Positions 1-64,000 of a DNA stretch of 64,000 nt are shown one piece after another. The stretch's first letter is position 1; each line of letters starts with the position of its first letter. The DNA is from Vulcanimicrobiota bacterium (GTDB lineage Bacteria; Vulcanimicrobiota; Vulcanimicrobiia; Vulcanimicrobiales; Vulcanimicrobiaceae). Position numbers and translations under genes: made by a program. The stretch covers positions 480,001 to 544,000 of the forward strand of contig CAWCIZ010000003.1 in the NCBI GenBank assembly GCA_963795855.1, given 5' to 3'. The notes beneath the pieces are model-generated. The model did not search any database. It saw only the letters and a list, made by a program, of their open reading frames with translations, and was not told the DNA's origin.

Positions 1-2723
1 GTCGATGAACTGCTGCAGGGCAAAGACGAGTTCTACGAGAGTGTCTTCGCTGGACTCGGCGTACAAGCCGGCCCCGCGCCGAAGGCGGCGCCGAGTGCCG
101 CGATCCCCGCGGTCCAACCGGCCGCGCAAGCGGAAGGCGCCGCGCCATCCGATGAAATGCTGCGCGCCGTCGCAGCCGGCATGGCGATCGTCGCGGCATA
201 CCGCACGCACGGTCATCTCGCGGCGAATCTCGATCCGCTCGGCACGCCGCCGATCGGCGATCCCTCGCTCGAGCCCGGCAACTGGGGCCTCACGCCGGCA
301 TTGCAATCCGCGATTCCCTCATCGGTGCTGCGAGTGAAGGTGCCCGGCAATACGCTCGCCGACGTGCTGCCGCGTTTGCGCGACACCTACAGTTCGACGA
401 TCGCGTATGAAGTGGAGCACATCGCGAACACGGAGCAGCGCGAATGGCTTCGCGACGTCATCGAGTCCGGCAAGCATAAAGTGCCGCTTTCGAACGAGCG
501 CAAAATCGAGTTGCTGCGACGCTTGACGCGTGTCGAAGTCTTCGAGCGCTATCTGCGAAAGACGTTCCTCGGGCAGAAGACGTTTTCGGGTGAAGGCCTG
601 GACGTGATGGTGCCGATGATCGAGGAGATGCTCGAGTTGCTTGCGCAGGATGGCACGTCGCACGCAGTGCTCGGCATGGCCCACCGCGGTCGACTGGCGA
701 CGATCGCGCACGTCGTCAACATGCCGTACGAAGAGATTTTGACGGAATTCGAAGCGGCGCACGAGCGCGGCGAAGTCGGCGCGGACGACGTGACCGGCGA
801 CGTGAAATACCACCACGGCGCAAACGGCGTGTATCGCGGACGCGAGGGCAACGCCATCGCCGTGACGCTGGCGAACAATCCGAGTCATTTGGAAGCGGTC
901 GATCCGGTCGTGGAAGGCATCACGCGCGCTCTGCAAACCGATCACGCGCACGCGATTCCCGCGCAAGACGCGCGCAAGGCAGCGCCGCTGCTGATTCACG
1001 GTGACGCCGCGTTCATCGGTCAAGGCATCGTTTCGGAGGTTTTCAACCTGCAGTCGCTGCCGGATACGAAACGGGCGGCACCATTCATATCATCGCCAAC
1101 AATCAAGTCGGCTTCACCACCGATCCGCGCGATTCGCGCTCGACGCGCTATGCGTCGGATCTGGCGAAGGGCTTCGACGTGCCGATCGTGCACGTGAACG
1201 CCGACGACGTCGATGCGTGCATTTGGGCGGCGAATTTGGCCGTGGAGTTCCGCAAGCGCTTCGCGCGCGACATGCTCATCGAGATCATCGGCTACCGCCG
1301 ATTCGGCCACAACGAGCAGGACGAACCGGCGTACACGCAGCCCGGTATGTACGATCGCATCAAAAACCATCCGACCGCGCGCGAGTTGTTCGCAAATAAA
1401 CTCGTCGCGCAAGGCGCGCTCGGCAAGGATCAAGTCGAGGAACTCGCTGCGGAAGCTACGGCGCGGCTGCAGGAAGCGCACCGCACGGTCAAAGGCAAGC
1501 GCGACATAGCGGGCATGCTCGCCAAGATCGATTTGAAGGCTCCACTGGATGCGGCGCATTTGGAAAAAGTCACGAGAGAGCAATTGCTCGCCTGGAGCGA
1601 CGAACTGATCGGCGCGCCCGAGGGTTTTTCCGTCAACAAAAAACTGCAGACGCAGTTCGAGCGGCGAAAAATTTCCATACACGAGAAAGGTGTGATGGAT
1701 TGGGGCATGGCGGAAGCGCTCGCATTCGCTTCGCTGCTCTCCGTCGGTACGCCGGTGCGCATCACGGGCCAGGACACGGAGCGCGGTACGTTCAGCCATC
1801 GACACGCCGTGCTGCACGATCCCAAAAGCGAAACCGATTACGTTCCCTTGCAGCATTTACGAGGGGCTAAAGCCTCGTTCGAAATCCATAACAGTCCGCT
1901 TTCCGAGTATTCGTGCCTGGGCTTCGAATACGGCTACAGCGCGTCCGTTCCGAAAGCGCTCGTGTTGTGGGAGGCGCAATTCGGCGACTTCGACAACGGC
2001 GCGCAAATCATTATCGATCAGTTCATCACGGCGGGACAAGCGAAGTGGGGGCAGACGGCGCGCCTTACGCTGCTGCTGCCGCACGGCTACGAAGGCATGG
2101 GCCCGGAACACTCGAGCGCGCGTTTGGAACGCTTCCTGCAACTCGCCGCGGAAGGAAATCTGCGCGTCGCAAACCTCTCGACCGCTACGAACTACTACCA
2201 TCTGCTGCGTCAGCAGGCGACAATGCCGCAACCCGTTCCGCTCGTCGTCATGACGCCGAAGTCGCTCCTGCGTCAGGAATCTGCAGGCGGGCGCATCGAC
2301 GAGATGGCTTCGGGCAAGTTCCAGCCCGTGATCGACGATCCGAACGCCAAGGACAAGAGCGTTGTCGAACGGCTGCTTCTTTGCACGGGAAAGATCTACC
2401 ACGATCTGGTCCAGCACGACTTGCACGCGCAGCTGAAGAAAACGGCAATCGTGCGCATCGAACTGCTCTCACCGCTGCCGTACATCGAGATCAACGACGT
2501 CATCGCGACCTATCCGAATCTCAAGAAGCTCGTGTGGGTGCAGGAAGAACCGAAGAACATGGGCGCGCGCGCCTACGTTCGTCGCCGGCTCATCGAGCGC
2601 AAGCGCGATACGCTCGAAATCGATTACGTCGGCCGGCCGTACCGCGCGTCACCCTCCGAAGGCTATCCCGGCGCGCACGCAGTCGAACAAGAGCGAATCC
2701 TCAAAGAAGCGCTGACCGAATAA
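1..2723 (+). CDS. sucA: Multifunctional 2-oxoglutarate dehydrogenase/decarboxylase (Kgd-type E2-E1 fusion); 5'-partial, one frameshift near 1060
   Basis: E1o motifs AYRTHGHLAANLDPL, GMAHRGRL, GDVKYHHG, HGDAAF, GYRRFGHNEQDEP, WEAQFGDF, HSSARLERFLQ. Frame +1 is open from base 1 (VDELLQGKDEFYESVF plus an Ala/Pro linker). ORFs 157..1197 and 1179..2723 join through a -1 indel at CTGCCGGATAC. Confidence 0.93.
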
Positions 2724-2747
2724 CATGCGAGCGTCCCGGCGGCAAGC

Positions 2748-3128
2748 GTGAGCGATCGGTACGAACGCGGCGAGCAACTCATGCGGCAGATCGACGGGGA
2801 CTCGGTCACCGATAATTTGATCGCCCGCTATCAGGACTTGGCGCCCGACTTCACGCGCTATCTCGTGGAGTTCGCGTTCGGCGAAGTGTATGCACGCGAA
2901 GGCGATCTTAGAATGCGCGAGATCGTGGCGATAGCATCGCTTGCGACGATGGGCGGCTGCGATTCGCAACTCGAAACGCACGTTCACGGCGCGTTTCGCG
3001 TCGGCTTGTCGGAGTCGGAAATCGTGGAAACCGTATTGACGCTCATCCCGTACATCGGTTTTCCGAAAGCGCTCAATGCCATGAGCATCGTCAAACGAGT
3101 AGCGGACAAGCGCTCGGCGAGAAGCTGA
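2748..3128 (+). CDS. Carboxymuconolactone decarboxylase family protein
   Basis: FAFGEVYAR..LRMREIVAIASLA..QLETHVHGAFRVGLSESEIVE..YIGFPKALNA is the typical CMD/AhpD pattern. Confidence 0.88.
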   Translation: MSDRYERGEQLMRQIDGDSVTDNLIARYQDLAPDFTRYLVEFAFGEVYAREGDLRMREIVAIASLATMGGCDSQLETHVHGAFRVGLSESEIVETVLTLIPYIGFPKALNAMSIVKRVADKRSARS

Positions 3129-3152
3129 ACGCGCGGGCGGGTACATCACAGC

Positions 3153-3434
3153 ATGGCGGTTTTTGGCCGTGCTTTCACGGCAGCACTAGCAGCAGCGCTC
3201 CTCGCTCGCGCGGGCCTGACGATTTCTTGGAATACGCGCGGTGCGGCCGCACCGCATGCCGCTTCCACCGCTCAACCGGTGCGAACCGCCGTCGTATCCG
3301 CCGTGCGAGGAACGCACGTGCTGCTGCGCTTGAGCGACGGCACGACGCGCCTTTTCTTCGCGAACGCTGCGCAGGCGCGCGAACTAGCCGGGCTCGTCGG
3401 TACCGTTATACGGTTCCGGCCTTCTACTCCATGA
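3153..3434 (+). CDS. Small hypothetical protein with hydrophobic N-terminus
   Basis: 93-aa ORF filling the gap between two genes; signal/TM-like N-terminus followed by a beta-rich segment. Confidence 0.55.
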   Translation: MAVFGRAFTAALAAALLARAGLTISWNTRGAAAPHAASTAQPVRTAVVSAVRGTHVLLRLSDGTTRLFFANAAQARELAGLVGTVIRFRPSTP

Positions 3435-5575
3435 GTTTCATGGTGAAATAGGTCCAGCCCAGCGCGCTGGTTTCCGCTGTTTCCTTCAGGTTTGCTCCCG
3501 CCCCGTGTCCGCCTTCGGTCACTTCGTAGAAAAGATACGGCACGTGCATCGCCGCCAGTTTCGCCGCGAATTTTCGCGCGTGTTGCGGTCCGACGCGGTC
3601 GTCCTTTGTCGTGGTCCAGATAAACGGCTCCGGATATGCGACGCCGGCTCTGAGATTTTGGTACGGCGAAATCTTCTGCAGAAATGCGCGTTCCGCCGGC
3701 ACGGAAACGCTGCCGTACTCGCCGACCCACGACGCGCCCGCTTCGATTTGTTCGTACCGCAGCATGTCGAGCAGCGGCACTTCGATTTGCACGGCGTTCC
3801 ACATCTCGGGATGCTGGGTGAATTCAACGCCCATCAGAAGGCCGCCGTTCGAACCGCCGACGATGCCCAGATGGCGCGGATCGGTGATCTTGCGCGTCAC
3901 GAGATCGCGTCCGACCGCGTAGAAGTCGTCGTAGATGCGCTGACGATGCGTTTTCAAGCCCGCTTCATGCCAAGCGGGACCGAATTCTCCCCCGCCGCGA
4001 ATGTTCGCGAGCACGAACACGCCGCCGCGCTCCAGCCAGAGCTTGCCGGTGGTCGCGGAGTAAAAGGGCGTTTCCGATATTTGAAATCCGCCGTACGCGT
4101 TGATGACGGTCGGATTCATACCATCAAAGCGCATGCCTTTCGGGCGAACGATGAAGTACGGAATCTTCGTGCCGTCTTTCGACGTCGCTTCGTGCTGTTC
4201 GACCAGGTCGTTCGACGCATCGAACTGGGCCGGCAGGGCTTTCACCCGTTCCCGTGCTCCGCTCGATGCATCCGCCAAGTACAGCGTCGTTGGAGTGAGA
4301 AAGCCGCTCACGGTGAGAAACACCCGATTGTCCCGAATGTTCGAATCGACGACGTCGATTGAAGCGTTGTCGGGAAAATTCAGACGCCGCAGCGTCCATC
4401 GGTTCGCAGCCGCCGGCGAATAGACGAACGCTCTTCCGCGCACATTTTGATAGACAGTCAATACCAGGTCGTTCTTCGTGACGGAGACGCCGTTCAGCGA
4501 CTCCCGCGCACCGGGCACGTACACGAGTGCCGGATGAAGGTCGGCGGGATGCGCGGCGGCCGCAGCGAGATCGACCGAAACGAGCGAGCCTTGTTTGAAG
4601 ACTGTACCGTGTGCGTTCCAGTCTTGATTGAGTGAGAGCAGCAGTTGGTCGTCGACCAAGCCGCTCACGTCGAGCTTCATCGGGACGTTGAGTCTTTTCA
4701 ACGCCCGTGCGCGTCACGATGTAGTGCTCGGTCTGGAAAAACGTCACGCCGCGCTCGACGAACGCCGCTGAGTGTCCGCTCCCGTCGTACAGCGTGAACG
4801 GATTCACGCTCACGTCTTGCGTCTTGCCGCGGAAAATTTCGACGGCTGATGAAAGCGGCTGTCCGCGGCGTAATCGTTTGACGACGTACGCGTAGCCGGA
4901 GTGCGTGAGCTGACCCGGCTGCCAAGGACGCGACACGAGCAGTGTGTCGGCGTCGACCCATGCGGTGGTCTGCTTTGCGCGCGGCAGAACGAATCCGTGC
5001 GGCGCGAAGCTGCGCGTTGAAAGGTCGAACTCGCGCATCGTCACGGCGTCTTCGCCGCCGTCCGAGAGCGAAATCATGCAGCGCCGTTCCTGCGGCTCGG
5101 CGCAGTCGGCGCCTTTCCACACCCAGTTTGCGTGTTCGCGCTTCGCGAGCGCATCCAAATCGAGTACGGTCGTCCAGGACGGCGAAGCGCTCCGGTAACT
5201 TTGCAGCGAGGTGCGCCGCCAAATCCCCCGCACGTGATTGGCGTCCTGCCAAAAGTTGTAGACGGCGCCGCCGAGTATTTGCGGATACGGGATGCGGTTT
5301 TCCGACTGATCGATGCGAAGCGCGTCCTGATAGAGCTTGCGGTAGTGCGGATCGCCCTGCAGAACCGGCAACGATCGCGCGTTTTGCGCGTGCACCCACG
5401 CCATCGCGCGCGCGCCGTCTTTTTCTTCCAGCCAAAGGAATGGATCGGTTCCGTTCATGCTCGCCGGCAACGCCCGTGCCACCGTTCTTTGCGCGGGCGC
5501 CGCCCATGCGGCCGCACCCAGCGCGAATGCCGACAGCAGCGCGGCGACGCCAAGTGTCCGCGACAGGTTTTTCAC
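3424..5575 (-). CDS. Secreted prolyl oligopeptidase (S9 family); frameshift near 4693
   Basis: GGAGG RBS then GTG at 5575, signal peptide, DPFLWLE, ANIRGGGEFGPAWH, GGSNGGLL nucleophile motif, DDRV and EGGH catalytic Asp/His. Confidence 0.9.
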
Positions 5576-5592
5576 TTGGTCTACCTCCGCTC

Positions 5593-6133
5593 TTACCAGT
5601 CGAAAGATGCGAGGAGCGCCTCTATCGTGCCTGCACTGCGGAAGAGATCGGCGCTTTCGGACGGAACGAAACCTTCGCGCAAAAATTTTGCGAAGAGTGC
5701 CAACAATTCGTCGTAGTATCCGCCGGCGTTCAGCAGACCGATCGGTTTGCCGTGAATATGCAACTGCGCCCACGTCAGGATCTCGCAAAACTCGTCCATC
5801 GTGCCGTAACCGCCCGGAAGTGCGACGAATGCGTCGCTCAGATCCGCGATCAGCGCCTTGCGCTCGTGCATGCTGCCGACGATATGTAATTGCGAAAGGC
5901 CCGCATGCGCGATCTCCTTGCTGCTGAGCGCCTGCGGAATGACGCCGATCACTTCACCGCCGGCGGCGAGCGCCTCGTCGGCGATTACGCCCATCAATCC
6001 GACGCGTCCGCCTCCGTAGACGATTCCGATATTGCGTGAAACGAGATGCCGCGCGACGTTCGCCGCAAGAGCCGCGTAGACTCTCGCGGTTTCCGGTACG
6101 CGCGCCGCAAAAAATCGCCATGCGCCTTTCCAT
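5593..6133 (-). CDS. LOG family nucleotide phosphoribohydrolase; frameshift near 6080
   Basis: MERRMAIFCGA start joins VYGGGRVGLMG, MHERKA and the PGGYGTMDE motif. Confidence 0.88.
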
Positions 6134-6184
6134 GACGCGCGCGTTTGGCGGGGCGCGTCCCGCAGCCTGCCGAAGGCGCGGAAC

Positions 6185-6433
6185 GTGAAGAACCGCGTGC
6201 CCGATGACGGTGTCGTGCGCGTCATGCGCGAGCGGCGCCGCGCAGGCGTCATGACGATCGTCACGGGATTACCGCAGCGAGAGCTCGAGGAAACGGCGAA
6301 GACGCTCAAGCGTTTGTGCGGCAGCGGCGGAACGGCGAAGAACGGCGTCGTCGAAATTCAAGGCGACCATCGCGACAAAATCGTCGAGCTTTTGCAAGCG
6401 CAAGGCCGCGCCGTGAAAAAAGCCGGAGGATGA
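6185..6433 (+). CDS. SUI1/YciH translation initiation factor-like protein
   Basis: LKRLCGSGGTAKNGVVEIQGDHRDKI..VKKAGG is the SUI1 signature; start position uncertain. Confidence 0.88.
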   Translation: MKNRVPDDGVVRVMRERRRAGVMTIVTGLPQRELEETAKTLKRLCGSGGTAKNGVVEIQGDHRDKIVELLQAQGRAVKKAGG

Positions 6434-7728
6434 GCGAAGCGGACGTACGCGAGCCGCCCGGACCGGGCATGTGGGAAACGTACCGCCGCTTGCGCAACAC
6501 GCCGCTGCGCGCGTTCCCAACGTTTCTGAGCGAACTGCAGCAAACGTACGGCGACGTAGCGGCGTTCCGCGTGCCGTGGCGCCGTTTCTACTTCGTCAAC
6601 GATCCGGCCGCCATAAAAGACATTCTCGTCACGCAGCAGCACGCGTTCGTCAAGTCCGAAGGCACGCGCGCGATGCGCGAGCTGCTCGGCGAGGGGCTGG
6701 TGACGAGCGAAGAACCGTTGCACCGGCGCATGCGGCGCATCGTGCAGCCGGCGTTTCATCGGGAACGCGTCGCGGGATACGCGGAAACCATGCGCGAGTA
6801 CGCGCGGCAATGGCGCGCGCCGCAAGGCGCGTTCGACATGCACGCGGAGATGATGGAGCTGACGCTGCGGATCGCCTCGCGCACGCTATTCGGCGTGGAC
6901 GCCGGCGCGCAGGCGGATCGCGTCGGCGCGGCGCTGCACGAAGTGGTCACGGTATTTCCGGACGTGTTGGGCCCGTTCGGCGCAATAAAACGCCGGCTGC
7001 CGGTGGCACCGACGCGCCGCTTTCGCAAAGCGCGGCGCATTCTGGACGCCATCGTGCTCGAGTTGATTGCGGTGCGGCGTAAAAGCGGAGAAGACCGCGG
7101 CGACGCGCTTTCCATGCTGCTCGCATCGCGAGACGAAGAAACGGGCGAAGGACTCAGCGACGCGCAGGTGCGCGACGAAGTCATGACGCTGTTCGTCGCC
7201 GGGCACGAGACGACCGCGAACGCGCTGACGTGGACGTGGTATCTGCTCGCGCGTAATCCGAACGTCCGCGAGCGTCTGGCGGGCGAGCTTTCAACGGATG
7301 CGCAAACGCCGTATCTCGACGCGGTTTTGAACGAGTCGCTGCGTTTATATCCGCCGGCGTGGATCCTCGGGCGCGATGCGCTGCGCGAAACGCATACGCA
7401 AGGCTGGCGAATCCGCAAGGGCGCTACGGTGCTCATGAGTCAGCTCGTCCTGCACCGGTCGCCGCTCTTTTTCGACGAGCCCGATCGGTTCATGCCGGAA
7501 CGCTGGCTGCGCGACCTGCGCCTGCCCGCCTTCGCGTACTTTCCGTTCGGAGGCGGCGCGCGCAAGTGCCTCGGCGATCAGTTCGCGTGGGCCGAGGCGC
7601 GGATAGAACTGGCGGATCTCGTGCAGCGCTATCGCTTCGAACTGGCGTCGTCCGCGGCGCTCGAACCCGATCCGATCATCACGCTGCGTCCTCGCGGCCC
7701 GGTCGTTATGCGCGCGCGCTTAGCTTAG
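6430..7728 (+). CDS. Cytochrome P450
   Basis: I-helix AGHETT, ESLR (ExxR), PERW and heme motif FGGGARKCLG; ATG overlaps the SUI1 stop (ATGA) after a GGAGG. Confidence 0.95.
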   Translation: MSEADVREPPGPGMWETYRRLRNTPLRAFPTFLSELQQTYGDVAAFRVPWRRFYFVNDPAAIKDILVTQQHAFVKSEGTRAMRELLGEGLVTSEEPLHRRMRRIVQPAFHRERVAGYAETMREYARQWRAPQGAFDMHAEMMELTLRIASRTLFGVDAGAQADRVGAALHEVVTVFPDVLGPFGAIKRRLPVAPTRRFRKARRILDAIVLELIAVRRKSGEDRGDALSMLLASRDEETGEGLSDAQVRDEVMTLFVAGHETTANALTWTWYLLARNPNVRERLAGELSTDAQTPYLDAVLNESLRLYPPAWILGRDALRETHTQGWRIRKGATVLMSQLVLHRSPLFFDEPDRFMPERWLRDLRLPAFAYFPFGGGARKCLGDQFAWAEARIELADLVQRYRFELASSAALEPDPIITLRPRGPVVMRARLA

Positions 7729-7895
7729 CCGCCGCCGGACGCCCTCTGCCGGAACCGCTCGAAAGATCGCCATCCAGGCGATCTTTCTGCTTCTCTGCTT
7801 TTTTGCGACGGCGAAGCCTTGAAGAAACCATCCATGGTTTGCGCAAAAAAGTCAGAGATTCCAGCAGAGGACGTCCGACGCCGTCTAAGCTAAGC
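7718..7895. repeat. Long imperfect palindromic, multi-branched element between convergent genes
   Basis: GCTTAGCTTAG (7718-28) and CTAAGCTAAGC (7885-95) begin a ~37-bp imperfect closing stem; internal 11-bp perfect hairpin 7761-7787; stem CTTTTTTGCG/CGCAAAAAAG. Confidence 0.75.
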
Positions 7896-7907
7896 CTGTA
7901 ACGGTTC

Positions 7908-9281
7908 TTAAGCCAGTACGAGCTGTTCGTCACCCGCGCCGGATTTGTGCAGCGCCTCGCGAATCATCTGCTCCTGAATCTCTCGCACGGCCCAGCGCGC
8001 CTGCGCGTCCGCCGAGAGTTTGTCGATCGGATCGAAGTAGAGAAACGCTTTTCCGGGTTTGACGCTGGGCGCGGCGTACACCGCGATGCCGTTGTCGCGG
8101 TCGTAGTACTCGTAGCTGTGCACGTCGCGCTTGCCGCCGCCGCCCGGCGCGTCGCAAACGAACGTCGGCGAGTTGAAACCGGCGGTGCTGCCGCGCACGA
8201 ACTTCTCGATGTCGGTTGCGGTTTTGATGGTGGTGCGCAGCTCTTCAACGCCCTTGACCATATCGTGCATGTAGACGTAGTACGGATGCACGTTCACATG
8301 GCCCAAACGTTTGACGAGCAGACTGCATGCGTTCCGGCGTATCGTTCACGCCGCGGATGAGTACCGACTGATTGCGGACGAAGATGCCGCGTTCGAAGAG
8401 CATGCGCATCGCGATTTCCGTGATCCAAGTAATCTCTTCGGGCGCGTTGTAGTGCGTATGCAGGACGACGTCTTTGCCGAGCGTGCGCCCGCGATCGACG
8501 ATTGAGGTCAGCGCGTCCAGCCACTCCTTGTGCGTGATGATTTTCATCGGCATGATCGCCGGGCCTTTGGTGGCAAAGCGCATGCGCCGCACGTGCGGGA
8601 TGTCGAGCAGCGCGTTTCCGATGAGTTCGATGTTCTTCGGCGGCAGCTGATACGTGTCTCCGCCGGAGATCACGATGTCTTCGAGCTCGGGACGCTCCGA
8701 AATGTATTTGAACGCGTCCTGCCACTGCTTGGGCGTCTTCGCCAGTTCTTTCTTGTCGACGTTTTCCGTGTCCGGACCGATCGCGTACTGCGCGTGCAGA
8801 ACCGGCAATACACCGGGCAAGTGTTCAGCGGAAGAAACAGCGCCTTGTCGACGTAGCGGTGAACGAGACCGGGAACGGGCGAGTCGTCCTGTTCGTGCAG
8901 CGAATCCAGCGTCAAGCGCGGATGATCCGGCAGCAGCGTGCTGGCGACCGGAATGAATTGCCGGCGAATCGGATCGTTGTACGGATCGTTCCAGTCGATG
9001 AGCGACATTGCGTACGGCGAAACCCGCACCGCCATCGGCGCGCGGCGGAAGCCGGTTTCCGCGTCTTTGATGAACTCGGAGGACGCGAGGCTCTTGATGG
9101 TCTCGAGCAGTTCTTCCGGCGTCTTGACTGCATGCTTCTGCTGCCACAAATGATCGAGAAACGTGGCTTCGTCCACGTCCTTGTATGCGGGAACATGGCG
9201 CCAGAACTCGCCTTGTTTGAGATTTTTGTACTGCAGCGTTTCCAGCTGCACCGGCGGCTTTTTGTGCTCGATCTCGTTCAT
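7908..9281 (-). CDS. kamA: KamA family radical SAM enzyme (lysine 2,3-aminomutase-like); frameshifts near 8788 and 8322
   Basis: GLVHRYVDKALF, CPVYCRFCTR (CxxxCxxC), ISGGD, NQSVLIRGVND, HPYYVYMHD, DAPGGGGK; adjacent to kdd. Confidence 0.87.
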
Positions 9282-9290
9282 GACAGCCTC

Positions 9291-10362
9291 TTAGGTCTCA
9301 CGGCTCGCGCCGTATTTGGAGTTGAAATACCGGTGAATTTCGGGATGGTCGCGCAGCGTCTGCAGCGCGCACTCGGCGTGTCCGGCCGCGTAGCCGTTGC
9401 CGATGATCATGGTCACGTCTTTGCCCACGCCTTCCGCACCGAGCGCGGCGGCGGTGAACGACGTCGACATCGAAAAGAAATAGACGGTGCCGTTCTGTTT
9501 CGTGCACAGAATCGAAGCAAGTTCGGTTCCGGGAACGTTGACGCAGTTCACCACCAAGTCGGCCAGATCGGGCGCCGCGTCCGACATGCGTTGCGATAGC
9601 GAGAGTGCGTCGCGCGCGTCCGCTTCGATCAGCGCGTCGACGTAGCCGCTGCGCGCGAGCAGGCTGCGCCGCAGGCGTCTGTGCGTCCGGCGCTATCCCG
9701 ATCACGCGGCCGTGCGGGCCGGCCTGCGATTTTGCTTGCGCGCAGGAAAGCATGCCCGATTTGCCGTCGGCGCCGATGACGACGACCGTCATGCCGGGCT
9801 TGGTCATGCGCCGCACCTGCGCGGGCGCGCCCGCTACGTCGAGAACGGCGAGCGAAACGTTGTCGTCGATATCATCCGGAAGCCTGGCCCAAAGACCGGA
9901 TTCGAACAAGATCGCTTTGCCGCGTATCCAAACACGGCCCGTTTCCACGTCGACGTGCGTCACCGACTCCAGATACAACGGCGTGAGCGTCAACGAGACG
10001 AGCGACGCGATGCGGTCGCCGGCGCGCACACCGGCTTTGTCGCGCAGACGCTCGCCAATCTCGAGCACGCGCCCGATGAACATGCCGCCGCTGCCGGTGA
10101 CGGGGTTGTGCTGTTTGCCGCGCTCGCGAACGATGTCCGCGATATGCACCGCGATACGCTCGGCGTCGCCGTCGCAGCAATCGCGAATCTGTTTGAAGGA
10201 TGCGGAGTCGACGTTCAGCGTTTCCACGTCGCAGAGAATCTCGTTGTCGAACGCGACGGGCGTGTTGTCGATCTTGCGCGCGTTCTGCGGCATCGCCCCC
10301 GGCGGATCGATGACGCGATGCGTGCCGAGCGCATCGGCGCCGCGATTGGAAGCCACGGTCAT
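9291..10362 (-). CDS. kdd: L-erythro-3,5-diaminohexanoate dehydrogenase; frameshift near 9663
   Basis: GTHRVIDPPGAMPQ, LNVDSASFKQ, RGKQHNPVTGSGGM, LVSLTLTPL, LDVAGAPAQ, FFSMSTSFTAAALGAEGVGKD match Kdd. Confidence 0.88.
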
Positions 10363-10844
10363 TGAACCGAGATGCCTCCGCGCTCGAACGGCGTCGACAA
10401 AACGATCGTGGTCTTCGTGCGTGCCATGCCCTTCACGGATTTCAGACGCGAGAGCAGCGAGTCGAGATGACCCGTCGAACGCGTCATCACTTTGAGCACG
10501 AAGGACTCCTCGCCGGCCACGCTGTGCACTTCGAGGATCTCCGGCATGTCCGCGAGCGTGCGCGTGAACTCGTCGTAACTGCATTCGGGCGCCGTAAAAC
10601 AACTCACGAACGCGACGAGTTCCAATCCGAGAAGTTTGCTGTCGAGCTGAGCGGAGTATCCGCGTACGTAGCCTCGCGCCTCGAGCCGTTTGACTCGGTC
10701 GTGAACGGCCGGGGGCTTGAGACCGACGATGGAACCGAGCTCGGCAAAGGTCGAGCGCGCGTTGCGCTGCAACGCGTCGAGCAGGCGAAGGTCGAGATCG
10801 TCGACTTCGCCGGATTCGATTGCAATATTCGCTCGTTTTTCCAT
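10359..10844 (-). CDS. Lrp/AsnC family transcriptional regulator
   Basis: DDLDLRLLDALQRNARSTFAELG..VHDRVKRLEARGYVRGY HTH plus RAM domain (EVHSVAGEESFVLKV); stop overlaps the kdd ATG. Confidence 0.93.
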   Translation of the reverse strand: MEKRANIAIESGEVDDLDLRLLDALQRNARSTFAELGSIVGLKPPAVHDRVKRLEARGYVRGYSAQLDSKLLGLELVAFVSCFTAPECSYDEFTRTLADMPEILEVHSVAGEESFVLKVMTRSTGHLDSLLSRLKSVKGMARTKTTIVLSTPFERGGISVQ

Positions 10845-10871
10845 ATGTCCGAAAGAATCCCCGGTTAAAAT

Positions 10872-10900
10872 ACTATACCACCGACGATTTATTCGGGCAA
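10872..10900 (-). promoter_or_regulatory. Sigma70-type promoter for lrp-kdd-kamA
   Basis: Minus strand TTGCCC-17 nt-TATAGT with an extended -10 TG; overlapped by the CCGA-N8-TCGG palindrome (10881-96). Confidence 0.6.
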
Positions 10901-10946
10901 GAGTTCGGGCTCAAGGGCGCCGAGGCGCTCGCTCGAAATGCGCGCC

Positions 10947-12582
10947 ATGCGAAGGACGCTCGCCGCTCTCGCGCTTGCCGCCACGGCTGCCTGCAGCGGC
11001 CCGCATCAGGGCGGTGCGCCCGCTCAGAGGCCTCGCGCCGCGAATTCCCTCCGCTTCGATCTCGCCGCGGACCCGGCCAATCTGAATCCGCTGTTCCTGC
11101 ACCAGGACGCGGCCTCGGTCGAGCAGCAAGTCGCACGCTTGGCTTTCCTGCCGTTTCTCGATCTCGACTCGCGCGGACGCTTCATACCTGAACTCGTCAC
11201 CCGGGTGCCGACCGTCGCGAACGGCGACGTATCCGCCGACGGGCGCACGATTATCTACCATCTTCGTCCGAACGTGCGCTGGAGCGACGGCCTACCGGTG
11301 ACCGCGAACGACGTGCTTTGGACGCTGCACGCCATCATGGATCCGAATACGCCTGTGCCGTCGCGAGAAGGGTACGATCTCATCGATCGGGCGTATGCGA
11401 AAAGCCCGCATACCGTCGTTTTTCATTTGAGACACGCCTGGGCGCCGGCGGCTACGACGTTTTTCTCCTACGGTTTCCGGCCGCAATTCGTCTTGCCGTC
11501 GCACGTTTTGAGCAAGCAGATTCCTCTGGCGCAGGCGCCGTTCAATGCCGCGCCGACCGTGGGCGACGGTCCGTTCACGTTCGTCTCGTGGAAGCGGGGC
11601 GAATCGCTGCTGTACCGTGCGAACACGCGGTATTGGCGCGGCACGCCGCACGTGCAGCGGCTCGACATCCGCGTGATTCCCGATCCGCAGACGAATTTGG
11701 TGATGCTGCGATCGGGACAACTCGACTGGAATCTCATCGCGCCCGTGCAGCAAGAAACGCTTTACGGCGCGCGCGGCGTTCGGTACGCATACGTATCGAC
11801 CGCGGTCGTCGCCGGCCTGGTGTTCAATCTTTCACATCCGCCGCTCGACGACGCGCGTGTGCGCCGCGCCATAGCGATGGGCATCGATCGCCAAGGTATC
11901 AGCAAGAAAATCACGCTTGGGCGCTACCCGGTGACGAATGCGATCCAGCCGCAATTCTCGTGGGCGTACGATCCGGCCGTCAAAGAACCGGGATACGATC
12001 CGGCGCGTTCCGATGCGCTTCTCGATGCTGCGGGTTGGCGCCGGTCGCCGAGCGGCATGCGTGAGAAAAACGCCAAGACGCTCGCGCTGGTGTACGTGCA
12101 GTTCCCGGAGTCGATGACGGGCGTGCGCGTCGCAACGGCCGTGCAAGCGCAACTCCGCGATCGGGGCATCGCGGTCGAAATAAAATCCGTCAGCAACGCG
12201 CAGACTCTTTCTGCCTTCCTCGCGCGGCGGCACGCTCGCCGCGGGGCAATTCGACATGGCGTACGTTCCCTTCACGATGGGATCGGATCCAGACGATTCG
12301 TCGATCCTCGCGTGCAATGCGCCCTCGAACTACATGCGCTACTGCAGCGCGCAGGTCGACGCGTTGGAGAAGGCGGCGCTTCGCGCCGTTTCCACGAGCG
12401 TCCGCAAACGGATTTACGCCCGGATAGAACGCCTGGTCGCGCTCGACTTGCCGATCCTGTATTTGTTCAACGCCGATTACATCTATGCGTACCGCGCGCA
12501 ACTGCGCGGGTTCGCACCGAACGCATTTCTGCCGACGTGGAATGCAGCGCAATGGTCAATCGCCTCATCGCCCGCTGGGTGA
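10947..12582 (+). CDS. Peptide ABC transporter substrate-binding lipoprotein (family 5); frameshift near 12204
   Basis: Lipobox TAAC, LRPNVRWSDGLPVTANDV, GDGPF, DARVRRAIAMGIDR; the C-terminus continues in ORF 12256..12582. Confidence 0.88.
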
Positions 12583-12592
12583 GACCAAGGAA

Positions 12593-12684
12593 AAGCCTTG
12601 CATGCGCGTCGTCGGCGAGCGTGTCGAAGGTCCGGCAGAGGCCAAATTTTCGCTGATACTCGGCTGCGACGAGTTGCAAGGCTT
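12593..12684. repeat. ~92-nt imperfect intergenic hairpin
   Basis: AAGCCTTGCA (12593-602) pairs with TGCAAGGCTT (12675-84); inner CGTCG/CGACG and GTGTCG/TGATAC pairings. Confidence 0.6.
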
Positions 12685-12742
12685 CGCTTCGGGATACAGC
12701 CGCAAGCGGGTAACGGCGCGCGCTTCCCGAATTTTTTGCGGC

Positions 12743-13273
12743 ATGTTCGTCCGTGACGCGATAAGCTTCATCTTCGGGAACATCCAGATACCGCTGCTCG
12801 TCATCGCCGTTATCGTGACCATCGTCAAGCTGCGGCGCGCCAACGCCCGCCACGAGGTGATGAGCGCGGGCTACACGCTGTGGGGCGAGGTCCTGTTCTA
12901 CTGCTTCGGGCTGGGCATGGTATACGCGTGGTACTTTCACGCATTCCAGGCGGCGCGCGTCGCCCCGAGCATCGGCTGGCAGCCGAGTCCGTTCGAGTGG
13001 GAACTCGCGTGGGCGGAACTCGGAATTGCAGCGATCGCGCTGCTTTCACTGTGGCGCGGTTACTCCATGCGCCTGGCGGCGACGCTCGTACCGGCGATAT
13101 TTTTGTTCGGCGCTGCGGCGCAGCACATTCACTTGATGCTTGCCGCACACGATTACGCGCCGGGCAATGCCGGCACGATCGTGTGGTTCGGCGACATCGC
13201 GCTGCCGCTCTTTACGTTGCTGCTGGCATTTGTTTCGCGCGACGCGTACGAACGAACCGTCCGCCGGCACTAA
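12743..13273 (+). CDS. Membrane protein, DUF6790-like
   Basis: Several hydrophobic helices; IGWQPSPFEWELAWAELG and APGNAG motifs. Confidence 0.75.
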   Translation: MFVRDAISFIFGNIQIPLLVIAVIVTIVKLRRANARHEVMSAGYTLWGEVLFYCFGLGMVYAWYFHAFQAARVAPSIGWQPSPFEWELAWAELGIAAIALLSLWRGYSMRLAATLVPAIFLFGAAAQHIHLMLAAHDYAPGNAGTIVWFGDIALPLFTLLLAFVSRDAYERTVRRH

Positions 13274-13286
13274 GAAAACTGGCTGG

Positions 13287-14690
13287 TCACACGGCCTTTA
13301 CCGCGGCGGTCAACGCGTCGACGGTGGCTTTTGCGTCGCCGAAGAGCAGGGCGGTTTTCGGATTTTCGAACAGCGGATTTTCGATGCCCGCGAAACCGGA
13401 GCGCATCGAACGCTTGAGCACGACGATGTTCGCCGCTTGATCGGCGTTGAGGATCGGCATTCCGTAAATCGGCGACGACGCGACGTTTCTGGCAGCGGGG
13501 TTTACGACGTCGTTCGCTCCGATGACGAGCGCAACGTCGGTGCGCGGGAACTCCGGGTTGATGTCGTCCATGTCGTAGAGTTGATTGTACGGAACGTTCG
13601 CCTCCGCGAGCAGCACGTTCATGTGCCCGGGCATGCGCCCCGCGACCGGATGAATCGCATACTTCACCGTCACGCCGCGTTTTTCGAGCTGATCGGCGAG
13701 TTCGCGAACGCTGTGCTGCGCTTGGGCGACCGCCATTCCGTATCCCGGTATGACGACTACTTGACTTGCGTACGCGAGCATGACGGCGACGTCGTCGACG
13801 GTCGTGCTGCGAACTTGCTGCGCGCCGCCGCCGGCGGCGGCCACTTCCGTTCCGCCCGCGGCGCCGAACGCACCGAACAACACGTTGGTGAGCGGACGAT
13901 TCATCGCTTTGCCCATGAGCACCGTCAGCAGCGTACCGCTCGCGCCGACCAGCGATCCGCTGATGATCAGCAAATTGTTGTCGAGTTCGAAACCGGTAAT
14001 CGCGACGGCGACGCCGGTGAACGAGTTGAGGAGCGAAATCACGACCGGCATGTCGGCGCCGCCGATCGGGAGCACGAACAGCACGCCAAGGACAAGCGCC
14101 GCGCCGAGCATTGCGAGGTACGCCCATTGCGGAAGCGCGCCTTGCATCACGATCAGCCAGCCGCCGAAGCCGACGATCGCCAGCGCGACGGCGGCGTTCA
14201 CGACTTGCTGTCCGGGATACGTGATCGGACGCCCCGTCATCAACTCTTGCAGTTTGAGAAACGCAATGATCGAGCCGGCGACGCTGAGCGAGCCGATGAT
14301 CGCGCTCAGCACGAGCGAAACGATGACGATCCACCCCATTCCGGTGTGCGGCGATACGAAATACTCGATCGTCGAAATGAGCATCGCGGCGCCGCCGCCC
14401 GCGCCGTTGAAGAGCGCGACCATTTGCGGCATCGCCGTCATCTTCACCTTGAGCGCGGAAAAGACGCCGATAACGGCGCCGATGACGACGCCGATGAGAA
14501 TCGCCCACCAGCCGGCGGCGTGCGTGGAAACGAGAATTGCCGCGAGCGCGAGCACCATTCCGAGCATCGCGACGCGGTTCCCATGACGCGCCGTCGCGGG
14601 CGAACTCAAATAGTGCAGGCCGAGAATGAAAAGAGCGAACGCGAGGATGTCCGCGAGGTCGACGAAGGTGACTTGGCCGATCGCGGTCAT
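13287..14690 (-). CDS. pntB: NAD(P) transhydrogenase subunit beta
   Basis: KMTAMPQMVALFN, IGGADMPVVISLLNS, PGYGMAVAQAQ, IHPVAGRMPGHMNVLLAEA. Confidence 0.97.
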   Translation of the reverse strand: MTAIGQVTFVDLADILAFALFILGLHYLSSPATARHGNRVAMLGMVLALAAILVSTHAAGWWAILIGVVIGAVIGVFSALKVKMTAMPQMVALFNGAGGGAAMLISTIEYFVSPHTGMGWIVIVSLVLSAIIGSLSVAGSIIAFLKLQELMTGRPITYPGQQVVNAAVALAIVGFGGWLIVMQGALPQWAYLAMLGAALVLGVLFVLPIGGADMPVVISLLNSFTGVAVAITGFELDNNLLIISGSLVGASGTLLTVLMGKAMNRPLTNVLFGAFGAAGGTEVAAAGGGAQQVRSTTVDDVAVMLAYASQVVVIPGYGMAVAQAQHSVRELADQLEKRGVTVKYAIHPVAGRMPGHMNVLLAEANVPYNQLYDMDDINPEFPRTDVALVIGANDVVNPAARNVASSPIYGMPILNADQAANIVVLKRSMRSGFAGIENPLFENPKTALLFGDAKATVDALTAAVKAV

Positions 14691-15001
14691 TTCTTGGCAG
14701 TCTCCTTCTTCTTGAACATCTGCAGCATGCGTTCGGTGACGGCGAAACCGCCGAATACGTTAATCGTGCCGAGCGCCGTAGCGACGATCGCGAGAATCGT
14801 GAACAGCAGATTGGACTGAGCGTGGAACACGCCCGCCACGATGACGATAGCGCCGACCAGCACGACGCCGTGAATCGCGTTCGTCGCCGACATCAGCGGC
14901 GTATGCAGCGTCGTCGGCACTTTCGATATTACCTCGAATCCAACGAAGATCGCCAAAACCAAAACGGTGAGCAAACCGAAGAATTCCGTCAAATGGATCA
15001 C
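14687..15001 (-). CDS. pntAB: NAD(P) transhydrogenase alpha subunit part 2 (membrane)
   Basis: VPTTLHTPLMSATNAIHG and NVFGGFAVTERMLQMF. Confidence 0.95.
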   Translation of the reverse strand: MIHLTEFFGLLTVLVLAIFVGFEVISKVPTTLHTPLMSATNAIHGVVLVGAIVIVAGVFHAQSNLLFTILAIVATALGTINVFGGFAVTERMLQMFKKKETAKK

Positions 15002-16143
15002 GATGCTGCTCCTGCTCCGAGTGCGTCGAGCGTGGGTTTGTGCACGATTTCCCCGCTGCGGACGATCGTCGTGCCGCGCACGATTTCGTCGTCCATGTCC
15101 AGTGCGAGGGCGTTATCTTTCACGAGCACGCCGAGCAGCGCGTTGACGTTGCGTGAGTAGAGCTGCGAAGCATGATAGGGCATCGTCGACGGCAGGTTTG
15201 TTTGGCCGAGTATCTGCACGCCGTTCTTCGAGTAAACGGTTTGGTCGCGCTGCGTGAGCGCGCAGTTTCCTCCGGCTTCGGCCGCCAAATCGACGATGAC
15301 CGATCCGGGACGCATCGCCGCGACCGCTTCTTCGGTGATGAGCACCGGCGCCCGCCGGCCGGGCACGAGCGCCGTCGTGATGACGACGTCGGACGCGCCG
15401 ATTGCGTCGACCATGAACTGCCGCTGCTTGTCGAGCTGCTCGGGCGTTAGTTCCTTCGCATATCCGCCCGCGGCCTCGGCATCGACCCCGAGATCGATCT
15501 CGAGAAACGCTGCGCCCAAACTCTGCACTTGTTCCTTCACCACGGCGCGCGTGTCGTAGGCGCTCACGACGGCGCCCAAGCGCCGCGCAGTCGCGATTGC
15601 CTGCAATCCGGCAACGCCCGCTCCGAGAATGAGCACCTTCGCGGGCGGTATAGTTCCCGCGGCGGTTGTGAGCATCGGAAAGAATTTCGGCAGCGTGAGC
15701 GCGCCGAGCAGCACGGCTTTGTAGCCTGCGATATTGCTTTGCGAGCTGAGCGCGTCCATGCTTTGCGCACGCGTGATGCGTGGGATCGCGTCCATCGAAA
15801 GCGCCGTGATGCCGGCGTTCGCGAGCGTCTTGACGTATCCGGGATCGCCGAGCGGCGCGAGCAGCGCGAGCAGCACCGCGCTTTTCGGCATCGCGCCGAG
15901 AATGTCGTCCGCGGGGCGGCCAACGGTGACGACGAGATGCGCGTCGGAAAGCAACGCGGCCGAATCATCGACAATCGATGCTCCGGCCTGCGAATACAAT
16001 TCGTCCGGAAATGCGGCGCGTTCGCCGGCGCCGCGCGCGACCTTGACGACGGCGCCCGCCTTTACGAGTTTAGCGACCGTTTCCGGTACGAGCGCAACTC
16101 GCGCTTCGTTCGGCGCCGCTTCACGAGGGACCGAAACGTTCAT
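14998..16143 (-). CDS. pntAA: NAD(P) transhydrogenase alpha subunit part 1
   Basis: EARVALVPE, RAQSMDALSSQSNIAGY, GAGVAGLQA, DLAAEAGGNC. Confidence 0.96.
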   Translation of the reverse strand: MNVSVPREAAPNEARVALVPETVAKLVKAGAVVKVARGAGERAAFPDELYSQAGASIVDDSAALLSDAHLVVTVGRPADDILGAMPKSAVLLALLAPLGDPGYVKTLANAGITALSMDAIPRITRAQSMDALSSQSNIAGYKAVLLGALTLPKFFPMLTTAAGTIPPAKVLILGAGVAGLQAIATARRLGAVVSAYDTRAVVKEQVQSLGAAFLEIDLGVDAEAAGGYAKELTPEQLDKQRQFMVDAIGASDVVITTALVPGRRAPVLITEEAVAAMRPGSVIVDLAAEAGGNCALTQRDQTVYSKNGVQILGQTNLPSTMPYHASQLYSRNVNALLGVLVKDNALALDMDDEIVRGTTIVRSGEIVHKPTLDALGAGAAS

Positions 16144-16183
16144 GCGGGCGCACGTTCAGCGCCCGTATGCGCAACCCTGCGGC

Positions 16184-16570
16184 CTAGTGCAGCAGCGGAA
16201 GCAGCAGCGCCAGAATTGCGGCAAACAGCGCCGCACCGCCGACGTGCACGACATGCTGCCGGTGCAGAACGCGATCGCCGCCGAAAAACGCGTTTAAAAA
16301 GTCGGCGAGAGAAATGACCAAACACGCAGCGACGGTAACGAGCAGCACGTCGCCCGCGCCGCGCAGCGAGGCCGCCAGCAGTATCGCACCGAGCGCGCAG
16401 TCGCGGACGCCGGTCGCGCGTACGAAGACGGCCGAACTTTTCTCCTCGATGGGCATGCCGAAGCTCTGCGCGAGCGGCGCGGGAAACGCAAGACCGAGTA
16501 CGCCGACCGCGAGCAATCCGGCTCCGGCCGCGTCCGACAGAATCGCCGGCAGCGAGTCTGGGCCGATCAC
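16184..16570 (-). CDS. Small membrane protein, DUF4267-like
   Basis: GTG overlaps the upstream stop; four hydrophobic segments; FGMP and ATGVRDCALG motifs. Confidence 0.65.
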   Translation of the reverse strand: MIGPDSLPAILSDAAGAGLLAVGVLGLAFPAPLAQSFGMPIEEKSSAVFVRATGVRDCALGAILLAASLRGAGDVLLVTVAACLVISLADFLNAFFGGDRVLHRQHVVHVGGAALFAAILALLLPLLH

Positions 16571-17409
16571 GTAATGAAGATCGCGTTGCGCAGCGTGCCG
16601 ATTTTTTGAATCGATACTTCCACGACGTCGCCGTGCTGAAAAAATTCCGGCGGCGTGCGCGCGAAACCAACGCCGTCCGGCGTGCCCGTCGCGATGACGT
16701 CGCCCGGCTCGAGGGTCATGCCGCGGCTCAGGGCGGCGATGATGCGCGGAATGCGAAAGATCATCTGGCCCGTATTCGCTTCTTGCTTTTTCTGACCGTT
16801 GACGCGCAACGAGATCTGCAGACGGTGCGGATCGCCGATTTCCGCGGCGTCGACGATCCACGGCCCCATCGGACAGCTCCCGTCCAAACTTTTCCCCTTC
16901 AGCCATTGCAAGTGCGACCGCTGCAAATCGCGTGCCGTGATGTCGTTCAAGCACGTGTACCCGAAAACCGCGTCGAGCGCGGTTTCTTCGGTCGCGTCTT
17001 TCACGCGTTTGCCGATCACGACGGCGAGCTCGCCCTCCCAATCGTATTCGCGCGAAATCGCGGCTTGGAACTGCAGTTTCGCGTCGGGGTCCGCGATGGC
17101 CGTCGGCGCTTTCGAAAAGAACGTCGGGACCTCGGGAAGCTTCAGCTCTCGTCCCAAAGCGCGCGCGCCTTCTTTTGCGTGCTCCAAATAATTGCGCCCG
17201 ACGCAAAAGATGTTTTTGCGCGGACGTACCGGTGCGGCCAATTGCAGATCCGCGACGGGAAGGCGCTCGAGCGTCCGGCGCTGCGCGCGATCCGCCTCGT
17301 CCATCGCTATGTACTCGACGAGTGAATCGCAAGCAATGACGGTGATGCAGTCTCCATCGAGAACGCCCGGGCGAACGCGATCGCCATCGTAAAAGCTGAC
17401 GTATTTCAT
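16567..17409 (-). CDS. Fumarylacetoacetate hydrolase family protein
   Basis: CVGRNYLEH, DWEGELAVVIG, NDITARDLQ, GKSLDGSCPMGP, PGDVIATGTP. Confidence 0.94.
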   Translation of the reverse strand: MKYVSFYDGDRVRPGVLDGDCITVIACDSLVEYIAMDEADRAQRRTLERLPVADLQLAAPVRPRKNIFCVGRNYLEHAKEGARALGRELKLPEVPTFFSKAPTAIADPDAKLQFQAAISREYDWEGELAVVIGKRVKDATEETALDAVFGYTCLNDITARDLQRSHLQWLKGKSLDGSCPMGPWIVDAAEIGDPHRLQISLRVNGQKKQEANTGQMIFRIPRIIAALSRGMTLEPGDVIATGTPDGVGFARTPPEFFQHGDVVEVSIQKIGTLRNAIFIT

Positions 17410-17415
17410 ACAGCG

Positions 17416-17628
17416 CTACCGCCGTCGCGTTAGGTGCCACCCGCCGCAATGCCTGCACTCGTACGCGGTCAGCGCGTCGCCCATGCCGTTCGTCAGCGCC
17501 ACCGCGCGGGCGTACTCCTCGGATTCGTACGCGTCTTTGGAACGGCAGCTGCGCTCGACGTTCGCGCCGGGATCGTCGAAGAACGCAATGCGCGGTTTAG
17601 GGCTGTGGGGACGGCGTCGGTTTGGCAA
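17416..17628 (-). CDS. Small hypothetical protein, putative zinc-binding
   Basis: 70 aa with C-RSKDAY and YECRHCGGWHLT; co-oriented with its neighbours. Confidence 0.6.
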   Translation of the reverse strand: MPNRRRPHSPKPRIAFFDDPGANVERSCRSKDAYESEEYARAVALTNGMGDALTAYECRHCGGWHLTRRR

Positions 17629-18154
17629 GTGCGCGCTTTACGGCGGCGTTGATGTCGGGTAAATGTTTGGCGCTCTCAGCTTGCCGGTGCTTTTCCTGCG
17701 CCTTGATCCGCGCGTACGCTTCTTCGGTCTCGCGTTTGGCGGCATCCACCATCTTCGTCGCGGCGCCGCTGTCATTGCCCCAGTTTCCACCTTTGGAGAC
17801 TAGTGCGATTTGCCGCGACACGTTGTGCGTGTGCGGGTCGTAGTTGTAGTTCACGCGGAAAATCCCGACCTGTGCGGTTCCGTCGGGGCGGCGAATCCAC
17901 ATCTGCAGCGCGTTCCCAATCGTCATCGTGTCGAAGACGGAGTCGTGCGAGAGTTCGCCGCCCTTCACGCGCACGACCTGACCGCGTTTGTTGACTTCGA
18001 CGAGAATGCTCGAGTGCAGCGGCCGGTTCGGCATATTGGGCGTCGGAATAGGCGCGGGCGTCGCGGCACCCGCGGCCAGGGCTCCGGCCGGCGCGGCGAG
18101 CACGCAGACCGCGAATGCGAACGCGCGCCGTGTAGAAATCTTCATCGTCGCCAT
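17597..18154 (-). CDS. Secreted hypothetical protein
   Basis: Signal peptide (MKISTRRAFAFAVCVLAAPAGALA), Pro/Thr linker, globular domain and C-terminal PTPSPQP. Confidence 0.7.
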   Translation of the reverse strand: MATMKISTRRAFAFAVCVLAAPAGALAAGAATPAPIPTPNMPNRPLHSSILVEVNKRGQVVRVKGGELSHDSVFDTMTIGNALQMWIRRPDGTAQVGIFRVNYNYDPHTHNVSRQIALVSKGGNWGNDSGAATKMVDAAKRETEEAYARIKAQEKHRQAESAKHLPDINAAVKRALAKPTPSPQP

Positions 18155-18221
18155 AGTTTGGTACGAGGCGGCTTTACCCCGCCGGGGCTGCGGCGTCCGG
18201 GCGTCGAAGCCGCGGGCACCC

Positions 18222-20600
18222 ATGTATCGCCGTTCCCCGCTCTTCACGTTCGGGCTCATTGCCGCACTGCTCGCCGCATGCGTCCCCGCTTCGGCAGCGC
18301 GCCCGCTGCTCGATTACCACCGACTGGACGCGTATTTCACGCTTTTCGCGCACGATGCAAACGTCCCGTGGAAGTCGGCGACGGTCCGCTTGGACACCTA
18401 CACGAGCGCGCCCGTCGATTTCGCGGCGTATCAAGTGGATCCGGCGGATGTCATCGTCGCCGGCTCCAATACGCAGCCGCGCGCCATCGATACGCGCCGC
18501 CGCAGGCCGGTGGTCCGCTGGCGGTACACGCCGCCCGGGGGCTATCGATTTCAAAGTAACGACGTGCAGGTTCCGCTCGGTTCGCGCGAAGGGTTTTTCG
18601 TGATCGAAGCGCGGCGCGGAAACGTCGGCGAGCAGGTGTGGATCGATCGCACGCGCATCGGTTTGCTGACGAAGGAAACGCCCGGAGGCATTCTCCTGTA
18701 CGGCGCGGATCTCGGCACGGGACGTCCGCTCGCGCGCATGCGCGTTTCGTTCATCGTCGACGGCCGTTTTACGGATCGCCTCACCAACGCGAGCGGAATC
18801 GTGCTCTGGCGTTCGAGGCCGCGGCCGGTATTCGCGCTTGCGCAATGGGGCGCGAGCGTCGCATTCGTGTCGTTCTTGCCGCAGGCGCCGCTGCCGGGAA
18901 CGATCGTCGGCGTGAAGACGGATTCGGCGGTCGTGCACGGCGGCGACGAGCTGCACGTTGCGGGATTCGCGAGGTCGCGCGGCGGCGGACGTTTGCGCGC
19001 TTCGGGCGGCGAGGCATCCGTGACGTTGCGTTCGCCGTGGGGCGTCGCCGCGCAAACCGCGGTCCGATTGGACGCAGCCGGAGCATTCTCCGCGTCGCTG
19101 CACGTGCCCGAATCGAGCCGCGCGGGAGACTACAGCGTGATCGCGAGCGTGAACGGCGCGACCGCCGGCACAAGCGTGCACGTCGATGCCGACGCGAACG
19201 GCCTCTCGCTTTCGCTTGCGCCGCAATGCGAAGGCTTGGGATGCGATGCCGGCGCCGACATTCCCGTCGTCGTTCGCGCAATGCGCGGAATGCTGCCGGC
19301 GCAAGGGGTGAACGTCGACGTCGACGTCATACGCTCGCCGCACGTGTACGGCAGCGAAGCATCTTCGGATGCATGGGGCCTCTCCCGCTGGTACCGCGCC
19401 ACGCTGCGCACGGGTGCGGACGGTCGCGCACTGATCGACATCCCACGCCCGTCCGACGGCCTCGCGTCGACGTACGGCGTGCGCGTCGGCTCGGGCGGTG
19501 CGACGGCCGATACGCGAATCGCGGTGCCGACCGCTCCGATTGCGCTGCGCGTCGAACTCGAACGCGACGACATCGGAAGCGGCACGCCGGCAAGTTTCGA
19601 CGTTTTCGGAACGCGCGTTGCAACCGGCGCGCCGGCGCAAGACGTCATGGTGCGCGTGCAGCTCGTACACGGCAGCTCCATCCAGGAGCAAACCCTAAGG
19701 CTTGACGAGCGCGGGCGCGCGCACGGCGCATTTACCTCGCCGCAAGTCGGTTCTAACCTGGTCATCGCCGTCGCCGAAGCGGACGGCACGCGAGCCATGG
19801 ACGCGGCACAAGTACAAGTGGAACCGCAGACGATGGAACTGCAGAATGCGCAAGGCAGCCGAAACGTCGCCGTCACCCTCGATCGCAAACGCTATGCCGC
19901 GGGTGAATCGGCCCGCGTCGAAGGATCGCTGCCGGGAGCGCAAGGCAGCGCGCTTTTCACGCTCGAGGCGGCCGATCGAACCGATGCGCGCGTCGTCAAC
20001 GTTTCCGGCGGACGGGCGCGCGCTTCGTTCCGGATTGCGGATGCGCCCGGGGTTCTTGCCGCCGGAGCGGCGTTCGTTCGCGACGGCGCGCTGCAATGGA
20101 GCAGCGTTCCGCTTGCGGTCGATGCGCCCGGCCGGCCGATCTCGGCGAGCTTGCAACTGGACAAAAGCGCGTACGCGCCCGGCGCGACCGCGCTGGTAAA
20201 AATTGCGGACGTGCGGCCCGGAAGCGGCACCGCATTCGTGCGTATAACGAAAGGCACGCCGACGGGATCCGCTCTGTTCACGAGCGCGCCCGATCTGCTC
20301 GCAATCGGAACCACTGCGACGCAGGATACCGCCGTCGAAGGCGCTTCGTGGCATCCGTGGGTGGACTCGAGCGGCGTTCACGCGTTGATTCAAACGTTCG
20401 CGCGGCGCACCGCCCCACCCGAAGATCTCACGATGACGCAGGCCGACACTGCAAGCGTGTATTGGACGGTCGATCGCCGCAGCGGAGATTTGCTTACCGT
20501 GCCCGTTCCGGTTACGGCGGGCAAGTACGTCATTTCGCTGCTGAAAGTCGACGACGACGGCCGGGTGACCGCCGCATCCACCGATTTACTCGTCCAGTGA
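18222..20600 (+). CDS. Secreted protein resembling the N-terminal MG domains of bacterial alpha-2-macroglobulin
   Basis: Signal peptide; IGLLTK..ADLGTGRPL..TNASG, VKTDSAVVHGGDELHV, LDAAGAFSASLHVP, LDRKRYAAGE, LDKSAYAPG resemble MG repeats; no CxEQ. Confidence 0.6.
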   Translation: MYRRSPLFTFGLIAALLAACVPASAARPLLDYHRLDAYFTLFAHDANVPWKSATVRLDTYTSAPVDFAAYQVDPADVIVAGSNTQPRAIDTRRRRPVVRWRYTPPGGYRFQSNDVQVPLGSREGFFVIEARRGNVGEQVWIDRTRIGLLTKETPGGILLYGADLGTGRPLARMRVSFIVDGRFTDRLTNASGIVLWRSRPRPVFALAQWGASVAFVSFLPQAPLPGTIVGVKTDSAVVHGGDELHVAGFARSRGGGRLRASGGEASVTLRSPWGVAAQTAVRLDAAGAFSASLHVPESSRAGDYSVIASVNGATAGTSVHVDADANGLSLSLAPQCEGLGCDAGADIPVVVRAMRGMLPAQGVNVDVDVIRSPHVYGSEASSDAWGLSRWYRATLRTGADGRALIDIPRPSDGLASTYGVRVGSGGATADTRIAVPTAPIALRVELERDDIGSGTPASFDVFGTRVATGAPAQDVMVRVQLVHGSSIQEQTLRLDERGRAHGAFTSPQVGSNLVIAVAEADGTRAMDAAQVQVEPQTMELQNAQGSRNVAVTLDRKRYAAGESARVEGSLPGAQGSALFTLEAADRTDARVVNVSGGRARASFRIADAPGVLAAGAAFVRDGALQWSSVPLAVDAPGRPISASLQLDKSAYAPGATALVKIADVRPGSGTAFVRITKGTPTGSALFTSAPDLLAIGTTATQDTAVEGASWHPWVDSSGVHALIQTFARRTAPPEDLTMTQADTASVYWTVDRRSGDLLTVPVPVTAGKYVISLLKVDDDGRVTAASTDLLVQ

Positions 20601-23218
20601 CGGCGCATAAACTCATGCTGCTCGACACGTACGGGCTGGTGTACCGCGCGTTTTTCGCACTGCCTCCGCTCACCACGACGCGCGGCGTGCCGATCAATGC
20701 CGCCTACGGCTTCACGATGATGCTCAACAAAATCGTCACCGAAGAGAAACCCTCGCATCTCATCGCGGCATTCGACAAAGGTCTGCCGGCGCACCGCGTC
20801 GCGATGTATCAGCAGTACAAGGCGCAGCGCGATCAAATGCCCGACGATCTGCGCAGCCAGTTTGCGCTCGTTCGCCGCATCCTGGAGACGAACCGCATTC
20901 CAATCGTCGAAATCGAAGGTGAAGAAGCCGACGACGTCATCGCGACGCTCGCGCGCCAAGCCGAAGAGGCTGGGCGTCCAACGGTCGTCGTCACGGGCGA
21001 CACCGACCTGCTGCAGGTCGTCGACGAAAAAACCACGGTGTTGATGACGCGGCGCGGGATCACGGACCTCGGGCGTTACGACATGGATGCCGTGCGCGCG
21101 CGTTACGACGGGTTGGAGCCGCGTCAGCTTCCCGATTACCGCGGTCTCAAAGGCGATCCCTCGGATAATCTTCCCGGCATCCCGGGCGTCGGTGAAAAAA
21201 CGGCAATCAAACTGATCAAAGCCGCCGGGTCGCTGGATGCGTTGGTGTCGAAACCTGCGCTGGCCGGCTCCCCGAAACTGCAAAAGCTCGTGGAAGACTA
21301 CGGCAGACAGGCGCAAGTGTGCCGCGACGTTTCCGTCGCGCGCAAGGACCTGAGCATAACGCTCGATTGGGACGACGCGCGCTACACGCCGGCAAGCAGC
21401 GGCGAACTCTACCGGTTGTACGGCGAGCTGGAATTCAAGACGCTGCTGAACAAACTCGACGTTCCGCTCGAGATGCCGCTGCTCGAGACGCGGGAGCAGA
21501 TCCGCGGCCAATACCGCTCTTTCATTGCGGCGACGGACCCGCCGGAGTTTGTGGAACTCGCCCGCGAAATCGAAGAGTTTGCGAACGCGCATCGGATTGC
21601 GTTCGCGGTGCGCGCGGACGGTGAAATCGGAATGAGTTCGGAAATCGGGTTCGGCTTGGCTTTTTTGGCCGGCGCGCTCGCTCACGATCCGGTGAAGAGC
21701 GCGTTCGAAAAGGTGTGGCTCGGCGGGCAGCGCCTCGCGGCGCACGACGTAAAAGCGGTCCTGCATCTGCTGCGCGCTCGCGGCTTCGCGCCGCGAGTCT
21801 TCGCCGACGACACGATGATCGGCGCGCACCTGCTCAACCCGTCGCGAACGTTTGCGCCAATCGAAGACGCCGCGCAAGAGTTTTTGCAGACGTCCGTCGG
21901 CGAAGACGTCGCGGCGCACGCCGACGCGGTGCTGCAACTCGGCGAAAAGATTCGCACCGAACTGGCGCAGCGCGAGCAACTCGCGCTGTACGAAACGGTC
22001 GAAGTGCCGCTCGCGCCGATCTTGGCGAAGATGGAATGGACCGGCGTGCTTATCGATCCGCGCGAACTCGCTGCGCTGGCAAAGGAGATCGACGTTTCGG
22101 CCGAGCGTCTTCAGCGAGAGATTTACGAGCTCGCCGGAGAGCAGTTCAACATCGGCTCGCCGCAGCAGCTTGGTACGATTCTGTTCGCGAAGATGTGCTT
22201 GCCCGGCGGCAAGAAGACGAAAACCGGCTGGGCGACGGGCGTCGAGATTCTCCAAGGCCTCTCGCGTGACTATCCCATTTGCGCAAAAGTGCTGGAGTAT
22301 CGCGAGGTCACGAAGCTCAAGAACACGTACGTGGACGTGATCCCGTCCCTGACCGACAAAAGCGACGGTCGCCTGCGCACGATCTTCAATCAGACTGCGA
22401 CTGCCACCGGCCGCTTGAGTTCGACCAATCCGAACCTGCAAAATATTCCCGTGCGCGGCGATCTCGGACGGCGCATCCGTCGCGCGTTCGTGGCGCCTCC
22501 GGACGGCTTCGTGCTTCTGGCTGCGGATTACAGCCAGATCGAATTACGGCTGATGGCGCATCTTTCGGGTGACGAGGCGATGCGGCGCGCTTTTCACGAA
22601 GGACAAGACATTCACGATTTTACGGCGCGTCAAATCTTCAACGTAAACGCGCACGATACGGTCGACGGCAATCAGCGCCGCATCGCCAAATCGGTCAATT
22701 TCGGATTGCTTTACGGCATGTCGGATTTCGGGCTGGCGCAGCGTTTGGAGATCGGCCGCGCCGAAGCAAAGGAGATGACGCAAGCGTATTTCGCGCGCTT
22801 TCCCAGCGTGCGCGCGTACATTCAAAGCGTCATCGAGCAGGGCCGCGAGCAAGGGTTCGTTCGAACGATACTGGGACGCAGGCGTTACATGCCGGCATTG
22901 CGCTCGAGCAACTATATGCTTCGCTCCGCGGCGGAACGCGAAGCCACCAACGCACCGTTACAAGGCAGTGCGGCGGACATCATGAAGCTCGCAATGGTTC
23001 GTATCGACGGCGCGCTCGCGCGCGAAGGTCTGCGCGCGCGAATGCTGCTGCAGATTCACGACGAGCTGATCTTCGAGGCGGACGCCGGCCGGCTGCGGGA
23101 GATCGGGGCACTCGTACGCTCGGAAATGGAGCACGTCGCCGAATTGAGCGTTCCGCTCGCGGTGACGCTCAAGACGGGGCGAAACTGGTACGACGTCGAG
23201 GAAACGGATGATTTTTAG
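20597..23218 (+). CDS. polA: DNA polymerase I
   Basis: 5'-3' exonuclease (LLDTYGLVYRAFF, EADDVIATL, GDPSDNLPGIPGVGEKTA) and Pol A motifs (ADYSQIELR, KSVNFGLLYG, LQIHDEL). Confidence 0.98.
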   Translation: MTAHKLMLLDTYGLVYRAFFALPPLTTTRGVPINAAYGFTMMLNKIVTEEKPSHLIAAFDKGLPAHRVAMYQQYKAQRDQMPDDLRSQFALVRRILETNRIPIVEIEGEEADDVIATLARQAEEAGRPTVVVTGDTDLLQVVDEKTTVLMTRRGITDLGRYDMDAVRARYDGLEPRQLPDYRGLKGDPSDNLPGIPGVGEKTAIKLIKAAGSLDALVSKPALAGSPKLQKLVEDYGRQAQVCRDVSVARKDLSITLDWDDARYTPASSGELYRLYGELEFKTLLNKLDVPLEMPLLETREQIRGQYRSFIAATDPPEFVELAREIEEFANAHRIAFAVRADGEIGMSSEIGFGLAFLAGALAHDPVKSAFEKVWLGGQRLAAHDVKAVLHLLRARGFAPRVFADDTMIGAHLLNPSRTFAPIEDAAQEFLQTSVGEDVAAHADAVLQLGEKIRTELAQREQLALYETVEVPLAPILAKMEWTGVLIDPRELAALAKEIDVSAERLQREIYELAGEQFNIGSPQQLGTILFAKMCLPGGKKTKTGWATGVEILQGLSRDYPICAKVLEYREVTKLKNTYVDVIPSLTDKSDGRLRTIFNQTATATGRLSSTNPNLQNIPVRGDLGRRIRRAFVAPPDGFVLLAADYSQIELRLMAHLSGDEAMRRAFHEGQDIHDFTARQIFNVNAHDTVDGNQRRIAKSVNFGLLYGMSDFGLAQRLEIGRAEAKEMTQAYFARFPSVRAYIQSVIEQGREQGFVRTILGRRRYMPALRSSNYMLRSAAEREATNAPLQGSAADIMKLAMVRIDGALAREGLRARMLLQIHDELIFEADAGRLREIGALVRSEMEHVAELSVPLAVTLKTGRNWYDVEETDDF

Positions 23219-23661
23219 CACGCTCGCGCTGAGCGTTGCAGCCGCGGCGTCGCCGGCAGCGATGCCGGCCCCGCAGTCGCTTGCCGTGACGACGTTGCGC
23301 GCGCCTGCAGCGGTGCTGCGGGTTCAGGTCGCGCGTACCGAAGAGCAACGCGAACGCGGATTGATGTCGGTGCGGCATCTAGCGCCGCACACGGGCATGC
23401 TCTTCGTTTTCGATAGCGATGCGCCCGTCGCGTTCTGGATGAAGGACACGCTCATTCCGCTCGACATGGTGTTCGTCGCGCCGACCGGCATGGTTCGCCG
23501 GGTCTTCCCACGCGTGCCGGTTGTTTCACCGCAGCTCGCGGACGCGCGCATTCCGCTCGAGCAAGCTTCTGCGAAATACGTGATCGAGCTCGCCGGCGGG
23601 CGAGGCTGCGTGCGACGGATTGCGTCCCGGCGCGCGCATTCGCGGCCTTCCGCCCGCTTAA
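23208..23661 (+). CDS. DUF192 family protein; frameshift near 23598
   Basis: VARTEEQRERGLM, GMLFVF, FWMKDTLIPLDMVF, YVIEL; the corrected frame ends at TAA 23659-61. Confidence 0.85.
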
Positions 23662-23665
23662 CGCC

Positions 23666-24479
23666 ATGCCGGAACTGCCCGAAGTGGAAACCATCGTCCG
23701 CGGTCTCAAACCGGCAATCGCCGGCAAAACCATTACTTCCGCGAACGTGTCTTTAAAGAAGGTTGCCGTCAGCTCCGGCGGGTCTGCGCTTCGAACGTGC
23801 AATTGCAGGGGAACGCATCGTATCGGTTACTCGGCGCGGAAAATACGCGGTTTTCGAGCTTTCTTCTGGCCGATCGCTCGTAACCAGCCTGCGCATGACG
23901 GGGCGCTTGGTCGTTCTTCCGGCGCAAGCTCCGGCTTATCCCTATACGCACGTAGAACTTCGCTTTACCGACGGCACCCGGCTGGCGTTTGCCGACGTGC
24001 GCCAATTCGGCCGAATGCGCCTCGTGGAGCCGGGCGAGCCCTGGGACGCCGAATTGGGCCTCGAACCGCTTTCGGAAAGCTTTACTCCGGACCGCTTTAT
24101 CGGTATGCTTTCGGGGCGGACAACGCCGGTCAAGGTTTTTCTCCTTGATCAGCGGCGCATCGCCGGCGTGGGAAACATCTATGCATGCGAGGCGCTTTGG
24201 CAGGCCGGGATTCGTCCCGGTACGCCCGCGAAGCGGCTGAGTAAACCCGCCGCTGCGCGATTGCATAACGCACTCGTCGACGTTCTCCAGCGTGCCATCG
24301 ACATGCGTGGAAGCAGCGTGGACGATTACGTCGATGCGGGTGGACTGAAGGGCGGATTTCAAAACGTTCTTTCGGTTTACGGACGCACCGGAAAGAGCTG
24401 CAGCAAATGCGGCGGCTCGATAATCCGGACGGTCATCGCACAACGCGGCACGTGGTGGTGCCGCAAATGCCAAAAATAA
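23666..24479 (+). CDS. mutM: Formamidopyrimidine-DNA glycosylase; frameshift near 23770
   Basis: MPELPEVET N-terminus, RRGKY, LRMTG, DVRQFG, AGVGNIYACE and C-terminal CxxC..CxxCQ zinc finger. Confidence 0.95.
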
Positions 24480-24542
24480 AGAACTAGACGTCCCCATAGG
24501 GGTCCCACACGGCGACAGTCAGTGTGGGGGCGCGCAGCGCCG

Positions 24543-24565
24543 GACAATGCGCGAATCGCATTGTC
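24543..24565. promoter_or_regulatory. Perfect 9-bp hairpin in the rpsA leader
   Basis: GACAATGCG-CGAAT-CGCATTGTC followed by an A-rich stretch before the RBS. Confidence 0.5.
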
Positions 24566-24595
24566 AACAAAATATGAAAGGTTAGGAACCACAAC

Positions 24596-25738
24596 ATCTC
24601 TACGACTGACATCGCTCCGGTGCAACACGAAGAAGAGGATCAACTCGCACTCGAGCAGCGCCTCTACGAAGAATCGCTCAAAGTCCTCGACGAAGGACAG
24701 GTTCTAAACGGAATCATCGTCGCCAAATATCAGGACGAATTGCTGGTGGACATCGGCGGTAAATCCGAAGGCATCCTGCCGTTCCGCGAACTCTCGCTGG
24801 CCATCGAGCCGAAAGAATTGAAAGTCAACGATACGTTGGAAGTCATGATCCATCGCATCGACGACCAGGACGGAACGCTGTTTCTCTCCGAGCGCCGGGC
24901 ACGCGCGCTCAAGACGTGGGAGAAAGTCATCGAAGCGCACGATCGCGACGAAGTGATCGAAGCCACGGTGACGCAGGTGGTCAAAGGCGGCGTCCTCGTC
25001 GACCTGGGTATGCGCGGTTTCGTGCCCGCGTCTCAAATTCGCCGCCAACCCGTCGGCAATCTCGACGAACTGGTCGGCAAGAAACTGCGGCTCAAGGTCA
25101 TCGATCTCGATCACAAGCGCCATCGCGTCGTGCTTTCCCAGCGTTTGGTTCTCGAAGAAGAACTCAACGCGAAGAAGCAGGAACTGCTGGGCACGCTCGA
25201 GGTCGGCCAGATTCGTGAAGGCGTAGTGGTGCGCTTGGCGGAGTTCGGCGCGTTCGTGGATCTGGGCGGCATCGACGGCCTGATTCACAATAGCGAACTG
25301 GGCTATGCCCGCATCAAGCACCCCTCGGAAGTCGTGAAGATCGGCGACGTCGTCAACGTCGAGATCATGAAGTTCGATGCCGAGGCGAAGAAGGTCAGCC
25401 TTTCGCTCAAACACGCGCTGCCCGATCCGTGGGACGAGCACGCGGACAAACTCTACGAAACGAACAAGCTCACCGCGCAAATCGTGAAAGTGACTCCAAA
25501 CTATCTCTTGGTCGAGATCGTTCCCGGCGTGCTTGCGATGGTGCCGAAAGGCGAGTTCGATCCGGCCGCGCAGTTCAGCCCGGGTCAAGAGGTCGAAGTG
25601 ACTCTCCTCACGATCAATCATGCGACCCGCCGCATCACGGCGTCGATTCAGCACGTCGCAGACGTACCTCTCGAGGAAATCGAGAAGTATGCCATCGACG
25701 AAGAAGTCGGTGCGCCCGTCGAAGCTCCGGCAGGGTAA
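24596..25738 (+). CDS. rpsA: Ribosomal protein S1 (short, ~4 S1 domains); start probably ATC 24596, otherwise GTG 24620
   Basis: LVDIGGKSEG, VKGGVLVDLGMRGFVPASQ, FGAFVDLGGIDGLIHNSEL, VSLSLK; lies between mutM and coaE. Confidence 0.9.
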   Translation: MSTTDIAPVQHEEEDQLALEQRLYEESLKVLDEGQVLNGIIVAKYQDELLVDIGGKSEGILPFRELSLAIEPKELKVNDTLEVMIHRIDDQDGTLFLSERRARALKTWEKVIEAHDRDEVIEATVTQVVKGGVLVDLGMRGFVPASQIRRQPVGNLDELVGKKLRLKVIDLDHKRHRVVLSQRLVLEEELNAKKQELLGTLEVGQIREGVVVRLAEFGAFVDLGGIDGLIHNSELGYARIKHPSEVVKIGDVVNVEIMKFDAEAKKVSLSLKHALPDPWDEHADKLYETNKLTAQIVKVTPNYLLVEIVPGVLAMVPKGEFDPAAQFSPGQEVEVTLLTINHATRRITASIQHVADVPLEEIEKYAIDEEVGAPVEAPAG

Positions 25739-25759
25739 GCGCTCGCTGGTAAGAGTAAT

Positions 25760-25797
25760 AAGAGCCGTCGCTCTAGAAGCGTCGGCTCTTGTTCTTT
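25760..25797 (+). terminator. Probable intrinsic terminator after rpsA
   Basis: AAGAGCCG..CGGCTCTT stem followed by GTTCTTT. Confidence 0.5.
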
Positions 25798-25850
25798 ATG
25801 CGCCATCTTCGCTGAGGGGCAACTGATATGGGTGCTGAGGACCATCTTCC

Positions 25851-26438
25851 GTGAGAGTGGGACTGACCGGCGGCATCGGTTCCGGGAAAAGCGAGGTCGC
25901 GCGGATCCTCGAGTCTTTGGGTGCATACGTCGTCGATACCGATAAGCTCGCCCGCCAAGCCGTAGCGCCGGGAAGTGACGGCTTGCGCCAAATCGCGCGT
26001 GCGTGGCCTTCCGTCGTTCGCGATGACTGTCTGGATCGCGCGGCGCTGGCGCAAATCGTCTTCAGCGATCCGACGGCGCGCGAACGTTTGAATGCAATCG
26101 TGCATCCGCACGTGCGGCGTTTCGCCGAGGAATGCGATCGGTATGCTCGTCCTGGGCAACTCATCGTGCACGTCGTCCCGCTGCTTTTCGAAAGCGACTA
26201 CGACGAGCGCGTCGACGCGAGCATCCTCGTCGTGGCGCCCGAAGCGGAGCGTCTTCGCCGCGTAACGCAGCGCGATCGTCTGAGTGAAGAGCAAGTTCGG
26301 GCCCGAATTGCCGCGCAAATCGATCCGGAAGAGGCGCGTTGCCGCGCGACGTACGTCGTGGAGAACGCAGCCGGTTTCCCGCAACTGCGCGAACAAGTTC
26401 GTGAGGTTTACGACGCGCTGACTCGCCAGCGAGTGTAA
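25851..26438 (+). CDS. coaE: Dephospho-CoA kinase
   Basis: GLTGGIGSGKS P-loop, LDRAALAQIVF, LNAIVHP, VPLLFE. Confidence 0.96.
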   Translation: MRVGLTGGIGSGKSEVARILESLGAYVVDTDKLARQAVAPGSDGLRQIARAWPSVVRDDCLDRAALAQIVFSDPTARERLNAIVHPHVRRFAEECDRYARPGQLIVHVVPLLFESDYDERVDASILVVAPEAERLRRVTQRDRLSEEQVRARIAAQIDPEEARCRATYVVENAAGFPQLREQVREVYDALTRQRV

Positions 26439-26457
26439 CCCGGAAAGGCGTAAGACT

Positions 26458-26847
26458 ATGCGCGTACTGCTTTCCATTGCGGCGGCCGCCGCATTTCTCG
26501 CAGCGCCGCTCCAGAGCGTCGCCGCATCAACGCCAGTCAAGAGCGTCACGTATCGCACGTCGTACCACGAGATCGAGCCGAGGCCGAGCGCAGGAGCGTA
26601 CACCGGCAGGATGACGCTCCGTTTCGACGGCGACGGCATCGTAAGCGGCACCTATCGCGATGACTTTTCCGGTGATCTGCATACGCTAACCGGCGGCATG
26701 CGTGGGAACAGCCTCTGGTTTTCAATTGGAATGCGCGGCGGCCGCCGTTTTAACGGAACGGTTCGCGCCGACGGCACGATCACGGGATCGCTGACGCTGC
26801 AGCGCGGTCCGGCCGTCTATCAGTTCACCGCCGTTCCGGGAAGCTAA
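26458..26847 (+). CDS. Secreted hypothetical protein
   Basis: Signal peptide plus a Gly-rich beta-strand domain. Confidence 0.7.
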   Translation: MRVLLSIAAAAAFLAAPLQSVAASTPVKSVTYRTSYHEIEPRPSAGAYTGRMTLRFDGDGIVSGTYRDDFSGDLHTLTGGMRGNSLWFSIGMRGGRRFNGTVRADGTITGSLTLQRGPAVYQFTAVPGS

Positions 26848-28420
26848 CCGCGCAAAACGCGGCCGGGGCGCGCGTTGGTGAACGCTCCGTTCATCAGCAC
26901 GGCGCGGCCGTTGACGATGACGTGTTCGATTCCGGCCGGCAATTGATACGGCGCCTCGTACGTCGCGGTGTCGCGAATACACTTCAGCGTCGAAAACAAC
27001 CAGGTCGGCATAGTTTCCGACGCTGATGCTGCCGCGATCGCGAAGACCGAATATGCTCGCCGGCAGCGAAGTCATGCGGCGCACCGCCTCCACGAGATCG
27101 AGCGTCTTACGGCCGCGAACGTACCGGCCGAACACCCGCGGAAACGTTCCAAACGTTCGCGGATGCGGTACGCCGCGGGCCGTGGGACCGTCGAGCGCCC
27201 GAATCGAAGCGTCGCTGCCCACGCAGCAAAAATCGGCGGAAATCACCGTAGCCACATCGTCTTCGCACATTTTGAAGAATGCGGCGCCCACTTCGAGGCG
27301 TTCTTCACGCAGCAGCCGCACCGCCGCGGCCGCGGGCGACATGCGCCACGCACTCGCGATCTCGTCCATGCGCATGCCCGCGACACGCGCGTTTTTCTCG
27401 GAACCGACTTCCGTAACGAGCATGTCGCGCCACTGCTCGCCTTGGTGCAAACGCAGATACAATTCGATCGACGCCGCGGTTTCCGGATCGCTCAGGCGTT
27501 CGAGCGTTGCGTCGACTCCGCCGTGTCTGGCTTGCGCTGGAAGGATCGTCGCGAGTTCGGTCCAGCTCGCAATATAGGGATATACGTCGCAGTACGCATC
27601 GAGGCCGCGTTGACGCTCGCGCATCGATGCGTTCCAGCGTGCGATGCACTTTGCCCCAATTCTTCTTGCCGGACGCTTTATGATGCGAGCACTGTACGAG
27701 CACGTCCGCGCGGCGGCCGATCTCGAGCGCTTCTTCGACCGCGGGGATCAACTCGTCGCCCTCGCTGCGTAAATGTGATGCGTAACGCGGTGCGTTCGCC
27801 TCGCGTGCAGCGCATGCCATGGCAACGAGTTCGTCCGTTCCCGCATACATCGACGGTGGGTAGATGAGCCCGCTGGAAACGCCAAGCGCGCCGTGCTCGC
27901 ACGCTTCTCGAACCGCGCGCGCCTGCGCGAGTAGTTCTTCACGCTCGAGTTTCTTTTCGGAATCGCCGGCGGCGAGTTGGCGCGTCGTTCCCAAACCTAC
28001 GAGCGTCGCGACGTTCAGCGCTACGCCATTCGCTTCGACCAGCCGGAAAAATTCGTCCAGCGTTCGCCACGTAACGTCCAATCCGACGTGCGCCGCGCTG
28101 CGGCGCACGCGCTCCAAACTCGGTCCGTGCAGCGGCGCGACGGACATTCCGCAGTTCCCGCCGATTTCCGTCGTTACGCCTTGCGCGATTTTGCCGTCGC
28201 AGCGCGGCAGCGCAAGCCAAAGTTCGTCGCTGTGCGAATGCACGTCGATGAAACCGGGTACGATGGTCTTACCGCTGCAATCGACGCGCGCCAGGGCGTC
28301 GCGTTCGTGCAAATCGCCGATCAGTGCTATGCGATCTGCGACGATTCCGACGTCAGTCGTATAAGAAGAATGACCCATGCCATCGATGATTGCGGCATTT
28401 TCGAGCACCGTCGTGATCAA
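26844..28420 (-). CDS. N-acyl-D-amino-acid deacylase (amidohydrolase); frameshifts near 27615 and 26980
   Basis: PGFIDVHSHSD, QGVTTEIGGNCG, SHLRSE, DVYPY, HPRTFGTFPR, ADLVVFD, C-terminal RPGRVLR. Confidence 0.9.
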
Positions 28421-28446
28421 AAAGTGATAGTCCTGTCCGCTGCTTC

Positions 28447-28471
28447 GTTTAACAGGCGGTCGAGTGGGTAT
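28447..28471 (+). promoter_or_regulatory. SigB/SigF-type general stress promoter
   Basis: GTTTAA-13 nt-GGGTAT, matching the Bacillus SigB consensus, 40 nt upstream of a GsiB-like gene. Confidence 0.75.
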
Positions 28472-28511
28472 TTAGTCCGTGACATTTCTCACTTCGAGGT
28501 GTGAAACTAGC

Positions 28512-28760
28512 ATGGCAGTTCAAGAAAATTCCCAGGGGCCCGGCGGTGGCATGACCGTCCGAGAAGCAGGCAAGCGCGGGGGTGAACGCGTGAAGGCCAA
28601 ATACGGCACCGAGTTTTATGAAGCGATCGGTCGCAAAGGCGGCGAGGCCACCAAGGAAAAGTATGGCCCGTCCTTCTACGAGGTGATCGGACAAAAAGGC
28701 GGTCAGAAGACTAAAGCGGAAGACGTCTTAACCCTATATCTTTCCACCGGGGTCAACTAA
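28512..28760 (+). CDS. KGG-repeat stress hydrophilin (GsiB/Em-like); true stop probably TAA 28729-31
   Basis: GAGGTG RBS; MTVREAGKRGG then repeats of YG.EFYE.IG.KGG; removing one base at AGACT (28708-12) gives the ending KGGQKLKRKTS*. Confidence 0.85.
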   Translation: MAVQENSQGPGGGMTVREAGKRGGERVKAKYGTEFYEAIGRKGGEATKEKYGPSFYEVIGQKGGQKTKAEDVLTLYLSTGVN

Positions 28761-29101
28761 TGGCAAAACCCACCAAAGGCGAGCCGGACGACAAGCAGCC
28801 GGGTGGCGAAATGTCCGTGCGTGAGGCCGGCAAAAAAGGCGGCAACACCGTGCGAGACCGGTACGGTTCGGGCTTTTACGAGGAGATCGGTCGCAAGGGA
28901 GGGCAGGCGACGCGCCAACGGCACGGAGTGGAATTCTACGAGTCCATCGGCCAAAAAGGCGGCAAGGTCGTCAAAGAAAAGTACGGACCTGATTTCTACG
29001 AGGAGATCGGTCATAAGGGCGGTCAGAAGGTCAAAAAGCTGATTGCCGAGGCTAAGAAACAGCTGGGAACGAGCGAGCCGGAAGAACGCGAAAAAGAGTA
29101 G
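28760..29101 (+). CDS. KGG-repeat stress hydrophilin (GsiB/Em-like), second copy
   Basis: MSVREAGKKGG plus three 20-aa repeats FYEEIGRKGG/FYESIGQKGG/FYEEIGHKGG. Confidence 0.9.
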   Translation: MAKPTKGEPDDKQPGGEMSVREAGKKGGNTVRDRYGSGFYEEIGRKGGQATRQRHGVEFYESIGQKGGKVVKEKYGPDFYEEIGHKGGQKVKKLIAEAKKQLGTSEPEEREKE

Positions 29102-29216
29102 TCTCAGCTTTACGGTCGCCACTCGTCCGTCGCGGTCGCCACATCAGCCCAAGGGGCGGATTAGCGACGGGGGCGCGCGGACGGGTCACCGCAAATAAAA
29201 TCCACGGGTGAGGATG

Positions 29217-29777
29217 TCAAGGTCCGGGCGCTTCAACGCCGCCGCTGATTTTTCCGAGGCGGATTGAGTTTTTGTTGAAATCGACCGTGATATCGGCAAC
29301 TTTCAGCGTCTGATCCCCGGTTCGAAACACGCACGGATGCGTAAGTTGCAGCAACTTCGTGGCGTTCACCCATTGCACGAGATCGGTGTCGAACGATTTG
29401 CTTATGCCGTCTTTCGGATGCAGCGCTTCGATCTGCACGTCGCCGGTCGCTGTAAAATCGAACGTTTGCGTATTCACCGAAACGTGCTGCGCCGCTAAGC
29501 TCAAATACGGCTTTCCTTTTTTATAGAGTACGCCGTTCTTCACGCCGTCGAGCGTCGCGAGAATTCCGTCGGGCGACATTTGCGCTTTCGTATAGTCGAA
29601 CGTCCACGAGCGCGTGCTGATACGGTTTCCCGTCACGCGCCCGCCGCGCATCGTGATGGGCTGCGCCGCGGGCGGCGGCGGAACGTCGCGTCCCGCGAGG
29701 ACGATTCCGGCAACGACCCACACGAACAGCACGCCGGCCGCGATCCAGCCGATGCGCTTCCAATTCCAGTTACGCAC
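29217..29777 (-). CDS. LptC-like protein (single TM plus predicted beta-jellyroll)
   Basis: N-terminal TM followed by alternating beta strands (ATGDVQI, FDTDLVQWV); lies near lptD/lptF-G-like genes. Confidence 0.55.
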   Translation of the reverse strand: MRNWNWKRIGWIAAGVLFVWVVAGIVLAGRDVPPPPAAQPITMRGGRVTGNRISTRSWTFDYTKAQMSPDGILATLDGVKNGVLYKKGKPYLSLAAQHVSVNTQTFDFTATGDVQIEALHPKDGISKSFDTDLVQWVNATKLLQLTHPCVFRTGDQTLKVADITVDFNKNSIRLGKISGGVEAPGP

Positions 29778-31314
29778 GGCGGCGCACCGCGGCTCCGACG
29801 GCGAGGACGAGTGCGTAAAGTGCTGCGAGCGCGTACATGACCGGGTTCGGTCCGATGCGCGCGAAAAGCGATCCGGGCGGAATACCGACGTTGCCCACGA
29901 CGACGGCCTCTTTATCCAATTGCGTTGCTTCGATCCATGCGCCGGAGGGCGAGATGATCCCGCTCACCCCGGTCGACGCCGCCTGCAGCACCCACTCGCC
30001 GGATTCGATTGCGCGCATCTGCGCGATCTGCGCGTGCTGATACGTTCCGGAGTCTTTGCCGAACCACGCGTCGTCCGTCGGTATCACCAGAAACTGTGCG
30101 CCGTTCGCAATTTGCGCGTGCACCAAATCGGCGAACGCGGATTCCCAGCAGATCAGCGGAGCAAAGCGCATGCCGCCCGCATCGACGGCGGTGTTTTGCG
30201 TGCCGTGCCCGAAGCGGCCGATGAGCGACGCGTCCGGAAGCCAAGAAAAAAGCACCGGTGCCGGCAGCGATTCCGCAAACGGCACGAGCTGCCGCTTATC
30301 GTAGACGTTGATCAGCAGTCCGTCGGGCGCGTACGTATACAGCGCGTTGTACTCCTTGAGGCGTTCGTCCGACCAATGCCGGTCGAGACTTCCAAGCGTC
30401 AGCGTGGCGTGCATGCTGCGCGCGAGATCGGCGAACTGTTTTTGCAAGCGCGCGTCGGTCTGCAACTGCGCGGTCCAGAAGTGTTTTTCTACGGGCGACA
30501 TCGCCGGCCAGTTGAAATAGTACGTGGCGTCGTCGAGATCCGTCGTGATGACGGTTTCGGGCCACACGATAAGGTGCGGGTGCAGCGGCGCGAGTTGCCG
30601 CGTCAATGCCGTATAACGCTCGACGCTGCGCGGAAGCGTTTGCGTATTCCACTTGATCGTTTGCGCGATATTGCCTTGCACCGCGGCGACGCGCATCGTC
30701 GGCACCGCGGCATGACGCGCCGGCCATGCGGAGTATGCGGCGTACCAGCCGGCGGCGACCACTGCCACGGCAATTGCGAGCGGTGTTGCGCGGCGATGCG
30801 CGATCGCATAAGCGATGTAGCCCCCTAGCAGCATGACGACGAACGTGACGCCGAACGAGCCGACGTATGCGGCGAAGACCGAAAGCGGCGTGGACGTTTG
30901 CGAATACCCAATCTGCGCGAACGGAACCGCGGCCACGCCTATCGACCGCAGCCATTCGAAGACGGTAAAGGCAGCGGCGCCCGCGATGGGCACGAGCCAC
31001 GCGGGCGCGAGCTGCGCGGCGAGTTTCGTGCACAGTGCCGTCAGCGCGAAGGCGAGCGCTTCGACGAGCGCGGGGATGAGTACGACGGCAAATGCAAGCG
31101 AGCCGACGTACGAACCGACCGTATACGTGAACCACGAAAAATTTATTGCGAAAAAGATCGTGCCGGCGAACCAAGCCGCAAAGAATGCGCGTTTCCAGGA
31201 GAGGCGCTCCCACCCCCAGAACAGGGCCGCCGCCCCAAGGGGAGCAAGCCACGGTTGCTGAGTTTTTGGGAACGCTAGCGCGAGCGCGACGGCGCCGAGC
31301 ATGCACAGGGCCAT
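29770..31314 (-). CDS. lnt: Apolipoprotein N-acyltransferase (start uncertain, 31314-31383)
   Basis: TM domain, VQGNI, and catalytic triad contexts IVWPET, YDKRQLVPFAE, LICWES; QMRAIE. Confidence 0.93.
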   Translation of the reverse strand: MALCMLGAVALALAFPKTQQPWLAPLGAAALFWGWERLSWKRAFFAAWFAGTIFFAINFSWFTYTVGSYVGSLAFAVVLIPALVEALAFALTALCTKLAAQLAPAWLVPIAGAAAFTVFEWLRSIGVAAVPFAQIGYSQTSTPLSVFAAYVGSFGVTFVVMLLGGYIAYAIAHRRATPLAIAVAVVAAGWYAAYSAWPARHAAVPTMRVAAVQGNIAQTIKWNTQTLPRSVERYTALTRQLAPLHPHLIVWPETVITTDLDDATYYFNWPAMSPVEKHFWTAQLQTDARLQKQFADLARSMHATLTLGSLDRHWSDERLKEYNALYTYAPDGLLINVYDKRQLVPFAESLPAPVLFSWLPDASLIGRFGHGTQNTAVDAGGMRFAPLICWESAFADLVHAQIANGAQFLVIPTDDAWFGKDSGTYQHAQIAQMRAIESGEWVLQAASTGVSGIISPSGAWIEATQLDKEAVVVGNVGIPPGSLFARIGPNPVMYALAALYALVLAVGAAVRRRA

Positions 31315-31339
31315 CTCGGCCCCGCGAACGGAGGTACCG

Positions 31340-32150
31340 ATGTTCCGCAAACTGGTCTTCGTGCTTTGTGCTCTATCGCTCACGCTGGCTTCGTGCGGTC
31401 GTCAAGTTACGCCTAACCGGCCCGGAACCTCCGGAGAAGGCTTGCAGCCCGGGTACATGGAGATCAAGTTCAATACCTATCAGACGATGAATTTCAGCAC
31501 CGTCTGGTACGTCATTGCGCTGAACACCGACGGGACGGGACGCCAGCCGTATCCTTTCAACGGCAACCAGCAGCAGAATTGGCTCGGCTACTCTTTTGAA
31601 ATCATCGTGTACCAGCTTCCAGGGCAAACTGCTCCGAGCGCTTCGCTCGTGCAATTCATCACGCAGCAGGGCACGGGCGGCGGCACGATCAAAGTTCCGA
31701 CGCAGCCCCTGACTGTGGCACCGCAGCAACTGCAGACTGATTTCGAATTGTAACGGCTCGCAAACGCAGTTCTGCCTCATCATCGATCGTCACGTCTTCA
31801 GCGGCCTCGGGCAAACCGGGTCGAGCGCGACGCCGAGTGCGTCGCCGTCTCCGACGTCTTCACCGAGCGCGACGCCGTCAGCGTCGCCGACGCCTCCCGC
31901 GGTAGCGGGAACTTGGAACATCAATTGGTTCACGGTCGCACCTGCCGGCGGACCGTCGGCAGGCGGTCAAGTGATCGATGCTCCCGGTCCGCAAGGCCCG
32001 AACGATCAGACGTGGCTTCCGCCCAACGGAACGTTCGACACTACCACGAACTTCGATTGGCCTTGGACTGCGGTTCCGCCGCCGGGCTGGCCGCAGGTAG
32101 CGGATCCGGCCGCGCAGATCGCCGGAGGCGAAGTGCTCAATTCGCCGTAA
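31340..32150 (+). CDS. Hypothetical lipoprotein with Pro/Ser/Thr linker; frameshift near 31736
   Basis: GGAGG RBS, lipobox LASC; the corrected frame continues through ATPSASPSPTSSPSATPSASPTP to TAA 32148-50. Confidence 0.75.
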
Positions 32151-32166
32151 CGGGTATAAAAGCGCC

Positions 32167-32328
32167 ATGCACGAGACTATTGAATGCGCGCACGATTTGT
32201 GTAACTGCGGCGTGACGGCTGAAATCCAGGTCGAAGAGTACTGCAGTCAGGCTTGCAAGGACGCCGCTCAAAACGGTATCGAGATGGAGGCTTGCAACTG
32301 CGGTCACCCGCAATGCGACACGCCTTAA
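32167..32328 (+). CDS. Bacterial metallothionein-like protein (53 aa, not in ORF track)
   Basis: MHETIECAHDLCNCGVTAEIQVEEYCSQACKDAAQNGIEMEACNCGHPQCDTP: 8 Cys, 3 His, with YCSxAC and CxCGHxxC. Confidence 0.82.
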   Translation: MHETIECAHDLCNCGVTAEIQVEEYCSQACKDAAQNGIEMEACNCGHPQCDTP

Positions 32329-32369
32329 GCGCTAACGCAAGGGAGACTTCCGGAAGCGTCCTCCTCGGG

Positions 32370-34820
32370 TTAGGGCCCTGAATAATTAAAGCCGTTGAAC
32401 GATGACGGGATGATCGAGCCGCCCCCCGTGTTGATTCCAAATCCGGCGGCATGCGACGGGAAAGCCAGCAGGTTCAGCGTTACGTTGACCGTGCGCGAAT
32501 TTTCGTTGTACTGGACTTGAATCTCGTAGCAGTCGCCGATGATGCGGCTGTAGTAGACGCTTTTGTTCTCGATGCGGCCTTTGTTCTTCCAATCCAAATC
32601 GCCGACGAACTGCAGCCACGAGCCGTTGCCGAACGGCGTCGAGAATTGCAAGTTGGTCGTCGGGAAGCCCTGTCCCGGTCCGGGATTGAACGTGCCCTGC
32701 AACGCGACGTACGAACGGCGCGAAGGACGCGTGGCCAGCTGATAGCCGACGGGCTGCGCTTGCCCGTTGAACGACGTCGTGAAGTTCAAACTGAGGTTGT
32801 ACACGTCGCCGTTGAAGATGCGCAGAATGTCCGCTGCGTACTTCGTGTTCGGGCTGTTCTGTAAATCTATAGTCGAAAACGGCACGGTGCCCGGCCCGTT
32901 GTAGTTCGTTTCCGTGTAACTGATGTTGTTCGCGATGTGCGATCCGATCGGCGTATTCAGCGTCATCTGCTGCTGAATGCTGGCTTTGAGATCGCCCGTC
33001 CCGTACGCGTACTGATGCACGGTCGCGTTTGCGCTGAAGTCGCCCAGAATCGAGTGGTAGAGCACCGGTCCCATCGTCAACCCGAGGTCCGCGCGCGCCG
33101 TCGTTTCCGGCGTCGATGGCTCGGTGTATTCACCGATCGTGAACGTCGGAGCGATCGGGAATAGGAAATGCGGCATGAAAAGATTCGGGCGTATCTGCAA
33201 TTCAGGTTCTTTGTTTATGCCGTACGGCTGCTGCGCGAACGTTTTATCGAACGTAAGCATATAGTCGGCTGCGCTGTTCGCCCAGTGCAGTTGATCGTCG
33301 ACCGAACCGGTCGAATTCTGGGTGAAAAACGATCCGTAGGTTGATTGGCTGCGCGTTAAACTGGCCGTGAAGCTGTTTTGCAGCGTCGTTCCCAAACTGC
33401 GCGTGTCCGAAAAGCCGAAGCCGTCGGAGGACGCCTGACCTGCCGTGCTGGAACGGCGATACGTATAACTCTGGTTTTCAAGGCCGTTTGCATGGGTGAC
33501 CGTTGCGTTCGCGTTGCTGTTCGGCGGGAAGTTGACCAGCGGACCGTAGTTGCCTTGATACTGGTAGCCGAACTGCCCGCGCAAAGTCTGCGAGAAGTTT
33601 TCCTGATCTTGCGCGGAGATATTGTATTGCGTGCTGCCCTGCAGCCGGTTCGCAATGCGCTGGACATCTATGTTGCTCGTGCGCTTGCCGTTGCGCGGAC
33701 TAATCGTTCCGTTGTAACCAAGGGTCGTGCCTTGTTTGGTGTAAAACTCGATCGTGTAGTAGCCGTAGTAATACTGGTCTCGGCCGAACCCAATCCGAGC
33801 GCGCACGAAGAAGCCCTGATACTGGTTGTAGCCGATCTCCGGAAAGAACTGCGGCCGGCGCCGTTCGTCGCTGACGCTGCGCAGCGGAATTACCACGCGC
33901 GGCAGCCAGAAGACCGCCGCCGCGCCCAGCCAGAGAACCGCCTTCGAGATCACGATGCGATCGCCCGGGATTACGTCGATGGTGCGGCCCGTAAGGTGAT
34001 AGCCGGCGCGCGGCCGTTCACACGTCGTGACGCTGGCGAAGTTTCCGTGCGAAACGCCGTGCTCGTCGGAATGCAAGTCCTTGGCGCTGAAATACACGAG
34101 CCCGCGCTCCACGCCTTGCGAACTCTCGCCGCGCCCGTTGTACAAGTCCGCTTTTTCCGCAACCGTGTCGAACGTAATTTTGTCGGCGTACAATATGGAG
34201 TTCTTCGTGTTGTCGATGATGTACGGATTGCCGGTGACGGTAATCGTTCGAACGCCGTCGTAATGCGCGCGATCGCCGACGAGCACTTCGTTCTGATAAA
34301 AGATGTGGACGTTGCCGGTCGCGTCTCCGGGAACGCCCGCCTTCGTGCTGCCGGTAATTTTGTCGGCCATGACCGCGACGTAACCGGGGCGCAGCGTCGG
34401 CGCAGCGCTCGGCGCCGGGGAGGGTGACGGCGTAAGCTGCTGCGCCGGAGCAATGCTCGGGGACGCCGACGGGCGGGTCAGGAACACCGGCCCGGACGAA
34501 GCGCTCGGCGCCGGCGTAGGGGTAGGAACCGGCGGCGGCGTCACCTGCGGCGAGCCGGTAGGGAAGGGCGTCGCATAGGGCGCGCCGGGCGCGACCGGCA
34601 CCGGCGAGAATGACGGTGAGGGGCTGGGCGACGGCGTCGTGGCTTGCGCTACCTGCTCATCCCGAAATGCAGTGCCGCACGGCCGGCCATTCAGAAGCGC
34701 GAGCGCGCGCATGGACTGCGCATCATCGAAGGTTTGCGCTCCCGCCGGAACGACGGCGCCGGTAAAGGCGAGCAAGCACGCCAGCGCGCAAATCGTGCGG
34801 CGAGTTCGCGGCCATCGCAC
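32370..34820 (-). CDS. LptD-like outer-membrane assembly protein
   Basis: Signal peptide, Pro-rich linker, OstA-like jellyroll (ATGNVHI, YADKITFD, VTTCE..YHL), long aromatic beta-strand C-terminal region; downstream of the lptF/G-like gene. Confidence 0.75.
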   Translation of the reverse strand: MRWPRTRRTICALACLLAFTGAVVPAGAQTFDDAQSMRALALLNGRPCGTAFRDEQVAQATTPSPSPSPSFSPVPVAPGAPYATPFPTGSPQVTPPPVPTPTPAPSASSGPVFLTRPSASPSIAPAQQLTPSPSPAPSAAPTLRPGYVAVMADKITGSTKAGVPGDATGNVHIFYQNEVLVGDRAHYDGVRTITVTGNPYIIDNTKNSILYADKITFDTVAEKADLYNGRGESSQGVERGLVYFSAKDLHSDEHGVSHGNFASVTTCERPRAGYHLTGRTIDVIPGDRIVISKAVLWLGAAAVFWLPRVVIPLRSVSDERRRPQFFPEIGYNQYQGFFVRARIGFGRDQYYYGYYTIEFYTKQGTTLGYNGTISPRNGKRTSNIDVQRIANRLQGSTQYNISAQDQENFSQTLRGQFGYQYQGNYGPLVNFPPNSNANATVTHANGLENQSYTYRRSSTAGQASSDGFGFSDTRSLGTTLQNSFTASLTRSQSTYGSFFTQNSTGSVDDQLHWANSAADYMLTFDKTFAQQPYGINKEPELQIRPNLFMPHFLFPIAPTFTIGEYTEPSTPETTARADLGLTMGPVLYHSILGDFSANATVHQYAYGTGDLKASIQQQMTLNTPIGSHIANNISYTETNYNGPGTVPFSTIDLQNSPNTKYAADILRIFNGDVYNLSLNFTTSFNGQAQPVGYQLATRPSRRSYVALQGTFNPGPGQGFPTTNLQFSTPFGNGSWLQFVGDLDWKNKGRIENKSVYYSRIIGDCYEIQVQYNENSRTVNVTLNLLAFPSHAAGFGINTGGGSIIPSSFNGFNYSGP

Positions 34821-34823
34821 CGC

Positions 34824-35978
34824 TTAGTGCTCTTCGCTCCAGAGAAGCCCGAGGCCGGCCGCGCCGAAAATCACGTTCGGTAACCACGCCGCCACGTAGG
34901 GATTCATGCGTCCGGTGCTGCCGAACGCGGCTGCTGCTTCGGTCATGACGTAATACACGAAGAACGCAACGATGGCCAGCGCCATTCCCATCGCGCGGCC
35001 TTTTTTTCCGAACCGAATCGCCATGGGCAGCGCGATGAGAACGCTCACGACGGCGGAGAACGGAAATGCGAACTTGTCGGCCAAATTCAACTCGAGGTTG
35101 CCGAGCGCTTCACCACCGACGCCTTGTGCGCGCAGTGCATTGACCTGCTGCGAGAGCTGTTTGGAGTTCATCGTGTACGCGTCGCTGTTTTGCGTGCTGA
35201 GGAATTGCGCCGCGCTCTCGCCGAGCGGCAAGCCGATGCGAAACTCCGGCGTCGTGGCTTGCGACGTTTCGTAGCCGTTCGCGTTGTAGTACGTCATGAT
35301 CGCGTCCGTCAGTACGAGCGTCGCGCCCTCGACGTGCGCGGTTTTTGCCTGAATCGTTTGGTTGAAGTAGCCTCCGCGTCCGGGCTTGAAGATTTGCACG
35401 CCCGCCATCGTGCGTTCGTCGGGCAGCACTTGGCTTACGAAAAATACGTTGCCGGTGTCGGGGTCTTTGCGGAAGAACTGCGGTTCGACCGGCAGCGACG
35501 CCGTGTGATAGATGATTTGGTAGAACGTGCGCGTCGACAAATCGACGGCTTTCGGCGCGACGAACTCGTTCATGCCCCACGTGAAGAAAAACACGCAGAT
35601 GCCGAAGGCGAACGGCGTGAGCGCAAACCGCCACAACGACACGCCGGACGTGCGGATCGCGTTGATTTCGTTATCTGCCATGAGCCGGCCCATGCCGAGC
35701 AGCGTTGCGAAGATCGTCGCGAACGGGAACGCCATCGGAATCGACTGCGGAATTCGAAAGACCACGAATCTCAGAACGAGAAACAGCGGCGCGTTCTGCG
35801 CGATGATGTACTTCGCGGCCAAGAAGAAAATGTTGAAGCCCCAGAACAAAAAGAACGCGATGAACGCGAACAAAAAGGGGCCGAGGATCTCGCCAAGGAT
35901 GTACGAGTCCAAGATCGGCAGACGCAGTTGGCGGAGCAGGCCGCTCGGCGCAGTCCGCGCGCCGGTAATGGACGCCAT
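34824..35978 (-). CDS. LptF/LptG family permease
   Basis: ILDSYILGEILGPF, MGRLMADNEINAIRTSGVS, KFAFPF, AAWLPN. Confidence 0.92.
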   Translation of the reverse strand: MASITGARTAPSGLLRQLRLPILDSYILGEILGPFLFAFIAFFLFWGFNIFFLAAKYIIAQNAPLFLVLRFVVFRIPQSIPMAFPFATIFATLLGMGRLMADNEINAIRTSGVSLWRFALTPFAFGICVFFFTWGMNEFVAPKAVDLSTRTFYQIIYHTASLPVEPQFFRKDPDTGNVFFVSQVLPDERTMAGVQIFKPGRGGYFNQTIQAKTAHVEGATLVLTDAIMTYYNANGYETSQATTPEFRIGLPLGESAAQFLSTQNSDAYTMNSKQLSQQVNALRAQGVGGEALGNLELNLADKFAFPFSAVVSVLIALPMAIRFGKKGRAMGMALAIVAFFVYYVMTEAAAAFGSTGRMNPYVAAWLPNVIFGAAGLGLLWSEEH

Positions 35979-36001
35979 CGCCCTTACGCTACGTGAAGGG
36001 G

Positions 36002-36475
36002 TTAATAGTCCCTGTAAGCGGAGAGGACGCGTGCGACGTACGCGCGCGTTTCGGCGTAGGGTGGAACGCCGTGATATTGATCCACCGCGCCGGGTCCCGC
36101 GTTATATGCGGCGACCGCGAGTTCGACGTTATTGTTGTAGCGTTCCAGCAGTCCGTGCAGATAGCGCGTGCCGCAATCCACGTTTTCGGCCGGATCGAAC
36201 GGGTTGCCGATCCCGCAGGAAGCCGACGTGCCCGGCATGAGTTGCATGAGCCCTTGCGCACCGGCAAGGCTGATCGCCGACGGATTCCCGGCCGATTCGG
36301 CCATGACGACCGCGTTCACGAGCGCGGGCTGGACCCCGTTGCGCGCGGAGGCATCGTCGACCAGGCTCTGGATCTGCGCCGGGTTCAGGGCATGCGGAGC
36401 ATAGGGCAAGTAGCCGGCGCCGCTGCAGCCGTAAAGGAGCCCCAACAGACAAGAGAGCCCGAGCAGTCTCTTCAT
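36002..36475 (-). CDS. Lytic transglycosylase (SLT domain) lipoprotein
   Basis: Lipobox LYGC, AES, AGAQGLMQLMP, AAYNAGPG, ETRAYV. Confidence 0.93.
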   Translation of the reverse strand: MKRLLGLSCLLGLLYGCSGAGYLPYAPHALNPAQIQSLVDDASARNGVQPALVNAVVMAESAGNPSAISLAGAQGLMQLMPGTSASCGIGNPFDPAENVDCGTRYLHGLLERYNNNVELAVAAYNAGPGAVDQYHGVPPYAETRAYVARVLSAYRDY

Positions 36476-36571
36476 GCGTAATCTGGCCTTTTCGTACCGT
36501 GTACGTACCCCGCCTGCGCAGCGGCGGCATCCTGAGCGCATCCTAACACGGTTGAAACGTTCGCCCTAACG

Positions 36572-36605
36572 AAAAGGGCCGGCGCGCTCGGCGCCGGCCC
36601 CTTTT
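36572..36605. terminator. Bidirectional intrinsic terminator
   Basis: AAAAGGGCCGGCGC-GCTCG-GCGCCGGCCCCTTTT, with A and T tracts on both sides. Confidence 0.8.
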
Positions 36606-36912
36606 CATTCAGCGATTGCCCTCAGGCGCGGCTCCAGGAACTGTGCACGCGCGTGCATTGCCAGTGTGCCGAGAACCGCCTGCGCAGCTCTGCGTGCGAG
36701 AACGCGTGGAAACGCGCAACCCGCAACACAAGGCGCAGAATTCGAAACTTGGGTTCAGTTTTGAGAACCGAGCGACGGCAGGAAAACCGGCGGCTCGGCG
36801 GGTCCATCATCATCATGGCTCAGCCCTCGGTAGTCCATTATACCGCGTTTCGCCTGCGAATTGTGGCCCAGGAAGCTGCGTATTTTTCCCAACAGGCAGA
36901 GCGGCGGCTTGC

Positions 36913-37957
36913 TTACCTCGCCAGAGAGCGCACTTTACGGACCGCGGCGTCGACCGCCCGGATGACCAGGTTCGGATCTTCCAGTTCGATATAGTGTCCG
37001 CTCTTGGGGGCAAACCACTGCTTCGAATCGCTCGAGAGCTTCAGCCACTGCGCCTGCGCGCGCGCATTGTCGCGTTCGAATCGTTCCGCCTCGGCTCGCT
37101 CTTTCGCAGGCAGATGGGCGACGTCTCCAAAGTGGTGCAGCGCCGTCAACACGTAGAGCGGTTTGCGGCCCAGACGATGAACGTGGGTTTTGAGATATCG
37201 CTCATCGGCCGGCATTTCGGCGCCTTCCGAAATGATTTGATTCCAGAGCGGTACCTGGGTCTTTGAAGTCCGCTCGATGTAGCGATTCAGTGCCGCGGAA
37301 AATGCCGGGTCCGGCATTTTTCGAAAGAACACGTGATTGCACGGAAAGGACTTAGAGGAGCCCGGATAGCTCTCGCGCGGCAACGGACGTCCGGCAACGA
37401 TCGCGGCCCGGCATTTTTCAAAACCCGCCGTCATGCTGCGATCGAACGCATCTTCTTCGCGCTCGTCGCCGGGCGGCTGCACGTCTCCGTTTTCACCGTC
37501 GACGATCACCATGCCGGCGACCTCCGTGGGGTAGAGATCGAAAAACGTGCGGATGTCGTAGCTGCCGAATGAGTGCCCTACCAGAACGTACGGGCCGCCG
37601 ATGCCGCCGGCATGAAGCGCCGCGTGGAGATCGTGTGCGATGCGCACGCTGGTGCGCGGCATTATCCCCGGATCGCTAAAGCCGCTTCCCGGCCGATCGT
37701 CAGCTGCACGCGCGCGAAAACTTGGCAATGCGCGGCTGGACGATTGCCCATGCCGGCGACCAATCCTCGAAGCCCGCATCGAACACCACCGTGGGCGCGC
37801 CGGCGCCTTCGCAGTTGAAATTGATTCCTCGCCCGTGAACGCTCACAATCCGCCCCGGCCGGGTGTAGATCGCATCTCCCGGCGCGGCGGCTGCGGGCGC
37901 GGCAAGCGCAAACATGGACGCAAGCGTGAGGACAAAGGCCAAACGGCGCAAGGGCAT
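36913..37957 (-). CDS. Secreted alpha/beta hydrolase; frameshift near 37701
   Basis: Signal peptide, CEGAGAPTVVFDAG, (CSY)DRPGSGFSD, GHSFG nucleophile elbow, SGHYI. Confidence 0.88.
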
Positions 37958-38047
37958 CTCCTCTCGTGACGCGATCGTGTCGAATGGCACCCAACACTTT
38001 CGCGCTCCCGCCGGCTCTATTACTATAGAACCGATGGATCACATGCG

Positions 38048-38608
38048 ATGAACTGCGAGCAACCCGTATCGGCGGCTCTCGTCGAGGCGGCGATAAACGG
38101 CGGAACTCCGGAAGCGGACGAGCTGATACGCGTCGTATGGCCTCGCGCGTATCGCCTCGCGTTTTCGGTCGTGCGCGACCGTACGCTTGCGGAGGACGCG
38201 GCTCAAGAAGCTTGCGCGGTTTTGTTCCGTTCCATTCGCGGCTTGCGCTGCGTCGATGCTTTTGCGGTGTGGTTTTATCGCATCGCCGTTCGTCAAGCGC
38301 TTGCGGTAGAACGACGAAATGCATCGGCGGCGGTCGAGCCGGATGGAACGAGCGATTCTGCGCTGGAGGAGTCGTTGCTGCGCCTGGACGTTTGCAACGC
38401 GCTCGCAGTCCTTACGCCGCAGCAGCGCATCGCGATTGCGTTGTACTACTACGCCGAAATGAACAGCCGTGAGATCGCGCAGGTGCTCGGCATCCAAGAC
38501 AGCTCCGTACGATTCCATCTCATGCGAGCGAAACGATCGCTCGAAAAAAGTTTAAGAGATCAGAACCGCGACGACGTCCGAGCCGAGGAGCCATATGGCG
38601 CGGCCTAA
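38048..38608 (+). CDS. ECF-type RNA polymerase sigma factor
   Basis: Region 2 (AEDAAQEA, FAVWFYRIA) and region 4 (LTPQQRIAIALYY..SREIAQVLG..SVRFHLMRAK). Confidence 0.92.
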   Translation: MNCEQPVSAALVEAAINGGTPEADELIRVVWPRAYRLAFSVVRDRTLAEDAAQEACAVLFRSIRGLRCVDAFAVWFYRIAVRQALAVERRNASAAVEPDGTSDSALEESLLRLDVCNALAVLTPQQRIAIALYYYAEMNSREIAQVLGIQDSSVRFHLMRAKRSLEKSLRDQNRDDVRAEEPYGAA

Positions 38609-38897
38609 TCCGGATCCGGCCTTGCGTGACGCGCTTGATTTTTCGGCGCCCGCAGTTCGGCTGTGCGCAATTCACGCTCGGGCGCGTTCCGCCGCGGTGC
38701 GCGAGCGGTTCACTCGCTTTGGTCTCGGAGCCCTTGTCTTAGCCGTACTGACGATCACGATGAGCGGGGTCGGGACAGGCGGTGCTGCGATCAAGACTGC
38801 TATGCCGCCGGCGGATCCACGCATTCCAACCCCGCTGGCATCTGCGACACCCCTGGTACCCGCTCCCATGCCTGCACCCGCGCCCACGATCACTTAA
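38595..38897 (+). CDS. Putative anti-sigma factor (single TM, Pro/Thr/Ala-rich tail)
   Basis: Overlaps the sigma stop; ~40-aa N-terminal domain, TM (FGLGALVLAVLTITM), low-complexity C-terminus. Confidence 0.6.
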   Translation: MARPNPDPALRDALDFSAPAVRLCAIHARARSAAVRERFTRFGLGALVLAVLTITMSGVGTGGAAIKTAMPPADPRIPTPLASATPLVPAPMPAPAPTIT

Positions 38898-38918
38898 AGC
38901 CGGAGAAAGAACCGCTTA

Positions 38919-41831
38919 ATGCTCAGACGTCGGCTCGACGGTTTATTTGATGCTGCCCAAACTCGGTCATGGCTCGCCGTCATTCTGATTGCCGGGCTGG
39001 TGCTGCGTGTAGCGTTCGTTCGAAGCCAAGGCTTCGCTACGGACGCCGGCGATTTTTCGACTTGGGCCGTATCGCTCGCGAGTCATCATCTCGCAAATTT
39101 CTACGCCTCGACGTCGTTTGCGGATTATCCGCCTGGATACTTATACGTGCTCTGGACGATCGGCGAGCTTTATGCGGCGCTCGCGCCTCACGGCAACCCC
39201 GAGCTGCTTGCCATTCTCGTCAAGTCGCCGGCGATATTGATGGACTTCATCGACGGTGCGCTGCTATTCGTGCTCGTCCGTCGCATCGCGGGCGACCTCT
39301 GGGCGATAATCGTCTGCGCGGCTTTCACGCTGAATCCGGCGGTGATTTTCATTTCGGCGGTGTGGGGACAGGTCGATTCGGTTGCGCTCGCCTTCGTCCT
39401 CGTAGCGATAATCGCTCAGTTACGGACGACCGACGGTGGAAAGGGAGTGCTCCGCGATACGGTCATCGCGTGGTTTGCCCTTTCGTGCTCGATTCTCATC
39501 AAGCCGCAAGCCGTGTGTTTGGCGCCGCTTTTTCTGGCAGCGGCTTTGTGCGCGAAGACCGGCTTGCGCACACGAATACTGGCGCCGGTGCTCGGCATAG
39601 CCTCCGGAGTAGTTTCGGCATACGTCATCGCGTTGCCGTTTCATCCAACCGCCGACCCGTTGAATGTGCTGTCGTGGCTGTACCACCAGTACGAAACCGG
39701 CAGCCGCGTATATCCGTACAATTCCGTCAACGCATTCAATTTGTGGACCGTCTTGCATCCGTTCTGGCAACGCGACCTGCAGCAAATCGGGCCGATTCCG
39801 CAGTACGCGTGGGGTATAGTTCTGGTCTGCGCAGCAGTTGTGCTCGTGGTATTTCGCTATGCGCAGCAACGGACGGAGCGTGCTTTCATCGAGGCCGCCG
39901 CACTCATCGGCCTGGCGTTCTTCATGCTCGCTACGCGCATGCACGAGCGCTATATTTATGACGGCCTGGTTCTGGCGATGTGCGCGATGCCGTTCGCGCG
40001 GCGGTACGTCGCCGGTGCCGCGACGTTTTCGATCACGCTGCTCGTGAATCTGTTCTACTCGCTGCGGTATCTGAGCGTGGTTACGCACGGTGTCGCCGGC
40101 GTGAATCAGACGGATATGTGGGGCGCCGCCGATCATCTCATATCACTCGTCAACGTCGGCGTGTTCTTCTGGCTTGCGTACACGTTTCTGGGGGAGGAGC
40201 ACGTGCAATCACGCGCCGCACGACCGGCAAAGCGCGCACGCGGCCGTACTGCGGCCGGGAGCAGCGTAGGCTTCGATGCCAACGAGGGCCGTGCCGGTCT
40301 CGCTTGGCCGATCGATTACGTCGTCTGCGCTGCCCTCACCACGGCTTCATTCGTCATCTTGTACGTGCGCTTTTGGTTTCCGCCCGGGAAAATTTTCGAC
40401 GAGGTGTATTTCGCGCGCGCGGCGGAGGAGTACTTGCACCGGCAGTACATCTACGAAAACACGCATCCGCCGGTTACGAAACTGCTCATTACGCTTTCGA
40501 CGCTGATGTTCGGCGACAATTCGTACGGCTGGCGTTTCTTGGACGTGGTTTTCGGCGCCGCGGCAATCTGGCTGCTTTACGCCCTGCTGAAACGAGTTAC
40601 GGGCTCGACGTTGTTTTCGGCTTACGGCGCGGGGCTTTTTATGTTCGACGGCATGCATTTCGTGCAGTCTCGGATCGCAACGCCGGAAAGTTTCGTCGTG
40701 GTGTTCGCGCTGCTCACCGTCTATACGTTCTATCGCTGGTGGATTGCTTCGCAAGTACCCTCGGAACACGACCCCGGCACGAGGCCGGTTGTTTTGCGCG
40801 CGATCGGAGCGGGCTGTGCGTGCGTGCTCGGCGTAGCGGCTACGCAGGTGCGATTTCCGCACGAATCGGCGCCGGCGAAAGCGATTGTGGCGGCATGCCT
40901 CATTGCGGGACTGTACCTGGTTTCGTGCTTTGTCATAGGGCCGCGCAAACGAACCACCGCCGGTTTATGGCTTACGCTGTTCGCATTTTCAATAGCGCTT
41001 CTCGTCGCGAGCAAGTGGTACGGCGTGATGGCGTTCGGCGTCGCCTTCACGATCGTGTTCGGCCTGTGGCTGCAACCGAAGGCCGGAGCGGCGCTGCAGC
41101 GGCTCACTGGTGCGGCGGCCGGGCCTTCGCGGTGGGGTAACCCGAATATCGCGATCGACGCCATTGTCGCTACAATCGTGTTTGTTGTGGTTACCGTGTA
41201 TTTTGCCGCGTACATCCCGCAGTTCGTCGGGCTTTCAGACACCCCGGGTGCGCCGCCTCGGGCGTACACGGTGACCGACGTCGTCAATATGCAATACGCA
41301 GCATTCGAATATCACGACCACCTCGTCGCGACGCATCCATACCAGTCGCGATGGTGGCAGTGGCCGCTCGATCTGCGTCCGATTCTGTACTATTCGGAGT
41401 ACGGCGGCCGCGGCGCGACAGCTACGGCCGCGATGATCTACACGCTTGCGAATCCGCTGATTTTGTGGCTTGGCCTGCTCACCGTTCCGCTCGTCGCATA
41501 TCTCGGCTTGCGGGAACGAAGCAAAGGTTATGTGCTGATCGCGCTCACGTACGTCGCGCAGTGGCTGCCGTGGATGGGTTCGCCGCGAATTTCATTCGCG
41601 TACCATTTCTACGTGGATATACCGCTGATCTGCGCCTGCACCGCGATCGTAATGCAACGCTGGTGGATTCTCTGGCGCGACACGGGTCAGGCATCGGCCG
41701 GCAAATGGCTGATCGGCGGGTATTTCGGGGCCGCAACGCTGGCGTTTGTCTACTTCTATCCGATCTTGTCCGGGCTGACGATTCCTTCCGCCGCGTGGAT
41801 GCAGCGGATGTGGCTTCACAGCTGGATATAG
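38919..41831 (+). CDS. Double GT-C glycosyltransferase: ALG6/GT87-like module fused to a PMT (GT39) protein O-mannosyltransferase module
   Basis: N-half: ADYPP, NPA..SAVWGQVDS, IKPQ, RMHERY. C-half: IFDEVYF, THPP, QSRIAT, ASKW, HPYQSRWWQWP. Confidence 0.85.
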   Translation: MLRRRLDGLFDAAQTRSWLAVILIAGLVLRVAFVRSQGFATDAGDFSTWAVSLASHHLANFYASTSFADYPPGYLYVLWTIGELYAALAPHGNPELLAILVKSPAILMDFIDGALLFVLVRRIAGDLWAIIVCAAFTLNPAVIFISAVWGQVDSVALAFVLVAIIAQLRTTDGGKGVLRDTVIAWFALSCSILIKPQAVCLAPLFLAAALCAKTGLRTRILAPVLGIASGVVSAYVIALPFHPTADPLNVLSWLYHQYETGSRVYPYNSVNAFNLWTVLHPFWQRDLQQIGPIPQYAWGIVLVCAAVVLVVFRYAQQRTERAFIEAAALIGLAFFMLATRMHERYIYDGLVLAMCAMPFARRYVAGAATFSITLLVNLFYSLRYLSVVTHGVAGVNQTDMWGAADHLISLVNVGVFFWLAYTFLGEEHVQSRAARPAKRARGRTAAGSSVGFDANEGRAGLAWPIDYVVCAALTTASFVILYVRFWFPPGKIFDEVYFARAAEEYLHRQYIYENTHPPVTKLLITLSTLMFGDNSYGWRFLDVVFGAAAIWLLYALLKRVTGSTLFSAYGAGLFMFDGMHFVQSRIATPESFVVVFALLTVYTFYRWWIASQVPSEHDPGTRPVVLRAIGAGCACVLGVAATQVRFPHESAPAKAIVAACLIAGLYLVSCFVIGPRKRTTAGLWLTLFAFSIALLVASKWYGVMAFGVAFTIVFGLWLQPKAGAALQRLTGAAAGPSRWGNPNIAIDAIVATIVFVVVTVYFAAYIPQFVGLSDTPGAPPRAYTVTDVVNMQYAAFEYHDHLVATHPYQSRWWQWPLDLRPILYYSEYGGRGATATAAMIYTLANPLILWLGLLTVPLVAYLGLRERSKGYVLIALTYVAQWLPWMGSPRISFAYHFYVDIPLICACTAIVMQRWWILWRDTGQASAGKWLIGGYFGAATLAFVYFYPILSGLTIPSAAWMQRMWLHSWI

Positions 41832-41923
41832 GGCTTACGGCGGGACAAAGCGGTTGAGAGGCTTCCGCGCGCGTAGCAAACTAACCACGGCGCGGGGCGC
41901 TCACTAGCGCCCCGTTTGGACTT

Positions 41924-42460
41924 TTAACCGGTCTTGTTACAAGTAGCGTGCTGCGGATCCATCGGTTTTCCGTTCGCCATGGTTCCTTGCAGTTTCCAAT
42001 TGTACTCGGAATCGCTGACCTTCGTGATTGTCGACATGGCTACGGCACCGTTGGACGCGGACTTATCCGTCCACAGCAAAGTGTCGCCGTTCCAACCGGT
42101 AGAATATGCAATTCCATAGCCGCCGAAGTCATCGACGCTAACCTGCACGTATCGTTTTACGGACGCATCGTAAGTCGTGTAGCTTGTGGTGTTGACCGGT
42201 GTGGTGCGGTACGAATCAAAAACCGGCGCGACGTCGGTCGTTTTTATCCAGCGGTCGTTCAGATCCATCATTGAAGTCGACGTATCCGGACGGTCTTTGC
42301 CGCGCAGCGTCTGATGACACGTCCATGTACCGGCGAAGTACGACATCGCGCTGACGTCGGGTTTGGGGTTCGGAACGGGAGTGGGCGCGGCAGCGACTTG
42401 CATCGGTGCGAGCACCAAAGTGAACAATAACGCTAAAAGCAAAGGGCACCTTATCTTCAG
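41924..42460 (-). CDS. Secreted hypothetical beta-barrel-like protein (start uncertain)
   Basis: Signal-like PLLLALLFTLVLAPMQVAAA, Pro/Thr linker, YFAGTWTC, YDASVKRYV..DDFGG. Confidence 0.7.
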   Translation of the reverse strand: MKIRCPLLLALLFTLVLAPMQVAAAPTPVPNPKPDVSAMSYFAGTWTCHQTLRGKDRPDTSTSMMDLNDRWIKTTDVAPVFDSYRTTPVNTTSYTTYDASVKRYVQVSVDDFGGYGIAYSTGWNGDTLLWTDKSASNGAVAMSTITKVSDSEYNWKLQGTMANGKPMDPQHATCNKTG

Positions 42461-43316
42461 AAACGCACACCGGCAGCGCTGCAAAGATCGTAGCACATCG
42501 AGCACATTTATGAGTGAGGCGGATGGCTGGACAATAACGCCGTACAAGCATACGGACGCCGCGGAGTAACATTCGGCGATTAAGGCTGTTATTACGTGGC
42601 AACCTCGTTTCGTCACGACGAGACTCGAGGGAGTAATCGATCGTAATGGCCGCGGTTGTCACAGCTCAACCAATTCCTTCCGCTGCTTGTAATGGCAACG
42701 CTGCTCGTTGCCGTGTCGCATCGAGCATCATCTGAATAACGTGGATGCACTCACTCGCCATGCGCAAAAGGGCTCGACATAGCGACGCGCGTAGAGGATT
42801 TTTGAATACTGCTAATCAGCGTGACTTTTTTAACGCTCTTCGCACCAGGAGGTAGCCTTGTTTGAGTCTACCGCAGCACTCTTCGGCTTGGTGCTCAGCG
42901 TCCTGCAAATTGCAGAGGGATCACAAGCAACAGTCCTCTCATTTCATATCGATTAGCGCGGTACCGGAGCCACGCTCAATCTCTTTGATCGTCGTGCGGC
43001 ACGGCGCTCTTTGTGCACGATGCCGACACACCGCGAGTCCCGCTGCGTTTAAACAAGCCCGGCATGTTCATGCTGTCGGATACGCTGCGCGGCCTTATGC
43101 GCAGACGATCGGCCTGCTGCGTGCACCGCGGCTGGTGCCCTTTTCGAACGGGCTGAATCTCGTCTGAGCGGACGGAGGGTCACGGCGCGACCAGGCCTTC
43201 GTGTAGGCCTCTGCGCCCAAAACAATAGGCTGGGCATCCCCAGACGAGCGCCGGCCTCATCTAGGTCTGAGGCTCAGCAGGTTCCGTAGAGTCCCGTTTA
43301 CTTCTGGAGTCCACAC

Positions 43317-43369
43317 TTGCACACGGCACCCCACGAGCGTATAGTGGTGCAAAGTGGTGCTAAGTGGTG
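43317..43369 (+). promoter_or_regulatory. dcw promoter with MraZ-type direct repeats
   Basis: TTGCAC-17 nt-TATAGT, overlapped by three AGTGGTG repeats at exact 10-bp period (43343, 43353, 43363). Confidence 0.85.
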
Positions 43370-43385
43370 ACCGAGGGAGGGAAGG

Positions 43386-43829
43386 TTGCACGCGGACCTG
43401 CCGCGCTTTACAGGCTATGTTGAGCACGCCCTTGACGACAAGGGCCGCCTCATCGTGCCGGCGCGTTTCCGCGAGCGGCTCGGCACCGGCTTCATCTTAA
43501 CCATAGCCCCGCCCGACCAATGCCTCGCCCTCTACCCCGAGGCGACGTGGGCGGAGTTCTGCAACAGACTCGAAGCCGCTCCCCGAAAGGACGATCGCTT
43601 CAGACGGTTCGTCCGGCACCTGTTCGCACACACGGAAGAGGTTGCGTGCGACTCACAAGGACGGCTGTTGCTCCCCGGAGCCCTTCGTTCGTATGCAGGC
43701 ATCGATCGGGACATCGTCTCGATCGGCTCGTTCACACGCGTGGAGATCTGGGCGAAGGAGCGCTACGCGGCGCACGCGGCGCCCGAAGGCGAGGTCGCCG
43801 ATTTCATGGCGGAGTTGGGACTCTACTGA
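43386..43829 (+). CDS. mraZ: Transcriptional regulator MraZ
   Basis: LDDKGRLIVPARFR and DSQGRLLLP, RVEIW. Confidence 0.96.
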   Translation: MHADLPRFTGYVEHALDDKGRLIVPARFRERLGTGFILTIAPPDQCLALYPEATWAEFCNRLEAAPRKDDRFRRFVRHLFAHTEEVACDSQGRLLLPGALRSYAGIDRDIVSIGSFTRVEIWAKERYAAHAAPEGEVADFMAELGLY

Positions 43830-43844
43830 TGCCGGAGTGGATCG

Positions 43845-44720
43845 ATGGACCAGCATATCCCGGTGCTCTTCCAGCCGGCGCTCGAGTATTTGGCGATCCG
43901 GCCGGATGGGATTTATGTCGATGCGACGTTCGGCGCGGGTGGCCACAGCCGGGGGATATTGCAGCGCTTGCAGAGCGGCCGGCTCATTGCGTTCGATGCA
44001 GATCCGCAGGCGTCGCCGCGCGCAGCGGCAATCGCCGATTCCCGTTTCACGTTCGTTCCATCCAATTTTCGCGAGCTTTCGCACGCGCTGAATCGGCTCG
44101 GCATCGAGCAAGTCGACGGCGTGCTGTACGATTTGGGGGTTTCGTCGATGCAATTTGATGAAGCGTCTCGCGGTTTTTCGTTCCGCGAATCCGCCCCGCT
44201 CGACATGCGGATGAATCCGCACGCGGGCTCGAGTGCCTATGAAATCCTCGTCAGCTCCAGCGAGCGCGAACTCGCAGATATTTTCTTCCACTACGGGCAG
44301 GAACGCGCCGCGAGAAAAATCGCGCGCGTCATCGTGCAGCGCCGTCAGTCGGGCACCCTGCCGACGACGACGATGGAGTTCGCTCAAATGGTCAGCGGAC
44401 TGCTGCACCGGCCCGGGCAGCGCGAGCGCATTCATCCCGCAACGCGCGTATTTCAGGCGCTGCGCATCGCTGTGAACGACGAACTGGACGCCCTGCGCGA
44501 CGGACTCGATATGGCCGTCGACCGCCTGCGCGGAGCGGGCCGCGTCGTTGCCATTAGTTTTCATTCGCTTGAAGATCGCATCGTCAAGCACAAGTTTCGC
44601 GACGACGAGCGCCTCGAGGTTCTTACGCGCAAACCCGTCCTGCCCGACGAGGCGGAGATGGAACGGAATCCGCGCGCGCGCAGCTCCAGGCTGCGCGCCG
44701 CTCAACGGAAGGCGAGCTGA
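43845..44720 (+). CDS. rsmH: 16S rRNA m4C1402 methyltransferase
   Basis: HIPVL, DATFGAGGHS, DLGVSSMQ, FQALRIAVN, SFHSLEDR, NPRARSS. Confidence 0.97.
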   Translation: MDQHIPVLFQPALEYLAIRPDGIYVDATFGAGGHSRGILQRLQSGRLIAFDADPQASPRAAAIADSRFTFVPSNFRELSHALNRLGIEQVDGVLYDLGVSSMQFDEASRGFSFRESAPLDMRMNPHAGSSAYEILVSSSERELADIFFHYGQERAARKIARVIVQRRQSGTLPTTTMEFAQMVSGLLHRPGQRERIHPATRVFQALRIAVNDELDALRDGLDMAVDRLRGAGRVVAISFHSLEDRIVKHKFRDDERLEVLTRKPVLPDEAEMERNPRARSSRLRAAQRKAS

Positions 44721-44721
44721 G

Positions 44722-45171
44722 ATGGTAGAAAGCACCGCACTTCGCGCACCGCGAGCGAACGCACCCGCCGAAAAACCGCGCCCTCGCACGGCACGCAATG
44801 CGACGAAGCGCCGAATTTCGCGGGTCGCGCGCGCGCGTTACTCGTCGCTGATGCAGTTTTGCGCGATACTTACCGTAACGCTTTTCGGCGTCATGCTCTA
44901 CGTTACGCTGACTGCGAGACTAACGAGTTTGAATTACGCCGTTGCGCGAGCCGAGCGCGATCGCGCCGCCTTGCAGTCGGAAACGGCGCGCTTGGACGAT
45001 CGCCTGGCGGCACTCAAATCGGACGATCGGCTGGCGCGCGTCGCGGCAACGCTCCACATGCAAGATCCCGCGCAATTCGCGATGGTGTCGCTGCCCGTGC
45101 AGCGCATGGAACCGGTGCGATCGCGGCTCGCATTCTTTGCCGGCATAGCCGGACTCTTCGGCGCGAAATAG
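44722..45171 (+). CDS. ftsL: Cell division protein FtsL-like
   Basis: Located between rsmH and ftsI; basic N-terminus, one TM, coiled coil. Confidence 0.75.
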   Translation: MVESTALRAPRANAPAEKPRPRTARNATKRRISRVARARYSSLMQFCAILTVTLFGVMLYVTLTARLTSLNYAVARAERDRAALQSETARLDDRLAALKSDDRLARVAATLHMQDPAQFAMVSLPVQRMEPVRSRLAFFAGIAGLFGAK

Positions 45172-45188
45172 GTACGCAGCACTAACCG

Positions 45189-46973
45189 ATGCACAAGCGG
45201 ACCTTCTCGCGCGTCGGGCCCCGGCGGGCGAAACTGCTGTTTTACGGGATGCTGTTCGTCGCATTGTATTTGACGTGGCGCCTGGTCGACGTTCAACTCG
45301 TCAAAGGCCCAGTCTACGCCAAAGAAGCGCTCGAGCAGCGCAGCGACACCGTCGAGGTGTTTGCGCGGCGCGGCAGCATTCTCGATCGTCAAGGGAACGT
45401 GCTGGTTCGTTCGCTTCCTTCCGAGAGCGTGTATGCCGTGCCGCACGATCTCGCCGATCCGGATAAGGCTATCGCGCAGTTGCAGCCGGTTGTCGGCAAG
45501 ATCGACAAAGAGACGTCGCAACTCATGCACGATCGCCACCTACAGTTCGTCTGGATCGCGCGCAAGGTTCCGCACGACGAAGCCGACAAGGTGCAAGCAC
45601 TGGATCTTCCCGGAATCTCGCTGATCGAAGAAGATACGGGGCGGCGCGTCGACGTCGCCGGCCAAAGCGCTTCGACCCTTCTGGGTTTCGTCGGTATCGA
45701 CGAAAACGGTCTAGCCGGACTCGAATACACGTTCGACGATCTGCTCAAAGGCACGTCCGGACGGATCACGATCGAAGCGGACGAATTCGGGCGCCCCATT
45801 CCGTTCGGTCAAGAGAAAATCGTCAAGCCCGCAAAGCCGGGCCTCTCGCTCGAACTCACGCTCGATTCGTATCTGCAGTTCGTCACGGAATCCGCGCTGG
45901 AAAAGCAGGTCAAAACGTATCACGCCGCCAGCGGCACCGCGATCGTCATGGATCCGTACACCGGCGAAGTGCTCGCGATGGCGAACTTCCCCCACTTCGA
46001 TCCGAACGCGTATTGGAAGTTCCCGTCCGACGATTATCGCGACCGCGCAGTTCAGGATGCGTATGAGCCCGGATCGACGTTCAAACTCGTCACCGCCGCG
46101 GCCGCGCTCGAATATGGCCACACGCCGTTTTCCGAGCGCTTCCCCTCGCTCGGGCCGCTGGAAATCGGCGGACGGCGCATTTACAACGCAGTCGACGGCT
46201 TGACGCCCGACCCAGCAGGCGACACGCTTGAAACGATCATTGCCGACTCATTGAACGTCGGTGCTGCCGAAGTGGCGCTGCACATAGGCGGCTCCGCATT
46301 TTACAAGATGGAGCAGCGCGCCGGCTTCGGCCGGCCCACGCAAATCGGGCTTTCGGGTGAAAATCCGGGCATCGTGCCGGCGCCGTCCGAATGGAGCGGC
46401 AGCTCGCTTCCGACGATGGCGTTCGGGCAAGGCGTTTCCGTAACGCCGATCGCGATGGCGCGCTTCTACTGCGCGATTGCCAACGGCGGTGTGCTGCTGC
46501 GGCCGCGTATCGTGCGATCGATCCTCGACGCGCAGGGCAATCCGCTCTACACGTATCCGACCGAAGTCGAGCATCGCGTGTTTTCGCAGAAAACGGCCGA
46601 AGAACTTCGCGGCTTTCTGCGCGCGGTCGTCGTTCGAGGCACCGGCAATCCGTCGGCGCAGATTCCGGGCTACTCTACCGCGGGCAAAACGGGCACCGCG
46701 CAGATGGTGAAGGACGGCGAGTACGAGCCGGGCGCGTACGTTGCCTCGTTCATCGGCATGGTGCCGTACGAGCATCCGCGCTACGTCATTTACGTCAAGG
46801 TCGAGCGGCCGGAAGGCGCCATTTACGGATCCGTCGTGGCGGCACCCGCATTCGATGAAATCGCGAAAGCGGCCATGCTCCACGCGGGCGTGTTTCCCGC
46901 GATACCGGCGCCGAAACCGCCGCAAATTCCAAAGCAGCGCTTGGTCCGCTCGAAGCTCGCGGAGAATCCCTAG
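45189..46973 (+). CDS. ftsI: Class B penicillin-binding protein
   Basis: RGSILDR, EPGSTFK (SxxK), SLN (SxN), KTGT. Confidence 0.94.
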   Translation: MHKRTFSRVGPRRAKLLFYGMLFVALYLTWRLVDVQLVKGPVYAKEALEQRSDTVEVFARRGSILDRQGNVLVRSLPSESVYAVPHDLADPDKAIAQLQPVVGKIDKETSQLMHDRHLQFVWIARKVPHDEADKVQALDLPGISLIEEDTGRRVDVAGQSASTLLGFVGIDENGLAGLEYTFDDLLKGTSGRITIEADEFGRPIPFGQEKIVKPAKPGLSLELTLDSYLQFVTESALEKQVKTYHAASGTAIVMDPYTGEVLAMANFPHFDPNAYWKFPSDDYRDRAVQDAYEPGSTFKLVTAAAALEYGHTPFSERFPSLGPLEIGGRRIYNAVDGLTPDPAGDTLETIIADSLNVGAAEVALHIGGSAFYKMEQRAGFGRPTQIGLSGENPGIVPAPSEWSGSSLPTMAFGQGVSVTPIAMARFYCAIANGGVLLRPRIVRSILDAQGNPLYTYPTEVEHRVFSQKTAEELRGFLRAVVVRGTGNPSAQIPGYSTAGKTGTAQMVKDGEYEPGAYVASFIGMVPYEHPRYVIYVKVERPEGAIYGSVVAAPAFDEIAKAAMLHAGVFPAIPAPKPPQIPKQRLVRSKLAENP

Positions 46974-46977
46974 ACGC

Positions 46978-48444
46978 ATGGAGCATCAGGTGGGCGTATC
47001 GCTGGAGACATTGCTGCGAACGCTCGCTCAGAATACGCGCGTCGTCGGCCCGCGCGACAAAACGGTGACGGCAATAACGATCGATTCGCGTGAGGCGAAG
47101 AGCGGCGCGTTGTTCGTTGCGCTGCGCGGCGAACATACGGATGGGCACCGGTTTATCGCGGACGCGGTGGCGCGCGGTTGTGAAGCCGTCGTGATGGAAG
47201 ACGCCGCCGAAGTTCCCGCTCACGTTGCGGCCGTCATCGTACCGGATTCCGCTCGAGCCGTTTCACAGCTCGCCGACGCATTCTTCGGGTCGCCGTCGCG
47301 CGCTTTGAGCGTTGCGGGCATCACCGGAACGAACGGCAAAACGACGACCGCTCACATGACCACCGCGATCATGAATGCCGGCGGCGTTCCCGCAGGAACG
47401 ATCGGCACAATCGGCGCGCGCTTCGGCGAGACGGAATGGCCGCTCGCGAATACGACACCGCTTGCCGTGCAGCTTCAGGAACTGCTGGCGCGTATGCGCG
47501 AATCCGGCGCAAAAGGCGTCGCGATGGAGGTCAGTTCGCACGCGCTCGCGCTGCAGCGCGTGGCCGACGTGCACTTCAGCGTCGCAGCGCTTACGAACGT
47601 GACGCGCGATCACTTGGATTTTCACAAGACCTTCGACGCGTACGCGTCGGCGAAGCGTCGTTTGTTCGAAATGGCTCCGCGCTGCGTGCTGAACGTCGAC
47701 GACCACTGCGGCGAACGCTGGATGCGCGAACTGCGCGTTCGTAAGCCGGTTCTCTCGTACGGCATTGCGGCGCCTGCGGACGTGCGCGCGCAATCTACCG
47801 ACGTGCGCGCCGACGGCAGCAGCTTCGAGGTCGATGGTCAGCGCTTCGAGGTGCGACTCCCCGGCCGCTTCAACGTCTCGAACGCGCTGTGCGCAATCGG
47901 TATTGCGCGCCACCTCACAATTTCGGACAAGGACAGCGCGCGCGGCCTGGCTTCGCTCGAACGCGTCCCGGGGCGCATGGAACACGTGCGCGGCGGCGGC
48001 GTCGACGTCATCGTCGACTACGCGCATACGCCCGACGCACTCGAAAATTTGCTTCGGACGCTTCGGGAAACGGCTCGCGGCCGTTTACTGCTCGTGTTCG
48101 GATGCGGCGGAGATCGCGACCGCGGAAAACGCCCCGAAATGGGCGGCATCGCCGCGCGCTATGCGGATTTTTCGTACATCACGTCCGACAATCCGCGCAC
48201 GGAAGACCCGCAGTCGATCATCGCCGACATTTTGCCGGGCATCGCCGGCGCGCCGCATGAAGCGAACGCGGATCGTCGCGCGGCGATCGAGGCGGCCGTC
48301 GCAAATGCGCAGCCCGGCGACGTCGTCGCAATCGCGGGTAAAGGCCATGAGGCGTATCAAATCGTCGGCTCGCACGTTCTGCCTTTTGACGATTTGGCCG
48401 TTGCTCGCCAAGCGCTGTCGCGCCGCGAGGCAATGCACCGATGA
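46978..48444 (+). CDS. murE: UDP-MurNAc-dipeptide:meso-DAP ligase
   Basis: GITGTNGKTT, MEVSSH, DHLDFH, DYAHTPD, DNPR (DAP-type), AGKGHE. Confidence 0.96.
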   Translation: MEHQVGVSLETLLRTLAQNTRVVGPRDKTVTAITIDSREAKSGALFVALRGEHTDGHRFIADAVARGCEAVVMEDAAEVPAHVAAVIVPDSARAVSQLADAFFGSPSRALSVAGITGTNGKTTTAHMTTAIMNAGGVPAGTIGTIGARFGETEWPLANTTPLAVQLQELLARMRESGAKGVAMEVSSHALALQRVADVHFSVAALTNVTRDHLDFHKTFDAYASAKRRLFEMAPRCVLNVDDHCGERWMRELRVRKPVLSYGIAAPADVRAQSTDVRADGSSFEVDGQRFEVRLPGRFNVSNALCAIGIARHLTISDKDSARGLASLERVPGRMEHVRGGGVDVIVDYAHTPDALENLLRTLRETARGRLLLVFGCGGDRDRGKRPEMGGIAARYADFSYITSDNPRTEDPQSIIADILPGIAGAPHEANADRRAAIEAAVANAQPGDVVAIAGKGHEAYQIVGSHVLPFDDLAVARQALSRREAMHR

Positions 48445-49799
48445 AACTGGCGCTCGAACGCGCCGCGGGCGCAACGGGGGCGCAAGTGCTGCGCGCACAG
48501 GATTTTCCGCCGGAACTGCGGGTCGTTACGGACACGCGTCAGTTGCAGCAAGGCGATACGTTTCTCGCGCTGCGCGGCGAGCGATTCGACGGCCATGCGT
48601 TTCTGAAGGACGCGCTGCTGGGCGGCGCGGCGGCTCTGGTCGTCGACGACGCTGCCGCAGTGCCGCACGATGCGCCCGCGCTCGTCGTGCGCGACACGAA
48701 GCGCGCGTTCATGGATCTCGCGCGCGCGGCGCGCGAAGCGTACACCGGCCGGGTCGTCGGCATTACCGGAAGTGCCGGAAAGACGACCACGAAACATTTT
48801 TTAGCGCAGCTCTTAGCCGCGTGGTTCGGCGCGGATCGGGTTCTCGCTTCGCCGGCGAACGAGAACAACGAAGTCGGCGTAAGCAAATTGCTGCTCGCGT
48901 GTTCCCCCGAACACGAGGTGCTCGTCATCGAGATGGGCGCGCGGCATGAAGGCGAGATTGCCGAACTCGTACAGGTGGCGATGCCGCACGTCGGCGTGCT
49001 GACGAACATCGGCGAAGCGCATTTAGAGATTTTCGGTTCGCGGGAACGGCTCGCGCGAACGAAGTGGGGCCTGTTTTCGCAAGGCGCGCAAGCGGTGCTC
49101 AATGCCGAAGATTCGGAATCCGCTTTACGCGCGCCGGCGTTGGAGTCGGCGCCGTTTTGGTTCGGAACCGGCGAACCGCGCCTGCCCGGCGTGTGGATCG
49201 TGGACGCCGCGACGCTCGCGATAACGAACGGCGATACGCAGCGCGTGAGCATCGACGTGCGGTTGCCGGGACGGCACAATTACCGCAACCTTGCTGCGGC
49301 GTGTGCCGCAGCGCTGCTGTTAGGCGTATCGCCGGAACGGGTCGCGCAAACGATCCCGGCACTCACGTTGCCCGCGGGACGCTATCAGAAGATCGCCGTC
49401 GACGGAAAGCCGCTCTTCATTTACGATGCCTACAACGCAAACGTAAGCGGCATGTCGGCCGCGCTCGACGCGTTTGCATGCGAGCGTGCGTCCCGGCGCA
49501 TTGCCGTACTTGCAAGCATGGCCGAGCTCGGAAACGATGCGGCCGCCATGCACGAACGCGTCGGCGCGCACGCGGCCAAAAGCGGTATCGATGTGCTGCT
49601 CGTCGGCGGCGACTTCGCGCAGTGCATGGCGCAGGGCGCAATGGCGGGCGGTTTACCGCGCAATCGTATCGTGCCGTTTGCCGATAACCGGTATGCGGCG
49701 GATTGGCTGCGCGAAAACGCGCGTCCGGACGATGCGGTCTTGTTCAAGGGTTCCCGAAAATATCAAATGGAGGAAATCATCGAGGACTTGCTCGCGTGA
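48441..49799 (+). CDS. murF: UDP-MurNAc-tripeptide:D-Ala-D-Ala ligase
   Basis: GITGSAGKTTTK, NENNEVG, EMGARH, DAYNAN, KGSR. Confidence 0.95.
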   Translation: MKLALERAAGATGAQVLRAQDFPPELRVVTDTRQLQQGDTFLALRGERFDGHAFLKDALLGGAAALVVDDAAAVPHDAPALVVRDTKRAFMDLARAAREAYTGRVVGITGSAGKTTTKHFLAQLLAAWFGADRVLASPANENNEVGVSKLLLACSPEHEVLVIEMGARHEGEIAELVQVAMPHVGVLTNIGEAHLEIFGSRERLARTKWGLFSQGAQAVLNAEDSESALRAPALESAPFWFGTGEPRLPGVWIVDAATLAITNGDTQRVSIDVRLPGRHNYRNLAAACAAALLLGVSPERVAQTIPALTLPAGRYQKIAVDGKPLFIYDAYNANVSGMSAALDAFACERASRRIAVLASMAELGNDAAAMHERVGAHAAKSGIDVLLVGGDFAQCMAQGAMAGGLPRNRIVPFADNRYAADWLRENARPDDAVLFKGSRKYQMEEIIEDLLA

Positions 49800-50500
49800 G
49801 GAGCTTGCGCATCGAACGTCCGGAACTGCCGTCCGGCATCGTCGGAATTCCGGTGCGTACGCCGCTCGTGCACCCCGGCGACGATCTGATCGGGCTGATA
49901 CAGCGCGCGGTCGACGGCATCGCGCGGCCCGGCGACGTTTTGGCGATCTCCGAAACCGCCGTCGCGATCGCACAAGGCCAAGCCGTCGGCGCAGAGTACG
50001 TGCGTCCGTCGAAGATCGCGTACGCGCTTTCTCGCCGTGCGGGCGCGTTAGCCACCGTCAGCCAGCCGGAGTCGCTGCAGATCGTGATCGACAAAGTCGG
50101 AAGGTGGAAAGTGTTGTACGCGGCTGCGATGCAGGTGCTCGGGCGCCTCGCCGGCCGCCGCGGCGCGTTCTATGAGATTCTGGGTGAGGCGATTACCGCG
50201 ATAGACGGATACACCGGCACGCTGCCGCCGTTCGAGCGCGCCATAGTCTTTGCGCCCGCGAACCCCGATGCGTTTTCGCAATCGGTTTACGATCGCTGCG
50301 GCATCGCATGTGCGATCGTCGATGCCAATGACTTGGAGAAGGCGAAGGTTCTAGGCGCGTCTTCAGGCGTGAGCCGCGAAAACATAGAGCGCGCGCTCCT
50401 TTCAAACCCCCACGGCAACGGCGACGAACAGACGCCGATCGTCGTGTTGAAGTGGCGAGCCGACGGGCCGAATCCGCTGGTCGCGGAGCCCGGCTCATGA
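49796..50500 (+). CDS. CofE-like (F420-0:gamma-glutamyl ligase family) protein
   Basis: PVRTPLVHPGDDL..PGDVLAISETAVAIAQG, AIDG, AIVDANDL, NPHGNGDEQTPIV; 4-nt overlaps with murF and mraY. Confidence 0.78.
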   Translation: MRSLRIERPELPSGIVGIPVRTPLVHPGDDLIGLIQRAVDGIARPGDVLAISETAVAIAQGQAVGAEYVRPSKIAYALSRRAGALATVSQPESLQIVIDKVGRWKVLYAAAMQVLGRLAGRRGAFYEILGEAITAIDGYTGTLPPFERAIVFAPANPDAFSQSVYDRCGIACAIVDANDLEKAKVLGASSGVSRENIERALLSNPHGNGDEQTPIVVLKWRADGPNPLVAEPGS

Positions 50501-51456
50501 ATTACGGATACGAACTCGCCGTCGTCGCCGCCGGATTCCTGATTGCTGGGCTGTCCGGCGCGGCCATGCTGCCGTTGCTCGCGCGCTTGCAGTTCCGGCA
50601 GCGCGCGTACGAAGACGCTCCACGGTCGCATCAAAAGAAAACCGGAACGCCGACGATGGGCGGCGTAGTTTTCGTCATCGCTCTGCTCCCAATGCTCGCT
50701 TTCGTTCACGATCCCGTCATGGTCGCGACCGTGCTCCTCGTAGCGCTGTGCGCGGCAATCGGTTTTGCGGACGACCTCATCGCCATTCGCCGGGGAAAGA
50801 ACGCCGGCTTACGCGCGCGCACGAAGTATCTCCTTACCGCGCTCGTAACAGTGATCTACCTGTGGTGGATCGTTCGCTCGCCGGCGGTGCCCGTCGACGT
50901 CATCTTTCACATGAGCGGCTACGCACTCGGCGTTCCGCATTGGCTTTGGCTGCTGCTCGGGATTTTCGCCGTAACCGGGACGATTCACGCGGTGAATTTG
51001 ACCGATGGGCTGGACGGCTTGGTCTCCGGCACCATCGTACCGCCGCTGGTCGTGCTCGGCGCTCTCGCGTGGCGAGACGGATCCGCGCCGGCAAATATTG
51101 CGGCGCTTCTCGGCGTCGGCGCGTGCTTCGGCTTTTTGGTGTACAATCGCCACCCGGCGAAATTGTTCATGGGCGACACGGGATCGCTCGCGCTTGGGGC
51201 GCTGCTTTCCGGCGTTGCAATTCTTACCGGCGAGATGCTGCTGCTCGTGCTGATCGGCGGTGTATTCGTCGCGGAAGCGCTTTCGGTAATCATTCAAGTT
51301 ACGTACTTCAAACGCACGGGCGGCAAGCGGATTTTCCGCATGAGCCCGCTGCATCATCATTTCGAACTGTCCGGCTGGCCGGAAACGACCGTTACGACGC
51401 GCTTCTGGCTGGCTTCCGTCATTCTCTCCGGCTTGGGGTTGGCTATCGTCAGATGA
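50497..51456 (+). CDS. mraY: Phospho-N-acetylmuramoyl-pentapeptide transferase
   Basis: KKTGTPTMGG, GFADD, NLTDGLDGL, FMGDTGS, PLHHHFEL. Confidence 0.97.
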   Translation: MNYGYELAVVAAGFLIAGLSGAAMLPLLARLQFRQRAYEDAPRSHQKKTGTPTMGGVVFVIALLPMLAFVHDPVMVATVLLVALCAAIGFADDLIAIRRGKNAGLRARTKYLLTALVTVIYLWWIVRSPAVPVDVIFHMSGYALGVPHWLWLLLGIFAVTGTIHAVNLTDGLDGLVSGTIVPPLVVLGALAWRDGSAPANIAALLGVGACFGFLVYNRHPAKLFMGDTGSLALGALLSGVAILTGEMLLLVLIGGVFVAEALSVIIQVTYFKRTGGKRIFRMSPLHHHFELSGWPETTVTTRFWLASVILSGLGLAIVR

Positions 51457-52859
51457 GCGTGCACATTCCGAACTTTGCGAGCGGTGAAACGATTCTGGTC
51501 ATCGGGCTGGGACGCAGCGGCGTCGCCAGCACGCAGGTCCTGCGCGAGCGCGGCGTGACGGTGTACGCAACCGATGAGAAGCCGCAGACGGATCTTGCAG
51601 AGCCGATCGCGCAAATCGAAGCGCTCGGTGCGTCGTTCGTCGCGGCGGACGCGTTCGATCCGCTCATCGAAAGCTCGACGGGCGCGGTGCTTTCACCCGG
51701 AGTCCCGCTCAACGGCGCGCTGGTGCGCCGCGTACAAGACGCAAACGTGCCGGTGTTCAGCGAAATCGAGGTCGCGTACCGCTTGTGCAAAGCGCCGATC
51801 GTCGCGGTAACGGGAACCAAGGGAAAGTCGACGACCACGTCGCTCATCGGGCACCTTTTCCGTTCGTGCGGCAAGACTGTTCGCGTCGGCGGCAACATCG
51901 GCAACCCGCTGATTCGCGAAGTGCTTGACGCCAAACCGCAGGACTGGGTGATTGCGGAGGTTTCGTCTTTTCAACTCGAATCGATCCGCTCGTTCCGCCC
52001 GCGCGTCTCCGTGATTCTCAACATCTCCGCCGATCATCTGGACCGCTACTACTCGATGGAGGAGTATGCGGAAGCGAAATTTCGCATCTTCGCAAATCAA
52101 AACGAACACGATTACTTCGTCGGAAACCTGGACGACGAGCGTGTGCGCCAACTGCATTGGCATAGCGGCGAAATACGAGTGCACGCGCGGCAATTGTGGT
52201 TCACGCTCGAGCGGCATCACGAGCACGCTTCGATGTTTCTCCGAGGCGATTCGATCGTCTACACGCCGGTGCATGGAGACCCGCGCCCGATCGACGTCTT
52301 GCGCGTGAACGAGATACCGTTGGCGGGCCGCCACAACGTGCAGAACGTTATGGCGGCGCTGTTGGCTGCGCTCGCCGCCGGCCTCGACCCGCAAGCGCTT
52401 CGCGATGCCGTTCATTCCTTTACGGCGATGGCGCACCGTTTGCAGCCGATCGCGGATTCGGGCGGCGTGCTCTTCGTCGATGATTCGAAAGCGACGAATC
52501 CGGGTTCGGTCATTGCGGCGTTGCAAGCGTACGACCGTCCCATCGTGCTCATCGCCGGCGGCAAGTCGAAAAATACCGACTTTACCGAACTGGGTCGCGT
52601 CATTGACGAACGCGTCAAGGCGCTGGTCGTCATCGGCGAAGCGGCCGAGGATCTCGCGGCGCACGTTTCGCGCACGCCTACCGACCGCGCTTCGAGCATG
52701 GGCGACGCGGTGCGCGCGGCTCACGCCCGCTCGCAGCCGGGAGACGTCGTCATTCTTTCACCGGCCTGCGCGTCGTTCGACATGTTTCGTTCGGCCGAAG
52801 ACCGCGGAGAAAAATTTGCCGCCGCCGTCCAAGCGCTTTCGGAGCCCGCCACGTTATGA
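51453..52859 (+). CDS. murD: UDP-MurNAc-L-Ala:D-Glu ligase
   Basis: GLGRSG, VTGTKGKSTT, EVSSFQL, DHLDRY, DSKATN, SPACASFD. Confidence 0.96.
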   Translation: MSVHIPNFASGETILVIGLGRSGVASTQVLRERGVTVYATDEKPQTDLAEPIAQIEALGASFVAADAFDPLIESSTGAVLSPGVPLNGALVRRVQDANVPVFSEIEVAYRLCKAPIVAVTGTKGKSTTTSLIGHLFRSCGKTVRVGGNIGNPLIREVLDAKPQDWVIAEVSSFQLESIRSFRPRVSVILNISADHLDRYYSMEEYAEAKFRIFANQNEHDYFVGNLDDERVRQLHWHSGEIRVHARQLWFTLERHHEHASMFLRGDSIVYTPVHGDPRPIDVLRVNEIPLAGRHNVQNVMAALLAALAAGLDPQALRDAVHSFTAMAHRLQPIADSGGVLFVDDSKATNPGSVIAALQAYDRPIVLIAGGKSKNTDFTELGRVIDERVKALVVIGEAAEDLAAHVSRTPTDRASSMGDAVRAAHARSQPGDVVILSPACASFDMFRSAEDRGEKFAAAVQALSEPATL

Positions 52860-54022
52860 GAGCAAGTCTTGCAGCACCGCGTCAGCCTTCGTCGACCCGC
52901 ACGCAGGAGCGGCGATCGTTCCTTTCAGCGCCGCCGGATACGCTGCTCTTCGCAGCCGTCGCAAGTCTCGTTGCCATCGGGTTGGTGATGATCTTCAGCG
53001 CATCGAGCGCGCAAGCATACGCCGATCATCACGACACCGCGTACTACCTCAAGCATCAGCTCGTCTATTTGATAGTGGGACTCGCGCTGGCCTACGCTGC
53101 GTACCGCATCGACTACCGCAAGCTCAAAGCAGTAGCGCCCTACGCGCTGCTGCTGTGCATCGCCGGTCTCGTTGCCGTGCTCGTTCCGCATCTGGGCGTT
53201 GCTGTGAACGGCGCGCGGCGTTGGATCGGCGCGGGGTTCGTTTCGCTGCAGCCCTCGGAGTTCGCCAAGCTCGGTCTGGTCCTGTATTTAGCCGCGGCCC
53301 TCTCGTCGCGCAGCGAACGAATCACCTCGCTGAGCAAAGGCTTGTTTCCGCTGTGCATTCCGGTCGTCATTATCGCGATGGCGATTTTGATGGAGCCGGA
53401 CATGGGCACGGCGAGCCTCATCGTGTTTACCGCGTTCGCGATGTTTTTCGCGGCGGGCGCTCGAGTCGAACATCTCGCGCTCATTCTCTTCGTTACCGTT
53501 CCGCCCGTGGTATTGACTATTCTCACCAGCCCCTATAAGCGCGCGCGAATCTTCGCGTTCATCGACCCGTGGCGGGACCCGCAGAACACGGGTTTTCACA
53601 TCGTGCAGTCGCTCTTGGCGCTCGGAAGCGGCGGCTTTTTCGGCGTCGGTTTGGGCGAGTCGCGCGCGAAGTTTTTTTATCTGCCCGAGCAGTATACCGA
53701 CTTCATCTTCTCCGTTCTCGGCGAAGAACTCGGCTTGGTGGGAACGCTCGGCGTCATCGTGCTGTTCATCGTGTTCGCGTACCGCGGCATCCGCATCGCG
53801 ATCGCGGCGCCCGATCGCTTCGGCTTTTTCTTGGCCTCCGGCTGCACGGCGATGATTGCTATTCAGGCGTTCGTGAACATCGGCGTGGTTACGTCGTCGT
53901 GGCCCGTCACGGGCGTTCCGCTCCCCTTCATATCATTCGGCGGCAGTTCTCTCATCGTGTCGCTCGTCGCCGTTGCCCTGATCATCAACGTCGGCCGGCA
54001 CCGCAAAGTCACGCTGACGTAA
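52856..54022 (+). CDS. ftsW: SEDS peptidoglycan glycosyltransferase
   Basis: NGARRWI, QPSEFAK, EPDMG, LPEQYTDFIF, PVTGVPLPFISFGGS. Confidence 0.96.
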   Translation: MRASLAAPRQPSSTRTQERRSFLSAPPDTLLFAAVASLVAIGLVMIFSASSAQAYADHHDTAYYLKHQLVYLIVGLALAYAAYRIDYRKLKAVAPYALLLCIAGLVAVLVPHLGVAVNGARRWIGAGFVSLQPSEFAKLGLVLYLAAALSSRSERITSLSKGLFPLCIPVVIIAMAILMEPDMGTASLIVFTAFAMFFAAGARVEHLALILFVTVPPVVLTILTSPYKRARIFAFIDPWRDPQNTGFHIVQSLLALGSGGFFGVGLGESRAKFFYLPEQYTDFIFSVLGEELGLVGTLGVIVLFIVFAYRGIRIAIAAPDRFGFFLASGCTAMIAIQAFVNIGVVTSSWPVTGVPLPFISFGGSSLIVSLVAVALIINVGRHRKVTLT

Positions 54023-55060
54023 ATGGAAGTTGCCGGCGGCGTGACGGCCGACCTCGTGCGATTGGGAAGCTTTTGCACGCGCATGGGCTCGCCGTTCTTC
54101 GCGGCGATTCTTCGGCATGCGGCGGGTGCGTATGAGGACGATTCCGTCGTGCGCGCGCTACTCGACCGGCACGCCGGCCGATCCCGGCTGGGCTTGCGTT
54201 TGGGAGGTGCGGCGCACTACCGCGCGCTGCGCGGCGAAGCGCCGGCAATCGCCGCGCACTATCCGTCGACGAACGGCGATGGCGATGCGGACGCGGCGTG
54301 GGACGCGATCGTTCTCGATATTCGTGCAAACGTCGCGCGATACGACGAGCTGTTCGCACGTAACGTGCAGACGAACGAAGTGGCGCGCTCCACGCCGATC
54401 GTGGCGGCGTTGCTGGCGATCGCGGACGCTGCGCGGTTGCCGCTGCGAATTTTCGAGATCGGTTCGAGCGCCGGGCTCGTACTGAACTTCGATCGCTATT
54501 TCTACAGCGGTCCCGGGTGGAGCTGGGGTGCCGAGGGCTCGCAGCTGCATCTGCACAACGCGACGAAGTCCGGCACGCCGGGCCATCTCGATGCACCGCT
54601 CCAGGTCGCAGAGCGGCGCGGTTGTGATTTGCATCCGCTGAACGCGGCGGATGCCGGCGACGCCGATACGCTTCTGGGATTCATTTGGCCCGATCAGCGG
54701 GAACGTTTCGACCGGCTTCGCGCCGCCCTTTCGATCGCGCGGTCCTATCCTCCGGCGATTGCGCAGGCCGACGGAATCGCCTGGGCGCGTTCGAGCGCGC
54801 AGCCGCGCGCCGGCGCGCTTACCGTGCTGCTGAACACCGTCGTGACCGAGCATATGAATGCGGACGTGCTTGAACGCTTACATGGCGCCATCGCCGAGAT
54901 TGGCGCGCAAGCTACGGCCGCGGCGCCGTTTGCATGGGTGCGGATGGAGCTCGCCGAACGCGCATACGAAACGCGTTTTACGCTGTGGCCCGGCGAGAAG
55001 TGCGAGTCGATCGCAAAGTCCGACGGGCATGCGCAAAACCTGGAGTGGAGCGGCGCGTGA
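54023..55060 (+). CDS. DUF2332 family protein
   Basis: VQTNEVARS, FEIGSSAGL, RRGCDLHPL, FIWPDQRERFDRL. Confidence 0.82.
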   Translation: MEVAGGVTADLVRLGSFCTRMGSPFFAAILRHAAGAYEDDSVVRALLDRHAGRSRLGLRLGGAAHYRALRGEAPAIAAHYPSTNGDGDADAAWDAIVLDIRANVARYDELFARNVQTNEVARSTPIVAALLAIADAARLPLRIFEIGSSAGLVLNFDRYFYSGPGWSWGAEGSQLHLHNATKSGTPGHLDAPLQVAERRGCDLHPLNAADAGDADTLLGFIWPDQRERFDRLRAALSIARSYPPAIAQADGIAWARSSAQPRAGALTVLLNTVVTEHMNADVLERLHGAIAEIGAQATAAAPFAWVRMELAERAYETRFTLWPGEKCESIAKSDGHAQNLEWSGA

Positions 55061-56175
55061 ACGTCGTGTTCACCGGCGGGGGAACCGGCGGCCATTTGTA
55101 TCCCGCGATTGCGCTTGCCGATGCGCTGCGCGGACGGGCCGCGATTCGCTTCATCGGAACCGCCGATCGCTTGGAATCTAAAATCGTTCCCGAAGCGGGC
55201 TACGATCTCGTCACGATTGCAAGCGGGCCGTTGCGCCGCAGCATTTCGCCGGCCGCACTGCAGACGGCCGGCGTGAACGCGGTCGGTATCGTGCAGGCGC
55301 TCGGAGCGCTGCGCGCATTCGCGCCGGATGCGGTCGTGGCGACGGGCGGATACGTCTGCTTTCCCGTAGTCGCGGCAGCGCGCATTCTGCGCGCGATCGG
55401 GCAGTCGCACGCGCGGCTTGCGCTGCTCGAGCTCAACGCGCAGCCGGGTCTGACGAACCGCTTGCTCGCGCCGATCGTCGACGAAGTCTGGGGTGCGTTC
55501 GCGGACGCCGATCCGCGTTTTGCGGGAAAATACGTGCATACCGGAATTCCCGTGCGAGAATCGCTTTTTCATCCGAACAACCGCATCGAGGCGGCGCGCC
55601 GGCTTGGCCTCGACCCGAACCGCAATACGATTCTCGCACTCGGCGGCAGTCAAGGCGCGCGTTCGATTAACGAAGCGATCGCGGCGCTCGTAACGCGACG
55701 GGCGCTTCCGGACGACTGGCAAGTTTTGCACGTTTGCGGAGAGCGCGATTACGAGTACATGCACGCCGAAGAGCGCGAACCGTTCGAGAATAACCGCGTC
55801 GTACTCGTTCCGTACCTGCGCGATATGGCCGACGCATACGCTGTTTGCGATCTCGTCATCGCGCGCGCCGGCGCCTCCACATTGGGAGAATTGGCCGCGC
55901 TGGGGTTGCCCGCGATTCTGGTTCCCTATCCTCACGCATCCGAAGATCATCAGGCAGCCAATGCGCAAGCGTTCGACCGTGCCCGCGCGGCCGTCGTCAT
56001 TCCCGATCGCGACTTGAGCGCGGATGCGCTCTGGTGGACGCTGCGCGACGTGATGCAGCCGGATCGTTTGCAGGCGATGCGCGCGGCGGCTCGCTCGCTG
56101 GCAACGCGCGATCCGCTGGCGACGATACTCGCACGGATTGACGCGTTGACGTCGCGAAAGACGGCCGCAGCATGA
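55057..56175 (+). CDS. murG: Lipid I GlcNAc transferase
   Basis: GGGTGGHLYP, TGGYV, GGSQGA, RAGASTLGE, HQAANA. Confidence 0.96.
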   Translation: MNVVFTGGGTGGHLYPAIALADALRGRAAIRFIGTADRLESKIVPEAGYDLVTIASGPLRRSISPAALQTAGVNAVGIVQALGALRAFAPDAVVATGGYVCFPVVAAARILRAIGQSHARLALLELNAQPGLTNRLLAPIVDEVWGAFADADPRFAGKYVHTGIPVRESLFHPNNRIEAARRLGLDPNRNTILALGGSQGARSINEAIAALVTRRALPDDWQVLHVCGERDYEYMHAEEREPFENNRVVLVPYLRDMADAYAVCDLVIARAGASTLGELAALGLPAILVPYPHASEDHQAANAQAFDRARAAVVIPDRDLSADALWWTLRDVMQPDRLQAMRAAARSLATRDPLATILARIDALTSRKTAAA

Positions 56176-57548
56176 CGTCCCTCGGCACGCTGCATTTCGT
56201 GGGCATCGGCGGCATCGGCATGAGCGCGATCGCTCGCATCTTGCTGGCTCGGGGCGAATCGGTCACCGGTTCCGACGTTTCCGACTCGCCGATACTCGAA
56301 GAACTGCGCGCGCTCGGCGCCACAATCGCGGTCGGACACGACATGAAGAACGTCAACGGCGCGCGAGCGGTGATCGTCAGCTCCGCGATCGGTTCCGGCA
56401 ATCCGGAATACCGGCACGCGCAGGAGCGAGGAATTCCGATAGTACGGCGCGGCGAGATGCTGCGGCGGATCATGGAGGGGCGCAAAGGCATTGCGATTTG
56501 CGGCACGCACGGCAAAACGACGACGACCGCGATGACGGCGACGATTCTTCGCGGCGCGGGCGTCGACGCGAGTTTGGTGCTCGGCGGCATAGACGTGAAC
56601 ACCGGAACGAATGCGCACGACGGCACGGCGCCCTGGTTTTTGACCGAGGCGGACGAATCCGACGGGTCCTTTTCATTGCTCGAGCCGGCCGTCGCCGTAG
56701 TCACGAACGTCGAAAACGATCATCTCTCGTCGGACGCCGAACTGCCGAAGCTCATCGCGTCGTTCGATCAATTCCTGGCGCGTTTGCCGGACGACGGCGT
56801 CGCAATTGTGGGCATCGACAACCCGCAAAGCCGCTCCATCGCCGGATCGCCCCGCCGCGCGCGAACGATCACGTTCGGCATCGCCGAAGACGCGGGCGTT
56901 CACGCCGCGAATATTCGTTTTGCAGCGCTCGGTTCGCGATTCGATGCGATCGTCGACGGCGTCACACTGGGAAGCGTCGAACTGCGCGTGCCCGGCGCCA
57001 TCAACGTCGAGAATGCGCTCGCTGCGATTGCGGTCGGACGCGCGATCGATTTGCCGTTCGTGAAGATCGCCAACGCGCTCGCCGGGTTCCGCGGCGTGCG
57101 GCGCCGCTTCGAAATCCTCGCGAACACGCCGGGGATGATCGTGGTCGACGACTATGCGCATCACCCTACGGCCGTGCGCGCAACCATTGCCGCTGCGCGG
57201 CAGTATCATCGCGGTCCGGTCTACGTGGCGTTTCAGCCGCACCGGTATACGCGCACGGCATATTTGGGCGCGGCGTTCGTCGAAGCACTGCGCGGCGCCG
57301 ACGCGGTCTACCTTGCGCCGGTGTACGCCGCCAGCGAGCCGGAAATCGAAGGCGTCAGCGAACGCACCATCGGCGAACCGCTCGCCGCGTGCGGAACGAG
57401 CGTGCGGTACGTCAAGTACGTGCACGATTTGCGCGAACGTCTACGCAGCGACGCGCCGCCGAACGCTTTGGTGCTCATGCTCGGCGCGGGCAATATCACG
57501 AAGGTCGCCAAAGACCTCGCAAACGACGTCATGCAGCACGCCGAATGA
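56172..57548 (+). CDS. murC: UDP-MurNAc:L-Ala ligase
   Basis: GIGGIGMS, GTHGKTTT, EADESD, DDYAHHP, FQPHRYTRT. Confidence 0.97.
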   Translation: MTSLGTLHFVGIGGIGMSAIARILLARGESVTGSDVSDSPILEELRALGATIAVGHDMKNVNGARAVIVSSAIGSGNPEYRHAQERGIPIVRRGEMLRRIMEGRKGIAICGTHGKTTTTAMTATILRGAGVDASLVLGGIDVNTGTNAHDGTAPWFLTEADESDGSFSLLEPAVAVVTNVENDHLSSDAELPKLIASFDQFLARLPDDGVAIVGIDNPQSRSIAGSPRRARTITFGIAEDAGVHAANIRFAALGSRFDAIVDGVTLGSVELRVPGAINVENALAAIAVGRAIDLPFVKIANALAGFRGVRRRFEILANTPGMIVVDDYAHHPTAVRATIAAARQYHRGPVYVAFQPHRYTRTAYLGAAFVEALRGADAVYLAPVYAASEPEIEGVSERTIGEPLAACGTSVRYVKYVHDLRERLRSDAPPNALVLMLGAGNITKVAKDLANDVMQHAE

Positions 57549-58498
57549 GCGTCGCCGACGAGGCGCTTCACAGCGTTCTGCGGGCCGACGATCGCGCGCG
57601 GCTGCTCGAGATTTGCGGCGAACGGGTACGGTTCGACGAACCGCTCGCGCCGTATACATCGTGGAAGATCGGCGGACCGGCCGACGCGTGGATCGTCGTC
57701 GAAAGCGAAGCGCAGCTCGCAGAAATCATGCAGTTTTGCGGCAAGCGCCACGTGCCGTGGTTCGTACTGGGCAGCGGCAGCAATCTGCTCGTCGGCGACG
57801 GCGGAATACGCGGTTTGGTTTTGCGCCTCTCCGGCGAATTTGCGAACATCGTCGTTACGCACGACGATCGAACGGTGATCGTTCACGCGGGCGCTTCCGC
57901 CGGCATGGCATTGCTCACCGCAAAAGCCGCCTCGGCCGGCGCCGCCGGCATCGCCTCGCTGGCTGGAATCCCGGGAAGCGTCGGCGGTTCGCTGCGCATG
58001 AACGCCGGCACCGATCGCGAGATGGGCGATTTCGTGCGCGAAGTTTGGGTGCAGTCGCCGGCCAAGCCGCAGCCGCATCCGGTAACCGTGCAGTATTACT
58101 ATCGTCACACTTCGCTCGCGCGCGACGCAATCGTCGCTCGCGTAACGCTGAAATTCGAGCTCGGCGATTCGCAACTGATCCGCGAGGAGATGCAGCACCG
58201 GCTCGTGCGGCGCAAGAACACGCAGCCCATCGCGTTGCCCAACGCGGGTTCGTGCTTTCGCAATCCGGAGGGCGACAAGGCGGCACGGCTCATCGAAGCG
58301 GCGGGAGCTAAGGGATGGCGGGAGGGCGGCGCGGAAGTGTCACCGCTGCACGCCAACTTCATCAACAACCTCGGCGGTGCAACCGCCAAGGACGTTGCCA
58401 CGCTGCTGGCGCGCGTTCGCCGCACCGTTCTGGAACGGTTCGGTGTCGAATTGCAGCTCGAAGTGCACCTCGTCGGCGTCTTTATAGATGTAGAATGA
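57545..58498 (+). CDS. murB: UDP-N-acetylenolpyruvylglucosamine reductase
   Basis: [38 protein letters not shown]. Confidence 0.95.
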
Positions 58499-59441
58499 CA
58501 GCAAGAAGAAAAGCAAAAGTAGCCGTCGTGATGGGCGGCACGAGCGCGGAACGCGAGATTTCGATTCAAACCGGAACCGGTGTCGTGCGCGCGGTTCAGG
58601 AATTGGGATACGACGCGCAGTCGCTCGATTACGACACGCGGTTCATCGATGCGATTCGCGACCTCAGCCCCGACGCCGTTTTCATCGCGCTGCACGGCCC
58701 AGGCGGCGAAGACGGGCAAATTCAGGCCATTCTTGACTACTTGGCGATTCCGTACACCGGAAGCGGTATCGAAGCGTGCGCGCTCGCGATGGACAAGCAC
58801 CTCACGAAAAGCTTTGCGCCGCCGAAGGCTTGCCGACCGCCGCGTGGGACTTATTCGATCTCTCGGGAGGTACGCTGCCGCTGCTTCCGGGATCGCTCGA
58901 CCTGCCGCTGGTCATCAAACCGCGGTTCGAGGGCAGCAGCGCCGGCGTGACGATCGTCCGCACGCACGAGCAGTGGACGCAAGCGATGATCGACGCCGCG
59001 GAAGAGTACACGGAGATTCTCGCCGAGGAGTTCGTGCCGGGACGCGAGTTCACGTGCGGCGTGCTCGGGGAAGAAGCGCTGCCGATCGTCGAAATCGTGC
59101 CGAACCGCGACGAATTTTACACCTACGAAGCCAAATACGGCGCCGGCGGAAGCACGCACATCGTGCCCGCGCGAATCGACGACGATTTGGCGGCGCGCCT
59201 GCAAATGCTGGCGCTCTCGGTGCACCGGCTCGTGGGTCTGCGCGACTATTCGCGCACCGATTTTATCGTAAGCAAAGAAGGCCGCCCGTACATTTTGGAG
59301 ATCAACACACTGCCGGGCCTAACGCCCACGAGCATCCTGCCCGACGCGTGCGCTGCGGTCGGCATTTCGTATCAGGCGCTTGTGGACCGCCTTCTCGGTT
59401 ACGCCCTGGCCAGAGCGGGCGAACGGGTTCTCGCCCGGTAG
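58495..59441 (+). CDS. ddl: D-alanine--D-alanine ligase; frameshift near 58808
   Basis: [41 protein letters not shown]. Confidence 0.95.
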
Positions 59442-59501
59442 CCGTCACTGGCGCGGGCAGCGCAACGTTGTGACGGCACAGAACGTTGTAGAGGATACGT
59501 C

Positions 59502-60431
59502 ATGAAACCGCCTTCCCTACTTGCTCGCGCGGTCTTCGCAACGCTCGCGTGCGCCGCTTTGGTGCTCGCGTTTTTTAGCGCACCGCGTCCCGTTCCGGCT
59601 GCGGATCCGCAACCGACTCTACCGCCGTACCGAACGCTCACGCCCGTTCGACTGCTCGGCTACATCCGCCGCGTGTACCGCGAGCACCGGCCGCCGCCGT
59701 TGTACGAAACGTACACGCTGGTCCGCAAAGAAAACACGAATTACGGCTACGAAGATCCGCTCGGTACCTATACCGTGCACTATTGGGTTCGCAATACCGA
59801 TCGCGCCGCGCTGATGCGCAAAGTTTTCCGCGACGATTACGACGGCGACATGACGTTCGACCGGCCGGCGCTCAATCAGCCGCGCGATCCCGGTCCCCCA
59901 ACGGCCGATCTCTTCGAGCCGGCGCATCCGCAGCCGATTTCGTTCGTGCCCACGCCCGAACCAACCGCCGCTCCGCTCAAAACGATCGGTTCGGTCGTTG
60001 CTATCGGCGAGTCGGATTACAACGTGCCGAAGGTCGCGGTCGAAGGCAGCGAGCTGCACTTAACGCTGCAGCCCCGCCGCGACGCCGAACGCAACGTACT
60101 TCGCGAGATTTGGGTCGACAAAAACTCGTACATGCTCAAACGCGTCATCGCGCACGATCGCATGTTCGTCGAGCAGGGCCACACGTATCCGATGAAGGTG
60201 ACGTACACGCTGGGTTATCTCGACGGTTACGTCGTGATTACGCACGTCGACGCGGTCGTGCTTCCGCGCACGGAGCGCAGCGGCGAAGAAATTGCCGACT
60301 TCGGCGACGAGACGGGCGATGCCGACAGTTTGACGATCGATTTCGAGGACATCACGTTCCCGCAGTCGCTGCCGTCGTGGTATTTCGACCCGCACGAATA
60401 CGGTTCGCACTTGGCGGACGCGCCGCAATAG
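59502..60431 (+). CDS. Secreted hypothetical protein
   Basis: GAGGA RBS, signal peptide, Pro-rich linker; LREIWVDKNSYMLKR weakly resembles LolA-like folds. Confidence 0.72.
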   Translation: MKPPSLLARAVFATLACAALVLAFFSAPRPVPAADPQPTLPPYRTLTPVRLLGYIRRVYREHRPPPLYETYTLVRKENTNYGYEDPLGTYTVHYWVRNTDRAALMRKVFRDDYDGDMTFDRPALNQPRDPGPPTADLFEPAHPQPISFVPTPEPTAAPLKTIGSVVAIGESDYNVPKVAVEGSELHLTLQPRRDAERNVLREIWVDKNSYMLKRVIAHDRMFVEQGHTYPMKVTYTLGYLDGYVVITHVDAVVLPRTERSGEEIADFGDETGDADSLTIDFEDITFPQSLPSWYFDPHEYGSHLADAPQ

Positions 60432-60505
60432 GTACCCGGAACCCCGCGGCAAGGCCAGGGGTTCCCCCGAGGCGCGGGTAAGAACGTCGGCCGGAGGAAC
60501 CTACA

Positions 60506-61678
60506 CTGTCTACCACCGGAATCATCGTCGATCGCGGGCTCGAGGGCGTCGTCGTCGGAAGCACGCTTCTTAGCAATGTCGAGGGCAAAGAAGGCCGGCT
60601 GACCTACCGCGGATACGACATCCACGACCTCGCGCCGAACGCGTGTTTCGAGGAAGTCGTTCATCTGCTTTTGTACGGCGCGTTGCCCACCGCGGCGCAG
60701 CTGGCGGCGCTCAAGAAAGAATTGGGCGCGCATCGCATGATTCCGGAACCGCTCATCAACGCGATGGAGCGCGCTCCGAAAAACGCATGGCCGATGGACG
60801 TGCTGCGCACGATCGTTTCCGGCCTCGCACTTTTCGTCGAGGTGGATCCGAAGGGCGCGCACGTTTCAGACGTTCACAGGGCGGTGGAGCTCGTTGCTAA
60901 GGTTCCGACGATCGTGGCAATGTGGGATCGCATTCGGCGCGGCCTCGAGCCGATAGAACCGCGTACGGATCTTTCGCAAGCTGCGAATTTCTTGTACATG
61001 TGCCGCGGTCAGGTGCCGACGGACGTCGCCGAAGACGCCATGGACACGTATTTGGTGCTGCTCGCAGATCATTCTTACAACGCATCGACGTTCTCCGGAC
61101 GCGTGACCGCGTCGACGAAAGCGGACTTGTACGCCGCCGTAACGGCCGCTATCGCCACGCTTCAAGGCGAGGCGCATGGCGGCGCCGCCAGCGCCGTGGG
61201 CCGGGTGCTGCTGGAAATCGGCAAACCCGAACGCGCGGAAAATTACGTGCGCGAAGTGCTCGCGCGCGGCGAGCGCATCATGGGCATGGGGCACCGCGAA
61301 TACAAAGTCCGCGATCCGCGCGCGCAGCACTTGGAGAACGTCGCCAAGAAGCTCAGCGAAATCACCGACCCGAAATGGTACAAGATCGCGCGCGCGCTCG
61401 AAGACGCCTCGAACAAAGTGCTTCAGGAAACCAAGCCCGACAAACGCATTTACGCCAACGTCGACTTCTACAGCGCGCCGCTGTTCTATAGCCTCGGCTT
61501 TCCCGGCGACGAGTTCACGCCGATATTTGCTTGCGGCCGCATCGCCGGCTGGACCGCGCACATTCTCGAGCAGCTCGCCGACAATCGCCTCATCCGCCCG
61601 CAAGCCACGTATTCCGGTCCGGCAGTGCATCCGTTCGAACCCATCGAGCGGCGCAGCGGTAACGGCACCGCGCATTGA
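60506..61678 (+). CDS. gltA: Citrate synthase (or 2-methylcitrate synthase); apparent CTG start
   Basis: RGLEGV..LTYRGY..FEEVVHLL, DHSYNAST, AHGGA, MGMGHR, ANVDFYS, RLIRP. Confidence 0.9.
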   Translation: MSTTGIIVDRGLEGVVVGSTLLSNVEGKEGRLTYRGYDIHDLAPNACFEEVVHLLLYGALPTAAQLAALKKELGAHRMIPEPLINAMERAPKNAWPMDVLRTIVSGLALFVEVDPKGAHVSDVHRAVELVAKVPTIVAMWDRIRRGLEPIEPRTDLSQAANFLYMCRGQVPTDVAEDAMDTYLVLLADHSYNASTFSGRVTASTKADLYAAVTAAIATLQGEAHGGAASAVGRVLLEIGKPERAENYVREVLARGERIMGMGHREYKVRDPRAQHLENVAKKLSEITDPKWYKIARALEDASNKVLQETKPDKRIYANVDFYSAPLFYSLGFPGDEFTPIFACGRIAGWTAHILEQLADNRLIRPQATYSGPAVHPFEPIERRSGNGTAH

Positions 61679-62262
61679 GCGAACGGCGAGCGGGCGCCGT
61701 CGCGCGCACGACCGGCGAAACTTCGGTAGAACTGACGATCGATCTCGACGGCGGCCCCATCGAAATCTCGACCTCCGTCGACTTTCTCGACCACATGCTG
61801 CATGCGTTCGCGAAGCATAGCGCATGCGGGCTGTTCGTGCGCGCAACCGGCGATCGCATGGACAATCACCACGTCATCGAAGACGTCGGCATTGCGCTCG
61901 GGAAAGCCATTTCCGATGCGCTCGGTGAAAAGCGCGGTATTACGCGGTTCGGTTCGATTGTGCTGCCGCTCGACGAAGCGCTTATTCTCGCGTCCGTCGA
62001 CATTTCCGGGCGCGCGTACTTGAATTTCCAAGTCTCGTTTCTCCGCGAAGATCTCGGCGATTTGCCGACAGAAATGATCGGTGAATTCTTTCGCGCGGTT
62101 GCCGACAACGCAAAGATCACGCTCCACTTGGTTCAAGTGCACGGCCACGTCGCACATCATGTGTGCGAGGCCTCGTTCAAAGCGTTCGCTCGCGCATTTG
62201 CTGCGGCGAAGTCGCTGACGGCCGAAACAGCGGTCCCATCTACGAAGGGCGTGCTCGACTAG
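61675..62262 (+). CDS. hisB: Imidazoleglycerol-phosphate dehydratase
   Basis: RTTGET, FLDHML, DNHHVIED, PLDEAL, AHHVCEASFK, PSTKG. Confidence 0.96.
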   Translation: MSERRAGAVARTTGETSVELTIDLDGGPIEISTSVDFLDHMLHAFAKHSACGLFVRATGDRMDNHHVIEDVGIALGKAISDALGEKRGITRFGSIVLPLDEALILASVDISGRAYLNFQVSFLREDLGDLPTEMIGEFFRAVADNAKITLHLVQVHGHVAHHVCEASFKAFARAFAAAKSLTAETAVPSTKGVLD

Positions 62263-62269
62263 GGCGCGC

Positions 62270-62878
62270 ATGCTCGCGGTCATCGACTACGGCGGCGGCA
62301 ACCTCGGCTCGCTGGTGGCCGCGCTTCGGCGGCGCGGCGCGGCTTTTGCGATCGCGGACGATCCCGAGACGCTCGATGCTGCGCAATCCGCCATCCTTCC
62401 GGGCGACGGCGCGTTCGCCGCGACCATGCAGGCACTGAAAGAACGCGATCTCGACCGCGCGATTCTGCGCCACATCGACGCGGGAAAGGCGTTTTTGGGG
62501 ATCTGCGTCGGCATGCAGATCCTGTTTGAGGAAAGCGACGAATTCGGCTCGACTCGCGGTCTGGGCGTACTGCGGGGCCGCGTTTCGCGCTTCATTCGCG
62601 CCCCGCGCGTGCCGCATATGGGGTGGAATACGCTCGAACTGACGTCGAAACACCCATTCGTCGAGCGTCTGGGCGACGAACCGTTTGCGTACTTTCTGCA
62701 CTCCTATCGCGCGCCTGTGGGGCCGGACACGATCGCCGCGTGCACCCACGGGGAGCGGTTTACGGCAATAGCCGGCCGCGGTAACGTGATGGGAACGCAA
62801 TTTCATCCGGAGAAAAGCCGCCGCACGGGTGCTGCTCTGCTGGACAACTTCCTGATGCTCGCTGGAGAGGTATTCTAA
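62270..62878 (+). CDS. hisH: Imidazole glycerol phosphate synthase glutaminase subunit
   Basis: IDYGGGNLGS, GICVGMQ, VPHMGWN, QFHPEKS. Confidence 0.96.
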   Translation: MLAVIDYGGGNLGSLVAALRRRGAAFAIADDPETLDAAQSAILPGDGAFAATMQALKERDLDRAILRHIDAGKAFLGICVGMQILFEESDEFGSTRGLGVLRGRVSRFIRAPRVPHMGWNTLELTSKHPFVERLGDEPFAYFLHSYRAPVGPDTIAACTHGERFTAIAGRGNVMGTQFHPEKSRRTGAALLDNFLMLAGEVF

Positions 62879-63597
62879 TGCTCGTCATTCCCGCAATCGA
62901 TCTGCGCGGCGGAAAGTGCGTGCGCATGCAGCAGGGCGATCCATCGCGCGAAAAAACGTACGATACCGATCCGGTGCAGCGTGCGAAATCGTTCGTTTCA
63001 AGCGGTGCCAAGCAACTGCACGTTATCGACCTTGACGGCGCGTTTGGCGCCGGCGAAAACGAGGATGCAATTGCGCGCATCTGCCGGGCCGTCGACGTAC
63101 CGGTGCAGACCGGCGGCGGAATTCGTACGCTCGCGCAAGCGCAGGCGCGTCTTCGCGCGGGAGCGGCCTACGTGATTCTGGGCACGCTGCTCGTTGAAGA
63201 CGAGCGCACCGCCCGTAACGTCGTGCACGAACTCGGCGCGCGCGTGTTCGCCGGAGTCGATGCGCGTGGGGGCGTGGTCGCCGTGCGCGGGTGGCAAGAG
63301 GGCACGCAAGTCGATCGCGACGCGCTGGTCCGCCGGGTGTCCCAGTGGGGCATAGAACGCGTAGTTTTCACGGAGATCACGCGGGACGGCACCGGCGGCG
63401 GATTCGATTTGGACGCGCTCTCGCAAGTCGCATCGCTCGGTGAAATTCGAGTGACGGCGAGCGGAGGCGCGCACGGCCTCGACGATCTCCGCGCACTTCG
63501 TAAGAATGCCCCGTCAAATGTGGATGCATGCGTCATCGGACGCGCGCTGTACGAAGGCACACTCGATCTGCGCGAGGCGATCGAGGCGCTGGCTTAG
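62878..63597 (+). CDS. hisA: ProFAR isomerase
   Basis: IPAIDLRGGKCVR, HVIDLDGA, QTGGGIR, GRALYEG. Confidence 0.96.
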   Translation: MLVIPAIDLRGGKCVRMQQGDPSREKTYDTDPVQRAKSFVSSGAKQLHVIDLDGAFGAGENEDAIARICRAVDVPVQTGGGIRTLAQAQARLRAGAAYVILGTLLVEDERTARNVVHELGARVFAGVDARGGVVAVRGWQEGTQVDRDALVRRVSQWGIERVVFTEITRDGTGGGFDLDALSQVASLGEIRVTASGGAHGLDDLRALRKNAPSNVDACVIGRALYEGTLDLREAIEALA

Positions 63598-63614
63598 CAA
63601 GCGGTTACGGCGTT

Positions 63615-64000
63615 CTACGCGGTTCGGGTCGCGGTGGGGGAACCGGAGGCCGCCCCGGACTCGGCGCCGGCGCGTGCTTCGGGATCGTCACCGGTGCGTG
63701 CGTCGGAACCGCCGCAGGATGCGCCGTCGCCATCGGACCCGCGCGAGGGCAGCGTCCGCCGCGGCCCCGTGGGATGCGGAATCCTATGCGGCGCGGGCGC
63801 GGGTGTCGGGGTAGGCCGCCCGAACTGCGGCCCCGTGTACAGCCCGATCAGGATAGGAATCGGCACGAAGTATTGCTGACCGTTCCAGGCGGTGTACACG
63901 GCGGTCACGGCGCACGACGGCATCCAATAGCCGTTCGGCGCGGGAAAATTTGCTTCGTACACGCCGCCGTATTGACTGCTCCACATGCCGTATTGAAAAC
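63615..64000 (-). CDS. Hypothetical protein, 3' part only (runs off the window)
   Basis: Open frame from the window edge with an aromatic-rich segment and a PTPTPAPAP tract; true end uncertain. Confidence 0.45.
   Translation of the reverse strand, partial: FQYGMWSSQYGGVYEANFPAPNGYWMPSCAVTAVYTAWNGQQYFVPIPILIGLYTGPQFGRPTPTPAPAPHRIPHPTGPRRTLPSRGSDGDGASCGGSDARTGDDPEARAGAESGAASGSPTATRTA

What the first reader, a model, noticed from the sequence alone, without database searches (positions are those of the whole stretch)
49796..50500. CofE-like ligase translationally coupled between murF and mraY
Seen: a 234-aa gene with GTGA and ATGA overlaps on both sides, splitting the normally adjacent murF-mraY pair. 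No F420 pathway genes occur in the window. Established: CofE is a GTP-dependent amide ligase that adds Glu to a carboxylate; MurF makes the pentapeptide precursor that MraY consumes. Inference: this protein may be an unrecognised ligase that modifies the peptidoglycan precursor, for example adding an amino acid or amine to a D-Glu or meso-DAP carboxyl, or it may act on another envelope substrate.
Basis: partly seen in the sequence, partly recalled or inferred. Interest (0 to 1): 0.75.

Follow-up and report, generated by a model that had tools for sequence, protein, structure and literature searches.

The report
Candidate cell-wall polyamine ligase
A conserved gene inside a soil bacterium's cell-wall operon encodes an enzyme shaped like a cofactor-building ligase that almost certainly works on the cell wall instead, and it is a good but untested candidate for the enzyme that fixes small amines (polyamines) onto the wall's building block, a reaction known from gut bacteria and algal plastids.

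Summary
Observation confirmed: a real 234-aa gene with 4-nt overlaps to murF and mraY, CofE fold (Z 14.9). It is not an F420 or folate enzyme: CofD in 0 of 81 genomes of its class, folC present. mraY follows it in 54 of 54 class loci and MurF is fused to it in 5. Relatives are single-copy in 150 of 151 Negativicutes (usually behind murI), are fused to wall amidases, and occur in bryophytes, ferns and a conifer that keep plastid peptidoglycan. Of 54 loci of its subgroup in other Bacillota, 27 lie beside an Arg/Lys/Orn decarboxylase (0 of 46 for the sister subgroup). Negativicutes carry polyamines on the D-Glu alpha-carboxyl of peptidoglycan. Best reading: an NTP-dependent ligase joining a polyamine to that carboxyl on lipid I/II (0.55 for this protein; about 0.85 for some wall-precursor ligation). 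Against: no enzymology; this lineage lacks one subgroup Asp; cyanobacteria have it without reported polyamine walls; MurT co-occurs in 30 of 53 other Bacillota. The scan found this gene before in four other genomes; the polyamine link was not in the notes returned.

The parts
48441..49799 (+). murF, 452 aa; makes UDP-MurNAc-pentapeptide; fused in frame to the CofE-like domain in 5 related genomes
   Evidence: TIGR01143 362 bits; fusions L050, L051, L269-L271 and P0124
49782..49786 (+). GAGGA ribosome-binding-site-like sequence inside the end of murF, 9 nt before the GTG
   Evidence: sequence
49796..50500 (+). CofE-fold amide ligase gene, 234 aa (subgroup with NPxGN motif)
49796..49799 (+). GTGA overlap: start of the ligase with stop of murF
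   Evidence: NTGA-type junction in most of the 47 unfused relatives
49877..49978 (+). residues 28-61 (GDD ... GD..(S/A)E..(A)I.QG), the stretch shared with CofE; D47 is 98-100% conserved and kept in canonical CofE; CofE's SKAEG lysine is replaced by Ile58
50102..50158 (+). residues 103-121: helix with no acidic residues, about 3 Lys/Arg and 75% hydrophobic or Gly across 243 family members; candidate membrane-binding helix, not seen in this form in canonical CofE
   Evidence: helix H103-118; composition; role inferred
50201..50209 (+). IDG (136-138): D137 conserved in 96-99%; position 138 is Asp in 93% of the subgroup (100% of Negativicutes) but Gly in this lineage
50321..50332 (+). DAND (176-179); D176/N178 align with the D and N of IITDTN in A. 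fulgidus CofE (metal-site role recalled)
50405..50437 (+). NPHGNGDEQTP (204-214), the most conserved family motif; N208 marks subgroup I, Q subgroup II
50497..51456 (+). mraY, 319 aa; makes lipid I; its ATG overlaps the ligase stop (ATGA)
   Evidence: TIGR00445 274 bits

Best explanation
The protein is a cytoplasmic, membrane-associated, NTP/metal-dependent amide ligase of the CofE fold that modifies the peptidoglycan precursor. It activates the free alpha-carboxyl of D-Glu at stem position 2, probably on lipid I or lipid II, as an acyl phosphate and joins it to the amine of a polyamine (agmatine, putrescine, cadaverine or spermidine) made by an Arg/Lys/Orn decarboxylase. The family would thus supply the gene for the polyamine substitution known from Negativicutes walls. 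Shown here: gene, fold, conserved acidic motifs, gene context, distribution. Established elsewhere: CofE acyl-phosphate chemistry; polyamine on the D-Glu alpha-carboxyl in Negativicutes. Inferred: substrate, amine, nucleotide, membrane stage, and that this organism's wall carries the modification.
For: (1) CofE fold, full length (Foldseek 2phn E 2e-10; VIA Z 14.9, rmsd 3.2, 185 aligned, next Z 4.7); CofE activates a carboxylate with GTP and adds an amine (PMC10861534). (2) Wall context in separate lineages: between murF and mraY or fused to MurF; murI within 1.2 kb upstream in 47 of 80 Negativicutes loci; fused to Amidase_3 in 6 and to AsnB-type amidotransferase in 4 of 50 scanned relatives; an amidase within 4 kb in 38 of 54 subgroup I loci. 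(3) Amine donor: a pyruvoyl Arg decarboxylase (16) or PLP Orn/Lys/Arg decarboxylase (11) within 4 kb in 27 of 54 subgroup I loci, 8 of them 0-37 bp downstream on the same strand, against 0 of 46 subgroup II loci (families confirmed on 6 examples); two unrelated decarboxylase families in about 7 arrangements on separate branches. (4) Found in 150 of 151 Negativicutes genomes, including records named S. ruminantium, S. sputigena, A. lipolyticus, Megasphaera; this class carries polyamines on that carboxyl (PMC5020339; PMC10628300). (5) The rival user of that carboxyl, MurT, was found in 0 of 151 Negativicutes and 0 of 151 genomes of this phylum. (6) Named plant relatives are liverworts, mosses, a lycophyte, ferns, Cryptomeria and streptophyte algae, with no named angiosperm among the 120 best, matching the full plastid Mur set (PMC12681378; PMC10784329). 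(7) A membrane-stage putrescine substitution of D-Glu is reported for Cyanophora (PMC3266927); most relatives have an N-terminal membrane-anchored LEA-2-like partner, fused or adjacent (79 of 80 Negativicutes loci). (8) This class encodes the PLP decarboxylase in 57 of 61 genomes.
Against: No activity or wall analysis exists for this phylum. The window's protein is only 36% identical to the S. ruminantium one, is not its sister on a tree with a weak backbone, and has Gly138 where Negativicutes and all 27 decarboxylase-linked proteins have Asp; it may use another amine. No decarboxylase lies beside it in this phylum's loci. Cyanobacteria have subgroup I proteins, yet their outer-membrane tether is reported to use pyruvylated polymer, not cadaverine (bioRxiv 2021.05.31.446380); this phylum too has CsaB-type pyruvyltransferase in 58 of 61 genomes, and no SLH domain was found in the own genome. 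MurT, which amidates the same carboxyl, is present in 30 of 53 subgroup I genomes outside Negativicutes, 16 of the 27 with a decarboxylase neighbour; overall the two genes are independent (34 together, 38 expected). The subgroup I/II contrast is one phylogenetic contrast. The murI-rph-rdgB cluster is old (recalled), so murI adjacency counts once. No Cyanophora protein appeared in the two 120-row lists.
Confidence: 0.55

Rival explanations
1. Peptidoglycan-precursor amide ligase of the same type, but in this lineage the amine is not a polyamine (an amino acid such as Gly, Lys, Orn or Glu, or ammonia) or the carboxyl is that of meso-DAP; it may act on the soluble UDP-MurNAc-pentapeptide handed on by MurF.
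For: All wall-context evidence holds. Fusion and coupling to MurF and loss of the membrane-anchored partner in this class (no partner match in the own genome). Gly138 shared with subgroup II. Subgroup II is fused to AsnB-type amidotransferases and rarely co-occurs with MurT (2 of 43), so the family has more than one chemistry.
Against: The protein shares subgroup I residues at positions 54, 87-88, 141-147 and 208; the other class of the same phylum has the Asp-Asp form; moss UDP-linked precursors were reported as ordinary DAP-pentapeptides (PMC9434261), which favours a lipid stage.
Confidence: 0.28
2. Envelope enzyme that acts on something other than the stem peptide precursor, such as a secondary wall polymer, recycled muropeptides or spore-cortex intermediates.
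For: Frequent pairing with cytoplasmic-looking amidases and SpoVB/MurJ-like flippases (38 and 17 of 100 loci); CsaB is near-universal in the phylum and lies about 3 kb from the gene in G070; co-occurrence with MurT.
Against: Fusion to MurF; retention in plants tracks the Mur set; universal in mostly non-sporulating Negativicutes.
Confidence: 0.09
3. Non-envelope passenger in the operon, for example a ligase for a cofactor or a polyamine-storage conjugate.
For: The dcw operon tolerates insertions (DUF2332 between ftsW and murG in this window, absent there in L304 and L305). In the other class of the phylum the gene is not in the dcw cluster (0 of 16 loci; ddl adjacent in 1).
Against: Separate associations with MurF, MraY, MurI, amidases and AsnB; plant distribution.
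Confidence: 0.05
4. F420-0:glutamate ligase (CofE) or folylpolyglutamate synthase (FolC2, like Chlamydia CT611).
For: Database names and PF01996 hit; a CofE homologue replaces FolC in Chlamydia (PMC1971073).
Against: CofD in 0 of 81 class genomes and 0 of 151 Negativicutes; where CofD occurs in the phylum a separate canonical CofE sits beside it (4 of 6 fetched cofD regions); far below equivalog cut-offs; folC is present in a folC-folP-folB-folK operon, in two pieces in this assembly.
Confidence: 0.03

Closest known systems
CofE / FbiB N-terminal domain, F420-0:gamma-glutamyl ligase (PF01996, TIGR01916; PDB 2PHN, 2G9I, 7ULD)
   Same: Fold (Z 14.9, 185 aligned, 26% identity); GDD and GD motifs, D176/N178; presumably acyl-phosphate amide ligation.
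   Different: No F420 pathway; SKAEG lysine replaced; added hydrophobic-basic helix; C-terminal part shorter and of other sequence; linked to wall genes and decarboxylases.
FolC2 (Chlamydia CT611, COG1478)
   Same: Precedent for a CofE homologue repurposed to another carboxylate (PMC1971073 passages).
   Different: CT611 clusters with folate genes in genomes lacking folC; here folC is present and no folate gene is adjacent in this class. Sequence not compared.
Polyamine substitution of D-Glu in Negativicutes and N-acetylputrescine substitution in Cyanophora (the 'lipid intermediate:diamine transferase' activity; name and ATP need recalled)
   Same: Amide on the D-Glu alpha-carboxyl; membrane stage; the family is found in 150 of 151 Negativicutes.
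   Different: Known as chemistry and membrane activity; I found no paper naming its gene. The family also occurs where no such modification is reported.
MurT/GatD lipid II amidotransferase
   Same: ATP-dependent amide formation on the same D-Glu alpha-carboxyl at the lipid stage (PMC3266927 passages).
   Different: Mur-ligase fold with glutaminase partner and ammonia as amine; not found in this phylum or in Negativicutes.

Membership tests
CofE fold superfamily (PF01996) | Pfam score over gathering cut-off | tested here: met
   48.4 bits against 25, residues 20-101
CofE fold superfamily (PF01996) | Full-length structural match to CofE | tested here: met
   model pLDDT 92.9; Foldseek E 2.4e-10; Z 14.9, rmsd 3.2, 185 aligned
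CofE F420-0:glutamate ligase (equivalog) | TIGR01916 / PRK13293 score over cut-off | tested here: not met
   30.1 of 180.65 and 32.9 of 274 bits
CofE F420-0:glutamate ligase (equivalog) | Co-occurrence with CofC, CofD, CofG | tested here: not met
   own genome 86% complete, but 0 of 81 further class genomes have CofD
CofE F420-0:glutamate ligase (equivalog) | SKAEG lysine and other canonical motif residues | tested here: not met
   Ile58 in place of Lys in 90% of subgroup I; compared with 4 canonical CofE from cofD loci; the lysine's role is recalled
FolC2 (CT611-like) | folC missing and clustering with folate genes | tested here: not met
   folC TIGR01499 over cut-off in a fol operon elsewhere
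Peptidoglycan D-Glu:polyamine ligase (proposed) | Present throughout organisms with polyamine-substituted walls | tested here: met
   150 of 151 Negativicutes; Cyanophora not seen in two capped lists, so untested there
Peptidoglycan D-Glu:polyamine ligase (proposed) | Genomic link to wall genes and to polyamine synthesis | tested here: met
   the decarboxylase link is in other Bacillota, not in this phylum
Peptidoglycan D-Glu:polyamine ligase (proposed) | Absent where MurT/GatD occupies the same carboxyl | tested here: inconclusive
   met in this phylum and Negativicutes; not met in 30 of 53 other subgroup I genomes
Peptidoglycan D-Glu:polyamine ligase (proposed) | NTP-dependent transfer of polyamine to lipid I/II; loss of substituted muropeptides in a mutant | not testable with these tools
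   needs enzymology and muropeptide LC-MS

The most novel reading that the evidence does not exclude
This family is the gene behind polyamine-substituted peptidoglycan, and the modification is not a Negativicutes oddity but an old trait of many Terrabacteria (this phylum, cyanobacteria, many thermophilic Bacillota) that was inherited by plastids and is still made around the chloroplasts of mosses, ferns and conifers; a derived subgroup (NPxGQ, often with AsnB) performs a second, MurT-replacing chemistry on the same carboxyl.
Probability: 0.4. Interest if true: 0.92.

Novelty: new variant of a known kind. Interest (0 to 1): 0.8.

Why it matters
Polyamine on the D-Glu of peptidoglycan is what the OmpM tether of Negativicutes binds to hold the outer membrane, a point in the debate on how two-membrane bacteria lost their outer membrane, and I found no paper naming the enzyme. 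A single-copy candidate makes that directly testable in Veillonella, and predicts an unreported wall modification in an uncultured-rich soil phylum, in cyanobacteria and in plastid peptidoglycan of mosses, ferns and conifers. It would be the first CofE-fold enzyme acting on the cell wall, and thousands of 'F420-0:glutamyl ligase' annotations would be wrong.

Tried and rejected
F420 role: rejected. The PF01933 hit is YvcK-type by its place beside rapZ and lack of a TIGR01819 match. FolC2 role: rejected. Apparent fusions to MraY in P0200, P0233, P0250 and P0264 were not counted: those printed read as frameshifted run-throughs. Long open frames in family f1 genomes are not MurF fusions. Mutual exclusion with MurT as a general rule: not supported. 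An OmpM/SLH partner in the own genome: none found; SLH in 29 of 71 family and 104 of 151 phylum genomes. No plasmid match. Two alignments were too divergent for the genome-collection scan, so a single Sporomusa protein was used and the 80 named loci are Negativicutes-biased. No cyanobacterial gene neighbourhoods could be read. No complex prediction was run, as no binding claim is made. Ten literature searches returned no paper tying a CofE-like protein to peptidoglycan; the primary Selenomonas, Veillonella and Cyanophora enzymology papers and the 2007 CofE structure paper were not held, and subscription journals are mostly outside the library.

Full report
Observation. The ORF is as described: 49796-50500 (+), 234 aa, GTG overlapping the murF stop and TGA overlapping the mraY start, with a GAGGA 9 nt upstream and the same codon-position GC as its neighbours. 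murF and mraY pass their curated cut-offs. Close homologues carry the name Ca. Baltobacteraceae, which places the window in Vulcanimicrobiota (Eremiobacterota). The gene was found in 60 of 61 nearby genomes and 149 of 151 across the phylum (one of these, G123, is only a weak hit to a canonical CofE). In 54 loci from the window's class mraY followed it in 54; murF was separate upstream in 47, fused in frame in 5 (all family f3), not seen in 2. It is more conserved than MurF in 51 of 51 and than MraY in 48 of 51 loci. Four unpublished genomes (G025, G027, G034, G035) are among these loci and six among the relatives; no claim depends on them and none of the fusions comes from them.

Fold. Sequence similarity to CofE covers only residues 20-101, but a confident model (pLDDT 92.9) matches A. 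fulgidus CofE and nothing else (Foldseek E 2e-10; Z 14.9, rmsd 3.2, 185 aligned, next Z 4.7). CofE phosphorylates a substrate carboxylate with GTP on two metals and then adds an amine (PMC10861534, parts 2-3 of 6 read). Conserved across 239 family rows are T22, D47, E53, Q60, D137, D176, N178, D179 and NPxG(N/Q)..TP; D176/N178 align with CofE's ITDTN. CofE's SKAEG lysine is replaced. Residues 103-121 form a helix with almost no acidic residues, about 3 basic ones and 75% hydrophobic or Gly over 243 rows; I read it as a membrane-binding helix (inference).

Not F420, not folate. The genome (86% complete) shows no CofC, no CofG over cut-off and no CofD. CofD was found in 0 of 81 other class genomes and 0 of 151 Negativicutes. 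Where the phylum has CofD, a separate canonical CofE lay beside it in 4 of 6 regions fetched, three of them in genomes that also hold this family. A CofE homologue does replace FolC in Chlamydia (PMC1971073 passages), but here folC sits in a fol operon elsewhere.

Link to the wall. Of 50 relatives scanned (picked for length or as representatives from 150 listed), 1 is fused to MurF, 6 to N-acetylmuramoyl-L-alanine amidase, 4 to AsnB-type amidotransferase, 1 to a GNAT, 9 to TPRs. In the phylum's other class, in cyanobacteria and in plants the domain follows an N-terminal membrane or targeting segment and a LEA-2-like domain; in Negativicutes that part is the gene directly upstream (79 of 80 loci), with glutamate racemase murI within 1.2 kb in 47 of 80 (75 had enough upstream DNA). 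With the Marchantia protein as query, the named land-plant hits among the best 120 were liverworts, mosses, Diphasiastrum, Adiantum, Ceratopteris and Cryptomeria, followed by streptophyte algae and cyanobacteria; no angiosperm was named (most rows have no name). Cryptomeria, mosses and liverworts have the full Mur set and no angiosperm is known to (PMC12681378 passages; PMC10784329 parts 1-2 of 3, which lists a few exceptions). I put some wall-precursor ligation at about 0.85.

Which amine. The family is in 150 of 151 Negativicutes genomes (names include S. ruminantium, S. sputigena, A. lipolyticus, Megasphaera, Sporomusa). That class carries cadaverine or putrescine on the alpha-carboxyl of stem D-Glu, which the OmpM tether binds (PMC5020339, PMC10628300, bioRxiv 2021.05.31.446380; passages). 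In Cyanophora the like substitution happens at the membrane, best on lipid II (cited in PMC3266927). That the Selenomonas activity needs ATP and has no assigned gene is recalled; ten searches found no paper assigning it. Among 301 Bacillota genomes 112 had the family. I read 100 of the 112 full-length non-Negativicutes loci (12 left out, mostly on short contigs or second copies; six were picked for a nearby murT). Split by motif, subgroup I (NPxGN, 54 loci, as in the window and Negativicutes) had an Arg/Lys/Orn decarboxylase within 4 kb in 27, subgroup II (NPxGQ, 46 loci) in 0; amidases 38 against 2. The decarboxylases are of two unrelated families (PF01862, PF01276) in about seven arrangements on separate branches, eight of them directly downstream. 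The I/II contrast is a single split on the tree, so the repeated arrangements, not the P value, carry the weight. MurT, the known modifier of the same carboxyl, was found in 0 of 151 Negativicutes and 0 of 151 genomes of this phylum. The window's class has a PLP decarboxylase in 57 of 61 genomes, and the own genome an arginase/agmatinase-family gene and a spermidine synthase.

Against. The window's protein is 36% identical to the S. ruminantium one, branches apart from it on a FastTree with a weak backbone (247 rows, 210 columns), and has Gly138 where Negativicutes and all decarboxylase-linked proteins have Asp. No decarboxylase is adjacent in this phylum. Cyanobacteria have subgroup I proteins, yet their tether is reported to bind pyruvylated polymer; CsaB-type genes are in 58 of 61 genomes of this phylum, and the own genome shows no SLH domain, so an OmpM-polyamine role cannot be carried over. 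MurT co-occurs in 30 of 53 subgroup I genomes outside Negativicutes, which needs partial or stage-specific substitution. Moss UDP-linked precursors are reported unmodified (PMC9434261 passages), which fits only a lipid-stage reaction. Cyanophora was not seen in two capped lists. Supplements were not consulted.

Verdict. A real, core, mis-annotated gene: CofE fold, not CofE. It works like CofE in chemistry (inferred) and like MurT/GatD in target (inferred). Best reading, a polyamine:D-Glu ligase on lipid-linked precursor, 0.55 for this protein (higher, about 0.75, for the Negativicutes orthologue); another amine or carboxyl 0.28; other envelope substrate 0.09; passenger 0.05; F420 or folate 0.03. 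The scan reported this murF-mraY gene before in four other genomes; word searches for the polyamine link returned nothing. Interest 0.8 because it turns an orphan wall modification into a one-gene experiment.

Noticed in passing
window 54023-55060 (+): DUF2332 gene inserted between ftsW and murG; ftsW and murG are adjacent in L304 and L305, so it looks lineage-specific.
   Followed up: partly
window 58315-59441; G000:C6:85091-86421; G000:C3:229120-229955: ddl, folC and an arginase/agmatinase-family gene each lie in two frames; probably indel errors of the assembly.
   Followed up: no
window 38919-41831 (+): 970-aa membrane protein with PMT-type glycosyltransferase domains behind an ECF sigma factor and a small anti-sigma-like gene.
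   Followed up: no
G000:C3:425738-426844: 369-aa protein matching only the C-terminal end of the roughly 930-aa SLH-barrel (OmpM-like) proteins of relatives, at the same place upstream of the same neighbour genes, without an SLH domain; SLH was found in only 29 of 71 family genomes.
   Followed up: partly
L057-L123 (36 of 80 loci) and L169-L174: A hydantoinase/oxoprolinase-like gene and a histone-deacetylase-family gene lie near the ligase both in Sporomusa-type genomes and, divergently, in another Bacillota group; possibly acetyl-polyamine handling.
   Followed up: partly
L295:2604-4247, L296:2580-4136, L297:1549-3126, L298:769-2310: A third CofE-related family of about 520 aa in Bacillota with a large inserted region, only weakly hit by this family's profile.
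   Followed up: no
L190, L193, L195, L198, L216, L268: Subgroup II genes next to BlaI/BlaR1-type or VanR-like regulators and a D,D-carboxypeptidase, and rarely with MurT (2 of 43 genomes): perhaps a wall-stress-induced modification.
   Followed up: partly
L169-L173: murJ-murT-gatD operon 2-9 kb from an amidase plus subgroup I ligase pair.
   Followed up: partly
P0139, P0296-P0298, P0386: Chlorophyte relatives in Tetraselmis, Pycnococcus, Pseudoscourfieldia and Chloropicon; only Chloropicon was checked against the literature as a likely keeper of plastid peptidoglycan.
   Followed up: partly
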